Shown in pieces: positions 1-64,000 of a stretch of 64,000 bases of DNA. Both the position numbers and the translations under genes were made by a program. This stretch comes from an uncultured Methanosarcinales archaeon (GTDB taxonomy: Archaea > Nanobdellota > Nanobdellia > Woesearchaeales > GW2011-AR9). Every line of letters begins with the position of its first letter. The first letter of the stretch is position 1. Under the pieces are notes generated by a model. It was not told the DNA's origin. It saw only the letters and a list, made by a program, of their open reading frames with translations, and searched no databases. The DNA is taken from assembly GCA_964344235.1 (NCBI GenBank), contig CAYFMJ010000003.1, positions 1 through 64,000 of the forward strand, written 5' to 3'.

Positions 1-247
1 CATTATAACCACCAAAGTGGTTAATGTACTGTGTAGTTAAAACGGGATACTACATATGTGTGTTGTAATAAAAACATTTATCAACGGTAAAGTGTTTCTT
101 TCTGGAAGAAAAGTCCTACTTCGCATACCATAACCCCCCACTAAAGTATGGGAACATTGTATGCTTCGCCTGGTCATGTCATGTTTATCTTTGACAAACA
201 ACGACAATCACGACGCAGACGGACTTTTCTGCGAAAAAGAGGTTAGA

Positions 248-967
248 ATGAGTTATTTGATTTTAATACGGCACGGCGAGAGTAGATGGAACCTGTCCAA
301 TAAATTTACCGGCTGGGTTGATGTGCCGCTAAGTGATAATGGGATTAAAGAAGCTCGTAGAGCAGCAAAGGCGTTAGAGGGAATTAAATTAGATGTGGCG
401 TTTACTTCCGAGCTGGAAAGAGCTCACGAAACGTTGATGATTATTCTGGCAAAGCAACAATATACAGGAATATTTGTACATGAAAGTAAGAAGCGAAAGA
501 AGTGGTCGGAACATAAGATGGATCGTCAAGAGATTCCAATTTACTCTGATGATGCGTTAAATGAGCGGTATTATGGAAAATTACAGGGAATGAATAAGGA
601 CAAAGCTCGGAAGAAGTTTGGGGAAAAGAAAGTGTTTACATGGCGTCGGAGTTATGATGTAAAACCACCTGGTGGAGAGAGTTTAAAGGATACGTATGAA
701 AGATCTGTACGGTATTATTCTAAGAAAATTCGACCATATTTACGGAAAAATAAGAATGTGTTAATCGTGGCTCACGGGAATAGTTTACGAGCGTTAATTA
801 AGAAGTTGGATGGGATTTCTGATGAAGATATTCCTAAGTTGAATTTACCGACGGGACAAGCAATTGTGTATAAGTGTGTGAAAGGGAAATTAACACGATT
901 GAAACATAAACATTCTTTTACTCGACCATTGTGTTGGGATGATCCAAAGTGTTTTGTGAAAAAGTAG
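248..967 (+). CDS. gpmA: 2,3-BPG-dependent phosphoglycerate mutase
   Basis: LIRHGES, LNERYYGKLQG and VAHGNSLRAL motifs; start moved to ATG 248 behind GAGGT. Confidence 0.95.
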   Translation: MSYLILIRHGESRWNLSNKFTGWVDVPLSDNGIKEARRAAKALEGIKLDVAFTSELERAHETLMIILAKQQYTGIFVHESKKRKKWSEHKMDRQEIPIYSDDALNERYYGKLQGMNKDKARKKFGEKKVFTWRRSYDVKPPGGESLKDTYERSVRYYSKKIRPYLRKNKNVLIVAHGNSLRALIKKLDGISDEDIPKLNLPTGQAIVYKCVKGKLTRLKHKHSFTRPLCWDDPKCFVKK

Positions 968-1023
968 TCACTTGTTAGTTGTTATCAGAAAGTTTTATAA
1001 AAGAATTCGTTGCTTTTTTATGT

Positions 1024-1587
1024 ATGACTACTGATTATACAAGCCCTATACCCCATTACACCGGCGCGAATGCAACTCCAAGAATGCCTGAAGACCCTAA
1101 TAGGACTCCCGTTTTTCATGGAACTCTTTCAACTACTGTTATGGCTGAAGGGGGTGAAACTGTAAGGGTGGATTTTAAAGATATCGGGGCGGCAGTAGAA
1201 TACATTGATGCAATGCCCGAAGTAATAGGGGGAGTTAGACGGATGACTATAGACTCTGCATTGGATAGTCTTCCCGGATTAATTGAGTCAGGGGATTTAT
1301 ATCATGCTTTAGAAGCTTACAGGTTTCTTGAAAGAAGGGGGTATGATCTAGAAGGTACGGGTGTAGCTGAACAGATTGCATTTGAAAATTATCATGCTGC
1401 TGAGGTTGCCTTAGAACGTGGAGATGTCAAACTTGCTACCACTCATCTTCGTTTTGCAAGAACAATAAAACCTTCTATAAAGCGCGAGGAAGGGCTTGCA
1501 AGTTGCTCTAGATTTTTGGCAGAAGAAGCAGATGAGCCAGCTGTTGCAAAAAAACTTCGTAGCTTTGCTAAGTACATTTTAAAATAA
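1024..1587 (+). CDS. hypothetical protein
   Basis: ORF 979..1587, first ATG at 1024; no motif recognised. Confidence 0.7.
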   Translation: MTTDYTSPIPHYTGANATPRMPEDPNRTPVFHGTLSTTVMAEGGETVRVDFKDIGAAVEYIDAMPEVIGGVRRMTIDSALDSLPGLIESGDLYHALEAYRFLERRGYDLEGTGVAEQIAFENYHAAEVALERGDVKLATTHLRFARTIKPSIKREEGLASCSRFLAEEADEPAVAKKLRSFAKYILK

Positions 1588-1653
1588 TTCGTCATTCCGT
1601 AAGACTTATATACCTCTATGATTTGTATTGCATAGAAAAAGTAGGTGATGCTC

Positions 1654-2361
1654 ATGAGATTAGTTCTTACAAAAAAACCGAAAGGTGTCAGAATTGTAGA
1701 GGGGTTTCCTGGTTTTGGTTTAATTGGAACGATTGCTACAGAATTCTTGATGGAACATTTGGATACAGAAAAAATAGGGATTGTTGAGATGGATGAAATT
1801 CCTGCGATGATTGCCATTCATCAAAATAAAGTTATTGAACCCATTTCTATCCATTACAATAAGAAACATAATATTGTACTAATCCATGCTATTAACGTCG
1901 GAAAGAATTTGGGATGGCAATTAGCAGCGGTAATTAGTGAATTGGCAAAAGCGCTAAGTGCGAAAGAAATTATTTCGTTAGAGGGTGTTGGTTCACCGAA
2001 TGCGGAAGGTGGCAGAGTATTCTTTTACGCAACTCAAAATAGTACGGTAGGAAAGAAGTTGCAAGGTGTTGCAAATCCACTTAATGAAGGCATTATTGTG
2101 GGTGTAACGGGTGCGTTACTTGCTAAGCATACAACCACTCCTTTAATTGCGTTATTTGCAGAAGCACGCAATAATATGCCAGATAGTAAAGCTGCTGCAC
2201 ACATCATTGAAGCGTTGTCTGCGTATACTGGCTTGAAAGTTGATACTGCTCCTTTATTACAGCAAGCAAAGATCTTTGAACAGAAGCTGAAAGGAATCGT
2301 TTCTAAAGGTAAGAAAGCAGAGCAAGTGCAGGAAGCGAAGCATTTGAGCTATGTTGGATAA
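1654..2361 (+). CDS. PAC2-family proteasome assembly chaperone
   Basis: EGFPGFGLIGTIA N-terminal motif and PDSKAAA; GGTGA SD before ATG 1654. Confidence 0.9.
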   Translation: MRLVLTKKPKGVRIVEGFPGFGLIGTIATEFLMEHLDTEKIGIVEMDEIPAMIAIHQNKVIEPISIHYNKKHNIVLIHAINVGKNLGWQLAAVISELAKALSAKEIISLEGVGSPNAEGGRVFFYATQNSTVGKKLQGVANPLNEGIIVGVTGALLAKHTTTPLIALFAEARNNMPDSKAAAHIIEALSAYTGLKVDTAPLLQQAKIFEQKLKGIVSKGKKAEQVQEAKHLSYVG

Positions 2362-2362
2362 A

Positions 2363-2620
2363 ATGGCACCAAAGGAGAAAAAGAGAAAAGAAGAGCCGAT
2401 TAGGGTCTCTAAACACGAGGCGGGAGCATTTCCTAAATTGCTATTATTGTTTAGTTTAATCGCAATGATCGTTGCTGTTGTCGACTATTTTAACATCTAT
2501 ACAATACCTAAAATCTGGTTGAACGGATTGTTGTTATTGGCCGGCTTGTGGTTGTTTTTTGCAGGTGCATCTGCTGGTATTAAGGAAAAACGACATAGTG
2601 AACTCAAGAAATATTTGTGA
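2363..2620 (+). CDS. small membrane protein
   Basis: two hydrophobic segments; follows the PAC2 stop directly. Confidence 0.7.
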   Translation: MAPKEKKRKEEPIRVSKHEAGAFPKLLLLFSLIAMIVAVVDYFNIYTIPKIWLNGLLLLAGLWLFFAGASAGIKEKRHSELKKYL

Positions 2621-2763
2621 TTGATTAAATGTTTTCGTTTTGTTTCTTTTAGTTTATTTTTGTAATTTATTTTTGTTTTAAGGGAAGAGTTTTTGTCAAA
2701 ATAGGATTTAATACTAATATTTCAGAATTATAAAACAGGTGGCAATGGCTAAATATTCTAGTT

Positions 2764-3417
2764 CTAACCAAAGAGATTTCCAACTTTTTCTTTCAATTCG
2801 TCGTCCATCTCAGCAATACTCTTCGTTCCGTATAAATCCATGGTCGTTTTGAAGGATAAGTGCCCCAAAACACGTTGCACTACCTCTAAACTGAGGCCTT
2901 TGTCTTTCAGTATCCTTGCACAAGAATGACGTAAAATGTGGGGGTTAATGTTCTTTAATTCAGGAATTGGATTTTGTAATTGTGCTCTTTGTCCTGCTTT
3001 CGCAACGATCCTATTGATTTGCGTTGGAGTAATGTGGCCGTTTTCATTTAATGTAGAAACAGCAGGAAATAAGTAGCCTTTTGAAGGGTTGTTTAATACG
3101 TATTGGATATACAGCTTAAGATCTTCCACTAATTGGTCGGAGAAGATGGTCGCTAGACGATAGATGTTCTTCTTCCCATGAATTTGAATTTTGTTCGTTG
3201 TTAAATCAATATCTTCGATTTTGATTTTTGCTAATTCAAATCTCCTCAACCCACAATAAGCAAATAATTTGATGATGATTTTGTCACGCAATTTTTCGGT
3301 GTGTTTGATAAGAAGTTTGATTTGATCTTCCGAAAGGTGGAACTGACTGCGAGAATGGGCCTTTTTACTAATCGCCTCTTTCATTTCTCTAGAAAACGTA
3401 ACGAAATATTTAAACAT
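2764..3417 (-). CDS. tyrosine recombinase/integrase, short catalytic-domain form
   Basis: GLRRFE (R), HILRHS (HxxR), LGH and TTMDLYG (Tyr); alternative start ATG 3384; no clear N-terminal SAM-like domain. Confidence 0.9.
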   Translation of the reverse strand: MFKYFVTFSREMKEAISKKAHSRSQFHLSEDQIKLLIKHTEKLRDKIIIKLFAYCGLRRFELAKIKIEDIDLTTNKIQIHGKKNIYRLATIFSDQLVEDLKLYIQYVLNNPSKGYLFPAVSTLNENGHITPTQINRIVAKAGQRAQLQNPIPELKNINPHILRHSCARILKDKGLSLEVVQRVLGHLSFKTTMDLYGTKSIAEMDDELKEKVGNLFG

Positions 3418-3581
3418 TACGTTTTTGGTGTTTTTTGTTACATTTTACGTCACATTCTACATAAAGTGTTACGTAATGTATCGAAACGCCTATTTGTGCC
3501 AAAAAGGCCGGCTTTTTTTTTCTGTGATCTTTTGTGGTTTTGGAGTGTTTAGTGTGTTCTGAAACTTTTAATCAGCGATGG

Positions 3582-3593
3582 AAAGTTTTATAA
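3582..3593 (+). promoter_or_regulatory. BRE/TATA box (leaderless spacing)
   Basis: AAAGTTTTATAA ending 24 nt before ATG 3617. Confidence 0.55.
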
Positions 3594-3616
3594 GTGGTTT
3601 TTGTTATTGAGAAGTT

Positions 3617-4150
3617 ATGACAAAACAAGCACAACGAACAAGAATTTTCCCGGGAAACTTAGAACTTCCAGAAAGCCTTGTTGGGAAGATTCAGGAAGTT
3701 AAATTAATACGTCCAAAGAAAGCGGATTTTGCTGCAGGGGCAGCTAATGTTGCTCTTGCCTGTGCCGTAACGCGTGTAGATGTGGCGACTTATGGAGACC
3801 CATCAGAATGTGTCAAAATAACGGGGGAAAGTGGCTTTTACGCTGGAGAGACAATTGCGATTGCGACATATCTCTCGAGAACGCTTCAACCAGTTGATCG
3901 AGGATTGGGTTCTTTGTGGCTACGTGATGTTAATGCTTCTTTGCCTGAAGAGGAAAGAGGGGGTATACATTTTGGGGTTGAAGTAGAACTTTTTCCAGGA
4001 GAGTGGGAGCCTTCGTTTAGCTTGGTTCAGTTAGGTCTGCCTGGTGCACATACATTAACAGTTCGCTGTGCAAGATTTGGCCGCTATAGGAATCCTCTGG
4101 AGAATTTTGTTGGAGCGATTGATGAACAATATAACCTAGGAAAACATTAA
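3617..4150 (+). CDS. hypothetical protein
   Basis: 177-aa ORF with TATA box upstream. Confidence 0.7.
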   Translation: MTKQAQRTRIFPGNLELPESLVGKIQEVKLIRPKKADFAAGAANVALACAVTRVDVATYGDPSECVKITGESGFYAGETIAIATYLSRTLQPVDRGLGSLWLRDVNASLPEEERGGIHFGVEVELFPGEWEPSFSLVQLGLPGAHTLTVRCARFGRYRNPLENFVGAIDEQYNLGKH

Positions 4151-4300
4151 TATTTTGGGGCCCATTATTTTTAATAATTTATCATTAATTTTATTATAAC
4201 TAACTAAATTTCCAGACAAATGACAATAGGTTTTAGAATTAATGTTCCTACTCTCCAATAGTTCTGCATCTTTAAAAACTTAGAAGAGAATTTAAGATTT

Positions 4301-6016
4301 ATGCCAACAGCACCGTGGGATCTATCTGCAGTTAAACCCAAAAGTATTGATGGAGAGTTGAAGTCTATTGCAGCTCTTGCTAAGAAGATTGAGAAGAAGC
4401 GAAGAATGTTAACAAACTCTATTTCTACGAGGACATTCATAGCTATCGTGAAAGAGTTAGAGAATTTGCGGAAGAAGTCATCTAAATTAGGGGTGTATGT
4501 TCATTTGCGGTTCTGTGAGAATTCTAAGGATCAAAAAGCGACGGCCGACATGACAAAAGTAGAAACAGCGTTAGCGAAGATTAGTAACACGTTGTTGTTC
4601 TTTTCATTATGGTTTAAACAATTACCGGAGAAGAAGGCAAAGGAACTCATTAAAGCGAGCGGTAAGTACAAGTATCATTTTGAATTATTAAGAAAGAATA
4701 AAAAATATACATTACAGGAAAATGAGGAGAAAATTATCAATATTAAAGATACAACTGGTGTTTCTGCAATAACTAATGTCTATAATATTCTCACAGCAGG
4801 GTTTGAGTATGAGTTCCAGGGTAAGAAGAGAACACAGGAAGAAATGGTGACGTATGTCCGAAGTTCTTCTGCAAAAGTTAGAGAAGCAGCATATAGGGAA
4901 CTCTTCAGACCGTATAAAGCGAATAAAGCTGTTATAGGAGAGATTTACAAAAACATCATTAATGATTGGCGAGAAGAAAACGTTGGCCTACGAGGTCATA
5001 AAAGCCCAATTTCTGTACGGAATAATGTGAATGATATTCCAGATAAAGCAATTGATGTTTTGTTAAAAGTGTGTGAGAAGAATCAGAAATTATTTCATAG
5101 ATTTTTTGAAATTAAACGAAAGAGATTAGGATTGAAGAGATTACGGCGGTTTGATGTGTATGCTCCATTAAAGGAGGAGAAAGGAACCATTTCGTATGAT
5201 ACAGCAGTTTCTATGGTGTTAGAAACATTTGCTGATTTCTCTTCGGAGTTTCATGATGCTACAAAGACGATTTTAGAGAAGAAACATGTCCATAGTAAAG
5301 TGCAGAAAGGTAAACGTTCAGGTGCGTTTTGTTGTTCATCTACGTGTGAGATTGAACCGTTTGTGTTGTTAAGTTATACAGGGAAGTATAGGGACGTTTC
5401 AACACTTGCACACGAATTAGGACATGGTGTGCATGATATGCTTGCTTCAAAACAGACAGAGTTTACATCACAAGCATGTTTACCTCTTGCTGAGACAGCT
5501 TCTATTTTCTCAGAGATGTTATTATCAGAGAGAATGTTAAGGATTAATCCTGCAGCGGCAAAGAATATGATGTTTACGAAGTTAGATGATTTGTATGCTT
5601 CTATCATTCGGCAAGCTGGCTTTGTAGCATTTGAGAGAAAAGCACACGATATGATGCGGGATGGGAAGACAATCGATGAGATGAGTGCTGTGTATTTGAA
5701 AGATTTGAAGAAACAGTTAGGACCTGTTGTTGTTGATGAAATCTATCAGTATGAATGGGCGTATATTCCCCACATTTTCCATACGCCGTTTTATTGCTAT
5801 GCGTATGCATTTGGCAATTTGTTGACACTTGCTATTTATGAAATGTATAAAGAGAAAGGTGCATCGTTTGTTCCTAAAGTGATTGAGATGTTATCTGCGG
5901 GTGGTTCAATGGAGCCAGTAAAGATTGCAAAGATTGTTGGTGCGGATATTACATCTGAGAAGTTTTGGCAGAAAGGATTTGATGTTATTAAAAACATGAT
6001 AGATCAGATTGAGTGA
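4301..6016 (+). CDS. pepF: oligoendopeptidase F (M3B)
   Basis: TLAHELGHG (HExxH), AETASIFSEM, HIFHTPFYCYAYAFG. Confidence 0.92.
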   Translation: MPTAPWDLSAVKPKSIDGELKSIAALAKKIEKKRRMLTNSISTRTFIAIVKELENLRKKSSKLGVYVHLRFCENSKDQKATADMTKVETALAKISNTLLFFSLWFKQLPEKKAKELIKASGKYKYHFELLRKNKKYTLQENEEKIINIKDTTGVSAITNVYNILTAGFEYEFQGKKRTQEEMVTYVRSSSAKVREAAYRELFRPYKANKAVIGEIYKNIINDWREENVGLRGHKSPISVRNNVNDIPDKAIDVLLKVCEKNQKLFHRFFEIKRKRLGLKRLRRFDVYAPLKEEKGTISYDTAVSMVLETFADFSSEFHDATKTILEKKHVHSKVQKGKRSGAFCCSSTCEIEPFVLLSYTGKYRDVSTLAHELGHGVHDMLASKQTEFTSQACLPLAETASIFSEMLLSERMLRINPAAAKNMMFTKLDDLYASIIRQAGFVAFERKAHDMMRDGKTIDEMSAVYLKDLKKQLGPVVVDEIYQYEWAYIPHIFHTPFYCYAYAFGNLLTLAIYEMYKEKGASFVPKVIEMLSAGGSMEPVKIAKIVGADITSEKFWQKGFDVIKNMIDQIE

Positions 6017-6017
6017 A

Positions 6018-6401
6018 TTACTGGTAGTGAGCTTTGAACGCGACTCCGCCTGGCATTGAACCAAAACTGATGGTAGCACCTTCAAACACAATGCCTACCG
6101 CCACCCCTATGTCGTTAATATATGTCTTGTTCCTGGAATTTAAGTCAACGATCCGCTAGTGTCTCCCTCCTGCCGCAGGTTCGATTATTGCATGGTAGCG
6201 GGACACAACATTATCTGTGAGGACAACGTGGGATTCAAGATCACGGAGGTCAATTGCTAGAGTTCCTTCCAGTAGCATCCCTTTTGGAACAAGTACACCC
6301 GTGGCATTTCTAACAAATTCAGCTCGACCGAAATGTGTTCTCCCGTTTATTTCAAATTGATCTCCTGTTGATTTCCGCGTTAATATTAGTTTTAGAGTCA
6401 C
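6018..6401 (-). pseudogene. FHA-domain protein split by in-frame TAG at 6156-6158
   Basis: FGR...VSRYHA before the TAG; same frame continues RIVDLNSRNKTYIND (FHA DLxSxNxT motif) to TAA 6018-6020. Confidence 0.8.
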
Positions 6402-6424
6402 GAAGAAGCAAAGTCGGGGGTTTT

Positions 6425-7597
6425 TTATAATGATTTCGCTGCTTTCTTTACCGCTTCTGCGACGGCTGTTGCAACTTCTTTGTCAAGAGGCGAGGGAATG
6501 ATGTTTTCTACTGTAGGGTTTTGTACGTAATTAGCAATAGCGTGTGCTGCAGCAATCTTCATGCTACTTGTGATTTTTGTGGCATTCGCATCGATAGCTC
6601 CTCGGAAAATACCTGGAAATGCAAGAACATTGTTCACTTGATTGGGGAAGTCACTTCTACCAGTGCCGATGATATAAGCACCCCATTGTTTTGCATCTTC
6701 CGGCATCACTTCAGGAGTAGGATTGGCCATCGCTATTATTATTGGTTTGTCGTTCATTGATTGAATCATTTCTTTGTTTAATAAATTGCCAACACTTGCA
6801 CCAATGAACACGTCAGCTCCTGGGAAGGCATCCGTAAGTGATCCTGATTTATTTCCTTTATTGGTAATAGATGCTAACTCTTGTTTTGCTGGATTCAAAT
6901 CAATTCTATCTTTTGAGATAATTCCTTTAGAATCACACACAATAATGTCTTTAACGGGGGTACAGACATTTGAATCGTGACCTAAACACAATAAGAGTTT
7001 TGTAATAGCAGTTCCCGCAGCGCCACCTCCGACAATGACGACGGAAATCTCTTCAAACTTTTTTCCAACTAATTTTAGCGCGTTAATTAACGCTGCGAGT
7101 AAGACGATAGCACTACCATGTTGATCATCATGAAAGACAGGAATCCCAATGTCTTGTAAAGCGCTTTCGATTTCAAAACATCGTGGTGCAGCAATATCTT
7201 CTAGATTAATTCCTGCGAAAGTAGGAGCGATTTGTTTGCAAAATTCAATGATTTTTTCTGTGTCCTGCGTGTTAATGCAAAGAGGAAATGCATCGATGTC
7301 AGCATATTGTTTGAATAAAACAGCTTTCCCTTCCATTACAGGCAAAGCAGCTTCAGGACCGATGTTTCCCAACCCAAGAACAGCTGAACCGTCAGAGACA
7401 ACAGCTACAGTGTTGTTTTTAATGGTAAGATTTTTTGCTTCTGCGGTGTTTTTATGGATAACTCGACACGGTTCTGCAACACCTGGTGTGTAGAGAAGTG
7501 AAAGATCGTGTTTATCTTTAATGGAATGTTTAGAAGTTGTCTCTAATTTGCCTTTGAGTTTTTTGTGGAGTTCAAGAGATTCTTGGTAGACTGTCAT
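6425..7597 (-). CDS. mae: NAD(P)-dependent malic enzyme
   Basis: YTPGVAEPC, INLEDI, FHDDQHG, AMANPTPE. Confidence 0.95.
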   Translation of the reverse strand: MTVYQESLELHKKLKGKLETTSKHSIKDKHDLSLLYTPGVAEPCRVIHKNTAEAKNLTIKNNTVAVVSDGSAVLGLGNIGPEAALPVMEGKAVLFKQYADIDAFPLCINTQDTEKIIEFCKQIAPTFAGINLEDIAAPRCFEIESALQDIGIPVFHDDQHGSAIVLLAALINALKLVGKKFEEISVVIVGGGAAGTAITKLLLCLGHDSNVCTPVKDIIVCDSKGIISKDRIDLNPAKQELASITNKGNKSGSLTDAFPGADVFIGASVGNLLNKEMIQSMNDKPIIIAMANPTPEVMPEDAKQWGAYIIGTGRSDFPNQVNNVLAFPGIFRGAIDANATKITSSMKIAAAHAIANYVQNPTVENIIPSPLDKEVATAVAEAVKKAAKSL

Positions 7598-7612
7598 AGT
7601 AAAAATAAAAAA

Positions 7613-8197
7613 TTATTGGGTTTTTGCTTTTTCGAATCTTTCTTGAACAACGTTCCAGTCAATTGCTTCAACAAACGCATTGATGTATGTGGCTCTGTCT
7701 GTGTTATAGTCAGCAATATAGGCGTGTTCGAAAACATCCATGACTAACAAAGGAATTGTCCCAGAGAGATGGCCAAGATCATGTTCATTAATCCAAACGT
7801 TAGATAATCTCTTTGCAACAGGGTCATAGTACATCACAACCCAACCAATACCTCTCAACTTACCTGTATTAACAAAATCGTCATGACACGCTTTACCTGA
7901 ACCGAAGGATTCGGTGATAAGCCTCATTAAAGGTGCATCATCAGCAAGGGTTGTCTTTTCTTTACTCAAATTACCAAAATAAAGCTCATGTAACCGCATT
8001 CCGTTGAATTCCCAACCGAACCTCTGTTTAACACCAATGAATTCCTGGCTTCCTGGTTCTAGGGTTTTTAGCAACTCGACAATTTTGTTAGTATTTTTTA
8101 CGTAACCAGAATAAAGTTTAAAATGAGTTTGTAGTAATTTATCACTAAATCCTGGTGTTCCAAGTAAGCTTGAAAAGTCTTTTTCTTCATATGTCAT
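7613..8197 (-). CDS. sod: Fe/Mn superoxide dismutase family
   Basis: HFKLYSGYV, FNGMRLHELYF, MDVFEHAY metal-ligand motifs. Confidence 0.9.
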   Translation of the reverse strand: MTYEEKDFSSLLGTPGFSDKLLQTHFKLYSGYVKNTNKIVELLKTLEPGSQEFIGVKQRFGWEFNGMRLHELYFGNLSKEKTTLADDAPLMRLITESFGSGKACHDDFVNTGKLRGIGWVVMYYDPVAKRLSNVWINEHDLGHLSGTIPLLVMDVFEHAYIADYNTDRATYINAFVEAIDWNVVQERFEKAKTQ

Positions 8198-8208
8198 TGT
8201 TAAGCCCC

Positions 8209-8814
8209 CTAAATCTTCCCCACTAGGTCCAATCCTGGTTTAAGTGTTGAGGAACCAGGTTGCCAGTTCGCTGGGCAGACTTGATCGCCGTGTGCATGAA
8301 CAAACTGTGCTGCTTGTATCTTTCGAATTAACTCTGTACTACTTCGCCCGATACTGTTATCGTTAATCTCAAATGATTTTAGAATTCCCTCAGGATCAAT
8401 GATGAACGTTCCTCGTAGTGACAAGCCTTCTTCTTCAATCATCGTACCATATGCTCGGCAGATGTTTCCAGTAGGATCTGCAACCATTGGAAACCTAATC
8501 TTTTTGATAGTCTCTGAAGCATCATGCCATGCTTTATGTACAAAGGCAGTATCGGTGCTTACAGAAAGTACTTCGCAACCAAGTTCTTGCAATTTTGCAT
8601 ATTGGTCTGCAACATCTCCCAATTCTGTTGGGCAGATAAATGTGAAATCTGCTGGGTAGAATACTAGAATAACCCATTTTCCTTTATACTGTGAGAGGTT
8701 CACTGTGTGGACCTCGCCGTTGTGAAACGCTTCTGCCTTGAAGTCAGGGGCAGGTGCATTTATTTTTGCTTTCGATACATGCCAATTTTCATTACAACAT
8801 TGTTCCATTTTCAA
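8209..8814 (-). CDS. ahpC: 2-Cys peroxiredoxin
   Basis: FYPADFTFICPTE and VCPANW. Confidence 0.95.
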   Translation of the reverse strand: MKMEQCCNENWHVSKAKINAPAPDFKAEAFHNGEVHTVNLSQYKGKWVILVFYPADFTFICPTELGDVADQYAKLQELGCEVLSVSTDTAFVHKAWHDASETIKKIRFPMVADPTGNICRAYGTMIEEEGLSLRGTFIIDPEGILKSFEINDNSIGRSSTELIRKIQAAQFVHAHGDQVCPANWQPGSSTLKPGLDLVGKI

Positions 8815-9007
8815 TTCCTCCGTAAGTGTGATCAGAATAAACCCTCTGTTTTGAAATCCAGAAGAAGAGGTGCTATATATAGTTTGTGATTTACAACTTT
8901 AATGGAAATTCTTGGCGGTACTTCTTATTATGTTTTATAATGCTTTTGTTAACGACATAGTGGTTAAAAGAGAAAACTATTAAAATAACAGATGAGTTTA
9001 GCAGTAG

Positions 9008-10165
9008 ATGGATTCCATTGAGAGAGAAGTTGTTGTACTAGGAGATATTGAATTAGGGGGGGGAACTCTCACGGACGATTTTATTGCAGACAAGTCAATT
9101 GCAAAATTATTTCGAACATTAGCAAGACGGAAGAAACCAGTTGATTTGATTCTCAATGGAGATACGATTGATTTTCTGAAATGCCCTTACATAAAAGATG
9201 GAAAACGAAGTTATCCACGGCATATTACTTCGGAGGTTTCATTAAGTAAATTGGAGCTGGTGTATAATGCTCACAAACCGTTCTTTGATGGGTTGCAAAC
9301 ATTTGTCAAACATAAAAAGAATAGAGTCTATTTTATTATTGGCAACCACGATCATGATTTATTTTTCAGATCTGTGCAGCGGCAGATTAAGAAATATTTG
9401 AAAGCGAGAAGGAACGTTTTCTTTAGAATGTTTTACAGGCTAGATGGCATTTATGTTGAGCATGGACAACAGTATGATTTTATTAATAAAATCAATAAGC
9501 GACGGCCGTTTATTATCTACAAAGGAAGAAAAATTCTTAACATTCCCTGGGTTTCGTTTGGGATTATTAGTAAAGCTTTGTATATCAAAGAGAAACATCC
9601 TTTTTTGGAACGGATCTTACCACGACCAGATTTGTTAAAACACCATAAGTCGTTGATTAAGTTAATTAGTAGGAAAGGGTTGATTTATGCATTCCTGAGT
9701 TTTTTATATTATCCCATTCGATATTTTTACGATCCAACATACGTATTGCCGCGAGAACTGTTTCGAGAGATGTACCGACGTTATAAAGACGTTCATTGGG
9801 ATGTTGATAACATTATGGGAACGTTCAAACGAAAGAGAAAGAGAACTATACAAAAAAATAGAATTCACATTCTTGGCCATGTGCATGAGCGATATGTTGA
9901 AGAGGGAGCTGGTTGGACGTTAATTCATCCCGATACGTGGCGGGACGAGTATGATTTTGATGCAAAAACAAGATTATTGCATCCAAAAGTGAAACGCTAT
10001 GTGCACATTTTCGTGAAAGAATCCGGAGAGTTAGATTGGAAAATGGTGAACTGGCCGCATAAGCGTAAAGTAATCAAATTTGATGATGCTGTGAAGGACG
10101 AAATGAAATATATCAAAATGGCAGCGAGAGCTGAGGGTTATGGGTTACGGTTGCTTAAGAAATAA
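9008..10165 (+). CDS. calcineurin-like metallophosphoesterase
   Basis: GDIE, LNGDTIDF, GNHDHD, EHG and GHVH motifs. Confidence 0.8.
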   Translation: MDSIEREVVVLGDIELGGGTLTDDFIADKSIAKLFRTLARRKKPVDLILNGDTIDFLKCPYIKDGKRSYPRHITSEVSLSKLELVYNAHKPFFDGLQTFVKHKKNRVYFIIGNHDHDLFFRSVQRQIKKYLKARRNVFFRMFYRLDGIYVEHGQQYDFINKINKRRPFIIYKGRKILNIPWVSFGIISKALYIKEKHPFLERILPRPDLLKHHKSLIKLISRKGLIYAFLSFLYYPIRYFYDPTYVLPRELFREMYRRYKDVHWDVDNIMGTFKRKRKRTIQKNRIHILGHVHERYVEEGAGWTLIHPDTWRDEYDFDAKTRLLHPKVKRYVHIFVKESGELDWKMVNWPHKRKVIKFDDAVKDEMKYIKMAARAEGYGLRLLKK

Positions 10166-10230
10166 TTTTTTATCACTAATACACAATAAGGAAGCTTTAT
10201 ATAGAAAGTTAGTTCTGAGGGAGTAGTGGG

Positions 10231-10881
10231 GTGTTACATATTTTAGAAAACGCAGTTGTGGAAATTGGGAAAAAGTATCCATCATTTGTAGAGTCTGTTG
10301 TGCGTTCTTTACAGGAGAGTTTTTTGAGGAATCTATTAATGCGTGAGTTTTCTGTTGTAACGGTTGAGAAACAGGAGGGGTTAGATACGCATGCAGAGAT
10401 TAAAGCGGCTGTTGGAGATGTCGTTACGAAAGAAAAAGATGAGGAAACGGTTGAAGTATTAGAAGAGATTGAAGATGAGTTTGTTAATGTGGATGAAGAT
10501 ACAATTGGGGGGAGTGTGAAGTATGGCTTCGATGAAGAAGCGTTTTTGAGGGAACAATTTTATGGAAGTGCAGTAGTTAGTTATGATGTTGAGAAAATGT
10601 GGTATAGTGGTGATGGAAAGAGAGGAGCAGAATTTAAGAGTGAGGAATTTTATCAGAGTTCTGGAATGGAAAAGAAAATTTCCTCCGGAATTCTCTCAAC
10701 TGTTGAGGCAGAAAAAGTGTTTAAAGATATTCAATATTCTTCTGTTTTCGGCAGACCAGGAGAAGTGAGTACGGAAGATCGGGAGAAATTTAACATGTGG
10801 ATTCAATTCAATAAAGTAATGTTTTATTTCTTTGAGAGTACTGCTATTAGTCGAGAAGTGAATTATGCTCCACAATTTTAA
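10231..10881 (+). CDS. acidic hypothetical protein
   Basis: 216-aa ORF, GTG start. Confidence 0.65.
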   Translation: MLHILENAVVEIGKKYPSFVESVVRSLQESFLRNLLMREFSVVTVEKQEGLDTHAEIKAAVGDVVTKEKDEETVEVLEEIEDEFVNVDEDTIGGSVKYGFDEEAFLREQFYGSAVVSYDVEKMWYSGDGKRGAEFKSEEFYQSSGMEKKISSGILSTVEAEKVFKDIQYSSVFGRPGEVSTEDREKFNMWIQFNKVMFYFFESTAISREVNYAPQF

Positions 10882-11636
10882 TACCACAATTCGAGCATTT
10901 CTTCTTCAACAAAGTGAAGTTCTCCAGGAATAATTAAGCTGTGTGGCGGTTTGCCAAAATCGATGGTTGCTATGTTTTTTAATGGGCCCGCTTTAATTAA
11001 TGGATTGTCCGTTCCTAAACGTGCACAACCAACAACTATTGTGTTTTCTGTAATTATGTTTTCTTGTTTTCGTTGTTCGATATTTTCTAATGTTGTAATT
11101 GCTTGATTGACAGTCATGAATTTATCATGTGCTGGTTTTAAGTCTAATAAGCAGAGCGTATGTAATCCTGCTTTCTGATTTTCTTTGATGACATTATAAG
11201 GTGTTTCTAGATTAGGATGATCTTCCAGAAACGGAATCGATGTTGTTTTACCAAATTTGTATAATTCTAATCCCGTAATGCCAATGGCAGTGAGGATAGA
11301 AGCGTTGTGAATTACTCTAACTTCTACGCCATGTTCTTTTGCCAATTTGAATAATTGGATGTGGGTTGTCGCGGAAAGTGAGTCACCAACAACTAAGAAA
11401 GCGATGTTTTTTGTTTTCGCTTCTTCGATGATTTTTTGGTCTCCCTGTTCAGTTGTATTTCTATCTGCAACGATTAATTCTTTGTTGTAGAATTTTGCGA
11501 GATCATGAAGAGAGCATTGCAATAATGAAGTATAATTTTCAATGTAAACAATATCCGCGGCTTCAATCGCAGCTTTTCCTCGCAGTGTAATGTCTTGTTC
11601 ATTTCCTAATCCAAGGCCAATAAGTGTGAGTGTCAT
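10878..11636 (-). CDS. dph5: diphthine synthase
   Basis: LIGLGL, GDSLSATTH, YKFGKTTSIPF, HTLCLLD. Confidence 0.95.
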   Translation of the reverse strand: MTLTLIGLGLGNEQDITLRGKAAIEAADIVYIENYTSLLQCSLHDLAKFYNKELIVADRNTTEQGDQKIIEEAKTKNIAFLVVGDSLSATTHIQLFKLAKEHGVEVRVIHNASILTAIGITGLELYKFGKTTSIPFLEDHPNLETPYNVIKENQKAGLHTLCLLDLKPAHDKFMTVNQAITTLENIEQRKQENIITENTIVVGCARLGTDNPLIKAGPLKNIATIDFGKPPHSLIIPGELHFVEEEMLELWY

Positions 11637-12133
11637 AGTAATGCATATGCAAGAATTTTTCTTGTTCCCCCTCTGACTTTAGTTACCCCGTGTTCCACCT
11701 ATGCTCTCCAAACTAATAAATCTCCCTGTTTTGGTTTAATGCGTCTCTGGCAGTTATCGTCCCCAATAAAGAAAACTCCACCCTCTAAGGCTGGTTCTAA
11801 ATGAATTGCGGCGGTAAACTCTTGTGGACCTCTATCTGTGTGTCCATCCATATAAGCACCGACATCATATCGATTCATTTGTGCTCCTTCCACACGTGAT
11901 ACTGGAAGACCGAGAGATCGATAGAACGCCACCATATCTCTTCTTCGTAGGATCCCAAACGTATGAGCTTCGTAAAATTCCTCTTCAATGAATGAGCGAT
12001 GGAAATTTCTCCCTGGTTGTTCTTGATGGGTATACCGCGTCAATCTAGCTATCCGCATTAATGTCTCAAGATTGCCCTCAGTTAGAGGATGTTCGCCCCA
12101 TGGTACGTGGATTAGTTTTTGTCTTGTAATCAT
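11633..12133 (-). pseudogene. 2OG-Fe(II) oxygenase split by in-frame TAG at 11699-11701
   Basis: HTD (HxD) before the TAG; frame continues VEHGVTKVRGGTRKILAYALL to TGA 11633-11635, which overlaps the dph5 ATG. Confidence 0.82.
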
Positions 12134-13806
12134 AATGCTTTCACCACATATGGGCCTTCTTTTTTATAATTGAGTTTGTTTTTATAATATTCCCGTACTC
12201 CTACTCCAGAGATGACAACCATTTTTTTTTTGTTATGTTGTGTTGCAATCTCTTCTGCTTTCTGCATCAGTTTTCGACCCCAGCCTTTATGTTGGACTAC
12301 ACCATCACTACCAATAGCTGTTGCTGTACCGTAAACATGAAGTTCTCGGAGTAAGGCAGAAGTAGGTGTTATTTCTTCACGGAGACATTCTTTCGGAAAT
12401 CGTAATCGTGCAAAACCAATTAAAATGTCGTTCGTCGTATCTTCTGCCGCAATAAAGAATTCTGTACTGCCAGAAGCTTGGTATTTCATTACTTTTATCT
12501 CTACGCTGTTCCAATCTATTTCTTTCCCTTTTGGTTCTCGGGCACGGATGTCTCTGCTTTTGACGTCATGTTGTTGATGCATGTATTGACGTAAATTTGT
12601 TTTGTCAACGCCAGCTTCCCAGTACTTTGTTGGAACGTCTCTCTGTACACGTTGAATTCTACAATATTCTGGAACATCGGGAATAATTTCTGCAATCCGC
12701 TTTGCAGCTTCCTCAGTTGTGATTGGGTTGAATTCTCCCTTTTTCCATTGATAGTATAATGCTGTTCCTGGTCCAACCATGCAGGGATAGAACTTAATCA
12801 TATCAGGTTTGTATGCCTCATCGGCAAAGAGTTGTTTCATGCCTGCCATGTCTCGCTCATAGTTTGTTAATGGAAGTCCCGGCATGTAATGGAAATTGAT
12901 TTTGAACCCTAAGTCTCTGAGAATTTGAATGGATCTGATTGAATCTTTGGAGTCGTGGCCTCTGTGAACATGTTTGAGAACATCATCATAGACGGATTGG
13001 ATTCCTAGTTCAATTCGTGTGCAGCCTTGTTCTAGCATGACATTACCGTGTTCAAGAAAACCCCAATCAGGTTTTGTCTCAATGCATAGTGCCACGCAAC
13101 GAACATTTGATGTTTCGTTACGAAGTTGTTCTTCCTGAATTGTTGTTTTCGTTTTGTCTTTTAATGCATATAATTTTTTTTTAATTGAAGATTCTCTTTC
13201 TTTATCATGCATATCTCCCGGTAATTCAAAAAATTCTTTGAATGTAGTATAATCAAATTCGTTATCTTTGAAGAAAAGATCAGAGAAGTCATTTAACCCT
13301 TTGTAGATGCCGTAGATGAATTCGTCTTGGTATTCTTTAGGAGTAGCGGTAAAGGTTCCACCCATGATGATTATTTCGATTTTGTCAATTGTTTGACCTA
13401 GTAAAATATATTGTTGTAATCGGTTGAAGACTTGTAAATAAGCATCGTAATCATTTCGAATACCACGCATAGTTGCAGGTTCGTGTCCCGTGTAACTCTG
13501 AGGAACATCTCCCCAGGGGCTGTTTAAACCGCCAGGGCAGAACGTACACTTACCGTGAGGACATTTGTCGGGTTTGGTCATTAACGCTACGGGAGAGACG
13601 CCGGAAATCGTTCTGGTAGGTTTCGTAAGAAGTTTTGTGGTAAGTTGTGGGATGTCTTCATCAGGTGTGTGCATTAATACTTGAATGTTAGAAGGGATTT
13701 TGTCTAGTTTATGTTTGATAGCAAGATCTCTTTTTACTTTCGTCCACCCTTTCTCAGGTGTTGGTTGCGTTTTGATGAGTTCTATTAATTCTGTGTAAAA
13801 TCTCAT
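12130..13806 (-). CDS. elp3: tRNA uridine(34) acetyltransferase Elp3
   Basis: CPHGKCTFCPGG radical SAM motif, QSYTG, RELHVYG GNAT domain. Confidence 0.95.
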   Translation of the reverse strand: MRFYTELIELIKTQPTPEKGWTKVKRDLAIKHKLDKIPSNIQVLMHTPDEDIPQLTTKLLTKPTRTISGVSPVALMTKPDKCPHGKCTFCPGGLNSPWGDVPQSYTGHEPATMRGIRNDYDAYLQVFNRLQQYILLGQTIDKIEIIIMGGTFTATPKEYQDEFIYGIYKGLNDFSDLFFKDNEFDYTTFKEFFELPGDMHDKERESSIKKKLYALKDKTKTTIQEEQLRNETSNVRCVALCIETKPDWGFLEHGNVMLEQGCTRIELGIQSVYDDVLKHVHRGHDSKDSIRSIQILRDLGFKINFHYMPGLPLTNYERDMAGMKQLFADEAYKPDMIKFYPCMVGPGTALYYQWKKGEFNPITTEEAAKRIAEIIPDVPEYCRIQRVQRDVPTKYWEAGVDKTNLRQYMHQQHDVKSRDIRAREPKGKEIDWNSVEIKVMKYQASGSTEFFIAAEDTTNDILIGFARLRFPKECLREEITPTSALLRELHVYGTATAIGSDGVVQHKGWGRKLMQKAEEIATQHNKKKMVVISGVGVREYYKNKLNYKKEGPYVVKAL

Positions 13807-13892
13807 TTAAATAGAATATCTGGCTATATTTTAAAAAGCTTCACTTCAAAACCACTAATTAGGGGTGAATCATTCTAGAACTAAGAATGAAT

Positions 13893-14570
13893 TTATACAG
13901 GTTTTCTCCCGAATATTAACTCATTATCTCTTTTAAATGCAAATGATCCATGAAGCATCATGCCAAACATTGAACTTCCGATTATTAGTGGATGTAAAGT
14001 TGGAGAACAACGTTGAAGATCTAGATCAAGACCAAGGGACATTGGCCGTCGGTACCAATCGGGCCTCATTTCTCTTACTTTATCCAACATTCTCCGAACC
14101 TCAACTCCTCCCCGAGTTATAAAATCCATAAACTCTTCGGCAGTAGCATTTTTAGGGACATATTTACCGGATGGGTCACAGCTATAGCAACCACCACGCA
14201 AACTCAGAGCATCTTTATTTGATAAGTAAAGAACGTCATCGCCGTGTATATCTTCAAACTCTTCATCTGAGAGGGTTCTCGCCCCCCATAGTCCATATAA
14301 CTCTGTTTCTGGAGTAACTGTTCTTACAAAAGGTGAGTCCCGTTGAACTTTAATATCTCCATTAGCATTTATAGCAACAGCATCTATTGTATTATATGAC
14401 TTTTGCCAAATACCACTAATGATAACCTTCGCGCTATCTGCAGAAGCTAATTCTAAGCCATCTTCCAGTAGGCGGGGGATAGTATGCCTGAGCTGACCTT
14501 CATATCTAGTTCCTACACCCCTTACAGTTTTCGTTTTTATCCTACTTCTCCCACCAGACATATCTCTCAC
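13893..14570 (-). CDS. hypothetical protein
   Basis: 225-aa ORF. Confidence 0.65.
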   Translation of the reverse strand: MRDMSGGRSRIKTKTVRGVGTRYEGQLRHTIPRLLEDGLELASADSAKVIISGIWQKSYNTIDAVAINANGDIKVQRDSPFVRTVTPETELYGLWGARTLSDEEFEDIHGDDVLYLSNKDALSLRGGCYSCDPSGKYVPKNATAEEFMDFITRGGVEVRRMLDKVREMRPDWYRRPMSLGLDLDLQRCSPTLHPLIIGSSMFGMMLHGSFAFKRDNELIFGRKPV

Positions 14571-14659
14571 TATTGCCAGACTAGTTATAAAAATGTCGTT
14601 GATTAATTATATATAAAATTGATTGTTTAAAGGAAATGTCTATTTATAGTATAATGGGA

Positions 14660-14673
14660 GAAAATTTTATAAA
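14660..14673 (+). promoter_or_regulatory. BRE/TATA box of rpl21e operon
   Basis: GAAAATTTTATAAA upstream of rpl21e. Confidence 0.5.
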
Positions 14674-14746
14674 CGAATCACGAAACTAGTCTTAAAATGG
14701 TAACAATAATCAAAGATTATTGGAACCATCTTGATAGGAGATTCAA

Positions 14747-15040
14747 ATGGTAACACGAATAGGAACAAAGCAGCGGAAAACACGGCATAAATATTCTGGC
14801 ACAATTAGAACACGAGGAAAAGTGCCTTTATCAAAATATTTTCAAGAATTTGCTGCTGGGGATAAAGTAAATTTAAAGATTCATCACGCTGTACAACAAG
14901 GACGATTCTTTCCACGGTTTCACGGTTTAACTGGAACGGTAACAGGAAATAAGAGAGGTTCATGTTACGAAGTACAGATTAAAGATGGAAAGAAATTAAA
15001 GACGTTATACGTTCACGCAATTCATTTAGGTAAAGCGTAA
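14747..15040 (+). CDS. rpl21e: 50S ribosomal protein L21e
   Basis: RKTRHK and PRFHGLTGTV; conserved rpl21e-rpo4-DUF655 order. Confidence 0.95.
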   Translation: MVTRIGTKQRKTRHKYSGTIRTRGKVPLSKYFQEFAAGDKVNLKIHHAVQQGRFFPRFHGLTGTVTGNKRGSCYEVQIKDGKKLKTLYVHAIHLGKA

Positions 15041-15056
15041 AATTTAGAGGCACAAA

Positions 15057-15404
15057 ATGGCTAACCCACAATTTGTTGAAGAAAGACCAGTAACACTTGC
15101 TGAGGCGAAAGCAGCTATTGCAGTGATCGAAAAGCGGGATACTGAGCTAAACTATCGATCAACGAAGAGTAAAGAATACTTAGAGCATTTCGGTGGGGCG
15201 TTGAGTGTTGCAAAGAAAGATGAGTTGCAGCAAAAATTAGTTGATCTTAATTTGACTCGATTAAAAGAAGAGCATATCGTCAAAATTATCGATTTTTTAC
15301 CAAAAACGGTTGATGATCTTAAGACGGTCTTACAAGCATATCCGTTAAGTATGCCGAAAAAAGACCAAGAAGCGATTATCGGCGTGGTGAAAGAATTCGC
15401 TTAA
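15057..15404 (+). CDS. rpo4: RNA polymerase subunit Rpo4/F
   Basis: VTLAEAK, IVKIIDFLPKTVDDL; gene order. Confidence 0.9.
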   Translation: MANPQFVEERPVTLAEAKAAIAVIEKRDTELNYRSTKSKEYLEHFGGALSVAKKDELQQKLVDLNLTRLKEEHIVKIIDFLPKTVDDLKTVLQAYPLSMPKKDQEAIIGVVKEFA

Positions 15405-15473
15405 TTTTGCTTCTTTTCTGATATTTTAGCGCAATTTTTATTAATTCAGAGAGAATTCATACTATTATAGAAA

Positions 15474-16037
15474 ATGGAAGAACAACAACAACGAACACAA
15501 CGGGAAGAACATGCAGTTGTCCTAGATTTCCTACCGCATGGGTATGCCTATGATCAGGGAGGAATGAAGACACCAATAGCGCAAGCCCTTGGTATTGAAC
15601 ATTTAAGTTTATTAGAGCTTATTCCAAAGAAAGAAGTTCATCTCCAGCCACAGCAAGAAGTGTATATTGGTGAAGGGAAAAGGGAAGAAATCCATCATAT
15701 TAAAGGCAGAATTGATTCTGACAGATTAACAAGTACAGCAAAGAGTGAGTTACAACATGCTGTACAGAAAGCTGTGGAACAGGATGAAGCACGATTCGTC
15801 GCATTTTTCAATAAAGCTCAGCCGCTTAGTATGAGAATGCATCAGTTAGAACTATTACCGGGTTTAGGAAAGAAACATATGTGGGAAGTTCTCCAGGAGA
15901 GAAAGGGTAAGCCGTTTGAGAGTTTTGATGACTTAAAAGAACGAGTGAAGTTATTGCCAGATCCGAAACAGATTGTGATTAAGCGGATTTTATCTGAGAT
16001 TGCAGGTAAAGAGAAATATAAAGTGTTTGTTGGATAG
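15474..16037 (+). CDS. DUF655 predicted nucleic-acid binding protein
   Basis: VVLDFLPHG, LELLPGLGKK, PFESFDDL; gene order. Confidence 0.9.
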   Translation: MEEQQQRTQREEHAVVLDFLPHGYAYDQGGMKTPIAQALGIEHLSLLELIPKKEVHLQPQQEVYIGEGKREEIHHIKGRIDSDRLTSTAKSELQHAVQKAVEQDEARFVAFFNKAQPLSMRMHQLELLPGLGKKHMWEVLQERKGKPFESFDDLKERVKLLPDPKQIVIKRILSEIAGKEKYKVFVG

Positions 16038-16415
16038 TCACCACTGCATTTTCCAAGTCATGTCTTTCTTCTTTTGTTTAACGAAGTCTTTCAACCCAGC
16101 TTTCTCTGCACGTCTCAAAAATTCCGTAGCGATTTTCTTTAAGCGTAAACCGTTAATGTCAACATCGGTCTGAAAGAATTCATAGCGGTCAAGTAATGTT
16201 TCAATGGCTTTTGCTTGTGTTTTGAGGTTTGTTTCTATTAATTTAGGAGAGGCAACGTGAAATTCTTTCTCTAGCTCCTCTAATTTCTTTGCTTCTGTTC
16301 GAATAACTTCTTCATCAGTATGGATATCTTCCATGAATTCTTGGATTGCTTGGATGTCATCCAGGACTTTTTCATTTTTCTCGGGATGATGTTGGGCTTT
16401 CTTACGTTTAAACAT
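16038..16415 (-). CDS. coiled-coil hypothetical protein
   Basis: ORF 16038..16439, first ATG 16415. Confidence 0.65.
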   Translation of the reverse strand: MFKRKKAQHHPEKNEKVLDDIQAIQEFMEDIHTDEEVIRTEAKKLEELEKEFHVASPKLIETNLKTQAKAIETLLDRYEFFQTDVDINGLRLKKIATEFLRRAEKAGLKDFVKQKKKDMTWKMQW

Positions 16416-16511
16416 GAACAGAAGAGATATTTTACGCAATATAAACCTTTTGGCAGAACATAGATAATAGAGAACAATAATGTATAAATTACAGAAAAAT
16501 AGTTCGTAGTA

Positions 16512-17126
16512 ATGGTTTCATCACCGATTGATTTGCGTGAACGACCGTTGATTCCAGTTGACCAAGTGGCGATAAGGCCGAAACACAGGGGGGATCTAGC
16601 AGGAATTCTCGTTACTGATTTGGAAATTCGTAATCGCATTTCAGAATTAGCAAGGGATATTTATGCACAACATGGTGATAAGGAAGTCCTAGGAGTATGT
16701 ATTCTCAATGGTGCAGTCTGTTTCTATTCTGATATGATACGGGCAATGCAAACACCAGTTGAGGCAGCATTTTTTCCAGCAAGTAGTTATGGTAAAGGAA
16801 CCGTTTCTAGTGGTGAAGTTGGAGTTGGAGAGTTTGATTATGGTTTAGTGCCAGGAAGAAGAGTCCTTTTGTTTGAAGATATAGTTGAAACTGGGAGAAC
16901 TATGCAAGCCCTTAAGAGACGACTTGAAGATCATGATCCAGTTAGTGTTGAGGTTGTTGCATTATTTGATAAACCCACTAAAAGAGCGCCAGGCATTGAG
17001 CTTAGGCCGGATTATAATGGCTTTGTCATTGGGGATCCTTTTATTGTTGGGTTTGGGTTAGATTGTGCTAACCGGTATAGGGAACTACCACACGTTGGAG
17101 TTCTTAAACCAGGGGTGTATGAATAA
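16512..17126 (+). CDS. hpt: hypoxanthine phosphoribosyltransferase
   Basis: ILNGAVCF, SSYG, VLLFEDIVETGRT, FIVGFGLD. Confidence 0.92.
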   Translation: MVSSPIDLRERPLIPVDQVAIRPKHRGDLAGILVTDLEIRNRISELARDIYAQHGDKEVLGVCILNGAVCFYSDMIRAMQTPVEAAFFPASSYGKGTVSSGEVGVGEFDYGLVPGRRVLLFEDIVETGRTMQALKRRLEDHDPVSVEVVALFDKPTKRAPGIELRPDYNGFVIGDPFIVGFGLDCANRYRELPHVGVLKPGVYE

Positions 17127-17180
17127 ACTATATACTCATAACAAGAAATTCTTAAAAATAGTCTCTTGGAATTGGAAAGT

Positions 17181-17456
17181 ATGAACAAAAAAGCAGCTAT
17201 TCCTTTCGTTCCCATTATCTTAGGACTTATTATCTTGGCGATTGTGTTAATCAATTTTGCAGGAAGGGAGTGTAACAAGAATGCTGAATGTGGAGCAGAC
17301 TCTTACTGTGGCAGTGATTACAAGTGCCATGCGTATCCAGATGAAGTAATTGTAGAGAAGTATAATTTCGTCTGGCCAGCGATTATTGTAGGGATTGCAG
17401 TTATTATAGCGGCATTGATTCAAAAGGGGAAGAAAATCCCGTTTGTTAAATGGTAA
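17181..17456 (+). CDS. small Cys-rich membrane protein
   Basis: TM - ECNKNAECGADSYCGSDYKCH - TM. Confidence 0.7.
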   Translation: MNKKAAIPFVPIILGLIILAIVLINFAGRECNKNAECGADSYCGSDYKCHAYPDEVIVEKYNFVWPAIIVGIAVIIAALIQKGKKIPFVKW

Positions 17457-17460
17457 GAAG

Positions 17461-17574
17461 TTAGTTGGGAAGTGTGATCCCCAGGCGTTTACAGATTTGT
17501 TTTTGATTCTCAGTTAAGCGGTGAGCGTTTTTACTCACAAATTCTTCAAATTCTCTGTCAATATCTTTTGTCAA
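17461..17574 (-). CDS. 37-aa small protein (not in ORF track)
   Basis: TTG start after GAGGTGG SD; MTKDIDREFEEFVSKNAHRLTENQKQICKRLGITLPN. Confidence 0.5.
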   Translation of the reverse strand: MTKDIDREFEEFVSKNAHRLTENQKQICKRLGITLPN

Positions 17575-17694
17575 ATATACCACCTCGGTTATTGTGTTTT
17601 TCTGATTCCATTGGGATATATAAATGTTGTTTACCACTGCGAGAAGTAAAGGAACGTTATTATCAAACAGGTAAAACTACTGTTGAGAATATTG

Positions 17695-18888
17695 CTAAAA
17701 AGCTGTGAGTTTTGTTTGATGTTTTCTTTCTTTCATTAATTTACTCTGTTGTAGGAAGACGGAGATGTCAACGCCGAATTTTCGTTTGGCGAATTGTTTT
17801 GCGTAATGTAGCATTAGTTCTTCAGAAGCAAAGTTGATGGGGTGGGATTGCACACTTTTTCTGGCTGATTCTCGACAAACCCATACTCCTAACGGGAGAT
17901 TATACTGAGAGGTGATAAAGCGGAGGGCTAAACAGCTATGCTGCCGTTTGAGTTTCTTCATTTGTTCGAGGATTGGGAGACGTGCAGCGTAATAACCACC
18001 TGCAGTCTCGTCAGCGTATTTTTTTCTTCCTTTATAGTTCTCATAATCGGTTGAGTAGGAGAAGCCCTGTTTGCTCCAGGGATTACTTTTGAGGTAGAGG
18101 TATGTTTCAAATAATTCATAACTCCAGACTTCTGGGAAGAAGAGGAATAAGTAGTAATTCCCCCAACCACCACCAAAATACGCTTGATACTCTCCCGTAG
18201 GGAAGTCTTTAATTTCTTTGATTAGTTGTTTACCAATCGTATCATCAGTAGCGGTAATAGACCATCTGGTGGGAACGAGTTTTCTATTGTTTTTTAATCC
18301 TAAATTGCCAACCGAGAGTAGTTTGTGGAGAGTGTTTTCTTCAAAGCCCTTTTTGTAAAGGTTGAGGATTCCTAGGTTTGCTTTCAAATCTGTATCGTAG
18401 ACGACTTTCTCTACTCTTGTATCTGTTTTGATGTTTTCTGTTACTCTAGCTTTCTGCACTTCACTCGCAGGACCGTACGGAATGATTTCTTTTTCTTGCT
18501 TTGTGGAAAGTTTCGGTGCTTTTTTTAGGGAGACTTCCAAGTCAGCAGCTTTCTTAGCCATGCCAACTTCCTGGACGATATCTAAGAATTTTCCACCCTT
18601 TTGTAATTGTTTGACAGACCATTTAGTTCTACTGTTCACTAAGCTGTATCTCTTACTAGCGATAGAACCAATAGAGGCGTTATTTTGACTCCATAATCGG
18701 GGAGAATCATATTCTTGCATTTCTCCGATAAATTGTGGGGAAAGAACACCAATGTTTACGTGAGGGTAGCCATATCTACCAATGAATGGGGCAGGGGCTG
18801 AGCCTTGGAATTGTTGTTTGAAATGTGTGTTAACTTTTAATTGAGGAATTTGTTCAATATCTTTGAATTTGACACGGTGAATGTTCAT
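17695..18888 (-). CDS. nreA: Nre-family DNA repair protein
   Basis: FIGRYGYPHVNIG, LVPTRWSITATD, AGGYYAAR, C-terminal PIP-like QTKLTAF; no N-terminal Cys cluster. Confidence 0.88.
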   Translation of the reverse strand: MNIHRVKFKDIEQIPQLKVNTHFKQQFQGSAPAPFIGRYGYPHVNIGVLSPQFIGEMQEYDSPRLWSQNNASIGSIASKRYSLVNSRTKWSVKQLQKGGKFLDIVQEVGMAKKAADLEVSLKKAPKLSTKQEKEIIPYGPASEVQKARVTENIKTDTRVEKVVYDTDLKANLGILNLYKKGFEENTLHKLLSVGNLGLKNNRKLVPTRWSITATDDTIGKQLIKEIKDFPTGEYQAYFGGGWGNYYLFLFFPEVWSYELFETYLYLKSNPWSKQGFSYSTDYENYKGRKKYADETAGGYYAARLPILEQMKKLKRQHSCLALRFITSQYNLPLGVWVCRESARKSVQSHPINFASEELMLHYAKQFAKRKFGVDISVFLQQSKLMKERKHQTKLTAF

Positions 18889-19700
18889 AATTTATCATAG
18901 GGACTTTGGATGTTTAATAATTTCGGTGCTGCTAAATGAGTATAGATTAACGTAGTTTCTAAATTTTTATGGCCTAAAAGTGGTTGAACGTCAGTCACAG
19001 CATAGCCGTTTTCGATTAAGTGAGTAGCAAAAGAGTGACGCAACATGTGTGGATGAACGTGTTTACTTATTTCGGCTTTCTTTTGTGCTTTACTGAGAAT
19101 TCTCCGCACTGAGGAAGTCGTCATATGACTTTTATGTCCCCGGAATAGCCAATCGTCATTTGTTAATTTATGTTCTTTAATCCATTGAGTGATTTCTTCT
19201 TTCAATTTCTCTGCAATAATAAAAATTCTATCTTTCCCTCCTTTACCGTTTCTCACCCAACCATAATTGCTGTCAAAGTGAAAGTGTTTAACTTTGAGGT
19301 GAACTAGTTCAGATACTCTCAATCCAGCTGAGTACATAAGGGTTATCATTAGCTTATGTTTTCTATTGTTGATGACTTTTAATAGTGATCGTACTTCATC
19401 TTGCTGTAAAAATCCTGGCAGAGATCTTCGTTGTTTTGCCATTGGAATGTTAATTGTTAGCCTCTTATGCAAAACTTTTTCATACAGAAATTTGAGTGCA
19501 CCTAAATGAACGTTCTGAGTGTTACCTGACTTGTGATATATACGCCGTAGGTGTTTCTCAATGTCTTTCTTTGTGACACTGTGGACATCTTTCTTGTATG
19601 TTCTCAGAAATTTTTGAATAACGCATATATATGTTTTAATCGTTCTTGGAGAATAATTCCTTTTCAGTCCTTCTTTTCTAATTAACTCAGCAACATTCAT
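18885..19700 (-). CDS. XerA/XerD-like tyrosine recombinase
   Basis: N-terminal NYSPRTIKTY, GLRVSE, GKGGKDR, HPHMLRHSFATHL, LGHKNLETTLIYTH, C-terminal SPYD. Confidence 0.93.
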   Translation of the reverse strand: MNVAELIRKEGLKRNYSPRTIKTYICVIQKFLRTYKKDVHSVTKKDIEKHLRRIYHKSGNTQNVHLGALKFLYEKVLHKRLTINIPMAKQRRSLPGFLQQDEVRSLLKVINNRKHKLMITLMYSAGLRVSELVHLKVKHFHFDSNYGWVRNGKGGKDRIFIIAEKLKEEITQWIKEHKLTNDDWLFRGHKSHMTTSSVRRILSKAQKKAEISKHVHPHMLRHSFATHLIENGYAVTDVQPLLGHKNLETTLIYTHLAAPKLLNIQSPYDKL

Positions 19701-19740
19701 ATTACTTTGGGGATTTGTTAATTTAAATATTCTATCCGTA

Positions 19741-19794
19741 GTTGTCCAGTGGGGAGTGGCTACAAAGTGGGACAGAACTATAGAGAGTAGTAAC
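19741..19794. repeat. recombinase-proximal motif, copy 1
   Basis: 38 of 43 aligned bases match 52062-52104 after an 11-bp gap. Confidence 0.8.
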
Positions 19795-19924
19795 AGTTTT
19801 TTGCGTTATGGGATTGAGTAGAGGCTTTGAATTCAAAGAATTTCACTAAGTGCAATAAAATTCTCATTAAAACGGAAACTACGTTGGGGTGCTCTTTGGA
19901 TGTAAACTCTCTTCTTTAACTTGA

Positions 19925-19984
19925 TAAAAACTAACGAAAATTCCACTTTAAACTCAATGTAAAAAACTATATAGGCGGGAAGAT
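19925..19984. repeat. att-like site L
   Basis: TAAAAACTAAC, AAAATTCCACTT, AATGTAAAAAACTA and AGGCGGGAAGA, each with a counterpart at 22952-22997. Confidence 0.7.
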
Positions 19985-20719
19985 TTAAGGCTTCGCCATT
20001 CTCCACAAAAAATCAAAATAAATTCTAAAACCATCTGCGATATTTCTATTCTTAATGATAAAAGCATAGGGTGTTTCCTCCCATAACAAAATAAATACAT
20101 ACTCTTGAAAAATATCTATTGCTGCTGGACTCCTAAACCCTTTCTCCATAAATCTAATTTGCCCCCACTTTTCTCTCTTTCTTTGTTCAAAAAACTTATT
20201 CTTTCTATTATCCAAAATCATTCTAAACTTATGCTTCTTTTGCTTTGATACTTTATTTACATCCCTCAGCAAAGCTGCTAATTTCTCATTTTTGTAAGCT
20301 TGATTTGAGAAACCAATAATATCTAATGTTTCACCAACAGGACATTCCTCAACTAACCTATACAATGCAGACTTGAAACCTTGAAATCCCTCAAAAACGG
20401 CAGTTTCAGTTTCTTTCTTCTCTTTCAATTGAAGCGTTTTCAAATAGGGAATAGCTTCTTCAATTTTTTTCATTCGTTCTTTCATCACTTCACTGATGAC
20501 ATCAGGATCAAGAGCAGAATAAAGTTTTCCTTTTTGCCGTTTTTCATAAGTAATAATTCCTTTCTGTACTAAAGTATCAAGAGCAGCATAAACTCGTGAA
20601 TTTGCAATTCCAGTCTTCCGTCTAACCTCGGTTCCAGTACATTTACCTAATTTCAATATCAGGACATAAATCTTAATCTCGTTATCAGTTAGCCCTAATA
20701 ATTTTAGTTTTTCTTCCAT
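19985..20719 (-). CDS. TrmB-family transcriptional regulator
   Basis: LGLTDNEIKIY N-terminal HTH, SRVYAALDTLVQKG. Confidence 0.85.
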   Translation of the reverse strand: MEEKLKLLGLTDNEIKIYVLILKLGKCTGTEVRRKTGIANSRVYAALDTLVQKGIITYEKRQKGKLYSALDPDVISEVMKERMKKIEEAIPYLKTLQLKEKKETETAVFEGFQGFKSALYRLVEECPVGETLDIIGFSNQAYKNEKLAALLRDVNKVSKQKKHKFRMILDNRKNKFFEQRKREKWGQIRFMEKGFRSPAAIDIFQEYVFILLWEETPYAFIIKNRNIADGFRIYFDFLWRMAKP

Positions 20720-20777
20720 ATACTCCTAAATAGGAGAACTTATATTTAAATATTTCTGTCACAACTTAATAGTAGAT

Positions 20778-21497
20778 ATGTCAAAAACTAACCCTTTTAA
20801 TGAAATAGAACATGAAAGAACCAATCTTAACCTAGACAAACAATTCAGCATTTTACCTACTGTAATTCATTTACTCCGCCCATTGTCTGGAAAAAGAGTT
20901 ATTGATGTTGGTTGTGGAGATGGCTTTTTTACTTTGCCAATTGCAGATCAATCACCAACACATGTTTATGGCATTGACAATTGTGTTAGACAAATTGAAA
21001 AAGCGGAGAAAGAACCACATCCCAGAGTATCCTACTCTGTTACAGATATGTTTGATGAATTACCTCCAGCTGAGAGAGTAAATGCTCCATTTGTCTTGAA
21101 TTACACTGAAACTACACGAGAACTGAGATTATTACTAAGAAATTTCTACCAAAGTCTAACAAAAGATGGAAAGTTAGTTGCCGTTGTTGATCTCCCTAAA
21201 CCAAATTTTAACTCACAACAAAGAGAAAGAAAAAGACAATTGAGTGTAGTTAAAACATTAGCGGGAGAACTTCAAGATGAAACTGGAATAAAACTAGATT
21301 TCTATAACGGCAACGGAATTATGTTTAGCTTGTCAGCCACATATTACACGCCTCAAACAATCACTGGTGTTTTGTCTGATGTTGGCTTTACGAGAATACA
21401 ATGGCACCAACCACTAATAGAGGAAAACTCTCCTCTTAGTTCTTGGCAAGATTATCAAGAGTTATGCGAATTAGGATATATTACAGCTGAAAAATGA
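20778..21497 (+). CDS. class I SAM-dependent methyltransferase
   Basis: VIDVGCGDG motif I, GID. Confidence 0.85.
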   Translation: MSKTNPFNEIEHERTNLNLDKQFSILPTVIHLLRPLSGKRVIDVGCGDGFFTLPIADQSPTHVYGIDNCVRQIEKAEKEPHPRVSYSVTDMFDELPPAERVNAPFVLNYTETTRELRLLLRNFYQSLTKDGKLVAVVDLPKPNFNSQQRERKRQLSVVKTLAGELQDETGIKLDFYNGNGIMFSLSATYYTPQTITGVLSDVGFTRIQWHQPLIEENSPLSSWQDYQELCELGYITAEK

Positions 21498-22165
21498 TGG
21501 AAATAATAGTTTGGACAATTGGAACCTTATTAATCTTAACAATTAGTGCCTCTCTAGCAAAAAGATTTGGCTCAGTGTTCATCATTGGTTTATTTTCAGC
21601 TTTGTATGTAACTGCTAATATTCTTGCTAATAAAATTTTACAAATTGGACCTTATAGTGTTCCTGCTGGAATCATTGCATTTTCTTTAACTTTCTATCTA
21701 ACTGATCTTTTGTCAGAAATTTATGGAAAGAAAACTGCTTTGAAAGCTGTATGGATTGGCTTTTTCTCTCAAATAGTTCTCGTGTTCTCAATTTGGGTTG
21801 CAATCCAATGGCCTTCTGCACCATTTTGGCAAAATCAAGAAGCATTTGTTTCTGTTTTATCAAACACTTGGAGAATAGTGGGGGCTTCATTATTAACATA
21901 TATTGTAAGTCAAAATCACGATGTGTGGGCTTATGATTTCTGGAGAAAAGTTACAAATGGAAAACATTTATGGATAAGAAATAATGCTTCAACAATTGTA
22001 AGTCAAGCAATAGATACTTTTCTATTTACAACACTGGCATTTTATGGAGTATTTGAAATCCCAGCATTAATATCAATGATGATAGGTACTTTTATCATTA
22101 AGATGTTAATCGCAGTATTGGATACACCTTTCTTGTATATAATGAAGAGATATTTTAAGAAATAA
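21494..22165 (+). CDS. queuosine/7-deazaguanine precursor transporter (YhhQ/VUT family)
   Basis: ANILANK, TDLLSEIYG, SQNHDV, WIRNNASTIVSQAIDT. Confidence 0.88.
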   Translation: MMEIIVWTIGTLLILTISASLAKRFGSVFIIGLFSALYVTANILANKILQIGPYSVPAGIIAFSLTFYLTDLLSEIYGKKTALKAVWIGFFSQIVLVFSIWVAIQWPSAPFWQNQEAFVSVLSNTWRIVGASLLTYIVSQNHDVWAYDFWRKVTNGKHLWIRNNASTIVSQAIDTFLFTTLAFYGVFEIPALISMMIGTFIIKMLIAVLDTPFLYIMKRYFKK

Positions 22166-22166
22166 A

Positions 22167-22535
22167 CTAAGCACTAGCAGAAGCAACTAACGGACTTTGA
22201 AAATCAGCTTGAGCAAAAGCAGGCAATTTTTCTATAATCTTTTGGTTTCCGTGTTCAAAAGATAATGAAATAATCCAATAGTTGCGATAATTAGTAAACT
22301 GTAATTCTGCTTCTTGTAATCCAGAAAGCATTTCTTTACTGATATTCTCATTCAAAGTATGCAAAAATTTGTAGGCATCTAGTAACTCTACATTAGCAAT
22401 TCTTCTATCTTTATCTAAATCAATTACTAATTCTTCAGTTACTTCTACGCTTTCAGAAACGGAAGCGTCCTCTCTATAAATAGTTAAGACATCTCCTTCT
22501 TTATCATACGAGACCTTAAATTTTTGACTAATCAT
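22167..22535 (-). CDS. DUF2283-domain protein
   Basis: YDKEGDVLTI, LVIDLDKD, VELLDA. Confidence 0.8.
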   Translation of the reverse strand: MISQKFKVSYDKEGDVLTIYREDASVSESVEVTEELVIDLDKDRRIANVELLDAYKFLHTLNENISKEMLSGLQEAELQFTNYRNYWIISLSFEHGNQKIIEKLPAFAQADFQSPLVASASA

Positions 22536-22556
22536 ATTTACTTGAAATCCCCGCTA

Positions 22557-22904
22557 CTATTTAAACCTTTTTCTGTATCTTTTCAAAGTCGTTCTGCCTA
22601 GTGGAAATACAGTGATAATCTTGATTTGTTTGTCAAATTTGAGTACATAACGTCTGCCTCTATTATTTGAATATACAAAATAACATCTAAATCTCTCCTC
22701 CTTTTCGCCCCCATGCTCTATTTGCTGTTTCTCAGTAAATGTGAGATCTTTCGGATTTAAGACCTCTTCTTTCATTTTGTCAACAGTTGTATTATTCCTT
22801 TTGCACAACCAATCAAGAATACGAGATTTAGTAAAAAAGATTTGGTCTTTTGAATATTTCTTAACTTTCTCTTTGACAACATCAGATTTATCTCTTTTAG
22901 CCAT
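22557..22904 (-). CDS. putative toxin (RelE/DUF4258-like)
   Basis: basic protein ending IKIITVFP, directly upstream of DUF2283. Confidence 0.5.
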   Translation of the reverse strand: MAKRDKSDVVKEKVKKYSKDQIFFTKSRILDWLCKRNNTTVDKMKEEVLNPKDLTFTEKQQIEHGGEKEERFRCYFVYSNNRGRRYVLKFDKQIKIITVFPLGRTTLKRYRKRFK

Positions 22905-22951
22905 TATCTACAACAATTCAAACAGTAATATAAAAACATTCCTAAGAATTT

Positions 22952-22997
22952 TCTTCCCGCCTTTTCTAGAATGTAAAAACTAACTAAGTGGAATTTT
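22952..22997. repeat. att-like site R
   Basis: TCTTCCCGCCT, AATGTAAAAACTAAC, AAGTGGAATTTT. Confidence 0.7.
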
Positions 22998-23048
22998 TTC
23001 TTATGTAAGCTAAGATAGTTCAATGCTACACTGTGACGTGCTGGAAAA

Positions 23049-23101
23049 ACTTGCTCCGCTAACGCTACGCACCCCTACATAAAGTAGGGGGCACATAACC
23101 T
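23049..23101. repeat. 53-bp direct repeat, copy A
   Basis: identical to 24094-24146; contains CCCCTAC-ATAAA-GTAGGGG hairpin. Confidence 0.95.
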
Positions 23102-23166
23102 CTTATGTGCAATAAGCCTACGACGAGCAGTAGAAGTAAAACTTCTTCTTTAATAAAAATGTAATT

Positions 23167-23180
23167 GGGTGTCCGTTTCT
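23167..23180. repeat. 14-bp inverted repeat, left
   Basis: GGGTGTCCGTTTCT, reverse complement of 24025-24038. Confidence 0.85.
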
Positions 23181-23185
23181 AAGAA

Positions 23186-23962
23186 CTATTCTACAACATA
23201 ATGATAGAAAACTTTTGGTCCTTCTCTTAAATGTTCCTCAAAATGTTTATTCAATTCTTTAAGAGAATCTCCACAAGCTCTTAAAAAAAGAGGATCTTTT
23301 ACTTGAACATGTAACACAAATTTTCCAGATGGAACACTTTTATATCTAGAAGAGAAAAAATCTAAATCCACTATTTGCTTTCTATTCTTTTCTACCCTTT
23401 CTGTTTTCCAGAATAAAAATCGTCCTTCATGTCTTGTTTCGTGAATATGATAAATTCTTACATATCCATCACCATCAATAGCATCGTATCCTCTTTTATA
23501 AGTATCTAAATCAAATTTATCAGTCGGTAATGAAGACCTAACAGAATCAATTAAAACATTACCATAAGTTTTAATGATTGCACCAAAACTAGGGATAGCT
23601 CCATGATCATATATATCGGCAAATTGTTGTTCAACTGTTGGATATCTTAAAGCGATTGCTCTTTCCATATAATCAGCAGAAATCCCTAAGCTCTGAGCAA
23701 CTTCATAAGCAACAGAAACTGGAAAATTTCCTTCATGAACAAGTGTTCCTTCAACCGCATCAAGAACTGCTTTATCTCCTTTTCTTTCATCAAACTGCCT
23801 TAAAGAATCAGCAAGTGCAATTAAATCTAAAAATTCTTTTTCAGGAAGATTTCTTTCTGATGGAGATAAAACTAATCTTTGATCTAGTGAATCTGTTCTT
23901 ACTAAACTTGTTTCTTCATCTGAAGTCATTGTTAATTGAGCACCTTCTTGACTTTGCAACAT
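23186..23962 (-). CDS. hypothetical protein
   Basis: 258-aa ORF bracketed by direct and inverted repeats. Confidence 0.7.
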   Translation of the reverse strand: MLQSQEGAQLTMTSDEETSLVRTDSLDQRLVLSPSERNLPEKEFLDLIALADSLRQFDERKGDKAVLDAVEGTLVHEGNFPVSVAYEVAQSLGISADYMERAIALRYPTVEQQFADIYDHGAIPSFGAIIKTYGNVLIDSVRSSLPTDKFDLDTYKRGYDAIDGDGYVRIYHIHETRHEGRFLFWKTERVEKNRKQIVDLDFFSSRYKSVPSGKFVLHVQVKDPLFLRACGDSLKELNKHFEEHLREGPKVFYHYVVE

Positions 23963-24024
23963 ATATTCTTGAGAATCTAGTTCATTTAAAAAGTTTTCTG
24001 CCTGTAACTACTAAACAATAAATA

Positions 24025-24038
24025 AGAAACGGACACCC
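24025..24038. repeat. 14-bp inverted repeat, right
   Basis: AGAAACGGACACCC. Confidence 0.85.
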
Positions 24039-24093
24039 CTTATTGCTTGCGCTTTAATTTTTAACTTGATGTAACTTGGCTCGTCTCCAGCTT

Positions 24094-24180
24094 ACTTGCT
24101 CCGCTAACGCTACGCACCCCTACATAAAGTAGGGGGCACATAACCTTTCGGACATGGACATGAAGTCCATGCCACATAAC
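24094..24180. repeat. 53-bp direct repeat copy B (24094-24146) plus a second 36-bp hairpin unit
   Basis: exact match to copy A, then CATGGAC-ATGAA-GTCCATG-CCACATAAC. Confidence 0.9.
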
Positions 24181-24213
24181 ACCAAAATTCAATAGAATAA
24201 GTGTGGAGGAAAA

Positions 24214-25356
24214 TTATTCTGGAGGGACTATCCCCTCAAGAGGAGGCTCTCCTTTGGGTACACAAACAAGATATGTACACCCGGTTACTTCATAATCTAC
24301 TTCTTTTCTTGGCTCAACGTCATCTCCTTGGGCTAAGCAACTTTCCTCTTTAAGACTTAGTTCCTCCTCGGAGGGACATTCGCTACACCTAATTTGCCCA
24401 CATGGCCAATCCTGTCCCTCAAACCACTCAGAGTATTTGTATGCTAAAAAGTTCTCTCCCTTAGCTTGACAGTCGATCGTAGCTTTCTCTAAAAGAGGTT
24501 CAGGAGTACATTGGCTTATTTCTCCGCCAGCACAATAAACCGTCTCACATCCATTAGCATCGGGTAATGAGAATGGTTTCAGGTCACCACAATCTTGCTT
24601 CATTTCAGCTAGTGCTTCATCAGTAAAGCATCCATTCTTTCCTAACTTCGTTAAGTCTCCTTTCTTAGGAAGGATTGTAATCGGCGCTGCACAAATATCA
24701 TTGTCATCTTTATCTGCAACTATCACAAAATATACGGTTTTAGTGGTGACGTCACCCCAATCACAACTGGTGTCACTAATCTTTAAACTTGCTGGAACTG
24801 CTGTTTTATAGGGGTGGTCTGAACTCTTTCCATAACGTTCAAATTGATCGCAAGAAATGCTAACTTTTTCGTATTTTAATGTTTCATCTGTAAATGTAAT
24901 ATCAACTTTTACATTTTCATTCCCTTTTGCTTCTTCCTTGGCTAAATCTATTGTACATTTCGGATTTTTTACTGTAATATCGGCAAGTGCCATCTCTGCT
25001 GCCCGCTCTTCAACAACTTCAATCTGCTCCTCAATAGCTTCTTCTTTAATCTCTTCTACAGTTTTAGGTGGAGTAATAGATTCTGTTTCCATTTGCTTAT
25101 CCGGTTCAACTACTTCTGCATCAATTATTGGTGGGCCACCCTCACCTTCTCCTCCAATCGAACTCACTTCATCACTGCTCTGGTCATAAGAATTTTCAGC
25201 AGACTTTTCGGAACCAGTAAACAACTCAATAAAAAAACTTTTCACTTTACAGAAAAAGCCACATTCTTCATCAGAACTAGATGTCGCTTCCGCGTGAACC
25301 ATAAGTGTACTTACCATCAAAACTAATATACACACAACAACCAACCTCTTTTTCAT
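24214..25356 (-). CDS. secreted Cys-rich acidic protein
   Basis: N-terminal signal peptide, many paired Cys. Confidence 0.75.
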   Translation of the reverse strand: MKKRLVVVCILVLMVSTLMVHAEATSSSDEECGFFCKVKSFFIELFTGSEKSAENSYDQSSDEVSSIGGEGEGGPPIIDAEVVEPDKQMETESITPPKTVEEIKEEAIEEQIEVVEERAAEMALADITVKNPKCTIDLAKEEAKGNENVKVDITFTDETLKYEKVSISCDQFERYGKSSDHPYKTAVPASLKISDTSCDWGDVTTKTVYFVIVADKDDNDICAAPITILPKKGDLTKLGKNGCFTDEALAEMKQDCGDLKPFSLPDANGCETVYCAGGEISQCTPEPLLEKATIDCQAKGENFLAYKYSEWFEGQDWPCGQIRCSECPSEEELSLKEESCLAQGDDVEPRKEVDYEVTGCTYLVCVPKGEPPLEGIVPPE

Positions 25357-25435
25357 ACAATTAGTAAACTATTTTTAATATATAAATATTCTCCTTTCTA
25401 TTTTTACCACACTACAGAACTTTCTATGTGGAATA

Positions 25436-25825
25436 CTACTCGCGTTTCATATTCACTATCGTTTCAAAGCCGCCAACTGCCATGCGTTTCATATCAAATA
25501 CTTTCATACACTCTTCCTTAGCTTTGTCTTGATCTTTCTTCATTTCTTTCATCACGCTGGCGTTAACTTTATCCCTGTGTTTTCGGGATCTATATACAAC
25601 ATACGCAAAAATGATTGTTTCACCTATCTTTGGTTTCACCAATGTTGGGAATGGTAAACAACCCCATTTCTTGGCACTGTTTAGGTCCTCACCAACACAT
25701 TCAACGTACTCTAAAGCCCCATGCTTAATCCAGAACTTTCCTGCTTCAGAAGCCATTTTCTTATATTTAGCCAAGTTCTTTGTAGGAACTGGCAAAACAT
25801 ATCCATCAACATACCGCTTTTTCAT
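25436..25825 (-). CDS. DUF1428 family protein
   Basis: YVDGYVLPVP, GALEYVECVGED, FDMKRMAVGGF. Confidence 0.85.
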   Translation of the reverse strand: MKKRYVDGYVLPVPTKNLAKYKKMASEAGKFWIKHGALEYVECVGEDLNSAKKWGCLPFPTLVKPKIGETIIFAYVVYRSRKHRDKVNASVMKEMKKDQDKAKEECMKVFDMKRMAVGGFETIVNMKRE

Positions 25826-25870
25826 TGTACTTTAACTATAGTAATATTCTATTTAAATATTTGCAAATAG

Positions 25871-26998
25871 TTACTCTTGCAAGAATTGCATGAAATCACT
25901 CTTGTTCTCAAGCGGTGTTCTCGTTGGTCTTCCTAAATCTTTCCGTGCACCTTTGTTCACTTTGATCTCTAAAAGAACCGGCCCTTCCATATCCTTAATC
26001 TCTTTCATCTTTGCTTTAATCTCTTCCTCAGTTTCTGCAGAAAACGCTGCTTTGTACCCGTTTGCTACAGCGATCTGAGGGATATTAATAGCATCAGCCG
26101 CTGTCGGCTGCCCACCAACAGAATCGTGTGCAAAGTTGTTGAAGACAATATGTTTAAAGTTATGAGGTTGCATTTGTCCAACACTCGACAATGCCCCCAT
26201 ATGCATAATCAATGCACCATCACCATCAAAACAATAGACTTTCCGCTGAGGTTTTTGCAAGGCAATACTTAAAGCAATAGATGAGGAATGGCCCATACAA
26301 CCAACTGTTAAGAAGTCACGATGATGACCAAGATCATTATTTGCACGAAATTCAAATAATTCCCTCGATGTTTTACCGGTGGTAGAAACAACAATATCAG
26401 AATCGTCTAGTAATGGAGCGACGAATTTGACTGCGTCTTCTCTATTAAACGCATAATTGGTTACTTTCTTGTTTTGTAATTCGTATTTTTCAAAGGTTCC
26501 TTTCCTAACAACAATTGCAAATGGCTTGTTATGTTTTGTCATATGTGCCGTTGCTTTTGTCATAAGTTTTTGAGCTTCTTCAATGGAATCTGGAAGAATG
26601 CCATACTCGATGCCTAGTGTGTTTAATTGTCCTAATGTTACTAACCCCTGCTTAACATGTTGTGGTTCATCTTTTTTACCTGGTTCCCCACGCCAACCAA
26701 TGATTAAAAGCATTGGAATAGAATACGCATGAGGGTCCGTTAGTGAAGTTAACGGATTGACACAATTTCCCAAACCAGAATTTTGCATGTAGACAACTCC
26801 CATTTTTTTGGTTGCTAAATGGTATCCTGCAGCAAGAGCGATGGCATTCCCTTCATTTGCAGCAATAATGTTGTTACGTGGTTGAACATTATCTGTAATG
26901 AATGCACAAAAGTCTTTCAGTAATGAATCTGGGGCTCCTGCATAGAAAGTGAAATGATATTGTTGGAATACGTCAAATAGTTCCTTTGGAGAGATCAT
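25871..26998 (-). CDS. aepY: phosphonopyruvate decarboxylase (fused alpha/beta, ThDP)
   Basis: GAPDSLLK, ANEGNA, DEPQH, FDGDGALIMH ThDP motif. Confidence 0.88.
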   Translation of the reverse strand: MISPKELFDVFQQYHFTFYAGAPDSLLKDFCAFITDNVQPRNNIIAANEGNAIALAAGYHLATKKMGVVYMQNSGLGNCVNPLTSLTDPHAYSIPMLLIIGWRGEPGKKDEPQHVKQGLVTLGQLNTLGIEYGILPDSIEEAQKLMTKATAHMTKHNKPFAIVVRKGTFEKYELQNKKVTNYAFNREDAVKFVAPLLDDSDIVVSTTGKTSRELFEFRANNDLGHHRDFLTVGCMGHSSSIALSIALQKPQRKVYCFDGDGALIMHMGALSSVGQMQPHNFKHIVFNNFAHDSVGGQPTAADAINIPQIAVANGYKAAFSAETEEEIKAKMKEIKDMEGPVLLEIKVNKGARKDLGRPTRTPLENKSDFMQFLQE

Positions 26999-27045
26999 TC
27001 ACTTTAATCCAGGAATACCCCTTTTAAAATTAATGAAAAAAAGAC

Positions 27046-27453
27046 CTAAAACCAACTACCATCTTTATACTTGGTAATTAACTTCTTAAGAATCGTCATA
27101 TCAACGTCTTCTAACTTTTTTATATGTAAACAACCTTTACCATGTGTGCATTTACCGAGTTTTTTTATTAATGGTTCTTTCTCTAGATAACATGTTAAGT
27201 ATAATGTTAATTTATCTTTTCGAGGAGCGAAGCCAACGTTAAACCATTCGTATTCTTGTTTACTGCCTTTCCGTTTGTATTTGTATTTCCCAAAGCCAAT
27301 GATGAAATTATCGCCCCAGATTCTTGGTTTCTTTCCGGTAATGTCTGTAATGATTTTAAGCAATTGTTTTGCGTCTTTTTTTATTCGTTCATTTTCAATA
27401 GAATTAATCAGTTTTGATACACTTTTGTTTGTGGGGGTTGTTTTAAGAGTCAT
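27046..27453 (-). CDS. DUF1801 family protein
   Basis: IIGFGKYKY, GFAPRK, LGKCTHGKGCLHIKKL. Confidence 0.85.
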   Translation of the reverse strand: MTLKTTPTNKSVSKLINSIENERIKKDAKQLLKIITDITGKKPRIWGDNFIIGFGKYKYKRKGSKQEYEWFNVGFAPRKDKLTLYLTCYLEKEPLIKKLGKCTHGKGCLHIKKLEDVDMTILKKLITKYKDGSWF

Positions 27454-27695
27454 TTTCGGTGTTTACAACCAGGCCAACAACACGGCCGTCGTTTCCCTTT
27501 CATTAAATCGGAACACATCCAAGCAATTCGTTTGGTTCTGGTTTCTGATTTTTTAGCGGAGGTAATCCAACAGATCCACTCATTACGTGCTAAAAGAGTG
27601 ATATCTTCCCATACTAATCGTACTGTTGGGTTTGAGAGCAGACTCTTCTGAACATCAGAAGGAATTCTGTGTACTACTCCAGATGAGATATTCAT
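27450..27695 (-). CDS. YdeI/OmpD-associated family protein
   Basis: RNEWICWITSAKKSETR, RRPCCWPGC. Confidence 0.85.
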   Translation of the reverse strand: MNISSGVVHRIPSDVQKSLLSNPTVRLVWEDITLLARNEWICWITSAKKSETRTKRIAWMCSDLMKGKRRPCCWPGCKHRK

Positions 27696-27913
27696 AATGC
27701 GTTAAATTCTCTTTTTTTAGATTCAAACCATTTCTGCATTTCTTCAGGGTTTTTCATTAATTCCATTATTTTTTGCATTGCTTCTTGATGTGCAGGATCG
27801 CTCATCATTTCCATGCCATGATGTTTACTTAATTCAGCTATTTCTTCGAATGTTTCTGCAGAGAATGTTTTATCACATGCTCCACCTAATTGTTTACAAG
27901 TCATTGTTTTCAT
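27692..27913 (-). CDS. DUF1059-like small protein
   Basis: MKTMTCKQLGGAC, SKHHGME. Confidence 0.75.
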   Translation of the reverse strand: MKTMTCKQLGGACDKTFSAETFEEIAELSKHHGMEMMSDPAHQEAMQKIMELMKNPEEMQKWFESKKREFNAL

Positions 27914-28311
27914 GATATCACCGTTAATAATACTATGCTCCACCAACCAGTAAATGAAATTATAAAACTTGCTGTGATTTTTGTTTGCATATTTGTTGGA
28001 ATTAGTGTATTTTTCTTTACCGCATCCAAGCGAGGGCCGATGTAGAACGATAAGAACAGACCGTTTAATATTAGGACACCTATAATGATTGTTTTAATAA
28101 TGTCAAGAGTATTGTTTGTGAATAAAAATAACCATGAGAAAATCATCAATAAAGTTCCGATCCAGATTAATGGTTTAGTGACGTGATGCGCTTTGACAGT
28201 TACTTGTGTCCATTCTTTTGATTTTCGAGAAATGAAACCCATTGTATCAATAACAGTAACTGCTCCTAGGCCGATGATGATACCAGCAAGATGGAAGAAT
28301 TCTGCAATCAT
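27910..28311 (-). CDS. membrane protein
   Basis: 4 hydrophobic segments; ATG 28311 overlaps the upstream stop. Confidence 0.7.
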   Translation of the reverse strand: MIAEFFHLAGIIIGLGAVTVIDTMGFISRKSKEWTQVTVKAHHVTKPLIWIGTLLMIFSWLFLFTNNTLDIIKTIIIGVLILNGLFLSFYIGPRLDAVKKNTLIPTNMQTKITASFIISFTGWWSIVLLTVIS

Positions 28312-29477
28312 CGTTGATACACCTCGGGACTTGTAAATTGTTCTGTCTCTGTGCATGTTCCACTTTGATGTTCAATCCGTAGTGTTTCTTCATCTAATAA
28401 CTCTACTATAATTTTCCCGTCACCATTTTGATTGACATAGCCAACATCTTCTGATTGGTAACAATAAATTGTTCCAGGAGTTGTTTGTGAAAAGTTACGG
28501 TTAATTGTTCCTTCATCACGTGGTGTGAAATGCCATAAACCTGGATTGGTAAATTTCCCAGCAACGGAAACAACTTGCACGTTAGCGTATTCAAAATGAT
28601 CTACGAACGCTAAGTAGAGATCCCATTCTACAACGTATTCTTCTTGAGCAGTCTTATGAAACCAATTTCCTTTTAGAGTTTCAGGTATATCCTGCATAAC
28701 TTTCCCACACGTTCCATCGTGACGTTCTATCAAAGAGTAAAATGTATTTTTCATTTTTTTCGGATAATAATCGAATGCACACTGTAAATAGCGGTCTCTT
28801 TCTGAGTGTCGTTCCGGTTTAATATAATTCAGGGGTTTACGTAGATCAATCAAACCGAAATCCCAATTACCCTGCTTGTGTCCAACAGTTCCCATGACAT
28901 TTCCTGCTTTAATTTGGTTGAGATCTAACACTTTAGTACAACCATCGCCAACAGAAAAGCTTTCACACTTTTTTGTGTCAAGAATTGCTTGTAATTCTGG
29001 GGAAACAGTTTTCACGTGATTATAATACGCAATAATATCTTGACAAAGAGCAAAGTAGATGGTGTAATCTCTCGGATCAGATGAGATACCATCACTCCAC
29101 GCAACGGTTGTGAGGTAAACATCTGCCGGTGAATAAATATTGAAAGCAGTCCCACTCCCATCAAAGTGGAGATGAGGATGTTGTGTGGGAAAGGTATGGC
29201 CTGGAGGACCGAGATTTCCTAAGGGAGTGATAGCAGTGACTTCATTCATATCAACAGGAAATGTGGAGAATTTCATATCGCATTTAGGAAGAGTAGCACG
29301 TTCTGTTTCTGTGGGGATTTCTAAACGGAATTCTTTTTGTTGTGGTTCTTCATATACTTCTTGCTGGTGGGTTGGATGTTCTTCTTTGTAGACATTTACG
29401 GTGCCTTCTTCAAAACTTTCGTGTTGACAACTCGCTACTATGAGTAATAGAATAATAAGGAACAACTCTTTTTTCAT
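28308..29477 (-). CDS. putative lipoprotein
   Basis: lipobox VASC; PLGNLGPPGHTFPTQH. Confidence 0.7.
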   Translation of the reverse strand: MKKELFLIILLLIVASCQHESFEEGTVNVYKEEHPTHQQEVYEEPQQKEFRLEIPTETERATLPKCDMKFSTFPVDMNEVTAITPLGNLGPPGHTFPTQHPHLHFDGSGTAFNIYSPADVYLTTVAWSDGISSDPRDYTIYFALCQDIIAYYNHVKTVSPELQAILDTKKCESFSVGDGCTKVLDLNQIKAGNVMGTVGHKQGNWDFGLIDLRKPLNYIKPERHSERDRYLQCAFDYYPKKMKNTFYSLIERHDGTCGKVMQDIPETLKGNWFHKTAQEEYVVEWDLYLAFVDHFEYANVQVVSVAGKFTNPGLWHFTPRDEGTINRNFSQTTPGTIYCYQSEDVGYVNQNGDGKIIVELLDEETLRIEHQSGTCTETEQFTSPEVYQR

Positions 29478-29507
29478 AGAATTAAGAAATAATAAAAGTA
29501 TATAAAT

Positions 29508-29663
29508 TTACTGAGAATGTTCTTTTTGATACATTCTTGCAAGTCTAAGTGCACCTTCTTCTGAAGTGTCAACACCAGCAAGTACTTCCCTTTCGTCTCG
29601 GAGGTAGGTATCAAGTTCCCTTGCTTTGTATGGTTCTCTGTCTTTTGGTTCGTATGAATCCAT
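29508..29663 (-). CDS. 51-aa small protein (not in ORF track)
   Basis: MDSYEPKDREPYKARELDTYLRDEREVLAGVDTSEEGALRLARMYQKEHSQ; TATA-like TTTAAATA about 23 nt upstream. Confidence 0.5.
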   Translation of the reverse strand: MDSYEPKDREPYKARELDTYLRDEREVLAGVDTSEEGALRLARMYQKEHSQ

Positions 29664-29737
29664 TTTGCTGCAAAAGAGAGAAGATGTATTTAAACATTAT
29701 CATATGTTTTATAAGTAGAGCTTGTTCTGACAAAAAA

Positions 29738-30088
29738 ATGAATATTTTCCATGTCTATCACGTTGATAAAACTGTTGGAGAAACAACAGAATCACATTAT
29801 GCATTTGCTCCTCCTGGAGATATTGAAACTCTTTCTGTAGGAGAGCATGAAATCCCTGGGACTAAACGGTTTGTGTCATTAACTGAGATGGTAGAGCATA
29901 TTGGTGGAAGACATCCAGATATTATTTTCAAACTCCCACCAGACATGCCCGCATATTCTTCAAGATGCGAAGAAGGAATGTTAGTAGAATATGTTAGGCG
30001 TGGTATTTCTCCTAGAGAACGAGATGATTTTGTAGCAAGGCGACGAGGAGTATTCTCTAGCGAAACTTCTCTTCAAGAAACTGGATGA
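29738..30088 (+). CDS. hypothetical protein
   Basis: ORF 29549..30088; likely start ATG 29738. Confidence 0.6.
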   Translation: MNIFHVYHVDKTVGETTESHYAFAPPGDIETLSVGEHEIPGTKRFVSLTEMVEHIGGRHPDIIFKLPPDMPAYSSRCEEGMLVEYVRRGISPRERDDFVARRRGVFSSETSLQETG

Positions 30089-30293
30089 TTATGTCAGATT
30101 CGCCAATATATTTGTCATCTATTTGTAGAACTGGAACGGTAAATACGCCAGATTTCTCTGCAAGATCTTTTCGAATAGGATCTGCACGGTCCATCGGAAC
30201 GTTAACTTTTTTGTATTCTACATTAAGTTCCTCTAATGTACTTCTAACTTTCGCACAGAACGGGCACTCTTCAAATTGATATAACGTAATCAT
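30057..30293 (-). CDS. glutaredoxin
   Basis: CPFC and TVPVL. Confidence 0.9.
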   Translation of the reverse strand: MITLYQFEECPFCAKVRSTLEELNVEYKKVNVPMDRADPIRKDLAEKSGVFTVPVLQIDDKYIGESDIIIQFLEEKFR

Positions 30294-30733
30294 GGTTCAA
30301 GAAAACTTTGTAATGACAAGTTTATAATATTTTCTTTTGCCTGCCGTTCTTTAAATTCCGGTTTTAATTGTAAGAAGACGTGATCGTTAAATGTGGAACG
30401 GATAAACGGAATGCCTTTCTCAATTAACGAAGCAATTGATTCTTGAATGATTGTTAATGAAAGATTTGTTTTCTCTGCAATTTCATTGTACGAAATTGGT
30501 GCTTCTTCTGTGTAGAAAATTAAGAACACTTTTTTCTCTGTTTGTGTTAATGGAGAAATGGTTTTTACTTCTTTGTGTAATTGTAATGAATCTAAACGAG
30601 AGGATACAGAATCAATTTTTTTTTCAAGTTGGTGGAGGTAGTCAAATAATGCTTGAATCTCTGAAGTGTTTTCGTTTATCGACGATAAATGTTCTTCCAA
30701 AGCACTTCGAATGAGTTCAAATTCTTTTTTCAT
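30290..30733 (-). CDS. coiled-coil plus winged-helix protein
   Basis: heptad N-terminus; ISYNEIAEKTNLS HTH. Confidence 0.7.
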   Translation of the reverse strand: MKKEFELIRSALEEHLSSINENTSEIQALFDYLHQLEKKIDSVSSRLDSLQLHKEVKTISPLTQTEKKVFLIFYTEEAPISYNEIAEKTNLSLTIIQESIASLIEKGIPFIRSTFNDHVFLQLKPEFKERQAKENIINLSLQSFLEP

Positions 30734-30925
30734 TGCTTCCGCTACCTGCTAATTTTATTGTTAAGACAAAACGCAAGAAGACGTTCAACCACCTGCGTTC
30801 TTCTACCACCACACCCTGCTGTTAGTTATTTTTTTGGGGTTTAAATATCTTTCCATTTTGCACTGTGCAATCACTTGGGAGTTGTCAGCAGATATATTTA
30901 AATAACTGAAAATTTTCTTAGAAAT

Positions 30926-31477
30926 ATGGGCTTTAGAGATTGGTTAAGGGGTCGGTTTTCTAGGAAGGAGAAAAGAAAAGAGGGGTTGAGTGTGTATCAG
31001 CGTCAGCGGGCTGAGAGAACACGAAGAGTTAATACGAGAAAAGCAATTGCAGCTAAAAGAGACGGAACGTTTTTGTTACATGAATTACAAAAATCATCAC
31101 AACGGTTTATCTTAGAAATGGAAGCATTTGGGGCGTTGTTCCGTAAGCGGTGTAATGCGTACAATTATGATGTCTGGAAGAAGAAGTTGCAGGCGCAAAT
31201 TGTTCCAATGTACCAACAATATGCACGGGCGATGCTTACAGTACAGGCAAAGAGAGTTCCAGGTAGCGAGAAGTTGGGTGAAGTGCGCGCAATAACGGGG
31301 AATTTTAAGAAAGAGCTTGAGAAATTGTTGGCAATGGATAGTTATGGAGTTTTCAAAAAAGAAATGACCACATTTCTTGATACATGGATCTATAGAGTGC
31401 AGCGAAAACGCCAGATTATGGAACGATTAATTGTTCAACCGGTTGTGGAAGAAAGAGAGTTTAGAAGAGCAGCATGA
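30926..31477 (+). CDS. basic hypothetical protein
   Basis: 183-aa ORF coupled to the next gene. Confidence 0.7.
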   Translation: MGFRDWLRGRFSRKEKRKEGLSVYQRQRAERTRRVNTRKAIAAKRDGTFLLHELQKSSQRFILEMEAFGALFRKRCNAYNYDVWKKKLQAQIVPMYQQYARAMLTVQAKRVPGSEKLGEVRAITGNFKKELEKLLAMDSYGVFKKEMTTFLDTWIYRVQRKRQIMERLIVQPVVEEREFRRAA

Positions 31478-32094
31478 TTCGTTCTCAGAAAGATTTAGCA
31501 GTACAATTGAGTAAGTTGGAAGATTTTGCAGAACATTCTTTAGAATTAGAGCAGTATAGTACTTCTTCTGATATTGCCGCAGAATGGGTGTGGTCGATGG
31601 CGTTACGTGGAGAAATTGCGGGAAAAGTAATATTAGATGCTGCTGCAGGGCCCGGGATTATTGGTATGGGTTTATTGTTAATGGGAGCTAAGAAAGTTAT
31701 TTTTGTTGATAAGGATGAAAACGCAATGCAGATTTGTATGCGGAATTTCTCTCGGTTAGAGCAAGAGTATGAGATTGGAGAAGCAGAGTTTATTGTGGAG
31801 GATGTTAGGTTATTTGATTCTGACGTCGATATAGTTGCGCAGAATCCACCGTTTGGAACACAGGAGAAACATATCGACAAAGTGTTTTTGGAGAAAGCGT
31901 TTTCCGTTAGTACTGTGGTATATAGTATGCATAAGTGGAGTACGAAGAGTTTTGTAGAAGGAATTAGTAAAGATAATGGTTTTTCTATTACCAATGTGTG
32001 GCGTTTCTCATTTCCCATTAAGAAGCAATTTTTGCATCATAAAAAGCCAGTGCAGTATGTAGACGTAGGATTATGGCGGATGGAGAAGTTATAA
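31474..32094 (+). CDS. METTL5-family methyltransferase
   Basis: LEQYST, LDAAAGPG, QNPPFG, VYSMH. Confidence 0.9.
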   Translation: MIRSQKDLAVQLSKLEDFAEHSLELEQYSTSSDIAAEWVWSMALRGEIAGKVILDAAAGPGIIGMGLLLMGAKKVIFVDKDENAMQICMRNFSRLEQEYEIGEAEFIVEDVRLFDSDVDIVAQNPPFGTQEKHIDKVFLEKAFSVSTVVYSMHKWSTKSFVEGISKDNGFSITNVWRFSFPIKKQFLHHKKPVQYVDVGLWRMEKL

Positions 32095-32865
32095 TGTTCT
32101 TCTTTGGTAGAATCTATCTTTAGCTTTTCGAACAATTTCCTTACTTTGACCAATATAGCCAAGAGGGTCAGAGATTTCACGTAACGTTTCTTCTGAAAGT
32201 CGTGCTGTGACTTCATCAGATTCTAATAACACGTCAATAAATGGTCTCCGTTGTTCGTACGCCGTTGTTGCTAAACTTGCCGTTAGATTGTGTGCTTCAC
32301 TTCGTGTCATAGGTTGAGAGGTTCTTCTACCATCCGTGAGATATGTCATTACCTGCTGTGATGTGACAACACCAAAGCTTCTCACTACTCTTTCCCTAGA
32401 TCTCTCTTCATTCAAACCGAGCCAGTATACTATGTTTGCTAGCCTCCTAATGCCGTGATCGAGATATTTAAAGCCATCTTCAAAGTTTATTCTTGCGTTT
32501 GAGGAAGCAGACAAATCCCGAGCATAAGGCATTTGACAATTAGCAAGAGCGGTTGTCATGTTTCCCATTAAGTAATTACGGACGGACATGAATTGTTCTT
32601 CAGCTGTGGGATTGCCGTTCTTCGCATCCTTATGAGGCATCGCTGAGGAGCCTTTCTTTCTTTTTGGATTAGTGTTGACAAAGATATTTACATCATCACT
32701 TCTTCCCCAAGCTATATAGCGAGCGAGGTTGTTCATCGTCTCTCCAAGTCTACATAATACAAAGAAGATGTCAGCTTCAAACTCTAATCCTGGGACTTGA
32801 GCTGGGGCAAGCATGTGGTTGACTTCCAAGTCATTACAGTATGTTTCTTGTAATACTATTCCATC
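32089..32865 (-). pseudogene. purB: adenylosuccinate lyase, C-terminal half only
   Basis: KGSSAMPHK signature, ARDLSASS; N-terminal half with the RTH catalytic His region absent. Confidence 0.85.
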
Positions 32866-33340
32866 AAGTCGCCTAAAGCCACGAGAAGCTGCATGATCGG
32901 TCATTAAATTACTTGCAGCAGCAGTGGTATCATCGATTAACTGCATTACTGCGTCATCAACATGCATTAACCCTTGAGCTTCTGCTCTTGAGATGTAACG
33001 GTCTTCTGGTTCATGCTTTGTACTATAATCTAAAACTGGTCTTAAGGCAGCCGGGATTTCATCTCCACGTTGAAAACCTTCAGGTAAACCAAGATCTTGC
33101 AGTGTGACAGACCCTTCATCAACCCTTCGCCAAACGGAAGAACTTTCTGGGAGCGCATTTCGTGATATAAATTCAATTGGTTGTACATAATGTTCAACAG
33201 GAGGATTGGCGAAAGCGTCATAATTCCATTCACCTACTGCTTCATCAAATGTGGGTTTTAATCGGTGGCCATACTCGACTCGAATTGTTGTAGGTGCAAC
33301 GCCCCGATTTATTGCATCTTTCGCTGAGATGAGTTCTCCC
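32860..33340 (-). pseudogene. purC: internal fragment of archaeal long-form SAICAR synthetase, in frame with purB
   Basis: PIEFISRNALPESSSVWRR, QDLGL, PVLDYSTKHEPEDRYISRAEA resemble long-form PurC as I recall it; no start codon. Confidence 0.8.
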
Positions 33341-34489
33341 TCCTGCAGTTACCACCCCTTCTTCACTATAACCGGAGCCTGCATGGAAGATTTCAACAGA
33401 GTCACCAAACCGTCCTAGTTCTTCCTGCGGAATCCCAATGCGCTTTCCTTTTTTAGGGCCTCCCGGGAGTGAGTAACCTTGTGATGCCAATACAACTGTC
33501 ACTGTTTCACCTGGTTTTGCTGTAACATCAGCTGCTGTTAATGTGCCGTCAAGTGATTTGGTCATCATGTGATATAAATCACCGCCTAATTTCATCATTG
33601 TTGGTTGTGTTTCTGGATCACCCATGCGAACGTTGAATTCTAGGATTTGGGGGCCATCTTCCGTTAACATGAAACCCCCATAAAGAAAGCCAGTGTAAGG
33701 CGTGCCATTCGTTGCCATTTGGGTTACAGTTTGTTGCATCATGCCAACGGATTCTGCAAAAATTTCAGGTGTAACATAAGCAGGAGAAGTGTGTGCTCCC
33801 ATCCCTCCGGTGTTTGGTCCTAAGTCATTATCTAATAGTCTCTTATAATCACGAGATGCAAAAGGAATCGGTACGACATGTTCACCATCGCAAAAAGCGA
33901 AAATAGAATATTCAGGTCCAGCAAGTCGTTCTGTTACAAGAATTTTTTCTCCAAATCGTAGAAATAATTCGGGAAGTAGCTGCTGTGCTTGTTCTAATGA
34001 ATTGTAGACTTCAACCCCTTTACCGCTAGCAAGACCATCAAATTTAGCGACAATACCCCTGTCATTTTGATGCTGTTCAGCAGCTGCTTGTGCTTCCTCT
34101 ACACTATGACACAACGTCCAATTAGCGTGAGGGACCCCTGCTTCTATCATAACTCTGTTAGCAAATACTTTACTTGCTTCTAATTGGGCAGCTGCTTGGC
34201 TTGGCCCATACACTGCATGGCCATGTTGTTGAAGATAATCTGCTAAACCAGCTACTAATGGAGCTTCCGGGCCAACAACTGTTAAATCAATTTCAGCGCC
34301 ATGTAAAAGATGTTCTAATCCTTCAAATGTTTCCATATCAAAAGTGTTCAAGACATCTGCTTTCCCCACTCTAGCCATGCCGGGGTTAGGGTTAATTGTG
34401 TAGACTTTATCTACATCTGGACTTTGTGCTAATTTCCATGTTAATGCGTGTTCTCTACCGCCGTTTCCTACCACTAATACATTTGCCAT
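33245..34489 (-). pseudogene. purD: phosphoribosylamine-glycine ligase, C-terminus lost after TAGGR (about 33335)
   Basis: VGNGGREHAL, GPNTGGMG, EFNVRMGDPE; 29 non-homologous residues after GGR. Confidence 0.85.
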
Positions 34490-36216
34490 TATGCTACCTC
34501 CATGTATATCCCTTCTCCGGTGAAAGGGTTATGTAATTCAATCGTTTGCTCTCTACCTGGACCTACGCCAATTGAATAGATTCTTACACCAGTTAATTCC
34601 GCAATTCGTGTAACATATTTTCGTGCGTTTTCTGGTAACTCTTCAAATGTTCTAGCTTTTTCGACTTCTTTTGAATCCCAGCCTGCTAACGTTTCGTAAT
34701 GAGCAACTGCTTTATCTAGTTGGTAGAGAGGAATTTCTTTGTGAACTTCACCATCAACAGTGTAATGTGTTAAGATTTTAACTTCCTCAAAGTCTCCCAA
34801 ACAATCAAGTTTTGTCAATGCTAAACCGGTTAAGCCGTTAACACGGACAGCATGGCGTAATGAAGCAATGTCTAACCAACCAGTTCTTCTTGGTCGACCT
34901 GTTGTTGCACCATATTCCTGTGCTTTAACCATTGTAGCCATTCCGAGAATATGGTTATATGCATCTTGCAGGAAGAACTCCTGCTCATTATTTGCTGAAG
35001 ATAATCGATCCTGAGTTTCATGAAGGATACTTAATATTCGACCAGTCACTCCATCATATTCAAGATTAGTTGCAACCTCAATCATATTATCAACAATAAA
35101 TTGATAATCGCTTGAAAGGGAATATTCTGAAGCCCAGTGTTTCCTAATTCTCCGTTGATCAGCTGTTTCAAGTTGATTGAAATCTTCAATGCTGATTCCC
35201 TCATTTTCACAAAGATAATCCATCAACTCTTTTTTCTGCAAATTTTCATTGACTAATTCTGAAGGGAACGGACCATCTCCAACCCGAGTCATTGTAAGTT
35301 TTACAATACCAACAATATCATCAAGAGTTCCTGGACCAACGCCAGCACCAGTACAAGCGCCACCAGCAATAGGATGAGAAGAGGTTACGTAACGATATGT
35401 TCCGTGTTTAACATCTAAGAACGTTCCTTGTGCTCCTTCATAAATAATATTTTTATTGTCATCACGAGCCAAATCTATTTTCTTGGAGCCATCAACAAAC
35501 TGAATGCCCCTTCTTAGCAGCTCATTAACTTGTTTTTCTAGGTCTTTGAAGATTTTTCTCGCTTCTCTAGTAACTCTTTTATCACCCACTCTACTTTTCT
35601 TACCGTAACGCCAATGCCGAACTTGCTTCTCAAGCATCTCTTGTGCAACTTCTGGTCGATGAATAATGTCCCCGTATGTTACAGCCCTCCTGCCAGCACG
35701 ATCTTCATACGCAGGCCTAATACCATTACGTGTTGAGCCAACACCATTACCAGAAACTTCATGGGAGACATCTTCTTCCAAATGTAAAGGTGTAATAATA
35801 TCAGTATTTTCAGACACATATAAGCGATTTTCGAGATCAAGAGGTTTTGTCACCCCATCAACTGTCACGGTTTTACCATGAAGTTCATCAAGTTCAGTAA
35901 TTATTTCATTGGGGCTAACAACAACACCATCACCCAGAAGAATGTCTGCTTCTAAATTCATGATACCAGAAGGAATAACGTGAAGAATGTATTTATCACC
36001 ATTAATAACAAGGGTATGGCCAGCATTGCCGCCGCCATTGTATCGTACTATAAGGTCAGCTAAATCCACATACCTGTCTACTTCTTTCCCTTTGCCTTCA
36101 TCTCCCCAAGCGGTTCCAACAATAACAACACTTTTTGATTCTTCAGGTTTGATAGAAGGGAGTTCTGTAAGTTTATATTCAAGACTGATTAAAGGAGAGT
36201 CTGGGAGACGGGACAC
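34489..36216 (-). CDS. purA: adenylosuccinate synthetase with about 100-aa insertion
   Basis: WGDEGKGK, GGGNAGHT, EGAQG, EYGATTGRPRR. Confidence 0.93.
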   Translation of the reverse strand: MSRLPDSPLISLEYKLTELPSIKPEESKSVVIVGTAWGDEGKGKEVDRYVDLADLIVRYNGGGNAGHTLVINGDKYILHVIPSGIMNLEADILLGDGVVVSPNEIITELDELHGKTVTVDGVTKPLDLENRLYVSENTDIITPLHLEEDVSHEVSGNGVGSTRNGIRPAYEDRAGRRAVTYGDIIHRPEVAQEMLEKQVRHWRYGKKSRVGDKRVTREARKIFKDLEKQVNELLRRGIQFVDGSKKIDLARDDNKNIIYEGAQGTFLDVKHGTYRYVTSSHPIAGGACTGAGVGPGTLDDIVGIVKLTMTRVGDGPFPSELVNENLQKKELMDYLCENEGISIEDFNQLETADQRRIRKHWASEYSLSSDYQFIVDNMIEVATNLEYDGVTGRILSILHETQDRLSSANNEQEFFLQDAYNHILGMATMVKAQEYGATTGRPRRTGWLDIASLRHAVRVNGLTGLALTKLDCLGDFEEVKILTHYTVDGEVHKEIPLYQLDKAVAHYETLAGWDSKEVEKARTFEELPENARKYVTRIAELTGVRIYSIGVGPGREQTIELHNPFTGEGIYMEVA

Positions 36217-36315
36217 TCACCATTCACCCCAAATAGTAGAATCAATTATGTCCATAGCGATCACTCTGGAAATGGTAATTTCATTTAAATGCATTTATAC
36301 AACGTAACATGGAGA

Positions 36316-36558
36316 ATGCAGAACATAGTAAAAATTATAAACTCTATTTTGTTTCTTAGTGGGATGGTTGATAGAGAGTTTATTTTATGGAGTAATGTTG
36401 TGGTGTTTAGTGTTGTGTTAATTCTGCATCTCGTCAGAGGTATTTGGGGATTAGAGTTAACGTTAGGAACGTGGGGTGTGCCGGTATGGTTTAGTATTAT
36501 TGCGGTATTGTTATTAGGATTTTTGGTTGTGGTAAACTGGAGGTTGTTACACAAATGA
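36316..36558 (+). CDS. small membrane protein
   Basis: hydrophobic; GGAG before ATG 36316. Confidence 0.6.
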   Translation: MQNIVKIINSILFLSGMVDREFILWSNVVVFSVVLILHLVRGIWGLELTLGTWGVPVWFSIIAVLLLGFLVVVNWRLLHK

Positions 36559-36845
36559 AGGTTACTATTGATACTAAAGAGGATAGTCACGAAGATATTC
36601 AGAAAGTGATTCAGATTCTTACGAATATGTTACATCAGAAAGAAGTTGTTACGCCAACTGCCCCCGTGGAAGATACAACGAACATGATGAGTATGTTCGC
36701 TAATCCTACTGCGCATGTGAAAGAAGAAGTTCCAGTGGCTGCTGAACCCGTACAGGAAAGTGCTCCTGATTTTAGTGCGTTTCTTAACCTCGCTGCAGAA
36801 GAGAAGAAAGAACCAGACGATGAAGCGAAGATTGAGTTTTTCTAA
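36555..36845 (+). CDS. acidic hypothetical protein
   Basis: MKVTIDTKEDSHEDI; coupled to the upstream ORF. Confidence 0.7.
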   Translation: MKVTIDTKEDSHEDIQKVIQILTNMLHQKEVVTPTAPVEDTTNMMSMFANPTAHVKEEVPVAAEPVQESAPDFSAFLNLAAEEKKEPDDEAKIEFF

Positions 36846-37063
36846 GCTGTTGCAAGAATATTTTTAACATTAACATTGGTTAAAGATTCCATAGGGATTC
36901 TTTTACTTGCATCTAAAATTTCAATACCCAAAATATTTCCATCACTATCTAAATCAATAATGGTAAAATCATCAATTTTTTTATTTGAGGCAAATGTTCC
37001 CTTACGGAACTCTATATACACTGCATCTGCTTCTTTATCGTAGCTAATTTCCATTATGAGCAA
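36842..37063 (-). CDS. DUF2283-domain protein
   Basis: YDKEADAVYI, IDLDSDGNILGIEILDAS. Confidence 0.9.
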   Translation of the reverse strand: MLIMEISYDKEADAVYIEFRKGTFASNKKIDDFTIIDLDSDGNILGIEILDASKRIPMESLTNVNVKNILATA

Positions 37064-37064
37064 T

Positions 37065-37529
37065 TTATTCCTTCTGTAAGTACGCTAGCTCTTCCGCAAG
37101 TATAACATGAAGAGACAACTTTTGGTCTTTTAGAAAATCCATCCCTAGTATTGATGGAAGAGATTCCGCTATTTGCATATTCTTTTCTGAAGTTTTTGTT
37201 GTCTTTAAAGCTTTGAGGCTAACATCCAGTTCAATATGGCCCGTGCCTTTTCCTTCTTTTAACAAATACATTTTTATCTTAGGAATAGAGATGTGTTTAA
37301 AGCGGGATCCACCAAAATGCACTTCGCCGGAAGAGTTTCTACCTTTCAGAGGAATTTGCAACACTTTAACGTCCTTGCCACTTAGATAAGAGTCGGGACT
37401 TCCAGTATCAATAACAAAGTTCATTAATCTTGGTTTGTGGATTCTAAGACTTTCACAGATTATCATTGAAGTTAAAACTAATCGCCCCTCGGAAATTTGT
37501 AATGGGATTCTTGTACCTAATTTAACCAT
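37065..37529 (-). CDS. retropepsin-like aspartic protease
   Basis: FVIDTGSP and SILGMDFL. Confidence 0.85.
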   Translation of the reverse strand: MVKLGTRIPLQISEGRLVLTSMIICESLRIHKPRLMNFVIDTGSPDSYLSGKDVKVLQIPLKGRNSSGEVHFGGSRFKHISIPKIKMYLLKEGKGTGHIELDVSLKALKTTKTSEKNMQIAESLPSILGMDFLKDQKLSLHVILAEELAYLQKE

Positions 37530-37535
37530 TTTTAA

Positions 37536-37775
37536 TTAAAGAATAGCCTTTACTTTGCTTACAAATCTAATGAATATATTAGAAGTATCAACACCATCTT
37601 TACGTAATTTAGCCATCAGGCCATCAAGGCTCTTATCAGAATCTACTACTCTCTTATTATGAAAGGCAATGAACTTATTATTATACTTTGATTTAATTAA
37701 TGTAAGGTTCTTATCAAACCATTGTATATCTTCTCTTCCCTGAAGCAGAGTTTGGGCAATAATGTTACTTTCCAT
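37536..37775 (-). CDS. DUF5678-like protein
   Basis: KYNNKFIAFHNKRVVDSDK. Confidence 0.75.
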   Translation of the reverse strand: MESNIIAQTLLQGREDIQWFDKNLTLIKSKYNNKFIAFHNKRVVDSDKSLDGLMAKLRKDGVDTSNIFIRFVSKVKAIL

Positions 37776-37851
37776 AATAATGTTTCACTTTAGTGTTATA
37801 AATGGTTTTACTTTTTAATGGTTTCGTACTAGTATTATTCATTTCCATTTT

Positions 37852-39090
37852 CTAAATAAATAACAATCCAATTCCAGCTGCAATTAGTAGAGCAAAGGCA
37901 CCTACAACGTATTTCCGGAATTGTGGTGTGCCAAACCAGAAGGCGATGCCGCCTTTCACTGCTACGTTTGTTAGGGTTGCTATGATAATTCCATTACGAG
38001 CTGTTTCTACTGAGATAGATGTCTTTGCTAATTGTGCTAGTGATAACGTAATTGCATCAACGTCAGCAAAGCCGGAAATGAAACTGGCGATGTAGATTCC
38101 TCTTGAGGAGAAGTAGACTTCTGCGATCTTTACTAATGCCAAAATAACAGCGAAGAATATTCCAAATGTTAACGCTGGTTTGATGGTAAATGGGGATTTG
38201 AGTGTAATTTTCTTTTTGGTTTTAGACGCTCCTCTCCAGAGAAGATAGGCAAAGAGAATCGTTAAACCAGCAAGGGAAAGCATGGGAATTAAGAGAGGTC
38301 GTAAGAGTGCTCTATTCACAACAAGCACTTCAAATAATATTCTAATAAACATTATACCGTTGGCTAAGATAACTCCAAGTGCTAATGCTTTGGCTAGTTT
38401 CTTGTTACTGTTACTTCGTTGTGCAAAACTAATAGTGGTAGCAGTGCTGCTTGCCAATCCTCCAAGAATTCCAGTTAATGGAATCCCACGTTGACCGAAC
38501 CATTTCATTAAGATGTATCCCGCAAAACTAATTCCTGAAATGAAAACGACCATGAGCCAGATAATGAATGGATTAAAAATACCATGTGGCCCATACGCTT
38601 GGTTTGGCAGTAATGGTAAGATCAAAAAAGCGATCACTGCAAATTTTAATGTGTCTGCTAACTCTTGCTTTTTCATTTTCTCTGCAAAACGATGTAAAAT
38701 AGAGCGAGAGTAGAGGAGAATCGTCATCACGATAGCAATGGTGATTGCAAGGATAAGTTCGTTGTGAAAGGCGAGAATTCCTAAGAAATAGGTAACAAAA
38801 CCAGCAACTTCTGACGTCGCACCGGTATCTCTATGTGATTGGTTTTTTACAAAATACGCCACTATAATGAGGATGCCGATTAAAGCGGAAGTTGTGATAA
38901 GTATCCAAATATTAATTGTTTCACCAAAGAATGCTGCTAATGATCCGAGAAGGGCAATGAGAGGAAATGTTCTAATCCCTGCGTAATCGTGTCCTCTCTT
39001 TTTGTAGCGGGCGTATTCCCTCTCTAAGCCAACAAGTGCACCGAGGGCTAGCGCAATGATAAATGGTTGTAAGATTGAGAATGTTACCAT
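37852..39090 (-). CDS. MgtC/SapB plus DUF4010 membrane protein
   Basis: LVGLERE, AGIRTFPL, GGLASSTATT, ADVDAIT. Confidence 0.9.
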   Translation of the reverse strand: MVTFSILQPFIIALALGALVGLEREYARYKKRGHDYAGIRTFPLIALLGSLAAFFGETINIWILITTSALIGILIIVAYFVKNQSHRDTGATSEVAGFVTYFLGILAFHNELILAITIAIVMTILLYSRSILHRFAEKMKKQELADTLKFAVIAFLILPLLPNQAYGPHGIFNPFIIWLMVVFISGISFAGYILMKWFGQRGIPLTGILGGLASSTATTISFAQRSNSNKKLAKALALGVILANGIMFIRILFEVLVVNRALLRPLLIPMLSLAGLTILFAYLLWRGASKTKKKITLKSPFTIKPALTFGIFFAVILALVKIAEVYFSSRGIYIASFISGFADVDAITLSLAQLAKTSISVETARNGIIIATLTNVAVKGGIAFWFGTPQFRKYVVGAFALLIAAGIGLLFI

Positions 39091-39218
39091 AGTACCTCTT
39101 TTTTCTAGAAAAGTATTTTGTGGTTAATAAATGTTTTTAGTGTTGGATTTTCAAAATTTTCTTTAAACTGTAGAAAGAAATGTTTATAGAAAAGAACTTA
39201 AAGTAATGAGGATATAAA

Positions 39219-40526
39219 ATGGTAATGAAAGAATATGATGTTGTAATTGTTGGGGGAGGAGTTACGGGAACTGCTATCTTGTATACTCTCAGTCATTTTA
39301 CCAATGTTGGAAGAGTTGCATTAGTTGAGAAGTATGGGAAAATAGCTGCAGTCCAGAGTTCGAAGAATAATAATTCTCAGACTCTACACTTTGGCGATAT
39401 TGAGACGAATTATACTGTTGCAAAAGCTGAGAAAGTAAAAGCGGGAGCGGAGTTGGTAGCGGCGTTTGTGGAGCAAAATAAACGAAACAATTTATTTCAG
39501 AAGTTTCAGAAGATGGTGCTTGCTGTTGGTTCTAATGAGGTAAAGAGGTTAGAAGAACGGTATGAAGATTTTAAAGAATTATTTCCACGGTTACGGAAAG
39601 TCTATCGGGAAGAATTGAAAAAGTTAGAACCGAAGATTGTGGAGGGAAGAGATGAAAATGTAGAGTTAATGGCGTTGTATACGGACGAGGGGTATGCTGT
39701 TGATTATGGAATGTTGTCTGAGATTTTTGTCGAGAAAGCAAAGAGAGATAATTATGATGTGTTTTTGAACTCTCCCGTGACAAAAATTACTCCAGTGGAC
39801 GGAAAATATATTGTCACGACAAATAAAACAGAGTTTAAAGCAAAAGTCGTGATGATTGCTGCATCTGCTAGTAGTCTTACGTTTGCTCACAAGTTAGGGT
39901 ATGGCAAAGAGTTTATTCTTCTTCCAGTTGCAGGAGATTTCTTTTGTTCAAAGAAGAAACTTAATGGGAAAGTGTACATGATGCAGAAGCCGAAATTACC
40001 GTTTGCTGCAATTCATGGTGACCCTGCTGTGGATAATGTTAATATTACACGATTTGGGCCAATTGCGAAAGTGTTACCGATCTTAGAGAAACGTAATGTA
40101 CGATCATTTTTTGATTTCGTGAAATTATTTCGATTTAAGTGGAGTGCAATTATGAGTATTTTGAATATTTTGAAAGATCCAATTTATTATCGCTTTGTGT
40201 TTTGGAATGTGTTGTATGGGATTCCCTATTTTGGTAAGTTTTTCTTTGTGAAAGAAGTACGAAAGATCACCCCATCAATGAAACCACAGGAATTACATTA
40301 CGGCAGAGCTATTGGTGGTATTCGGCCCCAGGTAGTTGATACGAAGACGAAGAAAGTGGCGTTAGGGGAAGCAAAAATTATGGGAGACAACATAATTTTT
40401 AACATTACACCATCTCCTGGTGCGTCAACATGTTTACAGAATGCAGTGGTTGATGTGAAAAGAATTGTTGGTTTTCTGGGGAAAGAATTTAATGAAGAGA
40501 GAATGCGGAAAGAGTTGCAGCGTTAA
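39219..40526 (+). CDS. mqo: FAD-dependent oxidoreductase, Helicobacter-type malate:quinone oxidoreductase
   Basis: GGGVTG, NNSQTLHFGDIETNYT, PFAAIHGDP, TPSPGASTCL. Confidence 0.75.
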   Translation: MVMKEYDVVIVGGGVTGTAILYTLSHFTNVGRVALVEKYGKIAAVQSSKNNNSQTLHFGDIETNYTVAKAEKVKAGAELVAAFVEQNKRNNLFQKFQKMVLAVGSNEVKRLEERYEDFKELFPRLRKVYREELKKLEPKIVEGRDENVELMALYTDEGYAVDYGMLSEIFVEKAKRDNYDVFLNSPVTKITPVDGKYIVTTNKTEFKAKVVMIAASASSLTFAHKLGYGKEFILLPVAGDFFCSKKKLNGKVYMMQKPKLPFAAIHGDPAVDNVNITRFGPIAKVLPILEKRNVRSFFDFVKLFRFKWSAIMSILNILKDPIYYRFVFWNVLYGIPYFGKFFFVKEVRKITPSMKPQELHYGRAIGGIRPQVVDTKTKKVALGEAKIMGDNIIFNITPSPGASTCLQNAVVDVKRIVGFLGKEFNEERMRKELQR

Positions 40527-41362
40527 CGATGCTGTATTAAACCATACTTTTCACCCAAGCGAGCAGCAATGAGGTTTGCTCCTGCGAGGTTAACAACACC
40601 GGCAACTAATTGTGAACTCGGAACTGTATCAACCCTTTCTGATCGAAGAAAGTCTTTCGATAATGCGTACAGTGCTACTTCTGCTGGTTGCCGTGCGGAA
40701 GGAAAGACTAGTCCTAACCTTAGCTCTCTACCACCATGCACATGGGTATAGGCAATCATAATAGCATCCCGGCCAGAGTGCTGTGGAATAACTGTTAGAT
40801 TCCTTTCAAGTGCTGTCCTAGTTTCTTCTAGGTGTTGCTCTGTAAGTGCAAGTGAACTGAAATCTCTCATAGACCCATGTTCTGGGGAAGTTCTTATTAG
40901 ACTATCGTAAAAAGCAGCAGTGCTGTTATAACTCAAGTATGCCAAAGAAGCTTCACGACGGACGTCTGCGCAATCTATTTCATCAAGAGGATTTGAACGG
41001 TCAAGATATTCAAAACCATCGTCTCGAGTGACAATAGTAACTTCTGTGTCTGATCCTTCTAATTGGGGTAATAGTTCCATTAACTCTACACAACGACGGG
41101 AACCATTATCGTCCAAATCGTGCCGTGACAATTCTTGCCCAGTTATATGGTGGCGTAAGTATTGTAATCGATCAGAAAGGGGAAGTGCTTCATAGCGTGC
41201 GACTTCCGCTTCTAATTCTGCCGTAAATAATTGTTCATCTGTTGGAGTGGTTGGTTTTGGCACAGTGGCACATGCTTCTACTACTGCAGCTAAGCCGCCG
41301 AAAGCTGTCACTACAGCACCAGCACCAAGCCTTCGTAACGCATCTCGTCTTGCGAATGTCAT
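40523..41362 (-). CDS. Tat-signal lipoprotein
   Basis: ARRDALRR twin-Arg motif and VEAC lipobox. Confidence 0.7.
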   Translation of the reverse strand: MTFARRDALRRLGAGAVVTAFGGLAAVVEACATVPKPTTPTDEQLFTAELEAEVARYEALPLSDRLQYLRHHITGQELSRHDLDDNGSRRCVELMELLPQLEGSDTEVTIVTRDDGFEYLDRSNPLDEIDCADVRREASLAYLSYNSTAAFYDSLIRTSPEHGSMRDFSSLALTEQHLEETRTALERNLTVIPQHSGRDAIMIAYTHVHGGRELRLGLVFPSARQPAEVALYALSKDFLRSERVDTVPSSQLVAGVVNLAGANLIAARLGEKYGLIQHR

Positions 41363-41422
41363 CTTAGTCTCATACCAGCGTATATTTTAAAAAACTTTCC
41401 GAGAAGAATCACTGAAGGGGAA

Positions 41423-43909
41423 CTAACCCCATTCATCTAAGCCTTTTTGTTCTTGTAATTTCTTCGCTTTTATTTTACGCATCATGTCATCATCTTTTTC
41501 TAAAATAGATTGCACTTCTTTTGCTCTTAGAACAACAGAAGCAGGTAAACCAGCTAATTCCGCAACATGAATCCCATAACTTTGATCCGTCCCGCCAGGA
41601 ATTAATTTACGTAAGAAGATAATCTCTCCTCCCACATCTTTCACAGCGATGTTATAGTTTTTGATGTTAGAGAATTTTTCTTCTAACTTATTCATGACAT
41701 GGTAATGTGTCGCGAATAACGTTTTTGCTTTAATGTGGTTGTAAATATGTTCGGCAACACTCCATGCTATGGAAACGCCATCAAATGTTGAGGTCCCTCT
41801 ACCAATTTCGTCTAAGATAAGTAGACTTCGTTCTGTTGCGTTGTGTAAGATATTAGCGGTTTCACTCATCTCTACCATGAACGTTGATTGACCGGCGCTA
41901 AGATCATCACTTGCACCAACTCGTGTGAAGATTCGATCGGTAATGCCAAGTGTGCATTCATCGGCAGGAACGAAGCAGCCAATTTGTGCAAGTAGAACAA
42001 TAAGTGCAGTTTGTCGCATGACTGTTGACTTCCCTGCCATATTCGGTCCAGTAATGATCATCATCTCGCCGTGGTTGAGAATAATATCATTAGCAATGAA
42101 GCGTTGTTCGATTTTCTCTACAACAGGATGTCTACCGTTTGTGATGTGCAAAACATTTTGTTCCGTAAATTGTGGTTTAACGTAATTATTTTCCATAGAT
42201 ACTTTAGAGAATGAGGAAAGTACATCAAGTACTGCAATTTTTCTTGCTGTGGATTGAATTGTTTTGGTCTCCTTGGCTATTGTAACAAGAATCCCTTGAA
42301 AGAGGTTGTATTCTAATTCGTTGATTTTTTCCTGTGCTCCTAAAATTTTTTCTTCTTCGATTTTAAGCTCTTCAGTGATGTACCGTTCAGCATTTGCTGT
42401 TGTTTGTTTACGGATGTACGTTCCGGGAACGAGGTGGATATTTTTCTTAGTCACCTCAATAAAATAGCCGAAGACTTTATTGTATTTTATTTTAAGAGAA
42501 CTAATACCTGTTTTCTGCATTTCCTGCTGTTCTAATTGTTGTAAGAATGTTTTACTGTTGGTTTTGATGTTATGTAATTCTGCTAACTCTTCGTTGTAGG
42601 ACGGTTTGATGATATTACCTTCACGAATGGTAATAGAGGGTTCTTCTTTGATAGATTTGTGGAGAAGTGTTGTTAGTTCTGTCAAAGGGTTGATAGTGTT
42701 TATTTTTTGTAGTAGTGGAGTTTGAAATGTTGCGAGTTTTTCTTGTAAATGTGGAATAGTTTGTAATGATTGTTTTAATGCCAGAAGATCTTTAGGATTC
42801 GCAGTGCCTACATTAACTTTACCAATTAATCGCTCTAAATCATAGACACTTTTGAGGAGTGTGATGATTTCCTCTCGTTGAATAACATGTTGATTGAGTT
42901 CTTCCACTGCACTTAAGCGATGTTGAATACGTTCTGCTTGGAGAAGAGGTTGTTTTATCCATTGTTTTAATAATCTTGAACCCATTGGTGTGGTAGTTTT
43001 GTCAATGATGGAGAGAAGTGTTCCTCTACTAGAATTGTCTTTGAGGTTTTTGATTAATTCTAAATTTCTAAACGTAGAAGAGTCGAGGAGCATGGTATTA
43101 GTGCTTTGTAAAGAAATGCGTTTGATGTGGGATAAAGCGTTTCGTTGCGTTTCTAAGAGGTATTGTAAGAGTGCACCTGAGGAGGAGATCAGTAACGGTT
43201 CCTCTAAGCCGAATTGTGTTAATGAGGAGATATTGAAATGGTTTTGGATAGTAGTAGTGGCGTTATCTTGCTTAAAGTAATAATCATCAAATGTATTGAG
43301 AAAACAACTGGTAGCAGTGATTTTTTCTGTAAGTTCTTTGTTTACTTGTAATGTTGTTGGAATAATACATTCCTTTGGTTGGTATTTGGTGATGTAACTG
43401 ATAACGGTGGGAAGAGAAGAAGTGAGAGTTGTAAAGAATTCTCCTGTTGAAAGGTCGCAAAACGCTAAAGCATAATGATCTGCTTTAGCTGTGATTGTAA
43501 GGATGTAATTATTTTCTGTTTCATCTAACATGGACGATTCCATGATGGTTCCTGGAGTGACAATTCGTGTGAGGCCTCTTTTTACGAGTCCTTTTGCTTG
43601 CTTAGGATCTTCCAGTTGTTCGATAATCGCTACTTTGTAGCCTTTCTTTACCAGTCTGCCAAGATAATTGTCAAGAGCATGATAGGGAATGCCTGCTAAT
43701 GGAGCGCGTTTTTCTCCTTTCCCTCGTGCGGTAAGCGTGATTTCTAATTCTTTTGCTGTTATGATGGCATCCTCATAGAATAATTCATAGAAATCCCCCA
43801 TGCGCATCATGATAATGCAGTCAGGGTTTGCTTTTTTTGCATCTTGATACTGCCGCATCCCGGGGGTTAGTTTAGAAGTAGGGATAGTAAGGATTGAGAC
43901 GGGTTCCAT
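41423..43909 (-). CDS. mutS: DNA mismatch repair protein MutS1
   Basis: MGDFYELF, GPNMAGKST, STFMVEM, DEIGRGT, FATHYH. Confidence 0.95.
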   Translation of the reverse strand: MEPVSILTIPTSKLTPGMRQYQDAKKANPDCIIMMRMGDFYELFYEDAIITAKELEITLTARGKGEKRAPLAGIPYHALDNYLGRLVKKGYKVAIIEQLEDPKQAKGLVKRGLTRIVTPGTIMESSMLDETENNYILTITAKADHYALAFCDLSTGEFFTTLTSSLPTVISYITKYQPKECIIPTTLQVNKELTEKITATSCFLNTFDDYYFKQDNATTTIQNHFNISSLTQFGLEEPLLISSSGALLQYLLETQRNALSHIKRISLQSTNTMLLDSSTFRNLELIKNLKDNSSRGTLLSIIDKTTTPMGSRLLKQWIKQPLLQAERIQHRLSAVEELNQHVIQREEIITLLKSVYDLERLIGKVNVGTANPKDLLALKQSLQTIPHLQEKLATFQTPLLQKINTINPLTELTTLLHKSIKEEPSITIREGNIIKPSYNEELAELHNIKTNSKTFLQQLEQQEMQKTGISSLKIKYNKVFGYFIEVTKKNIHLVPGTYIRKQTTANAERYITEELKIEEEKILGAQEKINELEYNLFQGILVTIAKETKTIQSTARKIAVLDVLSSFSKVSMENNYVKPQFTEQNVLHITNGRHPVVEKIEQRFIANDIILNHGEMMIITGPNMAGKSTVMRQTALIVLLAQIGCFVPADECTLGITDRIFTRVGASDDLSAGQSTFMVEMSETANILHNATERSLLILDEIGRGTSTFDGVSIAWSVAEHIYNHIKAKTLFATHYHVMNKLEEKFSNIKNYNIAVKDVGGEIIFLRKLIPGGTDQSYGIHVAELAGLPASVVLRAKEVQSILEKDDDMMRKIKAKKLQEQKGLDEWG

Positions 43910-43952
43910 AGAGGATTTTTAGGAGAAATCATGTTTAAAAAGATTGTTGTGG

Positions 43953-45159
43953 TTAAGTGGTAATGGGTGAGGATCTTCCAATTGATTTATAGCAATCTGC
44001 AATAACACTTTTAACTCGGTCTTTCGTTGCTTCTGTTGTAAGATGGTTATTCGAGAACACATCGTAGAGAGACTCTAGAGCTCGAAGTCTTCTTTCAGTC
44101 CTTGGGAAAAGTTTACGTCTCCCTCTATTCTGCTCTTTTATTTCCCAAGCTCTAAATTCCAGCTGCATGGCTAAATCCGATTCCCCTTTGTAAGGGTAGC
44201 GCTGCATAACCGGGAGGCGAACCTGATGTCCAGTGCCATTTGTTTTACCACGATATAACGAGTGAGTGTATACTCCACTATTTTTCTTTCTTGAATGTAA
44301 TCCAATTTTCCAATGGCCCTGATCTTTTCCAAATACCCTACGTTCAGGCACGCCAATTGTTCTAGCTAGTTGGCCTAACTCAAAATCTCGTGGGATAACT
44401 CTACCAATTTCAAGTTTCTCAGCCATATACATTGCTGCAGCTAAAGCAAAGTAGGGAAGGTGGATTCGACTCGGATTAACAATTTTTTCCATATGTTCAT
44501 CGTAACCACGCCAATGTTTAAGATCTCTGAAGAAGTCATAACCACATTCAATTGCATCAATGAATAAAACAGGTGATTGTTCACGATCCATACAAACAAA
44601 AGCTCGCATAAAGACAGAGAATTTTGCAGGAGGGACCTTAGGAACTGTTTTATCAAGTCCTAAGATATAAATTGAGCCACCCATCTGAGCATCATGAAGG
44701 ATTTTCATTCGTCCCCAAGTTGTTGACCTCAGATGATTATCGAGTGTTTCACAACTAGAGGCATGGGAAAGGTATGTGAGAAAAAAACTCCTCTTTCTAA
44801 GTCATAAGGATTCATAAATGAAAAGGCCAGATTAGCAGAGTCTAGAGGGTGATCAAAAACTGCAGTTAAGTCGTCACTATCTGCAAAGGTTTGGAATTTC
44901 TTCTCCAATATAGGGATTTTGTCTCTTTCAGTCTTATTAGGATCGGCCGTAACTCCTTTCTGGAAAATTCTATATCTTTCTATTAAGGGCCAGACAGTTA
45001 GCATGGCAAGATGTTTTTGGAGTTCTTCAAGGGTATGGAAATCGGAGAACCCTCTACTCTAGCGGCCATAGTTCTTACTGTTTCCGGATGAGCTAAAAGG
45101 TTTCTTTGACCATAGTAGCTTATCATCTCCTCCAATGGAGGGATATCTTTGCGTGCCAT
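43953..45159 (-). pseudogene. about 402-aa hypothetical gene broken by two frameshifts
   Basis: three ORFs join if one base is added at G3 45031-45033 and at A7 44781-44787. Confidence 0.65.
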
Positions 45160-45241
45160 AGCGGTGATTTGAGAAGCGCTTTTATAAAATTTCCTACTGT
45201 TTAGAGACAAATTTATATAGAGAGAGGTGTAATGAAGCGAG

Positions 45242-46456
45242 ATGGCACAATTATCATTTGAGACTCTTAGGTTTAGAGAGAAAGAAGATGTTATTCAGGT
45301 AGATCTTCTTACATCATGGATGTGTGAAATTCCAAAAGAAGAAGTTGCTGCGATTGCAGAGTTCGAAATTGTTGATGCGTCTACGATCTCTTTTGCGATG
45401 GAAGAGGAGAAAGCACGCGTGAAGTTTGGTTTTTTATTACAAAAATATTTTGATAAGAATTTAGTAACAAAGATTACTGGAAATCCATGTACCTATATCC
45501 ACCGTAATTCTGACATTCCATTAATTGGCCATGTGGCGTTTGGGATTGTTTATAGAGGAAGTTCAATTATTGAAATTAAAACAAACAATGGTTGTAACTT
45601 AGATTGTGTCTATTGTTCCATTTCGGAAGGACTATCAAGTAAGAAGCATGATTTTGTGATTGAGAAAGATTATTTAATTGAGGAGTTAGAGAAGTTGATG
45701 GAGTATATTGGTGAAAGTGTTGAAGTTCATATCGGTGTGCAGGGAGAACCGTTTCTGTATGGGGATATGGAGAATCTGATTATTGATTTACAAGATATGG
45801 AGAACGTGCATACGATTTCTATTGATACAAATGGTTCATTGTTGAATAAAGAAAGGATCGATAGGTTGAGTGGGTGTAGGAAATTGCAGTTTAATTTATC
45901 GTTAGATGCAATTGACTCTGAAGTAGCCCGGAAAGTAGCGGGAACGAAAGTGTATAACGTTGAACATGTAAAAAAGATGATTGCCTATGCTTCGGAGAAG
46001 TGTACTGTTATAGTAGCACCGGTGTTAACACAGGGATATAATGAGGAAGAAGTGGAGAAAATAGTAGCGTGGGTAGCTTCGTTAGAGCACAAACCAATTT
46101 TAGGGATTCAGAATTTTTTACGATACAAGACAGGGAGGAATCCAGCGAAGGAGATGAAGTGGGATGATTTTTATGCATTGTTGGATAGATTAGAGAAAAA
46201 GTATGGCATCAAATTACGGCTGCGGAAAGAAGATTTTAACATTCGTAAAACTAAACCGTTAGAGAAACCGTTTGAGGTAGGAGATGAGGTTGCAGCAGTG
46301 ATGAAATGTCCTGACCGGTTTAAAGATTCGGTGATTGCAGTTGCTCAAGGGAGAATTATCTCTGTTCCTGGTGTAAAGTTTGTTGCTGAAAAAAAGATAC
46401 AAGTGAAGATAACAAGAGACAAACATAATATTTTTACTGGAAAGGTTGTTTATTAG
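45242..46456 (+). CDS. radical SAM protein with C-terminal TRAM-like domain
   Basis: CNLDCVYC, GVQGEP, ITRDKHNIF. Confidence 0.9.
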   Translation: MAQLSFETLRFREKEDVIQVDLLTSWMCEIPKEEVAAIAEFEIVDASTISFAMEEEKARVKFGFLLQKYFDKNLVTKITGNPCTYIHRNSDIPLIGHVAFGIVYRGSSIIEIKTNNGCNLDCVYCSISEGLSSKKHDFVIEKDYLIEELEKLMEYIGESVEVHIGVQGEPFLYGDMENLIIDLQDMENVHTISIDTNGSLLNKERIDRLSGCRKLQFNLSLDAIDSEVARKVAGTKVYNVEHVKKMIAYASEKCTVIVAPVLTQGYNEEEVEKIVAWVASLEHKPILGIQNFLRYKTGRNPAKEMKWDDFYALLDRLEKKYGIKLRLRKEDFNIRKTKPLEKPFEVGDEVAAVMKCPDRFKDSVIAVAQGRIISVPGVKFVAEKKIQVKITRDKHNIFTGKVVY

Positions 46457-47138
46457 AGAGGTTCATGGAACGTAAACCGTCAAGGGCACGTTCAAATTTG
46501 TTAAAGAGGAAAGGCATCAATTTCTGTTCTGCTTTTCGAAGATGCATCTGATAGGTTGAGAAAGAAACGTCCATTAACTTGGCTAATTCATTTAACGTAA
46601 TGTGGCGAGGATATTCATAATAACCGTGTTCAATCGCTAGAAAAACCGCACGCCGTTGTTGCGGTGAGAGTTTGGGGTTGATGCCTATAAACAAAAAGTC
46701 GTCAATTGGAACGTCACGTACTTTAAGCAGTTTCCCAGCGAAATTTCCAAGCATAAATTTACTTGTTGCTAGAATGTTATCTTTATTCCAGCTGCCTAAT
46801 GACCAGAATTCTTGCCCATTGGAGCGAATTTCAACAGGCCTGAGACAGAATATTTCAGGATTATATACGGCACTTGCTGCTTTGGACTCTTTTATTTGCA
46901 AGACAAGAAAGTTGTTATGAAGCTCTGCTTTTATTACTCGTTCATGATTGAGGAGGTTTTTATGGAATACGTCGCGTTCTTTCTCAGAACCACAGACGAA
47001 GCCTATAAAATGGACTAGGATAAAGTTATGAAAATGGTGATAAGAGGTTGGATAGGCAATAAACGTAACATTTGCCGCTTTGGTCATACTTCCTAGAAGC
47101 CCCGGTGTACCGTCTATCTCAAACTCAGAAACCCACAT
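46434..47138 (-). CDS. HTH_10 (bacterio-opsin activator type) regulator
   Basis: LSPQQRRAVFLAIEHGYYEYPR, HLRKAE. Confidence 0.88.
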   Translation of the reverse strand: MWVSEFEIDGTPGLLGSMTKAANVTFIAYPTSYHHFHNFILVHFIGFVCGSEKERDVFHKNLLNHERVIKAELHNNFLVLQIKESKAASAVYNPEIFCLRPVEIRSNGQEFWSLGSWNKDNILATSKFMLGNFAGKLLKVRDVPIDDFLFIGINPKLSPQQRRAVFLAIEHGYYEYPRHITLNELAKLMDVSFSTYQMHLRKAEQKLMPFLFNKFERALDGLRSMNLSNKQPFQ

Positions 47139-47247
47139 AAAATATCTCCAATATTGTTCATTTTATACTTAGAAACGCTCCAGTAATAAAAATTTACTCC
47201 GATATATATCTGTGAAAGCTTTAATATGCCTATTAGAATAGCTATTT

Positions 47248-47808
47248 TTGATGAGTTCTCCAATAATAATTGAGGTGCAAAAAGACCCAGCTGTGCGGGA
47301 GGTTGTGGAAAGTGGAACGTTAGATGATGTGTTAGAGGGTTATGAGAAGAAAGGGACTAGGTATGTTGATTCTGTTACGTATCTTGGCCAGGGAAGGGCT
47401 GAAGGACAGTTTACAGTTCATGGCCATTATCATTTTGATACAGAAGATCAGTTATATCATTTAACAGAGGCAGACGTTGTGGTGTTATTTAACCAGTTTG
47501 GATACGCTGTGATGGCTCATTTGCTTCGGACAGGGAGAATTCCGCAAGTTGATCTTGCAACATTTACAAATTTTAAAGATGATTTTAGAGATATAGAATT
47601 GAGGTCGTCCCCGATTAGAAGCAGTGGATATGACTATCCTAGGGGAATTGATTTGGCTGCAGATCCAACATTTCCAGGAAAGTTGTACATAAAACAGTTA
47701 TCATATTTACAAAGACCAGATGATGTCTCGTTGCATACAGAGATGGTGCTTGATTTAGCCGATGGTGCAATTCATGGAGAAAGAGACTGGCGTTTTTATT
47801 TGAAGTGA
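47248..47808 (+). CDS. hypothetical protein, possible hotdog (FcoT-like) fold
   Basis: HLTEADVVVLFNQFGY resembles the FcoT-like motif. Confidence 0.5.
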   Translation: MMSSPIIIEVQKDPAVREVVESGTLDDVLEGYEKKGTRYVDSVTYLGQGRAEGQFTVHGHYHFDTEDQLYHLTEADVVVLFNQFGYAVMAHLLRTGRIPQVDLATFTNFKDDFRDIELRSSPIRSSGYDYPRGIDLAADPTFPGKLYIKQLSYLQRPDDVSLHTEMVLDLADGAIHGERDWRFYLK

Positions 47809-47820
47809 TAGTGGTAGAGT

Positions 47821-47832
47821 AAAGTTTAAATA
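47821..47832 (+). promoter_or_regulatory. BRE/TATA box
   Basis: AAAGTTTAAATA about 23 nt before ATG 47855. Confidence 0.5.
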
Positions 47833-47854
47833 GTTTTTAGTAGATTCTTCTCTA

Positions 47855-49015
47855 ATGGAGCGGGGTGAACTAACGCAGAAGTATTTCTTTGAAGTGTATG
47901 GTGAAGATAGTAGAATCCCTATACGGTTCCACCATGGTCTAGACTCGGTTGTTTGGCATCCAGGAGATTATGAGGGAACTGAGGATGACAGACACAACCC
48001 CTGGAGTGATATTTATGAAGCGACGAATTTTGACGAGTTTGTGCACCTTGTGGTAGGTTCTTGGAATTTGCGTTCAGCATCAAGCATGACTGCGGTTCAT
48101 ACTCCAGACCAAGTAACTAATATGGGACCATTTGCAGAATTGTTGCATAGTGAACCAGACTTAACTGATGTTGTAGCATACATTCTCAGGCATACCCCTG
48201 AGCCTTATGGTGTTAGGCAAAAAGCCACGGAGGCAGGAAAGAAACTGAATCCCTACAGGCCAGATACATTGATAGAGCGTTTAACGGAGGTTGATGAGCA
48301 TGCCGCAGAATTATTTATTGAGGCGCTAAAGCGGCCAACACCAGACTATTTTGAAGCAGATGACAGGGCGATCTTTGATCCGCATTACAGAGAATGTGGG
48401 AGGATGTATGTTCCAGACAGAGATGGTGCTCACTTGGACATGATGTTTGGAAAGAGGGCCATCAGAACAGTGAAAGGGTTCCCACGTGACTTGTCAGTTG
48501 ATTATGTTGAATTACCTTCTATTGCAGTGAAGAATCAAACAGGTTTTCGAGACACAGTGTTCCGTGTAGTAACCAAATTCCCTGGCCAATATACCATTCA
48601 AGTTCGGTTTCGAGAGACAAGTCATAAAGGAGGCACACACTATGGGGAGGGAAGAATTGAGCTGCTTTATGAGGAGAGAGTAAGCCCCCTTGTAAATCTA
48701 CCCATGCGTGGCATGGCTCTTGATGATGACGAAGCGATCAGTGACCAAATGCAAGATACTGCCGGTTATTTTTTAAGAGAGCTAGAAAAAGATGCGAGAA
48801 TTATAGTAAACGATGTGAGCTGCAAAACTACTGACAATGGAGCTATTGCTACTTTTGAAGTTAGAAAAAGAAGTGATGAGAAAGCCCAGGCAGAAACATA
48901 CCCTTCTGCAGCACAATGCCGAAGAGATTTAGTTGAAGAAGCAACAGGATATTTCCCTGGATTAAAAGATCGACCAGATGTGGCACTTGCTGCGCTAAAT
49001 GGGGAGCCATTATAA
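47855..49015 (+). CDS. hypothetical protein
   Basis: 386-aa ORF. Confidence 0.7.
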   Translation: MERGELTQKYFFEVYGEDSRIPIRFHHGLDSVVWHPGDYEGTEDDRHNPWSDIYEATNFDEFVHLVVGSWNLRSASSMTAVHTPDQVTNMGPFAELLHSEPDLTDVVAYILRHTPEPYGVRQKATEAGKKLNPYRPDTLIERLTEVDEHAAELFIEALKRPTPDYFEADDRAIFDPHYRECGRMYVPDRDGAHLDMMFGKRAIRTVKGFPRDLSVDYVELPSIAVKNQTGFRDTVFRVVTKFPGQYTIQVRFRETSHKGGTHYGEGRIELLYEERVSPLVNLPMRGMALDDDEAISDQMQDTAGYFLRELEKDARIIVNDVSCKTTDNGAIATFEVRKRSDEKAQAETYPSAAQCRRDLVEEATGYFPGLKDRPDVALAALNGEPL

Positions 49016-51862
49016 TTGTTTTAATGTAAGTTCTTTTATTTCATCCGGCCAGTCTTCGATAAATTCTCTATATTGTTTTAATTCCGTTTTCACTTTCTGT
49101 TTCAGCGAACCAGTTTCGATAAGTTTAATGAGTGCTTCTTTGACATAGACAGGGACTTTCTTAAGATTCCAGACTTGTAATTTCATTTTTTCTTTCGCCA
49201 TGTCTTTCTGTTCATCCTGTTTCTTTTTTGTCTCTTCCCAGTATTGTTGGTAGGAAAATTCTTTTTCTTGCTTGATTTTCTTTTTTCCTTCTTTCAGATT
49301 TATCTTAGCTAAGACTTGCTGATGCATTCGTCGGAGGAATTCATGTTTGTCTTCGATTCTAATAACGTCGCTGTAACCAGAGGCGATTAAACCGAAAGCA
49401 AATGGAGAAGGCATCTCTGTTGAGGTTTGGACTATTTCAATCTGATTTTGATTGACTTTGTCAATAATCTCTTGTGCATGTTGGTAATCCATTAAGTCTT
49501 CAAGTACTTCTCTTCTCGCTTCTTTGAGAATAGGGAAGTGGTTATCGATTCTCTTGACTGCGTTGAATAAAATTTTACTGCCTATTTGCATCCTGCCTGT
49601 TTTCTTTTGTCGTCCCATATAGTTTCGGAGGATCATTAGTGATCTCGCAGCACAGTGTCTGAAGCGTCTCTTGAGAACTTCACTACGTTCGATGGCTTCT
49701 TCGAGTAGTTCTCTTAGGTTTTCTTCTTTGAGGAGGTTGAACGCCCTAGGCGCGTTAAATGGTTTTTCTGCCGCCAAGTAAAATGCGTTATCGGAAATAC
49801 CAACTTCAACATCGCGATGTTGGGAACGGCCAATGATGAATGCTAATGCTCGAGAGAGACAATCGTTAACTCTTCTGCCAAATAATGTATGGAAGATGAC
49901 ATAGGTTCTACCTCGGTCAACGTATGTTTCAATGACAATCTTTTTGTTTGAGGGAACGATGCTAAAGTTATATTGTTCATAGAAGTATTGATAGAGACTT
50001 TCTGCTGCTTTATTTCCGACATAGAGATATTCGTTAATGAATTCTTTAATTTGTTTCTTCGTGTGTTTATTTTTGAAGCGATCTTCCATCAAGTAACGGA
50101 AGCGGGAGATTTCTGTGGCGAGGTCAAAGGAGAGAGGTAGCATCTCTGAGAACCAGGAAGGGACAGTTGGTGGTCTGTTTACTGACGTGGAGACCTGCGC
50201 TGTCATACCTCGGGAGAATTTAAACATGTAGACATTTCCTCCCAGAACGAAAACGTCACCTGGTTTTAATCTTTCCAGAAAACCCTCATCAATCATTCCC
50301 ACAACTTGATCTTTGATCTTGACTTTCACATAGGATTCTTCAGGAATAGTTCCAATATTCGTCATGTAAATAATCCTCGCCATTTTTCCTCTTTTCCCGA
50401 TTTGACCGGTTTCTTCATCGTACCAAATTCTAGCGAAGACATATCGTTCCTCTAAGCTCACGTAATAGCCTGAGAGGTATTTGATCGTTTCAAAGAAGTC
50501 GTGCCATTCTAAGTTTTGATAGCAGTACGATTGTTTGACTAATTGGAAGAGTTCCTTGATGTGGATAATGTCGTTGATTGCTATGCCGTAAATATGTTGT
50601 GCTAAGACGTCTAATGCGTTTTCAGGGATGTGCACTCTGTCGATTTTCTTTTCTATTGCCGATTTTAGGAGGAGGGAACATTCTACTAAGTCATCTCGGT
50701 CCATGACGATGATTCGTGCTTTAACAGTGGAGTGTAATTGGTGGCCTGCTCGTCCAGCTCGTTGTAAGAATCGTGCAACTGATTTCGGTGAGCCTAAGCA
50801 GAGAACTAAATCAATGTATCCGATGTCTATACCAAGTTCTAAAGAAGTTGAGGAGACAACAACTTTAAGACTACCATCTCGTAAATCTTGTTCAGTTTTG
50901 AAACGGACTTCTTTACTTAATGAACCGTGATGTGCTGCTATATTATTATGGTTGTAATGTTGTGGGAACATTTCTTTGAGGTTGTGGACGACTCTTTCGG
51001 TAGCAGCTCTAGTGTTGGTGAAGACAACAGTTGTTTTATGTTTTTGAATTTGTTTGTCAATTAATTCATACATCTTTTTGTGTTTGAGCATGTAATCAAG
51101 ATCAACTAAACTTCTCACGGGTGAGAGAACTTTGAGATCCATGTCTTTGATAAATTGCACGTCAACAACGCCGCAGTTTCTATTTGCTCCTACTAAGTAC
51201 TGGGCAATTTTTTCTAGTGGTGCGATGGTAGCGGAGAGGCCTACTCTCGTTAATCCGGGTGAGACTCTTTGTAGCCGTTCCATTGTTAGCGAGAGGTGTG
51301 TGCCTCGTTTGTTTTCTGCTAGGGAGTGGATTTCATCTACTAAAAGCCATTGTGTGTCTTTGAGATGAAGTTTGAATTTAGGAGAGTTGATCATGATGGC
51401 TAATGATTCAGGTGTGGTGATGAGAATGTGTGGTGGTTTCTTGAGCATCTTTTGCTTTTGGTATGCTGTTGTATCACCCGTTCTGACACCTACACGGATG
51501 TTAAGTGGTTTGCCGTTAAGTTCTTCTAGTTCTTTGAGTGGTTTGAGAAGGTTTTGTTCAATGTCGTAGTTAAGTGCTTTTAATGGGGAAACGTAGACGC
51601 AGTAGACTTTGTCTTCTAACGCTAACTTCTTTGTTGAGTCAACAAGTTCGTTGAGGATTGCGAGGAAGGCTGTTAATGTTTTTCCTGAACCTGTTGGAGC
51701 GGAGATGAGGACGTTTTTTCTGTTATGGATTTCCATCACCCCGAAGAGTTGTGGTGGGGAGAAGGTTTTGAATTTGTTGAAGAACCATTTATTGATTAAT
51801 GGATGTAGAATAGACTTAAGATGGAGTTCTTTGTACGGTTCAGTTAAATGTGTGATGGACAT
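49010..51862 (-). CDS. lhr: Lhr-family ATP-dependent helicase
   Basis: APTGSGKT, DEIH, SSTSLELGID, QRAGRAGH; start moved to ATG 51862 because the upstream extension reads through a tRNA. Confidence 0.93.
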   Translation of the reverse strand: MSITHLTEPYKELHLKSILHPLINKWFFNKFKTFSPPQLFGVMEIHNRKNVLISAPTGSGKTLTAFLAILNELVDSTKKLALEDKVYCVYVSPLKALNYDIEQNLLKPLKELEELNGKPLNIRVGVRTGDTTAYQKQKMLKKPPHILITTPESLAIMINSPKFKLHLKDTQWLLVDEIHSLAENKRGTHLSLTMERLQRVSPGLTRVGLSATIAPLEKIAQYLVGANRNCGVVDVQFIKDMDLKVLSPVRSLVDLDYMLKHKKMYELIDKQIQKHKTTVVFTNTRAATERVVHNLKEMFPQHYNHNNIAAHHGSLSKEVRFKTEQDLRDGSLKVVVSSTSLELGIDIGYIDLVLCLGSPKSVARFLQRAGRAGHQLHSTVKARIIVMDRDDLVECSLLLKSAIEKKIDRVHIPENALDVLAQHIYGIAINDIIHIKELFQLVKQSYCYQNLEWHDFFETIKYLSGYYVSLEERYVFARIWYDEETGQIGKRGKMARIIYMTNIGTIPEESYVKVKIKDQVVGMIDEGFLERLKPGDVFVLGGNVYMFKFSRGMTAQVSTSVNRPPTVPSWFSEMLPLSFDLATEISRFRYLMEDRFKNKHTKKQIKEFINEYLYVGNKAAESLYQYFYEQYNFSIVPSNKKIVIETYVDRGRTYVIFHTLFGRRVNDCLSRALAFIIGRSQHRDVEVGISDNAFYLAAEKPFNAPRAFNLLKEENLRELLEEAIERSEVLKRRFRHCAARSLMILRNYMGRQKKTGRMQIGSKILFNAVKRIDNHFPILKEARREVLEDLMDYQHAQEIIDKVNQNQIEIVQTSTEMPSPFAFGLIASGYSDVIRIEDKHEFLRRMHQQVLAKINLKEGKKKIKQEKEFSYQQYWEETKKKQDEQKDMAKEKMKLQVWNLKKVPVYVKEALIKLIETGSLKQKVKTELKQYREFIEDWPDEIKELTLKQL

Positions 51863-51923
51863 GAGTAGAAAACATCTATCTCTTACTATTTTGTTGTGTT
51901 TTTTATAATGATTGTGTTTACAG

Positions 51924-52027
51924 CGGCAGGGACGGGATTTCCGTGGTTGGCAATTCGAACCCGTGTGACGTGGGAACGTCAACCGATTATCAATCGGTTG
52001 CTTTTGGCCTTTCTTGGCCACTTCTTT
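51924..52027 (-). tRNA. degenerate type-II (Ser-like) tRNA, anticodon GAT, 16-nt intron at 59/60 (51938-51953), 5' acceptor strand missing
   Basis: D arm GCCAAG..GGCC, anticodon stem ACCGA/TCGGT, 6-bp variable arm, T stem ACGGG/CCCGT, 3' CCCTGCC-G. Confidence 0.8.
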
Positions 52028-52061
52028 TTGTTGTGGAATTTGTTTATAAGAATTAGGGATG

Positions 52062-52118
52062 GTTGTCGAGTGGGGAGTGGGGCAGAATTATAGAAAGGAG
52101 TAACGAAAATTCAACCTT
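52062..52118. repeat. recombinase-proximal motif, copy 2
   Basis: matches 19741-19794 fused directly to 19936-19948. Confidence 0.8.
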
Positions 52119-52296
52119 AACGACTAATTGATTTTTAGGGGGACTTAAGAAAAATATTGTTAATCAAAGGACCAGCACCTGTACATTTCTGGGTTAGATA
52201 GATTATGAATTCATCTTTCTGATCTTGGCAAGATTTTCCAAAAATCAGAGAATGGCACATTCAATGCCTGGCCCTATAGGGCCGATACCCATAATT

Positions 52297-53055
52297 CTAC
52301 TCTTTGGCTCTTAACTTTTTTACAGTATTGAAGCTAAATATGTCCCCCTCTAAACCCAATTTTTTTGCTATTAATCGAGCTTTCTTTTCTCCACCAACAT
52401 AGGAATACATCTTCGCAATATTTTTATCAAACCGATACTTCTCTAGGTATTTTAAACCAAGAAAAAGTTCCTGAATTTCCTCTCTTGGAGGGGGTTGAAA
52501 ACCCCTCGACATAAACCTAATGCAAGCGTAAAGATCTGATCCAAAAACTTTTTCTCTGCCTGGGTTTAGACGAAGTTTTTTTGCTTTCATATCTTTAAAT
52601 GAACCATCTAAAGCAATCAGACTATCGAACCAATTATTAAGAAAAATATCTTTAAGGTTAATTGCAAAAGCATTTATTGTAAAATTTATTTTCTCTTTTA
52701 AGATATTTTCAATATTTTGCCCTTTGTAAAAGGAGATATCTAAGACTAAGTAATCCTCAATAGATTTAGCTTTGGGAAATTTCCTCTTTTTAAGGACCAA
52801 TTGTTTTTGTCTTCTAATCTTTCCATAAAGAAAACCCTTTTTCCTAAGATTTCTAATAAATAATTCTTTATTCCCAATAAAGATAACATCATAATCTCTT
52901 TGGGGGAGTTCCTTTTTGAAGTAATAGTAAAAAACGGTATTTCTTAATGTTCCTCCAATAAGAAAAAGTTTAGATTTTTTTGGCATCGATGAAATTACAC
53001 CCCTTAGAATTCTGTCTACGTTTTTATCTCGCAAAAAATGAGGGTATTTTTCCAT
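52297..53055 (-). CDS. class II (CCA/polyA polymerase head) nucleotidyltransferase-like protein
   Basis: LIGGTLRN, RDYDV (DxD), INFTINA. Confidence 0.75.
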   Translation of the reverse strand: MEKYPHFLRDKNVDRILRGVISSMPKKSKLFLIGGTLRNTVFYYYFKKELPQRDYDVIFIGNKELFIRNLRKKGFLYGKIRRQKQLVLKKRKFPKAKSIEDYLVLDISFYKGQNIENILKEKINFTINAFAINLKDIFLNNWFDSLIALDGSFKDMKAKKLRLNPGREKVFGSDLYACIRFMSRGFQPPPREEIQELFLGLKYLEKYRFDKNIAKMYSYVGGEKKARLIAKKLGLEGDIFSFNTVKKLRAKE

Positions 53056-53176
53056 ATCCAGTGATTAGTTTAATCAGTTTTAATACTTTCTTTTTTGAGC
53101 CAAGAATATTAAAACCATAAAAACTAAACTATGCCTAATCCAAACTTTTAAATAACCAAAAACACTACTGTAAGTC

Positions 53177-53401
53177 ATGAAGAAGAAATCTACAAAAGGG
53201 AAACCAAAAGCAGAGAAGTGTTGTTGGAATATGGAGAGTTGTTCGTCGGGCGGTTTTATCTATGGCTTAGGAGCGATTGGCGCTGCTGTGTACTTCGTCT
53301 CTACGGCAACAGGTTTCTGGATGGGTGTACTTGGTGTATTGAAAGCGATTGTTTGGCCAGCGTTTTTAGTGTTTGAACTACTAAAGTTCTTAGGGATGTA
53401 G
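53177..53401 (+). CDS. small membrane protein
   Basis: YGLGAIGAAVYF, LKAIVWPAFLV. Confidence 0.75.
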   Translation: MKKKSTKGKPKAEKCCWNMESCSSGGFIYGLGAIGAAVYFVSTATGFWMGVLGVLKAIVWPAFLVFELLKFLGM

Positions 53402-53445
53402 TTTCCCTCGAAAAGTTATAAAAAAATGGCTACTTTTTTGTAGGT

Positions 53446-54123
53446 ATGGGAACAGATGCCTATTATGAAGATCTTGCAGGTAAGTACTTATATCTAGCGA
53501 GACGATATGTTAGGAGATATGACGAGCTGGTGCAGCTTGTCGCTGATACGGTGTTAGAAGCGAGTCCTTCTACTGTTTTAGATGTAGGTCAAGGGCCAGG
53601 TCATATTGATCAAATGATTTTAGATAGGAATCCATCTGTCCATATTGATTGTATTGATGCACAAGAAGGGATGGTAAACGTTGCAAGAAGAGCACTTGCG
53701 GCATATGGAGAAAGAGTCAGTGTCGTGCATGCGGATGTGCGTCAATATCAACCAGAAAGGCAATATGATGTTGTTTTGTGTAATCTGGTGATTCATAATA
53801 TCCCTTACGATCAAAAGTTAGAAGTTCTTAAAGCAATATATCAACATCTTGAAGCAGGAAAGCCGTTTATTTGGGGGGACATGGTAGGGTTTGAGGATCC
53901 ACAAAAAGTAAAAGCGGCGTTTGACGCACGGAAGAGGTTTGCTGTGAGTAACGGAGAAGATCCCGAGTCAGAGTTTTTTAGAACGAGTTTTCATAAAGAA
54001 GAACACTCAGATTATACGCTCACTCCAGAGCAAACAATGGATTTAATGAAACAGGCTGGTTTTCAAAGTCCTCGTCAGATTTGGGAGTATGATAATTTTG
54101 CGTTATTCATAGCCCAAAAGTAA
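53446..54123 (+). CDS. class I SAM-dependent methyltransferase
   Basis: VLDVGQGPG, DVVLCNLVIHNI; TATA-like AAAAGTTATAAAA at 53411. Confidence 0.85.
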   Translation: MGTDAYYEDLAGKYLYLARRYVRRYDELVQLVADTVLEASPSTVLDVGQGPGHIDQMILDRNPSVHIDCIDAQEGMVNVARRALAAYGERVSVVHADVRQYQPERQYDVVLCNLVIHNIPYDQKLEVLKAIYQHLEAGKPFIWGDMVGFEDPQKVKAAFDARKRFAVSNGEDPESEFFRTSFHKEEHSDYTLTPEQTMDLMKQAGFQSPRQIWEYDNFALFIAQK

Positions 54124-54161
54124 ACCACAATCTTTTTTAACAACCTCATTATCCGAAACGT

Positions 54162-54764
54162 ATGAAACTGATTTTATTAGGGCCGCCAGGTTCAGGAAAA
54201 GGAACTGTAGCGGAAAAACTAGCAAAGGATTTCAATCTAAAACACATCTCAACCGGCGCATTATTACGAGAGGAGATTGCTAAAGATACCCCCATTGGTA
54301 GGGATGTTAAGAAGTATGTGGAAGCGGGAGAGTTCGTGCCAAGTACGTTCATATTAGAAATGATGAAGTTAGAGATTACTGACAAAGATGATTACATTCT
54401 GGATGGTTTTCCTCGGTCTCTTGATCAAGCAGAGGCAATGACTGAGGTTGATGCGGTGATTTATTTAGAAGTACCAGATGAAAATTTAATAGAGCGGTTT
54501 GCAGGAAGAAGAATTGATCCAGTCACAAAGAAAGGGTATCATTTGAAGTATATCCCTCCACCAGATGAGATAAAAGATAGGTTGATTCAACGGAAAGATG
54601 ATAAACCAGAAATTGTAAAAGAGAGATTAGCAGAGTACCACGAAGTTACACAACCGTTAGTTGCATTCTATAAAGAGAAAGGACTTCTGAAAACTGTTGA
54701 TGGTGCACCACTGCCGGATGAAGTATATGAATCCGTTAAAGCAGTAGTTGAACAGATTCAGTAA
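54162..54764 (+). CDS. adk: adenylate kinase
   Basis: GPPGSGKGT, HISTG, LDGFPR, QRKDD. Confidence 0.95.
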   Translation: MKLILLGPPGSGKGTVAEKLAKDFNLKHISTGALLREEIAKDTPIGRDVKKYVEAGEFVPSTFILEMMKLEITDKDDYILDGFPRSLDQAEAMTEVDAVIYLEVPDENLIERFAGRRIDPVTKKGYHLKYIPPPDEIKDRLIQRKDDKPEIVKERLAEYHEVTQPLVAFYKEKGLLKTVDGAPLPDEVYESVKAVVEQIQ

Positions 54765-55018
54765 ACCCGTTCTCGTTTGTCTATATCTTCAATGTAAACG
54801 GTTAAATTTTGATAATTCACAAAGTATAGAATTCTGAAGCTGCCAACTCTCACTCTGAATACTTTTGGTTCAGTATAACCTTCAACTCTTTTAGCGTCTG
54901 AAGGGAATGGGTTCTCAGCTAATTTCTCGATTGCATTAATAATTCTTTTACGGTCATTGGCAACTGCTAGCTTCTTCAAAAATCTAGAAGCTTTCTTCTT
55001 TAGCTTAACGGAATACAT
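54758..55018 (-). CDS. RelE/ParE toxin
   Basis: LAENPFP, FRVRVGSFRILY. Confidence 0.88.
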   Translation of the reverse strand: MYSVKLKKKASRFLKKLAVANDRKRIINAIEKLAENPFPSDAKRVEGYTEPKVFRVRVGSFRILYFVNYQNLTVYIEDIDKRERVY

Positions 55019-55171
55019 CTAAAGACCAAGTTCTTGCTTAAGGTCTTTCAAAGAAACAAAATCAGATTCATCGCCGGCTTTGACTTTAGCAATAGATTCG
55101 TCCAACATTCTTTTCTCTTCTGCAGACAATTTTGTATCTGGATCTTCTAAGACCTTGCCAACTGACGTCAT
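55019..55171 (-). CDS. putative antitoxin, 50 aa (not in ORF track)
   Basis: MTSVGKVLEDPDTKLSAEEKRMLDESIAKVKAGDESDFVSLKDLKQELGL; stop abuts the toxin ATG. Confidence 0.75.
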   Translation of the reverse strand: MTSVGKVLEDPDTKLSAEEKRMLDESIAKVKAGDESDFVSLKDLKQELGL

Positions 55172-55271
55172 GTGAACTAAATAGGCGTTATTCTATAAAT
55201 ATTTATTGCCGATATCGTAACAAAACAATTAAATACCTCTTCTCTCAATCATACACAAAAGAGTTGATTAT

Positions 55272-57197
55272 ATGAAATTCCACGATTTTACATTAGATCC
55301 ATTTCAGGAACAGTCGATTAAAGCGATTGAGAAGAATCATTCTGTTGTTGTTTCCGCTCCTACAGGAAGTGGAAAGACGTTGGTAGCGGATTATATTATT
55401 CATAAAACGTTGAAAGGAAAGAAGCGAATTATTTACACCGCTCCGATTAAAGCGCTTTCTAACCAGAAATTTAAAGATATCACACGGGAACATGGTGCGG
55501 ATAAAGTTGGCTTGATGACAGGAGATATAGTCATTAACCCACACGCACAACTGCTGATTATGACCACTGAGATTTATCGAAATATGGTGGTGAGTAATGA
55601 TGAGGAAGTGAAAGATGTGGCGTACGTTGTATTTGATGAAGTGCATTACATTAATGATATTGAGCGAGGCTATGTGTGGGAGGAATCGATTATCTACAGC
55701 CCTGCAATGGTACGGTTTCTTTGTTTATCTGCAACAATTCCAAATGCACAGGAGTTCGCTGCTTGGATTCAATCGATTAAAAAGCATGAAGTAGAAACGG
55801 TTGTAGCAGTAAAAAGAAATGTGCCACTCAAACATATGTTCTATGATTATGAGTTAGGTATCACAACGTTAGAGAAGATTCGGAAAGCAAAAGATATTCC
55901 AGGGTATGATAATGTGTTTCGCAGAAGAGGCAGAAAGCGAGAACGAACACCTGCTCCTGATCACGTTGCGTTACTAAGAGAGTTGGGAAAAGATAAGTTA
56001 CCCTGTTTATTCTTCTCATTTTCACGAAGAGATTGCCAGATGAAAGCAGCGGAGTTAGCGAAGACAAACATGTTCAAACCAGAAAAGAGGATTCAGGAGT
56101 TTGTGGCGAAGATGTTACAGGATGCTCCTACTGGAATCACTCAGTTAAAGACAACACAGACATTGAGGAGAACAATTGCGAAAGGAATTGCGTTTCACCA
56201 TGCTGGTTTACTACCAATATTAAAAGAAATTGTAGAGGAATTATTCAGTAGAGGATGGATTAAAGTTCTCTATACTACCGAAACGTTCGCAGTAGGAATT
56301 AACATGCCTGCTAAGACTGTCTGTTTTGCTGCATTGCGGAAGTATGATGGGATTAGTTTTAGAGCATTGAATACAAAGGAGTATTTTCAAATTGCAGGAA
56401 GAGCTGGGAGAAGAGGTATCGATACGGTTGGGTATGTCGTCAGTATGATTTTCCGTCCAACGTTTCGATATAGAGAAGTAAAGAAGTTAACTGCGAAAGA
56501 TGTAGAACCAATTAAATCACAGTTTAAGTTAGGTGTGAATACAGTATTGAATTTAATTGATCAGAAAACGCCGGAAGAGATTGAACATATTTTACGGTTG
56601 AGTTTCTTTTCGTATCAGAAATTTGGAGAGGAATATGAAACGATTCCAACGAAGAAGTTGTTAGCTCGGTACAATAGTATTCGACGAAAGTTGGAGAAGT
56701 TACAATATGTTGTTGATGGGAAATTAACAGCAAAAGGACAATTCTCTTCCAAAATATTTGCCCATGAGATTGCGATAGGAGAAATCTTTGCAACCCCTAT
56801 AAACAGTAAGTTAGATGAGTATCAGATTTTATTGGTATTAGCTGCATTAGTGTATGAACCTCGTGATACGTATAAGTTTAAACAGAAATTCCGCAATGAA
56901 GCTCTGAAGAAGTTGAAGATTATTTTGCGAAAGAATGAGTTTCTGGCAAAGGAGAAACATTTACTTGAGTTGGATACGATGACGACGATCATTAATCCAA
57001 TGTATAATGGGAAAACGTTTTTTGAAGTGCTTGAGTTAACAAATTTATTAGAGGGCGATTTGATTCGGTTGTATTTGCAAGTGTTAGATCGGTTAGGGCA
57101 AATTAGAAAAGCGTCGACTGATCATAAATTGTTAGCGAAAGTTGAGAATTGTGAAGGGATTGTGCATAAGATTCTGGAAGGGATTTATGAGATTTAG
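55272..57197 (+). CDS. Ski2/HelY-like DExH helicase
   Basis: APTGSGKT, DEVH, TETFAVGINMPA, QIAGRAGRRG. Confidence 0.92.
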   Translation: MKFHDFTLDPFQEQSIKAIEKNHSVVVSAPTGSGKTLVADYIIHKTLKGKKRIIYTAPIKALSNQKFKDITREHGADKVGLMTGDIVINPHAQLLIMTTEIYRNMVVSNDEEVKDVAYVVFDEVHYINDIERGYVWEESIIYSPAMVRFLCLSATIPNAQEFAAWIQSIKKHEVETVVAVKRNVPLKHMFYDYELGITTLEKIRKAKDIPGYDNVFRRRGRKRERTPAPDHVALLRELGKDKLPCLFFSFSRRDCQMKAAELAKTNMFKPEKRIQEFVAKMLQDAPTGITQLKTTQTLRRTIAKGIAFHHAGLLPILKEIVEELFSRGWIKVLYTTETFAVGINMPAKTVCFAALRKYDGISFRALNTKEYFQIAGRAGRRGIDTVGYVVSMIFRPTFRYREVKKLTAKDVEPIKSQFKLGVNTVLNLIDQKTPEEIEHILRLSFFSYQKFGEEYETIPTKKLLARYNSIRRKLEKLQYVVDGKLTAKGQFSSKIFAHEIAIGEIFATPINSKLDEYQILLVLAALVYEPRDTYKFKQKFRNEALKKLKIILRKNEFLAKEKHLLELDTMTTIINPMYNGKTFFEVLELTNLLEGDLIRLYLQVLDRLGQIRKASTDHKLLAKVENCEGIVHKILEGIYEI

Positions 57198-57257
57198 TTT
57201 GTATCCACTGGCAAGTTACATTTTTTAAGCAAATTTTATAAAAAAATAATCATTCTT

Positions 57258-58375
57258 ATGCGTAAAATGTCAAAGGAAGACCATAGTGGAAATGTTTTAA
57301 GAAGACTTGATGCAACTCCCTACAACGACAACATATGTCCTGAAGCTGAAGGAACATTTAGAGGAGACTTAGTTGCTGCTATAACACTTCGAAATAATCT
57401 GGGAGATACTACATTTGCACCTTATGTTAACCCTGATTATGTTCGCGGACAAGTTGTATCTGCTGCACCGTTTCCAAACCAAGTTAGGGATCCAATGTTT
57501 AGTACTAGAGAAGTATATTACGGTTCACATTTTGCATTTCTCGTTCGTCCGGTAGATGAGGGGGGGCGCTCTACTCAACGATTTTATGGAGTACCGTTAG
57601 TGATGCAGGACATAGTCTCTTTAGAGGATAGTGGAATTCTCGATCGGGAAATTAGTACGGTTCGAGTACAGGGAAACCTTACAGTTAGGGATGATAAACT
57701 TCTTGGCTATTTAAGTGAAATTGCTGGTGAAAGCGAACCCAGGAGACGTAATCAGGACGTTCTATTAAATCTAACCTATAGACAATTTTCGAAGCTTATG
57801 AAAGGGAAGAAAGCCCGCCCTTCGAAGGGGTAGAAGTACAGAGAGTCACGGCATTAATTCCGGTTAACGGGGCTGCATACCAAACCGAGGCACGAGGTTT
57901 TGCAATACAAACAGACTCCGAAGAACAACATTCGATGTGTTTTGCCTATGGAATTGGAGATACGGTCTTCCGGGGTAGACCAATCGTGGGAGGGGGCACT
58001 GCAAACTTCGGAAATGGGAGAGCATTAACAGATATTGATTCTGGAGGAAGAGAAGCCTTTTTTGATGTTAGAACTTTACAAGATCATGGCGGTTCTGGTG
58101 GGGAAGCTGCTGTTGGGAATCTCGTTGTCGTAGCACTGCCATTAGTTGGTGAAAAAAGAGTTCCGCCACCATCTTTACGCACGCCTAGTACCCACTCTCT
58201 TACGATGGGAGTAGATCTTGCTCAGCTGGCAACCGGGAGGAGGACGGGGACTTCAAGCAGATTGGTCCCTGGAACATTTGATACAACAAGAAGAATTAGT
58301 ATCATGGATGTAAGACTTCTCACAGTAAGCCCCGAGGAAATGATTCCCGAAGGCATTGAAATGTTGCTTAGTTAA
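57258..58375 (+). pseudogene. about 372-aa hypothetical gene broken by one frameshift
   Basis: adding one T at 57786-57789 gives YRQFFEAYEREESPP and an open frame into 57935..58375. Confidence 0.65.
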
Positions 58376-60536
58376 TGGATCTCCCTTCAATTTCTTTTAC
58401 TACATCAGCAATAAAATCTTTGGTGGGCATGTCGAACTTTGTTTCGCCGTTGCGTAATCGAACTGCAACGGTGTTGTTCTCTTGCTCTTTATCGCCAATC
58501 GTCACAATATAATTAACGTGTTCCATTTGGGCATCACGAACTTTCTTGCCCATAGATTCAACACGATCGTCTAACTCAACTCGAATGCCAACCAATTTCA
58601 TTTCAGTTACCAATTTCTCTGCTGCGTCTTTGTTTCTATCGGTAATCGTTAACACTTTAACTTGCACAGGAGATAACCACGTGGGGAATTTACCGGCAAA
58701 ATGTTCGATCAAGACAGACATAAATCGTTCTAAAGATCCAGAAATAGCACGGTGAATCATCACGGGCCGTTCTTTCACGCCTTCTTTATTCATGTAATGT
58801 AATTCAAATCGCTCAGGCAGGTTGAAATCTAATTGAACTGTAGCAAGTTGCCATTCTCTTCCTAAAGCATCTTTAAACATGAAGTCTAATTTAGGACCGT
58901 AAAATGCTGCTTCTCCCAGAATTTTTTTGAATGGTAAGTTGTTTTCTTGTGCAGCTTCTTCTAATGAAGATTCAGCGATGTTCCATACTTTTTCTTCACC
59001 GAGGTATTTTGACTTGTCCTCTCCTCGAACGGAAAGCGATACCCAGTAATCTTTATCCATACCAAGTGTTTTATAGAATTGTAAGATGATGTTCACGATC
59101 GTTTTTACTTCTTGTTTAATCTGATCTATTCGACAGAAGATATGGCCATCATCCTGTGTAATGGAACGTACACGAGATAATCCAGTCAATTGACCTGCTT
59201 TCTCATCTCTGTATACGGTTGTTGGTTCAAAGAATCGGATTGGAAGGTCACGGTAGCTGTAGTTAAAGTTGTCAAAAATTTGAATGTGGTGAGGACAGTT
59301 CATTGGTTTCATCACAAAATTTTCATGTGCTCCTTTCACGTGGAATAGTTCTTCACCGAATTTATCCCAATGGCCTGACTTTTTGTAGAGGGAATCTTTG
59401 GCAATATGGGGAATAGATACTTTTTGATAGCCTTTGTCTTGATGGAGAGACCAAAGGAAGTCCGTAATTGCATCTTTGATAATCATTCCTTTTGGTGCGA
59501 TTAATGGTAAACCAGCTCCTACTAAGTCAGATACTAAGAAGAGGCCCTGCTCTTTTCCAATCTTTAAATGGGAACGATTTGCTGCAGCTTCTTGTTCTTT
59601 TTTGTATTCCTGTAATTTTTCTTGTGAGTCAAATGCAACCAAATTAATACGGGTTAATTGTGTATTTTTCTCATTATTTTTCCAATACGCGCTAGAGATG
59701 GAGAGTAATTTTATTGCATTGATTGGCGTTGTGGTGAAAGGTTTAGGGAATAATGGGGTGACTGTTGTGTTTGCTGCAGTATAGAAAGTTGGTTCTTTCA
59801 AATCGTGAGCGATTTGTTGCTGTAATCCGGTTGGATTCCCTTCTGGTTGGAATGTTGTGTCTTTCCGTAGTTCTTTAACTTTCTTTGTAATTCTATTAAG
59901 GTCGTCCTGTCGTAGTTTAACGTTAGAGACGTCAACATATGCTTGATCGTGATAAAAGCCAACAGCGCCCATTTCAGCATTTTCATATAATTGTGTTACG
60001 GCGATTCCTGTTAGGTAGGCAGCGGTTAATTTTACTTTTTGATCATCTGTTAATGCTTCTGTGTTAAATGTGAACGGCTCGTCTTTGTAATCTCTCTTGA
60101 GAGAGGTTGCTTGTTCTTCACCGCTAAATTCCCTACTTAATTCTGATAATGGATGGCCTTTACATGCAATAGTGAAAGATTTATACCAGCCAAAAGGCGC
60201 TCGATAGACAGAGAATTTTTGCTGTAGTTCCTGTTGTGCGTCTTTGAGAAATTGTTCCGCTATTTTAGGAGATGCTAAGTCTGAACTCAGATGTGCGTAC
60301 GGGTACAAAACAATATGTTGTGGATTAACTTGCTGCGCAATATTTTTGATTTCCTGCAAATAGCGTTTCATCACTGCTTCTATGTTCTTCTCATCTCGCT
60401 TTTCAACAGCGGTGAAGATAACTAAACATTCTTCTACTTTTTCCTGTTCTGTGGAGATATTTTCCTCAGCGCCTTTGAAGGCCTGCTTTTTCGCTTGAAA
60501 TTCGATGAAATCTGCGTGGATTGCTAGGATTTTCAT
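58368..60536 (-). CDS. thrS: threonyl-tRNA synthetase (archaeal editing domain plus bacterial-type core)
   Basis: MKILAIHADF, YPYAHLS, KPMNCPHH, AFYGPKLD, HRAISGSLER. Confidence 0.95.
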   Translation of the reverse strand: MKILAIHADFIEFQAKKQAFKGAEENISTEQEKVEECLVIFTAVEKRDEKNIEAVMKRYLQEIKNIAQQVNPQHIVLYPYAHLSSDLASPKIAEQFLKDAQQELQQKFSVYRAPFGWYKSFTIACKGHPLSELSREFSGEEQATSLKRDYKDEPFTFNTEALTDDQKVKLTAAYLTGIAVTQLYENAEMGAVGFYHDQAYVDVSNVKLRQDDLNRITKKVKELRKDTTFQPEGNPTGLQQQIAHDLKEPTFYTAANTTVTPLFPKPFTTTPINAIKLLSISSAYWKNNEKNTQLTRINLVAFDSQEKLQEYKKEQEAAANRSHLKIGKEQGLFLVSDLVGAGLPLIAPKGMIIKDAITDFLWSLHQDKGYQKVSIPHIAKDSLYKKSGHWDKFGEELFHVKGAHENFVMKPMNCPHHIQIFDNFNYSYRDLPIRFFEPTTVYRDEKAGQLTGLSRVRSITQDDGHIFCRIDQIKQEVKTIVNIILQFYKTLGMDKDYWVSLSVRGEDKSKYLGEEKVWNIAESSLEEAAQENNLPFKKILGEAAFYGPKLDFMFKDALGREWQLATVQLDFNLPERFELHYMNKEGVKERPVMIHRAISGSLERFMSVLIEHFAGKFPTWLSPVQVKVLTITDRNKDAAEKLVTEMKLVGIRVELDDRVESMGKKVRDAQMEHVNYIVTIGDKEQENNTVAVRLRNGETKFDMPTKDFIADVVKEIEGRSIN

Positions 60537-60610
60537 ATTGTGGTGGGAGTAGAGAGGAGTTTAAAAAGATAGCGGGGGAAGAAGTGACTACTTTTTAGGG
60601 GTTAATTGGG

Positions 60611-60623
60611 AAAATTTTATAAA
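60611..60623 (+). promoter_or_regulatory. BRE/TATA box
   Basis: AAAATTTTATAAA about 23 nt before ATG 60646. Confidence 0.5.
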
Positions 60624-60645
60624 ATAAGCCCATTTGTAATGTATT

Positions 60646-60909
60646 ATGGTTAATAGTTCCGATATCCCTCGAAACGCAATACATGCCTCTGCTAGTCCGG
60701 GAGATGTGGTTGAAGTTCTCTTTCAAACACCTGATGGAATGGAGAGGTTTTATTTCACAGAAGAAGGTTTAGTCAACCCTTTTGGAGCAGCATATCCTCA
60801 CACTGGAACTCCAACCATTTCATTAGATGGAGTTGTTGTAGAAGGTGATGGCAGGGAATATCATTCCGGGGAGGAAGGATTTCACTTGCAGAGTATATCG
60901 CTTATATAA
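60646..60909 (+). CDS. hypothetical protein
   Basis: 87-aa ORF with TATA box. Confidence 0.6.
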   Translation: MVNSSDIPRNAIHASASPGDVVEVLFQTPDGMERFYFTEEGLVNPFGAAYPHTGTPTISLDGVVVEGDGREYHSGEEGFHLQSISLI

Positions 60910-61030
60910 ATTTTTCGTTACTTATGAGTGAAAAAAGTCACGAATCCCCAAAAATTCGTTTTTCATTACTTTAAGTGGTTACAGAGTGCCGAGATTTTCG
61001 TTACTTTTTTGCCAAAAAGAGGTGAAAAAG

Positions 61031-61351
61031 ATGACTGACACGACCAAATTGTACCATGAATTGCTAGAAAAGAGCGTATATGCGGTTCTCAGGGGAAACC
61101 TGCAGCGAAATGGCCTTCTGATGGAAGAAACAGATCAGACTGTCAAAATTATAGGGAATTCTAGAATTTCTATTATCCCCAAAGCGGAGATAATTGTTAT
61201 AGACCTAGATAAGGAAGGGGCAGATATTACGCCAGAACAACAGACAGAGCTGCAGAAGATCAAAGCCTATCTTGAAGAGAAAAATAGGGCTACCAGGGAG
61301 AAAATAAAGGGGGATAATGAACCCCAATTTTCACTTAATAACTCAAGTTAA
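61031..61351 (+). CDS. hypothetical protein
   Basis: GAGGTGA SD before ATG 61031. Confidence 0.65.
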   Translation: MTDTTKLYHELLEKSVYAVLRGNLQRNGLLMEETDQTVKIIGNSRISIIPKAEIIVIDLDKEGADITPEQQTELQKIKAYLEEKNRATREKIKGDNEPQFSLNNSS

Positions 61352-61570
61352 TACAATTTCAGGACTAAACGGTATGTAGTCGGATTTTGCGGTTACATAT
61401 CAAAAAGAGGTGGTAAAGGAGGCTTCAACAATAGATTTGAGGCTAAAAAAAAGAGCATTTTGTGGAGCATTTTGCTCAACTTGTCTTGAAAATTAACAAA
61501 AATTCACAACACCATCAAGGCTCGCTGAGAAATATGAAGTTGAGTTATTAACAAAAAAGAGGTATCAAAT

Positions 61571-61873
61571 GTGGGTAAACCAAAGAAGTATGATGTAAGA
61601 AGTATCAATTTTGGCGAAGTAGGCCATCCAGCCAGGATATTAGTAGATAAATTCGTTAGTTTGCATGGAAAAACTGCACTTTCTCGCTTAATTAGACGTC
61701 TAGTGATGATCTATCTTATGGAAAAGCCAGAGTATAGAGATTGGAAGGCTCAGAAGCTCATCTATGAGAGAAAAGAGCTAGGAAAGAAAGTTGCTCAGAT
61801 CTTGGAAAGAAGGAGAAAGGTGGACGAAGAATTGAGAGACCTTGGAGTGAATCCAGATGAACTGATTTACTGA
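61571..61873 (+). CDS. small putative DNA-binding/coiled-coil protein
   Basis: ALSRLIRRLV helix and C-terminal coiled coil. Confidence 0.65.
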   Translation: MGKPKKYDVRSINFGEVGHPARILVDKFVSLHGKTALSRLIRRLVMIYLMEKPEYRDWKAQKLIYERKELGKKVAQILERRRKVDEELRDLGVNPDELIY

Positions 61874-61875
61874 AA

Positions 61876-62031
61876 ATGAAGGGGCTAAAACGATTCAAAT
61901 GTGGGCACTGCTCAAGGAAATACACGGGCCTGAATAAATGGATCTTCAAGCATTTGGAGAAAAAACATCCTGACAAACCACCAAGGGCGCGTGCAATTGA
62001 CCTAAAATTTAGGTATCATCACGGAGGATAG
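61876..62031 (+). CDS. C2H2 zinc-finger protein, 51 aa (not in ORF track)
   Basis: FKCGHCSRKYTGLNKWIFKHLEKKH. Confidence 0.8.
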   Translation: MKGLKRFKCGHCSRKYTGLNKWIFKHLEKKHPDKPPRARAIDLKFRYHHGG

Positions 62032-62035
62032 AACA

Positions 62036-62443
62036 ATGAAGGAAGATGAAAAAATAAAACAAGATTTCAACCAGAGAGTTCCAATCAATTTAGTTGACGA
62101 GCTTCTAATACTACCAGGAGACATGAAGTCTAAAGAGAATAAGATTCAAGCTATAAAATTCAAAATAGCAGACCTTAAGAAAAAAGTTGAGAAGTGGGAG
62201 TTAAATGAACTAGAGAAAATTTATCTTCAGGTTGGCAGTGATGGAAAAAGAGTTTATTCTAATGAGAAGCTAAGGGAAGCAGAACTAGAGCGAAGAAAAG
62301 ATGCTTCTCCTGAGATTAAGAAATTATACGCAGAATTGTATGAGAATGAAATCAAGCTAGAATCTGAATTAATCGAATTTCGATATATGGATCGCAGATA
62401 TAGTGCACTTAGAAACATTGCTAACATATTTTGTACTAGATAA
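62036..62443 (+). CDS. coiled-coil hypothetical protein
   Basis: 135-aa ORF, GGAGG SD. Confidence 0.7.
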   Translation: MKEDEKIKQDFNQRVPINLVDELLILPGDMKSKENKIQAIKFKIADLKKKVEKWELNELEKIYLQVGSDGKRVYSNEKLREAELERRKDASPEIKKLYAELYENEIKLESELIEFRYMDRRYSALRNIANIFCTR

Positions 62444-62445
62444 AA

Positions 62446-63801
62446 ATGGAAAACGAATCAATCAAAAGCATGAGGATAGAGAAGTTGAGCATAAGTTCTA
62501 TTACTCCGGCCAATTATAATCCTAGAAAGATAAGTCCAGATGAACTTAACAAGTTAAGGAATAGCATACAGAAGTTTGGTTATGTTGAACCTATAATCTA
62601 CAATAAGAGAACAGGGAAAATAGTTGGGGGACATCAAAGATTCAAGATACTTAAAGAAATTCTTGCTCCTGAAGAGCTCGTAGATGTTGTTATTGTTGAT
62701 TTGGATGAGAATGAAGAAAAAACCCTTAACGTTGCGCTGAATAGAATTGGTGGAGAGTGGGATGACAATAAGTTATCAGAATTACTAAAGAATATTCACG
62801 ATAATGAAGAAGACCTGCTAGAATTTACTGGGTTTAATGATAAAGAAATTGAACTCCTTTTGAATCAATTAGAATACGAAGACATATCCAAGGAAGAGAG
62901 ATTTTTTTCCATCAATAGGGAAGACATCAAAGAATCAAAAATAAAGACAGGGGACATAGTTGTTCTAAATGATAAGCACAAAATAATTTGCGGCGATTCT
63001 TCTGATTCTTCAATATTCAAAAAATTATTTGTTAATAGAAAATTTGATTTAATGGTGACTAGTCCGCCATATAATGTAAACATTGCTTATGGTAAATATA
63101 AAGATAACAAGAAATGGAATGAATACATTGACTTGATAAAAAAGATTTTTGATAATTCTAAACAATTCTTGAACGATTACAGATTTTTATGCATCAATAT
63201 TGGTGATATGACGAAGAACAATTTATCTGCTCATTATAGCATAATATTGGAGAATCTTGATTACAAATACTGTAAAACAATCTATTGGGTCAAACCTTCT
63301 GCCTCAGCAAGAGGAACAAATGTATTGAAAACTCCCTATCCGCGATGGTATAGGCCAAAGGTCAACACGGAAACAATCTTGGTTTATGAATTTGGAGAAA
63401 AAGAACCAGAGATAGCTAATGTGATGTTGACATACTCAAAAGGAGAACTAACTTCTAAAACTAAGCCGGACAAAGGAGAAGCACAGGTAATTAGCAAGAG
63501 GTTGCTGAAACAATTTTTGACTAATGTTTGGTACATGCAACCTGAGACTACGCTCAGCAGAGATCATCCCGCACCTTATCCTGTTCAGTTACCTCTTAAT
63601 TGTCTTAAGTTTTTCAGTTTGGAGAACGAAAGGGTATTTGATCCTTTTACTGGAAGCGGAACTAGTTTGCTAGCAGCCGATCTTCTTGGACGGGAATTTT
63701 ACGGTATAGAGTTAGATCCAAAATATGTTCAGTTGGTGATTGAGCGATATAAGAGGTATAAACCTGAATCAAAGATTGAGATAATAAAAAATGAAAATTG
63801 A
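62446..63801 (+). CDS. ParB-like N-terminal domain fused to N4-C/N6-A DNA methyltransferase
   Basis: PANYNPRKI, IVGGHQR; TSPPY, HPAPYP, DPFTGSGTS. Confidence 0.9.
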   Translation: MENESIKSMRIEKLSISSITPANYNPRKISPDELNKLRNSIQKFGYVEPIIYNKRTGKIVGGHQRFKILKEILAPEELVDVVIVDLDENEEKTLNVALNRIGGEWDDNKLSELLKNIHDNEEDLLEFTGFNDKEIELLLNQLEYEDISKEERFFSINREDIKESKIKTGDIVVLNDKHKIICGDSSDSSIFKKLFVNRKFDLMVTSPPYNVNIAYGKYKDNKKWNEYIDLIKKIFDNSKQFLNDYRFLCINIGDMTKNNLSAHYSIILENLDYKYCKTIYWVKPSASARGTNVLKTPYPRWYRPKVNTETILVYEFGEKEPEIANVMLTYSKGELTSKTKPDKGEAQVISKRLLKQFLTNVWYMQPETTLSRDHPAPYPVQLPLNCLKFFSLENERVFDPFTGSGTSLLAADLLGREFYGIELDPKYVQLVIERYKRYKPESKIEIIKNEN

Positions 63802-64000
63802 AGAAGGAGATTTAGTTTATTTGGATAAGCACAGGCTTTTATGTGGAAATAGTTTGAAGTATTCAGTATTAAAAAAGTTACTTGGTGACAAAAAAGTTTC
63901 TATGTTGTTTACGGATCCACCTTATAATATAAGTTATGTTCCGGAAGATAGACCAATTGGGGGCCGGAGAAGGTCAAAAAATAAACTTGGCGGGATTATT
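63791..64000 (+). CDS. second DNA methyltransferase (partial, runs off window)
   Basis: MKIEEGDLVYLDKHRLLCGNS...MLFTDPPYN. Confidence 0.85.
   Translation, partial: MKIEEGDLVYLDKHRLLCGNSLKYSVLKKLLGDKKVSMLFTDPPYNISYVPEDRPIGGRRRSKNKLGGII

Follow-up and report, generated by a model that had tools for sequence, protein, structure and literature searches.

Organization of the locus

The window is the whole stretch of DNA analysed here, 64,000 nt from an uncultured Methanosarcinales archaeon (Woesearchaeales in GTDB; contig CAYFMJ010000003.1, assembly GCA_964344235.1), and it lies on a host contig of 95 kb. The source genome (G000) is 96% complete; the labels G010, G017, G019, G036, and G040 denote relatives. 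Two low-GC cassettes, A and B, are delimited in the window by dif-like sites and by a 63-nt block beside a recombinase promoter. On the minus strand, the order is a distal remnant half-site, a junction site, cassette B, a junction site, cassette A, the 63-nt proximal block, a repair-type promoter, the recombinase gene, and Nre. A GC content of 0.31-0.35 is confined to about 20-24 kb of the window. The distal limit of this island is set only by the sites and GC content because the genes on the right, beyond 24.2 kb, lack conservation as well; in a synteny check, the 380-aa gene and the TPP enzyme located there were not found in five relatives.

With 3.2 kb and five genes that face both ways, cassette A (19850-23101) is large to be called a "cassette." Its cargo (19985..22904, GC 0.31-0.35) comprises a TrmB regulator (19985-20719, minus strand), a SAM methyltransferase (20778-21497, plus), a Vut_1 transporter (21494-22165, plus), a DUF2283 gene (22167-22535, minus), and a 115-aa orphan (22557-22904, minus). 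An initial annotation had described the cargo as accessory material, and the regulator, methyltransferase, transporter, and orphans bear this out. The toxin-antitoxin pair that it also listed is not confirmed, since no family match was obtained for the 115-aa partner of DUF2283. Cassette B (23102-24146, minus strand) is a 1045-bp unit with a single orphan gene of 258 aa (23186-23962, minus strand) and encodes no integrase. Each cassette has its own promoter or promoters, TATA-like in the case of the cassette B gene, and the cargo genes face both ways.

In addition, the two ends of each cassette carry a pair of imperfect inverted repeats private to that cassette. In cassette A, arms at 22951-22961 and 22985-22996 in the right (5′) flank (22905..23048, minus strand) are complementary to arms at 19965-19975 and 19939-19950, respectively, in the left (3′) flank (19850..19984, minus strand). 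The local alignment score of end against end is 43, compared with 24.9 ± 5.2 (2 of 300 shuffles reach 43). Cassette B is bracketed by private repeats that include perfect 14-nt arms (23167-23180 and 24025-24038), and its ends score 40 against 18.2 ± 3.5, which none of 300 shuffles reached. Overall, ends of the same cassette have a mean score of 39.9, compared with 22.7 ± 5.6 for non-cognate pairs, and 11 of 16 exceed the 95th percentile. Between the flanks of one site there is no complementarity (mean score 22.1; background 22.7).

Anatomy of the sites

A perfect 53-nt direct repeat, overlooked in the initial annotation, occurs at 23049-23101 and 24094-24146, where none is expected by chance. 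Both copies combine a near-palindromic dif-like core (type ACATAAC-N3-GTTATGT) with a conserved tail and a 9-bp hairpin that covaries and has a single bulged base. The consensus of the junction sites consists of the core ACATAAC-GAT-GTTATGT, a 9-bp hairpin directly 3′ of it with one extrahelical base and a TTTAY loop, and a GAGCGTTAGCG..AAGT tail. The site between cassettes B and A (23049..23123, minus strand) includes the module at 23049-23101, its hairpin (23069-23092, one base bulged), and a core at 23091-23110 that reads GCACATAA-cctc-TTATGTGC; it matches model R1 with 61.2 bits (E 2e-12). The second, identical module (24094..24146, minus strand; hairpin 24114-24137; 42.7 bits with R1) marks the start of cassette B. 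The two identical modules could stem from duplication or gene conversion. At the distal array end, a remnant half-site (24147..24182, minus strand) has a second GTTATGT and a different 9-bp hairpin (24150-24173), which fits the hairpin in the site alignment, but neither a tail nor the consensus left arm. Identity between the two junctions of the window begins 2 nt before GTTA, and the AAC/GTT boxes within one site are direct rather than inverted.

The hairpin is supported by covariation. In the alignment, 94.4% of cells are paired, compared with 57.4% in shuffles and 45-50% in slid controls, and all nine pairs show double-sided changes. An outer TCGCT/AGCGA stem around the hairpin, judged by eye, showed no covariation and was dropped. 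All sites have the same orientation, independent of the direction of the cargo genes, which suggests a role at the level of DNA rather than RNA. Scans of the window for tRNAs and Rfam families gave no matches; the repeats are thus neither att sites derived from tRNAs nor known RNAs.

The motifs reported in the initial annotation are peripheral parts of these sites. Both copies of GTGCAATAA are there and are the only ones in the 64-kb window, although they start at 19850 and 23107 rather than at 19849 and 23106; at least two matches occur in 13 of 100 shuffles. The motif TTTAACTTGAT is found in the window only at 19915 and 24060, as had been stated, and none of 100 shuffles gives two copies. 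The GTAAA..CTTCTTTAA stretch is a repeat family (21 nt at 81%). The two "left" regions align with a score of 32 against 21.7 ± 4.2, a value reached by 8 of 300 shuffles, so the proposed sharing of motifs between the long intergenic regions is real but weak and only weakly above chance. The statement that units end in TAAC agrees with the identical 53-nt block, which ends in ...CACATAAC-CT on the plus strand.

The 63-nt block proximal to the recombinase (19786..19848, minus strand) is a candidate equivalent of attI. It contains the 14-nt palindrome CTTTGAATTCAAAG and CATAAC..GTTAC and is atypical in having CATAAC and GTTAC 10 nt apart without a clean core. The block and the end of a second array (C1:381659-381721) are 100% identical by blastn, and this identity ends exactly at the start of cassette A. 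A search for an attI-like core in the aligned upstream regions of related recombinase genes showed that they share only the CATAAC half-site and the promoter.

The recombinase and its promoter

The recombinase gene (18885..19700, minus strand) encodes a 271-aa, XerA-like tyrosine recombinase (PF00589, 2.5e-44) that carries both PF13495 and PF00589. Its translation shows the catalytic motifs R, K, HxxR, H, and Y as GLRVSE, GKGGKDR, HMLRHS, LGHKN, and LIYTH. It scores 219.4 bits against NF040815 (XerA; cut-off 220), its C15 paralogue scores 240.3 bits, and its match to the XerA structure PDB 4a8e has an E-value of 7.8e-37. Against TIGR02249 (IntI), it reaches 195 bits (cut-off 265) in two stretches that skip the IntI-specific insertion, and its match to PDB 2a3v is likewise split in two. 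The enzyme thus lacks this insertion, as initially noted. Neither an extra domain nor a clade-specific insertion is present that would account for recognition of the hairpin. Phylogenetically, it falls in a clade of 20 sequences, clade A (support 100/100). The source genome encodes two clade A paralogues and nine other tyrosine recombinases, and there is no IntI-type protein among these 11 PF00589 matches.

Nre (17695..18888, minus strand), an NreA-type DNA-repair factor (Pfam Nre_N, 2.5e-70; Nre_C, 1.6e-28), overlaps the stop of the recombinase gene by 4 nt and therefore probably belongs to the same operon; the two genes are also adjacent in G010 and G017. The recombinase promoter (19712..19751, minus strand) contains a CACTGGACAAC box, ACGGATAGAA, and, about 30 nt upstream of the ATG, a TATA box that reads TTTAAAT. 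The promoter box is common to DNA-repair genes and is kept upstream of clade A genes in 10 relatives. In the genome-wide list of boxes, the downstream genes are Hef, RadC, Lhr, HRDC, DUF4186, and LAGLIDADG genes. Because this box also precedes Hef, RadC, Lhr, and homing-endonuclease genes, expression of the recombinase is probably tied to DNA damage or repair. Like IntI under SOS control, the recombinase appears to be damage-regulated.

Sites and cargo in relatives

A search of relatives with R1 recovered 20 sites in 12 clade A loci, nine of these sites being outside the training set; loci of other Xer clades (31 loci, 153 kb in total) gave none. All 20 matches lie upstream of the clade A gene and on its strand, an association between enzyme and site among related, non-independent genomes. 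Sites of this family, with different hairpin sequences, bound many units on contigs C1, C9, and C26 of the source genome and in five other genera. In G010, two copies of a 913-nt cassette (93.5% identical) start and stop exactly in the cores and have unrelated flanks. The assembly graph forks exactly at a core, one branch being C15 with the paralogous recombinase and the other the array contig C19. The source genome has two clade A copies, and its C1 array has no recombinase beside it. A 44-aa ORF after the C1 array was considered as a recombinase remnant and rejected; the promoter block there is near-identical (68/69 nt) to one on C8.

Comparison of the locus across relatives showed synteny of the left flank in G017 and G010 that does not extend to the cargo, and cargo differs between genera. 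The orphan gene of cassette B has a homologue in one of 300 other genomes of the order, that of G036, and no site lies near it. Vut_1 is patchy (3 of 24 family genomes) and lies beside sites in G019. Most genomes of the family have clade A together with one or two other Xer clades, and the closed genome G040 has only a non-A Xer. A metagenome scan for close relatives of the recombinase returned matches at 25-32% identity only.

Comparison with known recombination systems

Integrons are, to our knowledge, the only well-described systems dedicated to the capture of gene cassettes, and they are defined by IntI and attC. As criteria, we used an IntI with an additional domain around patch III and an attC with an inverted R″ (RYYYAAC) and R′ (GTTRRRY) pair 50-150 nt apart. 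Our own box-pair scan with folding gave no attC candidate in 18801-25400 and none at the sites, in agreement with the initial remark that no complete attC is present. The locus nevertheless shares with integrons (including those of PMC9668308) an array of recombination sites in one orientation that bound variable gene units. In both, a tyrosine recombinase gene adjoins a one-directional array of structured sites bounding small accessory units, the site hairpin has an extrahelical base, homology breaks at GTT/AAC, and the cargo is variable and often orphan; regulation by damage is a probable further likeness. However, the enzyme here is XerA-like and lacks the IntI domain, and the sites have direct AAC boxes and a dif-like palindromic core. 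Complementarity exists between the two ends of a cassette and not within one site. Whereas intI is divergent from its array and integron cassettes are mostly promoterless and co-oriented, the recombinase here is on the same strand as the array and at its downstream end, and the cassettes have their own promoters and genes in both directions.

The archaeal XerA/dif system (Pyrococcus abyssi XerA, PDB 4a8e; PMC3646895) has a recombinase of apparently the same protein family and architecture, and its core likewise has two inverted (C/T)ATAA-type arms around a short spacer. Unlike dif, the sites described here are many, are directly repeated, have an added hairpin and tail, and bound accessory genes. 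The enzyme is also part of a clade of its own, and most relatives have other Xer paralogues alongside this clade. Integrative elements that use host XerC/D at dif (IMEX; CTX, TLC, and GGI-type elements) resemble the cassettes in being units without a recombinase of their own, in tandem at Xer-type sites. The cassettes differ from these phages and islands in being 0.3-3 kb gene units with a conserved site module and cassette-specific inverted repeats. In CTX phage, folded single-stranded DNA takes part, which may apply to the cassettes as well. The pdif sites of Acinetobacter are found on plasmids and alternate in orientation. The pdif modules (PMC9771954) are small accessory-gene modules between Xer-type sites, but the sites here all have one orientation, are chromosomal, lie beside the enzyme gene, and have a hairpin. 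No published description of such a layout was found.

Interpretation

Arrays of this kind occur in Woesearchaeota-type DPANN archaea. The present locus is probably a short but complete, fully assembled integron-like cassette array served by a specialised XerA-like clade. Structured covarying sites, the link to one recombinase clade, variable cargo, a unit duplicated exactly from core to core in a relative, and the lack of attC and IntI favour the new cassette system with a non-IntI tyrosine recombinase over the decayed integron, the two options initially offered. From the observed anatomy (order, sites, and cassette ends), we infer recombination. The recombinase would bind the cores and exchange strands at or beside GTTA. 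A cassette would leave as a circle when two directly repeated cores recombine, and would return by recombination of core with core. The two private ends of the cassette would meet around the core in this circle, so that an attC-like folded site would be whole only when excised. A bolder reading, which we advance tentatively as somewhat less probable, is that a gene-capture platform was invented independently, with a Xer-derived recombinase expressed with the DNA-repair regulon, promoter-bearing cassettes, and an attC-like fold split between the cassette ends and whole only in the excised circle.

Several other explanations share part of the evidence. The recombinase could be a housekeeping XerA that resolves chromosome dimers at an adjacent dif, the "cassettes" being piled-up small IMEX-like elements and no dedicated capture platform existing. 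The XerA score without a special domain, the dif-like cores, the co-regulation with repair genes, and the coupling to Nre suit this explanation, and in G017 (4 contigs, 92% complete) and the source genome clade A provides the only Xer genes at E≤1e-30. We consider it unlikely, as most family genomes have other Xer clades beside clade A, G040 has only a non-A Xer, sites occur near clade A only, and the source genome has two clade A copies and an array without an adjoining recombinase; dif, moreover, has no conserved hairpin, tail, or private inverted repeats of this kind. Alternatively, the repeats might be non-mobile intergenic elements (terminators, protein-binding sites, or small RNAs) enriched in accessory islands, with the recombinase a mere neighbour. 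Covariation of the hairpin is as compatible with RNA as with folded DNA, and no product of recombination was seen, whether a circle, an empty site, or a strain-level variant; a search for signatures of circular contigs showed no contig with matching ends, only 55-mer graph overlaps. Such elements are nonetheless a very unlikely explanation, given an orientation that is constant regardless of gene direction, 20 of 20 matches that agree in position and strand with respect to one recombinase clade, homology boundaries exactly in the cores, and no Rfam match.

The remaining explanations invoke known mobile elements. Archaeal CALINs with 2-5 attCs and no IntI have been published, including in a few Woesearchaeales/Pacearchaeales MAGs (PMC9668308), and the array could be such a decayed or orphan integron, with an IntI elsewhere or in another cell acting on its attC sites. 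This is highly improbable, since neither 18801-25400 nor the C22 and C17 sites contain an inverted R″/R′ pair 50-150 nt apart, no complementarity links the flanks of one site, the boxes are direct, none of the 11 PF00589 matches is of IntI type, and the core motif is absent from the part of the supplementary data of PMC9668308 that was covered. A one-off event, either integration of a single small element with the 53-nt repeats as its attL and attR or a local tandem duplication, would fit the presence of only two full, 100% identical sites in the window. It seems extremely doubtful in view of the many units bounded by the same site family on other contigs and in five other genera, and of a 1045-bp unit without an integrase. 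Finally, the subterminal hairpins with an extrahelical base recall IS200/IS605-type miniature elements (PATEs) moved by a Y1 HUH transposase. This origin is barely credible, because PF01797 has no match in the 96%-complete source genome, while control genomes match, and the sites are linked to a tyrosine recombinase.

If the cassette array reading holds, cassette platforms evolved more than once, the second arising from a family of chromosome-resolution enzymes in ultra-small archaea that depend on gene exchange. It would also provide a mechanism for the flux of accessory genes in DPANN genomes and a new, compact pair of recombinase and site for study. An independent platform, if true, would further explain the apparent absence of integron integrase from DPANN cassette arrays. 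Because the array is short and assembled through on the 95-kb contig, both ends, the enzyme, the promoter, and the 1045-bp single-gene cassette are available as defined substrates.

Composite sites and layout of the locus

A perfect 53-nt direct repeat (23049-23101 and 24094-24146) brackets a single orphan gene of 258 aa; this strong signal was missing from the initial annotation. The two copies were aligned with copies found by nhmmer on contigs C1 (three), C9, C17, C19, C22, C26, and C34 of the same genome and in five other genera. Together they define a composite site in three parts, a core, a hairpin, and a tail. The core is near-palindromic, with the consensus ACATAAC-GAT-GTTATGT, and in the window it reads GCACATAA-cctc-TTATGTGC (23091-23110, plus strand). 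The hairpin, of 9 bp with a single bulged base and the loop TTTAY, follows directly 3' of GTTATGT, and the tail is of the GAGCGTTAGCG..AAGT type. Hairpin letters vary between copies and pairing is kept: 94.4% of cells are paired, versus 57.4% in shuffles and 45-50% with the partners slid, and two-sided changes are seen in 9/9 pairs. R1, a covariance model of the site, identifies eight sites in this genome. Rfam and tRNA scans of the window returned no Rfam family and no tRNA at the locus.

The exact core-plus-loop pattern is found in 16 stretches of a species-representative collection, most of them from MAGs titled Woesearchaeota, Pacearchaeota, or Nanoarchaeota; seven of the 16 come from MAGs bearing the record title 'uncultured Methanosarcinales'. 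A second site subtype, with the core TAATCGCTGTTAwrt and its own covarying hairpin before the core, is present on C17, C19, C22, C26, and C34. Both subtypes occur in common arrays, and C26 carries the two together.

The window is positions 1-64000 of contig C3. The genome (1.19 Mb in 37 contigs, 96% complete) has about 39% GC and is archaeal, as its Nre and TrmB genes indicate. Within the window, GC falls to 0.31-0.35 only between ~20 and 24 kb, with 0.37-0.41 on either side. Read along the minus strand, the locus opens with a possible remnant half-site (24147-24182), followed by the 53-nt module (24146-24094) and cassette B (24146-23102), which consists of the 258-aa gene behind a TATA-like promoter. 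A junction site (23123-23049) leads into cassette A (23101-19850), which encodes a 115-aa orphan, a DUF2283 protein, a Vut_1 transporter, a SAM methyltransferase, and a TrmB regulator. A 63-nt block (19848-19786), the recombinase promoter, and the recombinase (19700-18885, minus strand) follow, and Nre comes last, with a 4-nt overlap with the recombinase stop. Cassette A is large for such a unit, and the proximal insertion site has no clean core. A second array, with a MazF/AbrB pair, a TrmB-like gene, and small ORFs, closes with a 100% identical copy of the 63-nt block (C1:381659-381721); the match ends at the exact start of cassette A. The half-site at 24147-24182 contains a further GTTATGT and a hairpin of its own, lacks the tail, and precedes the full site by 5 nt. 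It may be a leftover of a past recombination event or may mark the distal limit that the array had originally.

Cassette ends

Two motifs noted earlier were recovered at exactly two positions each in the window, GTGCAATAA at 19850 and 23107 and TTTAACTTGAT at 19915 and 24060, and they fall in the cassette-end flanks. The broader claim that the intergenic regions share motifs held, but weakly: two of the regions align above shuffles by a slight margin (32 versus 21.7 ± 4.2, equalled or exceeded in 8/300).

Within each cassette, one end is an imperfect inverted repeat of the other, scoring 40 for cassette B (versus 18.2 ± 3.5, and including a perfect 14-nt pair) and 43 for cassette A (versus 24.9 ± 5.2). 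Across 16 cassettes from five arrays, with 240 non-cognate pairs as background, cognate ends average 39.9 versus 22.7 ± 5.6 for non-cognate ones, and 11/16 cognate pairs exceed the 95th percentile. The flanks across one site show no complementarity (mean 22.1), and therefore the arrayed site does not form an attC-like palindrome. For a long fold to arise around the core, the ends of a cassette would first have to be joined, or else pair with each other so that the gene is looped out.

The recombinase and the associated sites

The recombinase is XerA-like (NF040815, 219.4 bits against a cut-off of 220; 7.8e-37 to P. abyssi XerA), and a full set of catalytic motifs was found. Among the 11 tyrosine recombinases in the genome, the sole other Xer-like gene is C15:212-1063, with 52% identity. 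A second tyrosine recombinase in the window (2764-3417, minus strand) is short, at 217 aa, has only 28% identity to the Xer-like enzyme, and belongs to the nine PF00589 genes of the 1.19-Mb genome that are not Xer-like.

A tree built from 53 Xer-like proteins (41 genomes) places both the XerA-like recombinase and its C15 paralogue in a 20-member clade (clade A; support 100/100), separate from the other Xer clades of the same genomes. At 12 clade-A loci in related genomes, R1 identifies 20 sites, each of them on the same strand as the clade-A gene and upstream of it; 9/20 lie outside the set used for model building, and the genomes compared are mutually related and non-independent. Near genes of other Xer clades, R1 sites number 0 in 31 loci. 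Both the tree and this restriction of the sites to clade A fit the view that the array enzyme is more than a plain housekeeping XerA.

The closest relative of the locus is in the genome G010. Left-hand synteny (recombinase-Nre) is kept there and in G017, where it includes four further upstream genes, and neither locus has cargo in common with the window. Of 300 other genomes of the order, one carries a homologue of the cassette-B gene. Vut_1, whose best matches come from other families, is found in 3/24 genomes of the family; a homologue of it sits between sites in G019.

Probable movement at the cores and comparison with integrons

We infer that the units move at their cores by recombination. 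In G010 (contig C2), one cassette is present twice at non-adjacent array positions (128-1040 and 4085-4997); the 913-nt copies, each carrying a 236-aa gene, are 93.5% identical, with homology running from one core to the GTTA of the next and unrelated flanks. At the window junctions, identity begins 2 nt before GTTA. The assembly graph also forks exactly at a core: C15 (1-55) and C19 (last 55 nt, reverse) have 55 nt in common up to ...CACTTAACA and then split, one path leading to the paralogous Xer gene (C15) and the other to a cassette array (C19). Either the half-site is repeated or the population is heterogeneous at this core. Site orientation is constant and cargo genes run in both directions, which favours a role of the site at the DNA level over one in the transcript.

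As the initial annotation stated, the recombinase lacks the IntI insertion: IntI models match it in two separate parts that leave out the IntI domain, and clade A has no special insertion. The attC-type scan likewise bore out that no complete attC is present, since no inverted R''/R' box pair was found in 18801-25400 or at the sites of C17 and C22, and neither IntI nor a Y1 transposase was found in the genome. The same scan picked up an 88-nt near-perfect palindrome on an array contig (C19, ~2343-2430; about -43 kcal/mol, with AAC/GTT ends). Archaeal integrons and CALINs have been described in a previous survey (Ghaly et al., 2022; PMC9668308), which counts among them a few MAGs of Woesearchaeales and Pacearchaeales that carry 2-5 attCs; the core motif is absent from those supplements of the survey that were searched. 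A literature search turned up no account of archaeal cassette arrays linked to a Xer recombinase.

Promoter and regulation

The recombinase promoter contains CACTGGACAAC..TTTAAAT. This box also precedes the C15 paralogue and genes for Hef, RadC, Lhr, an HRDC protein, DUF4186, and LAGLIDADG endonucleases, and it is present before clade-A genes in most relatives. Because the CACTNGACAAC box also lies before the Hef, RadC, HRDC, DUF4186, and LAGLIDADG genes at other places in the genome, the set looks, from its promoter sequences, like a DNA-repair regulon. NreA is a repair factor. The Lhr-type helicase gene in the window (1003 aa; 49010-52021, minus strand) has the box at ~52054-52072, as at the recombinase. 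A 69-nt promoter and leader block occurs at C8:1906-1975 and C1:381737-381806 (68/69 identical) and precedes two different ORFs of 42-44 aa; the repair-type promoter is itself a repeated module.

Follow-up and report, generated by a model that had tools for sequence, protein, structure and literature searches.

A candidate integron-like row of gene cassettes beside a XerA-type recombinase gene in Woesearchaeota

Results

The recombinase gene and its surroundings

The minus strand of the 64,000-nucleotide stretch of woesearchaeal DNA analyzed in this work (referred to below as the window) encodes a probable XerA-type tyrosine recombinase of 271 amino acids (18885..19700; Pfam Phage_integrase and SAM_4), whose gene is transcribed away from a row of gene blocks. 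The protein scores 219.4 bits against the NCBIfam model recomb_XerA_Arch (NF040815; curated cutoff 220), and its best solved relatives are the XerA proteins 4A8E and 5HXY, both matched in a single stretch. Comparison with TIGR02249, PRK15417 and 2A3V did not place the 271-aa enzyme in the IntI type with its IntI-specific additional domain: the score against the integron integrase model TIGR02249 is 195 (cutoff 265) and falls into two stretches, that against PRK15417 is 123 (cutoff 435), and the match to 2A3V is split. The closest xer relatives are 74-78% identical, and a second XerA-like gene of the same genome, located on contig C15, shares 52% identity.

Downstream, overlapping the recombinase stop by 4 nt, lies the gene for an archaeal Nre protein (17695..18888, minus strand; Pfam Nre_N 2.5e-70, Nre_C 1.6e-28), and this Xer-Nre neighborhood is kept in the genomes G010, G017, G002 and G008. 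The xerA promoter region (19712..19761, minus strand) comprises an A/T box and the motif GTTGTCCAGTGGGGAGTGGCT (19741-19761), which is conserved upstream of the xer orthologues in relatives and occurs in at least 7 further places in this genome. A tRNA or other known RNA as the integration target was considered and rejected, since ARAGORN found no tRNA and the Rfam search gave no meaningful match in the window.

Cassette 1, its cargo and its nested repeats

The block next to xerA, which we read as the first cassette of the row, spans 19899..23102 (plus strand, 3.2 kb) in the form common to other samples, starting with a CTCTTCTTTAA box and reaching the next site's core. Its cargo consists of a TrmB-family regulator (19985..20719, minus strand; Pfam TrmB 6.2e-15), a SAM-dependent methyltransferase (20778..21497, plus strand; Pfam Methyltransf_23/25/11), a Vut_1/YhhQ-type transporter (21494..22165, plus strand; Pfam Vut_1 4.6e-54), a DUF2283 protein (22167-22535, minus strand; Pfam DUF2283 2.7e-11) and a protein of 115 amino acids (22557-22904, minus strand) that matched no family in Pfam and profile searches. 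The last two possibly constitute a toxin-antitoxin pair.

Both ends of the block carry nested repeats, in which the first-pass annotation had seen an attL/attR-like arrangement. These repeats are present in the sequence, all on the plus strand: X (AAAATTCCACTT) at 19937-19948 with its reverse complement at 22986-22997, Y (AGGCGGGAAGA) at 19973-19983 with its reverse complement at 22952-22962, and between them two direct copies of M, AATGTAAAAAACTA at 19956-19969 and AATGTAAAAACTA at 22970-22982. The coordinates given earlier for X were right, whereas the left copies of M and Y each lie one base lower than the 19957-19970 and 19974-19984 first assigned to them. An 11-nt direct repeat, TAAAAACTAAC, is found at 19925 and 22974. 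As exact words X, Y and M are each unique in the window, and the rest of the 1.19-Mb genome holds a sole further exact copy, that of Y at C1:3220, which we attribute to chance. A scan for direct cores (10 nt or longer) whose inverted arms are swapped and both at least 9 nt long returned 3 cases in the real genome, compared with 0, 0, 0, 0 and 1 in its five block-shuffled versions, which confirms that the nested geometry is real and more than chance gives. All three real cases fall inside cassettes bounded by the conserved dif-like site described below. A scan of the relatives' loci with an 8-nt core returned mainly A/T-rich noise.

X and Y are the second and third nested arms (O2 and O3) of cassette 1, and the left copy of M lies in the O2-O3 interval. 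Arm O2 is preceded by a box, GATGTAAACTCTCTTCTTTAA (19899..19919, plus strand; family D2 of the repeat search), with similar boxes at 23133-23153 and in contig C9, and CTCTTCTTT boxes precede O2 in relatives. The right half of the outer arm O1 is GTGCTGGAAAAA (23038..23049, plus strand). Its left partner was predicted from the family layout as TTTTTCCAGCACG and later found elsewhere; it is absent from this genome and present in the Tara Oceans contig L096 as TTTTTCCAGCAC, which agrees at 12 of the 13 predicted bases and stands in the expected place, at +14 after TAAC. X is located in that contig at +69 after the core, the usual range of O2 being +55 to +70.

Cassette 1 of the window is without its first 28 nt, namely the right core arm and arm O1, at the xerA side; L096, which aligns from 19899 at 94% identity, carries the missing GTTATGCCCAA and TTTTTCCAGCAC. 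Since these 28 nt are missing, canonical excision of this copy may have become impossible. The junction on the xerA side (19898/19899) does not coincide with a canonical core, and no partners were found for possible arm remnants at 19816-19898. The adjoining interval includes a 63-bp stretch (19786..19848, plus strand) identical at 63 of 63 positions to C1:381659-381721 (blastn-short), with a right-arm-like GTTATGGGATT at 19805-19815, and might represent an attI-like remnant.

Conserved dif-like sites and the rest of the row

Cassette 1 ends at recombination site 1 (23049..23113, plus strand; ACTTGCTCC..CGCTACGCA), recognized by the covariance model R1 with 55 bits (E 1e-10) and made up of a hairpin, CCCCTAC-ATAAA-GTAGGGG (23072-23090), followed by the dif-like core GCACATAAC-CTC-TTATGTGCAAT (23091-23113). 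Cassette 2 (23100..24146, plus strand) holds a single gene on the minus strand (23186-23962) for a 258-aa protein of no family. It is flanked by site copies identical over 53 bp (23049-23101 and 24094-24146), and its arms pair 23114-23130 with 24078-24093 (imperfectly), 23166-23181 with 24024-24039, and 23206-23215 with 23990-23999. The row closes with sites 2 and 3 in tandem (24094..24195, plus strand; hairpins at 24117-24135 and 24153-24171). Each of these hairpins is followed by ..CACATAAC, and the right core arm is degenerate at this far end of the row.

In its general layout the site measures about 75 nt: an AACTY box is followed by small hairpins, one or two in number, and these by the dif-like core, ..CATAAC ATC GTTAWGYNNAAT; it is this core, in the form TAAC-ATC-GTTAWG..AAT behind a small hairpin, that bounds the cassettes. 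The arms of the core are clearly inverted (family consensus ..CA TAAC ATC GTTAWGYNNAAT), and its cleavage points and spacer length are not readable from the sequence. The right arm, TTATGT..AAT, resembles bacterial dif such as that of E. coli. There are nine site copies in this genome, on four contigs, and their 7-bp stems are fully covarying inside conserved flanks, with the reservation that the seed hairpins of the model had been chosen as perfect ones and the 100% pairing is partly by construction, which the family-wide matches ease but do not remove. Of the 114 genomes of the family, 70 contain sites matched by model R1, up to 18 per genome in relatives, often in rows upstream of xer and with all sites of any one row on one strand; in G010 as many as 12 sites lie directly upstream of the xer gene. 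The sites are 0.9-3.6 kb upstream of the xer orthologue and always on the opposite strand, a link seen in 7 of the 8 loci whose upstream sequence spans 2 kb or more and in one shorter locus. Other xer orthologues lie 0.2-3 kb from a contig end, with their upstream side facing that end.

Cassette-specific arms and the spacer motif

The arms were studied in 67 cassettes by taking the longest exact inverted repeat between the first and the last 160 nt of each. The median length of this own-end repeat is 13 nt, and 81% of the cassettes have one of at least 11 nt. Across a site, i.e. between the end of one cassette and the start of the next, repeats of this length were found in 0 of 42 cases, and random pairs gave 2%. 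At least two nested arms occupy stereotyped positions in 52 of the 67, arm O1 lies within 14 nt of the core at a fixed spacing on both sides, and each cassette has arms of its own sequence.

M is an A-rich, TGTAAAACTA-like spacer motif, unpaired and on the same strand at both ends, that lies between the arms and is most probably not a crossover point. Such motifs occur at both ends of about one third of the 67 cassettes and are strand-specific (22 versus 4 at cassette starts, 21 versus 5 at cassette ends). The cargo amounts to 1-5 genes per cassette, in both directions (85 versus 43). A bulge-helix-bulge or another RNA processing stem was among the candidates rejected, as the M-bearing spacers are not complementary and the cargo runs in both directions.

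The predicted junctions of excised circles fold with -41 to -49 kcal/mol (z from -5.5 to -7.3; cassette 2, -49.3 kcal/mol, z -7.3) versus -26.6 kcal/mol (z -1.3) for the row junction as it stands. Pairing of the arms in the integrated state is unlikely because the cargo would form a loop of 1-4 kb.

Copies in other samples and genomes

Contig L096 carries cassette 1 at 94% identity behind a different cassette and with a canonical core, and the preceding cassette of 565 bp is 99.5% identical to one found twice in G061. Between L096 and the two contexts of G061 the identity ends right after TAACATCGTTA of the dif-like core, and three different downstream cassettes follow. Cassettes are thus exchanged between contexts, with breakpoints at the core.

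Logan contigs of three marine runs cover 19904-23061 at about 88-97% identity; xerA and nre are barely covered, and 23346-23679 and 24348-25349 are uncovered. Mapped on the window (shares of at most 0.10 in the sequencing runs), these contigs cover the cassette and contain no circle, empty-site or other informative junction. One contig of run X1 passes from 22781 to 23137 through 30 nt of other sequence. Among the other metagenomic TrmB homologues (at most 70% amino acid identity) none is located beside an R1 site.

Discussion

Alternative explanations

The first-pass annotation took the block for an element of 3.0 kb integrated at M, or at TAAAAACTAAC, into a chromosomal hairpin X-M-rcX, with rcY-M-Y as the circle junction and excision restoring the hairpin. 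M is identical between the sides at 13 of 14 positions, X and Y are swapped exactly as in attL/attR, and like geometry with a similar core occurs again at C9 and C1, yet the homology with independent copies begins at 19899 or 19904 and reaches at least 23061, which is 38 nt to the left of X (from 19899) and 64 nt to the right of rcX. In the Tara copy four positions of the left M are changed while X is unchanged, an additional arm pair, O1, lies outside X, M-like motifs recur in the spacers of many cassettes, and the breakpoints between genomes are at the dif-like core instead. Given homology beyond X and rcX and breakpoints at the core, X belongs to the cassette and not to the chromosome, and an empty site X-M-rcX is not to be expected. 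Both hairpins were sought in the GTDB contigs of species-representative genomes, and the 19 matches to X-M-rcX and 110 to rcY-M-Y all came from unrelated bacteria, many of them from a palindromic repeat family mostly of Chitinophagaceae and Sphingobacteriales MAGs. A crossover in M is hardly credible on this evidence. Two parts of the earlier proposal survive: the block is a discrete mobile unit, as its 94%-identical Tara copy stands behind a different cassette, and its two ends are predicted to form a hairpin once joined in a circle by excision, through the arms X and Y.

We regard it as very improbable that the inverted repeats are the ends of non-autonomous transposons (mobile insertion cassettes) served by a transposase in trans, with the dif-like sites as preferred targets. 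Cargo between inverted ends in a unit without its own transposase would suit such elements, but each cassette has its own arms, which no single transposase could recognize; moreover, there is no target duplication directly outside the arms, the exchange breakpoints are at the core, outside all arms, and the rows accompany a Xer-type gene. It is also unlikely, if less remote, that cassettes move at the dif-like cores while the arms are no part of the recombination site and serve as RNA-level elements or as transcription insulators or terminators delimiting transcripts. The cargo of an integrated cassette does have arms on either side, the A-rich strand of the spacers implies a T-rich complement resembling the oligo-T terminators of archaea, and the left M follows the TrmB stop codon at a distance of about 20 nt. 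Against this, the cargo genes run in both directions, and the constant position of O1 on either side, at most 14 nt from the core, points to a function at the site. More weight, though still a doubtful case, may be given to the row being a fossil of past recombination that is now fixed in the lineage, with an immobile copy in this genome: cassette 1 has lost its left core arm and O1, the right core arms are degenerate at the far end, and no circles were seen in the marine Logan contigs. This is countered by the 99.5%-identical cassettes in different contexts of different samples and genomes, by the 53-bp identical site copies around cassette 2, and by the contig breaks upstream of xer in most assemblies, which fit population heterogeneity.

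A model of the cassette row

Our main reading, to which we assign a probability of roughly 0.7, is that the 3-kb block is the first gene cassette in a row that resembles an integron and adjoins a XerA-type recombinase gene in Woesearchaeota (DPANN). It is built on direct observations: cassette exchange at the core, a site family with rows beside xer, and arms specific to each cassette. The adjacency of the two suggests that the neighboring XerA-type enzyme might catalyze the exchange. According to the proposed model the XerA-type gene would have its cassette row on the upstream side, and each cassette would contribute two to four nested inverted repeats of its own (O1 to O4) beside the core, one half of each arm after the core at the cassette start and the other before the next site at the cassette end. 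Circles would presumably form on excision; in them the arm halves would become contiguous and pair into one extended, interrupted hairpin whose tip is formed by the core, and integration by crossover at the core would split this hairpin around the cargo. The arms would, in this scheme, probably act by folding. The attL/attR interpretation is in this way replaced by a testable layout that predicts exact circle and deletion junctions. No published description of this cassette system was found in the literature.

A more far-reaching and tentative possibility is that an ordinary-looking enzyme of the XerA type drives a true functional analogue of the integron in Woesearchaeota, the core being presented at the hairpin tip, possibly as single-stranded DNA like in CTX phage or attC, and the arms guiding the pairing of sites. 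The CTX phage builds its site from a folded single strand. If true, such an analogue would explain the archaeal cassette clusters described as 'integrase-less' and would make a plausible intermediate between Xer and IntI. If active, the row would provide small-genome symbiotic archaea with a dedicated gene-shuffling platform derived from the housekeeping Xer/dif toolkit and not from an integron integrase, and would bear on the origin of integrons from Xer-type enzymes, on what serves the integrase-less clusters and on the exchange of accessory genes across DPANN genera.

Comparison with known systems

Among Xer-dependent elements, the IMEX (CTX, VGJ and TLC phages) and the pdif modules of Acinetobacter (PMC6449649, PMC7399989, PMC5357621) resemble the cassettes in being units without their own recombinase that are thought to move via the host Xer at dif-like sites. 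The sites of pdif modules alternate in orientation (XerC/D, XerD/C) and are carried by plasmids, whereas here they all point one way beside xer; IMEX integrate at the single chromosomal dif, and neither group has nested cassette-specific arms. The archaeal Xer/dif system, with XerA and a dif of the 11-6-11 type (Cortez 2010, reviewed in PMC8371274), is similar in that the XerA proteins of P. abyssi and T. acidophilum are the closest solved relatives of the recombinase and that the core appears to consist of two inverted arms around a short spacer. It differs in having one dif site per chromosome, as opposed to nine sites here and up to 18 in relatives, arranged in rows with cargo, and in the hairpins and cassette-specific arms that flank the core here.

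Integrons, known in archaea together with integrase-less attC clusters (Ghaly et al. 2022, PMC9668308), share several features with the row: a tyrosine recombinase gene transcribed away from a same-orientation cassette row upstream of it, a structured site at each boundary with variable sequence and conserved structure, the same cassettes in different orders and contexts with junctions at the recombination site (L096 compared with G061 and G000), and frequent toxin-antitoxin-like and unknown cargo. In contrast to integrons, the enzyme is of the XerA type and without the IntI-specific domain, and the cassettes hold one to five genes in both directions. The attC site is a contiguous hairpin at the cassette 3' end with the crossover at its base (R' box), an arrangement not seen here, where the two halves of an arm stand on either side of the cargo (81% of 67 cassettes) and in no case on either side of the site (0 of 42), and where the dif-like palindromic core would come to lie at the hairpin tip.

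Boundary sites and the linked recombinase

The block of about 3 kb to the right of the xerA gene is one member of a row of cassettes, for which an integron-like platform is the best reading. Cassette 1 (19899-23102) carries five genes, encoding a TrmB-type regulator, a methyltransferase, a Vut_1/YhhQ transporter, a DUF2283 protein and a 115-aa protein, and is followed by cassette 2 (23100-24146). The sequence 23049-23101 is repeated exactly at 24094-24146 with a single gene between the copies, and in each copy a G+C-rich hairpin (7-bp stem, RTRAA loop) precedes ..CACATAAC; the palindrome GCACATAAC-CTC-TTATGTGCAAT (23091-23113) extends the first copy. Nine such boundary modules were identified in the source genome (contigs C3, C1, C9 and C26), with conserved flanks and fully covarying stems, the stem pairing being partly a matter of construction since the seed hairpins had been chosen as perfect hairpins. 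The covariance model of the site, R1, revealed no copies beyond these nine in the source genome. Within the family R1 matches occur in 70 of 114 genomes, often as same-strand rows with a spacing of 0.3-4 kb (18 matches in G018, 12 sites directly upstream of the xer orthologue in G010). In the family consensus an AACTY box precedes a small variable hairpin, which is followed by the 7-bp hairpin and by ..CA TAAC ATC GTTAWGYNNAAT, a dif-like core; archaeal dif has been described in a review as two 11-nt inverted repeats with a 6-nt spacer between them (PMC8371274).

The 271-aa tyrosine recombinase encoded left of the block (18885-19700, minus strand), beside archaeal nre, scores 219.4 bits on the NCBIfam model recomb_XerA_Arch (cutoff 220) and falls under the cutoff of integron-integrase models, on which its match is split into two pieces. 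Its closest solved relatives are XerA of P. abyssi and T. acidophilum, and the names that databases give to its relatives assign the organism to Woesearchaeota/Nanoarchaeota. R1 sites are located 0.9-3.6 kb upstream of the xer orthologues, without exception on the strand opposite to them, at seven of the eight loci whose upstream sequence spans 2 kb or more and at one shorter locus; most other orthologues lie 0.2-3 kb from a contig end with their upstream side toward it. The source genome encodes two XerA-like proteins, on C3 and C15 (52% identity), so the row-linked copy need not be the housekeeping enzyme.

Cassette-specific arms

The first-pass annotation had described three repeats around the block, all of which are present: X (19937-19948, reverse complement 22986-22997), Y (19973-19983, reverse complement 22952-22962) and M (19956-69 and 22970-82), the left copies of M and Y having been placed one base too high. 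Their exact words do not occur again within the window, and elsewhere in the 1.19-Mb, 37-contig genome, of which the window is contig C3, only one copy was found, of Y at C1:3220, taken as chance. A scan for direct cores of at least 10 nt with swapped inverted arms gave, with both arms of at least 9 nt, three cases in the real genome vs 0, 0, 0, 0 and 1 in five block-shuffled genomes. The remaining two real cases (C9 414/1713 and C1 377445/379479) have cores similar to M (TGTAAAACTAA, ACTAAAACTA) and very unlike arms; together with the excess over shuffled genomes they indicate that the geometry is real and recurrent.

The rule behind it was derived from 67 cassettes, cut between consecutive sites in the source genome and 19 relatives. 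When the first and last 160 nt of the same cassette were compared, their longest exact inverted repeat had a median length of 13 nt and reached at least 11 nt in 81% of cassettes, as compared with 0 of 42 pairs across a site (end of cassette n vs start of n+1) and 2% of random pairs. At least two nested arms occupy stereotyped positions in 52 of the 67: the outer arm O1 starts 14 nt past TAAC and its partner stops directly ahead of the AACTY box, O2 follows a CTCTTCTTT box at about +55 to +70, and O3 is found at about +100. A-rich spacer motifs of the TGTAAAACTA type are found on the same strand at both cassette ends (22 vs 4 at starts, 21 vs 5 at ends). Applied to cassette 1, this layout makes X the O2 arm, Y the O3 arm and M the spacer motif, and the repeat TAAAAACTAAC at 19925, formerly suggested as an alternative crossover, is another copy of the M-type motif.

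More cassettes of the same system are present in the source genome (C1:377329-380931, C9:283-1832 and C26:1294-1350). On C1 one encodes another TrmB-like regulator and two ORFs, and its neighbour a MazF/AbrB-like pair; C9 and C26 have the sequence downstream of the sites in common, and several rows stop at contig ends. In another genus (L026, G004:C1, 8842-11496) a TrmB-like gene (30% identity) lies between the xer orthologue and the first R1 site, that is, in the first cassette next to the orthologue.

A marine copy of cassette 1 and the unit of exchange

The layout demands at the left end of cassette 1 an outer arm O1, TTTTTCCAGCACG, the complement of 23037-23049, which is absent from the source genome. 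With the TrmB protein as query, Tara Oceans contig CEPX01069324.1 (L096; 98% amino acid identity) was retrieved from metagenomes; it aligns to the window starting at 19899 with 94% identity. Directly left of the aligned part it has a canonical site, in which a hairpin precedes cagca-TAAC-ATC-GTTATGCCCAA, and the predicted O1, TTTTTCCAGCAC, exactly at +14; X is identical to that of the window, left M has 4 differences and Y one change. The 565-bp cassette upstream of this site is 99.5% identical to one occurring twice in the relative G061, the identity ending right after TAACATCGTTA, with three different next cassettes in the three contexts. Logan contigs from three marine runs cover 19904-23061 at ~88-97% identity, with almost no cover on xerA and zero on 23346-23679 and 24348-25349. 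The alignment, the breakpoints and the cover thus define the shared unit as extending from the 19899 box to the next site and not from M to M, which speaks against the crossover in M proposed originally. The two junctions predicted from that crossover, when searched for in species-representative genomes, gave only unrelated bacterial hairpins.

An abundant palindromic repeat family of bacterial genomes (L165-L244, loops like TACCGGTAAGTTTTTACCGGTA) has stems made of the Y-arm word AGGCGGGAAGA and its complement. It was seen chiefly in MAGs of Chitinophagaceae and Sphingobacteriales, as well as in one labelled Citrobacter freundii, and has no relation to the archaeal cassettes. Duplicate cassettes inside one row were noted in two genomes, at 5104 and 9061 of L077 (G010:C2) and at 1315-1891 and 5406-5985 of L089 (G061:C6). 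One marine contig of run X1 links 22781 to 23137 through 30 other letters and may represent a variant arrangement, with a p115-like gene beside another CTTCTTCTTTAA box.

Left junction and the xerA promoter side

Cassette 1 meets the xerA side at a non-canonical junction, 19898/19899, which falls 28 nt into the cassette as canonically delimited; these first 28 nt are absent in the source genome. The span 19807-19898 lies between a right-arm-like GTTATGGGATT and the box of cassette 1, and partner arms for it were found nowhere in the genome. This copy of cassette 1 may be locked in place.

Directly upstream of the xerA A/T box lies the motif GTTGTCCAGTGGGGAGTGGCT (19741-19761; CCACT..CCCACTGGACAAC on the gene strand), kept upstream of xer orthologues across many genera. 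Further copies precede other genes (C1:165683, 65813, 63445 and 76292; C3:52062; C8:21267; C5:38253; C6:11123), possibly as a common operator or promoter element. A stretch of 63 bp is identical between 19786-19848 and C1:381659-381721, both copies adjoining the same promoter motif and A/T box. The C1 promoter faces only an ORF of ~40 codons and no xer gene, and this copy adjoins a second cassette row (sites C1:377353, 379584 and 380899). This arrangement points to the two loci having exchanged sequence recently.

Predicted circle junctions and proposed mechanism

Folded as single-stranded DNA, the predicted circle junctions form a long interrupted stem (O3, O2, O1) closing a loop of small hairpins and the core palindrome. 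The values were -41.4 kcal/mol (z -5.5) for cassette 1 with O1 supplied from the Tara copy, -48.4 kcal/mol (z -7.0) for the C9 cassette and -49.3 kcal/mol (z -7.3) for cassette 2, vs -26.6 kcal/mol (z -1.3) for a junction in its row context. The circle-junction hairpin of the first-pass annotation was therefore right in spirit: the predicted junction does fold as a hairpin, with the amendment that it includes both X and Y and has the dif-like site as its tip.

The sequences show the site family, the rows, their linkage to xer, the arm rule and breakpoints at the core. We infer a mechanism in which a Xer-type enzyme would recombine the dif-like cores. Each cassette circle would expose its core at the tip of a hairpin specific to that cassette, and on integration the hairpin would be split so that its halves end up around the cargo. 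Any role of the folding itself is likewise putative.

Comparison with known systems

Archaeal integrons with IntI-type integrases have been described by Ghaly et al. 2022, who reported 539 attC sites, Nanoarchaeota sites among them, vs only 6 integrases (PMC9668308). Reviews of archaeal recombinases and of Xer systems contain no description of rows of dif-like sites beside xerA. The cassettes of these rows differ from those of classical integrons in their cargo, which comprises 1-5 genes per cassette in both directions, with a median cassette length of 1.13 kb.
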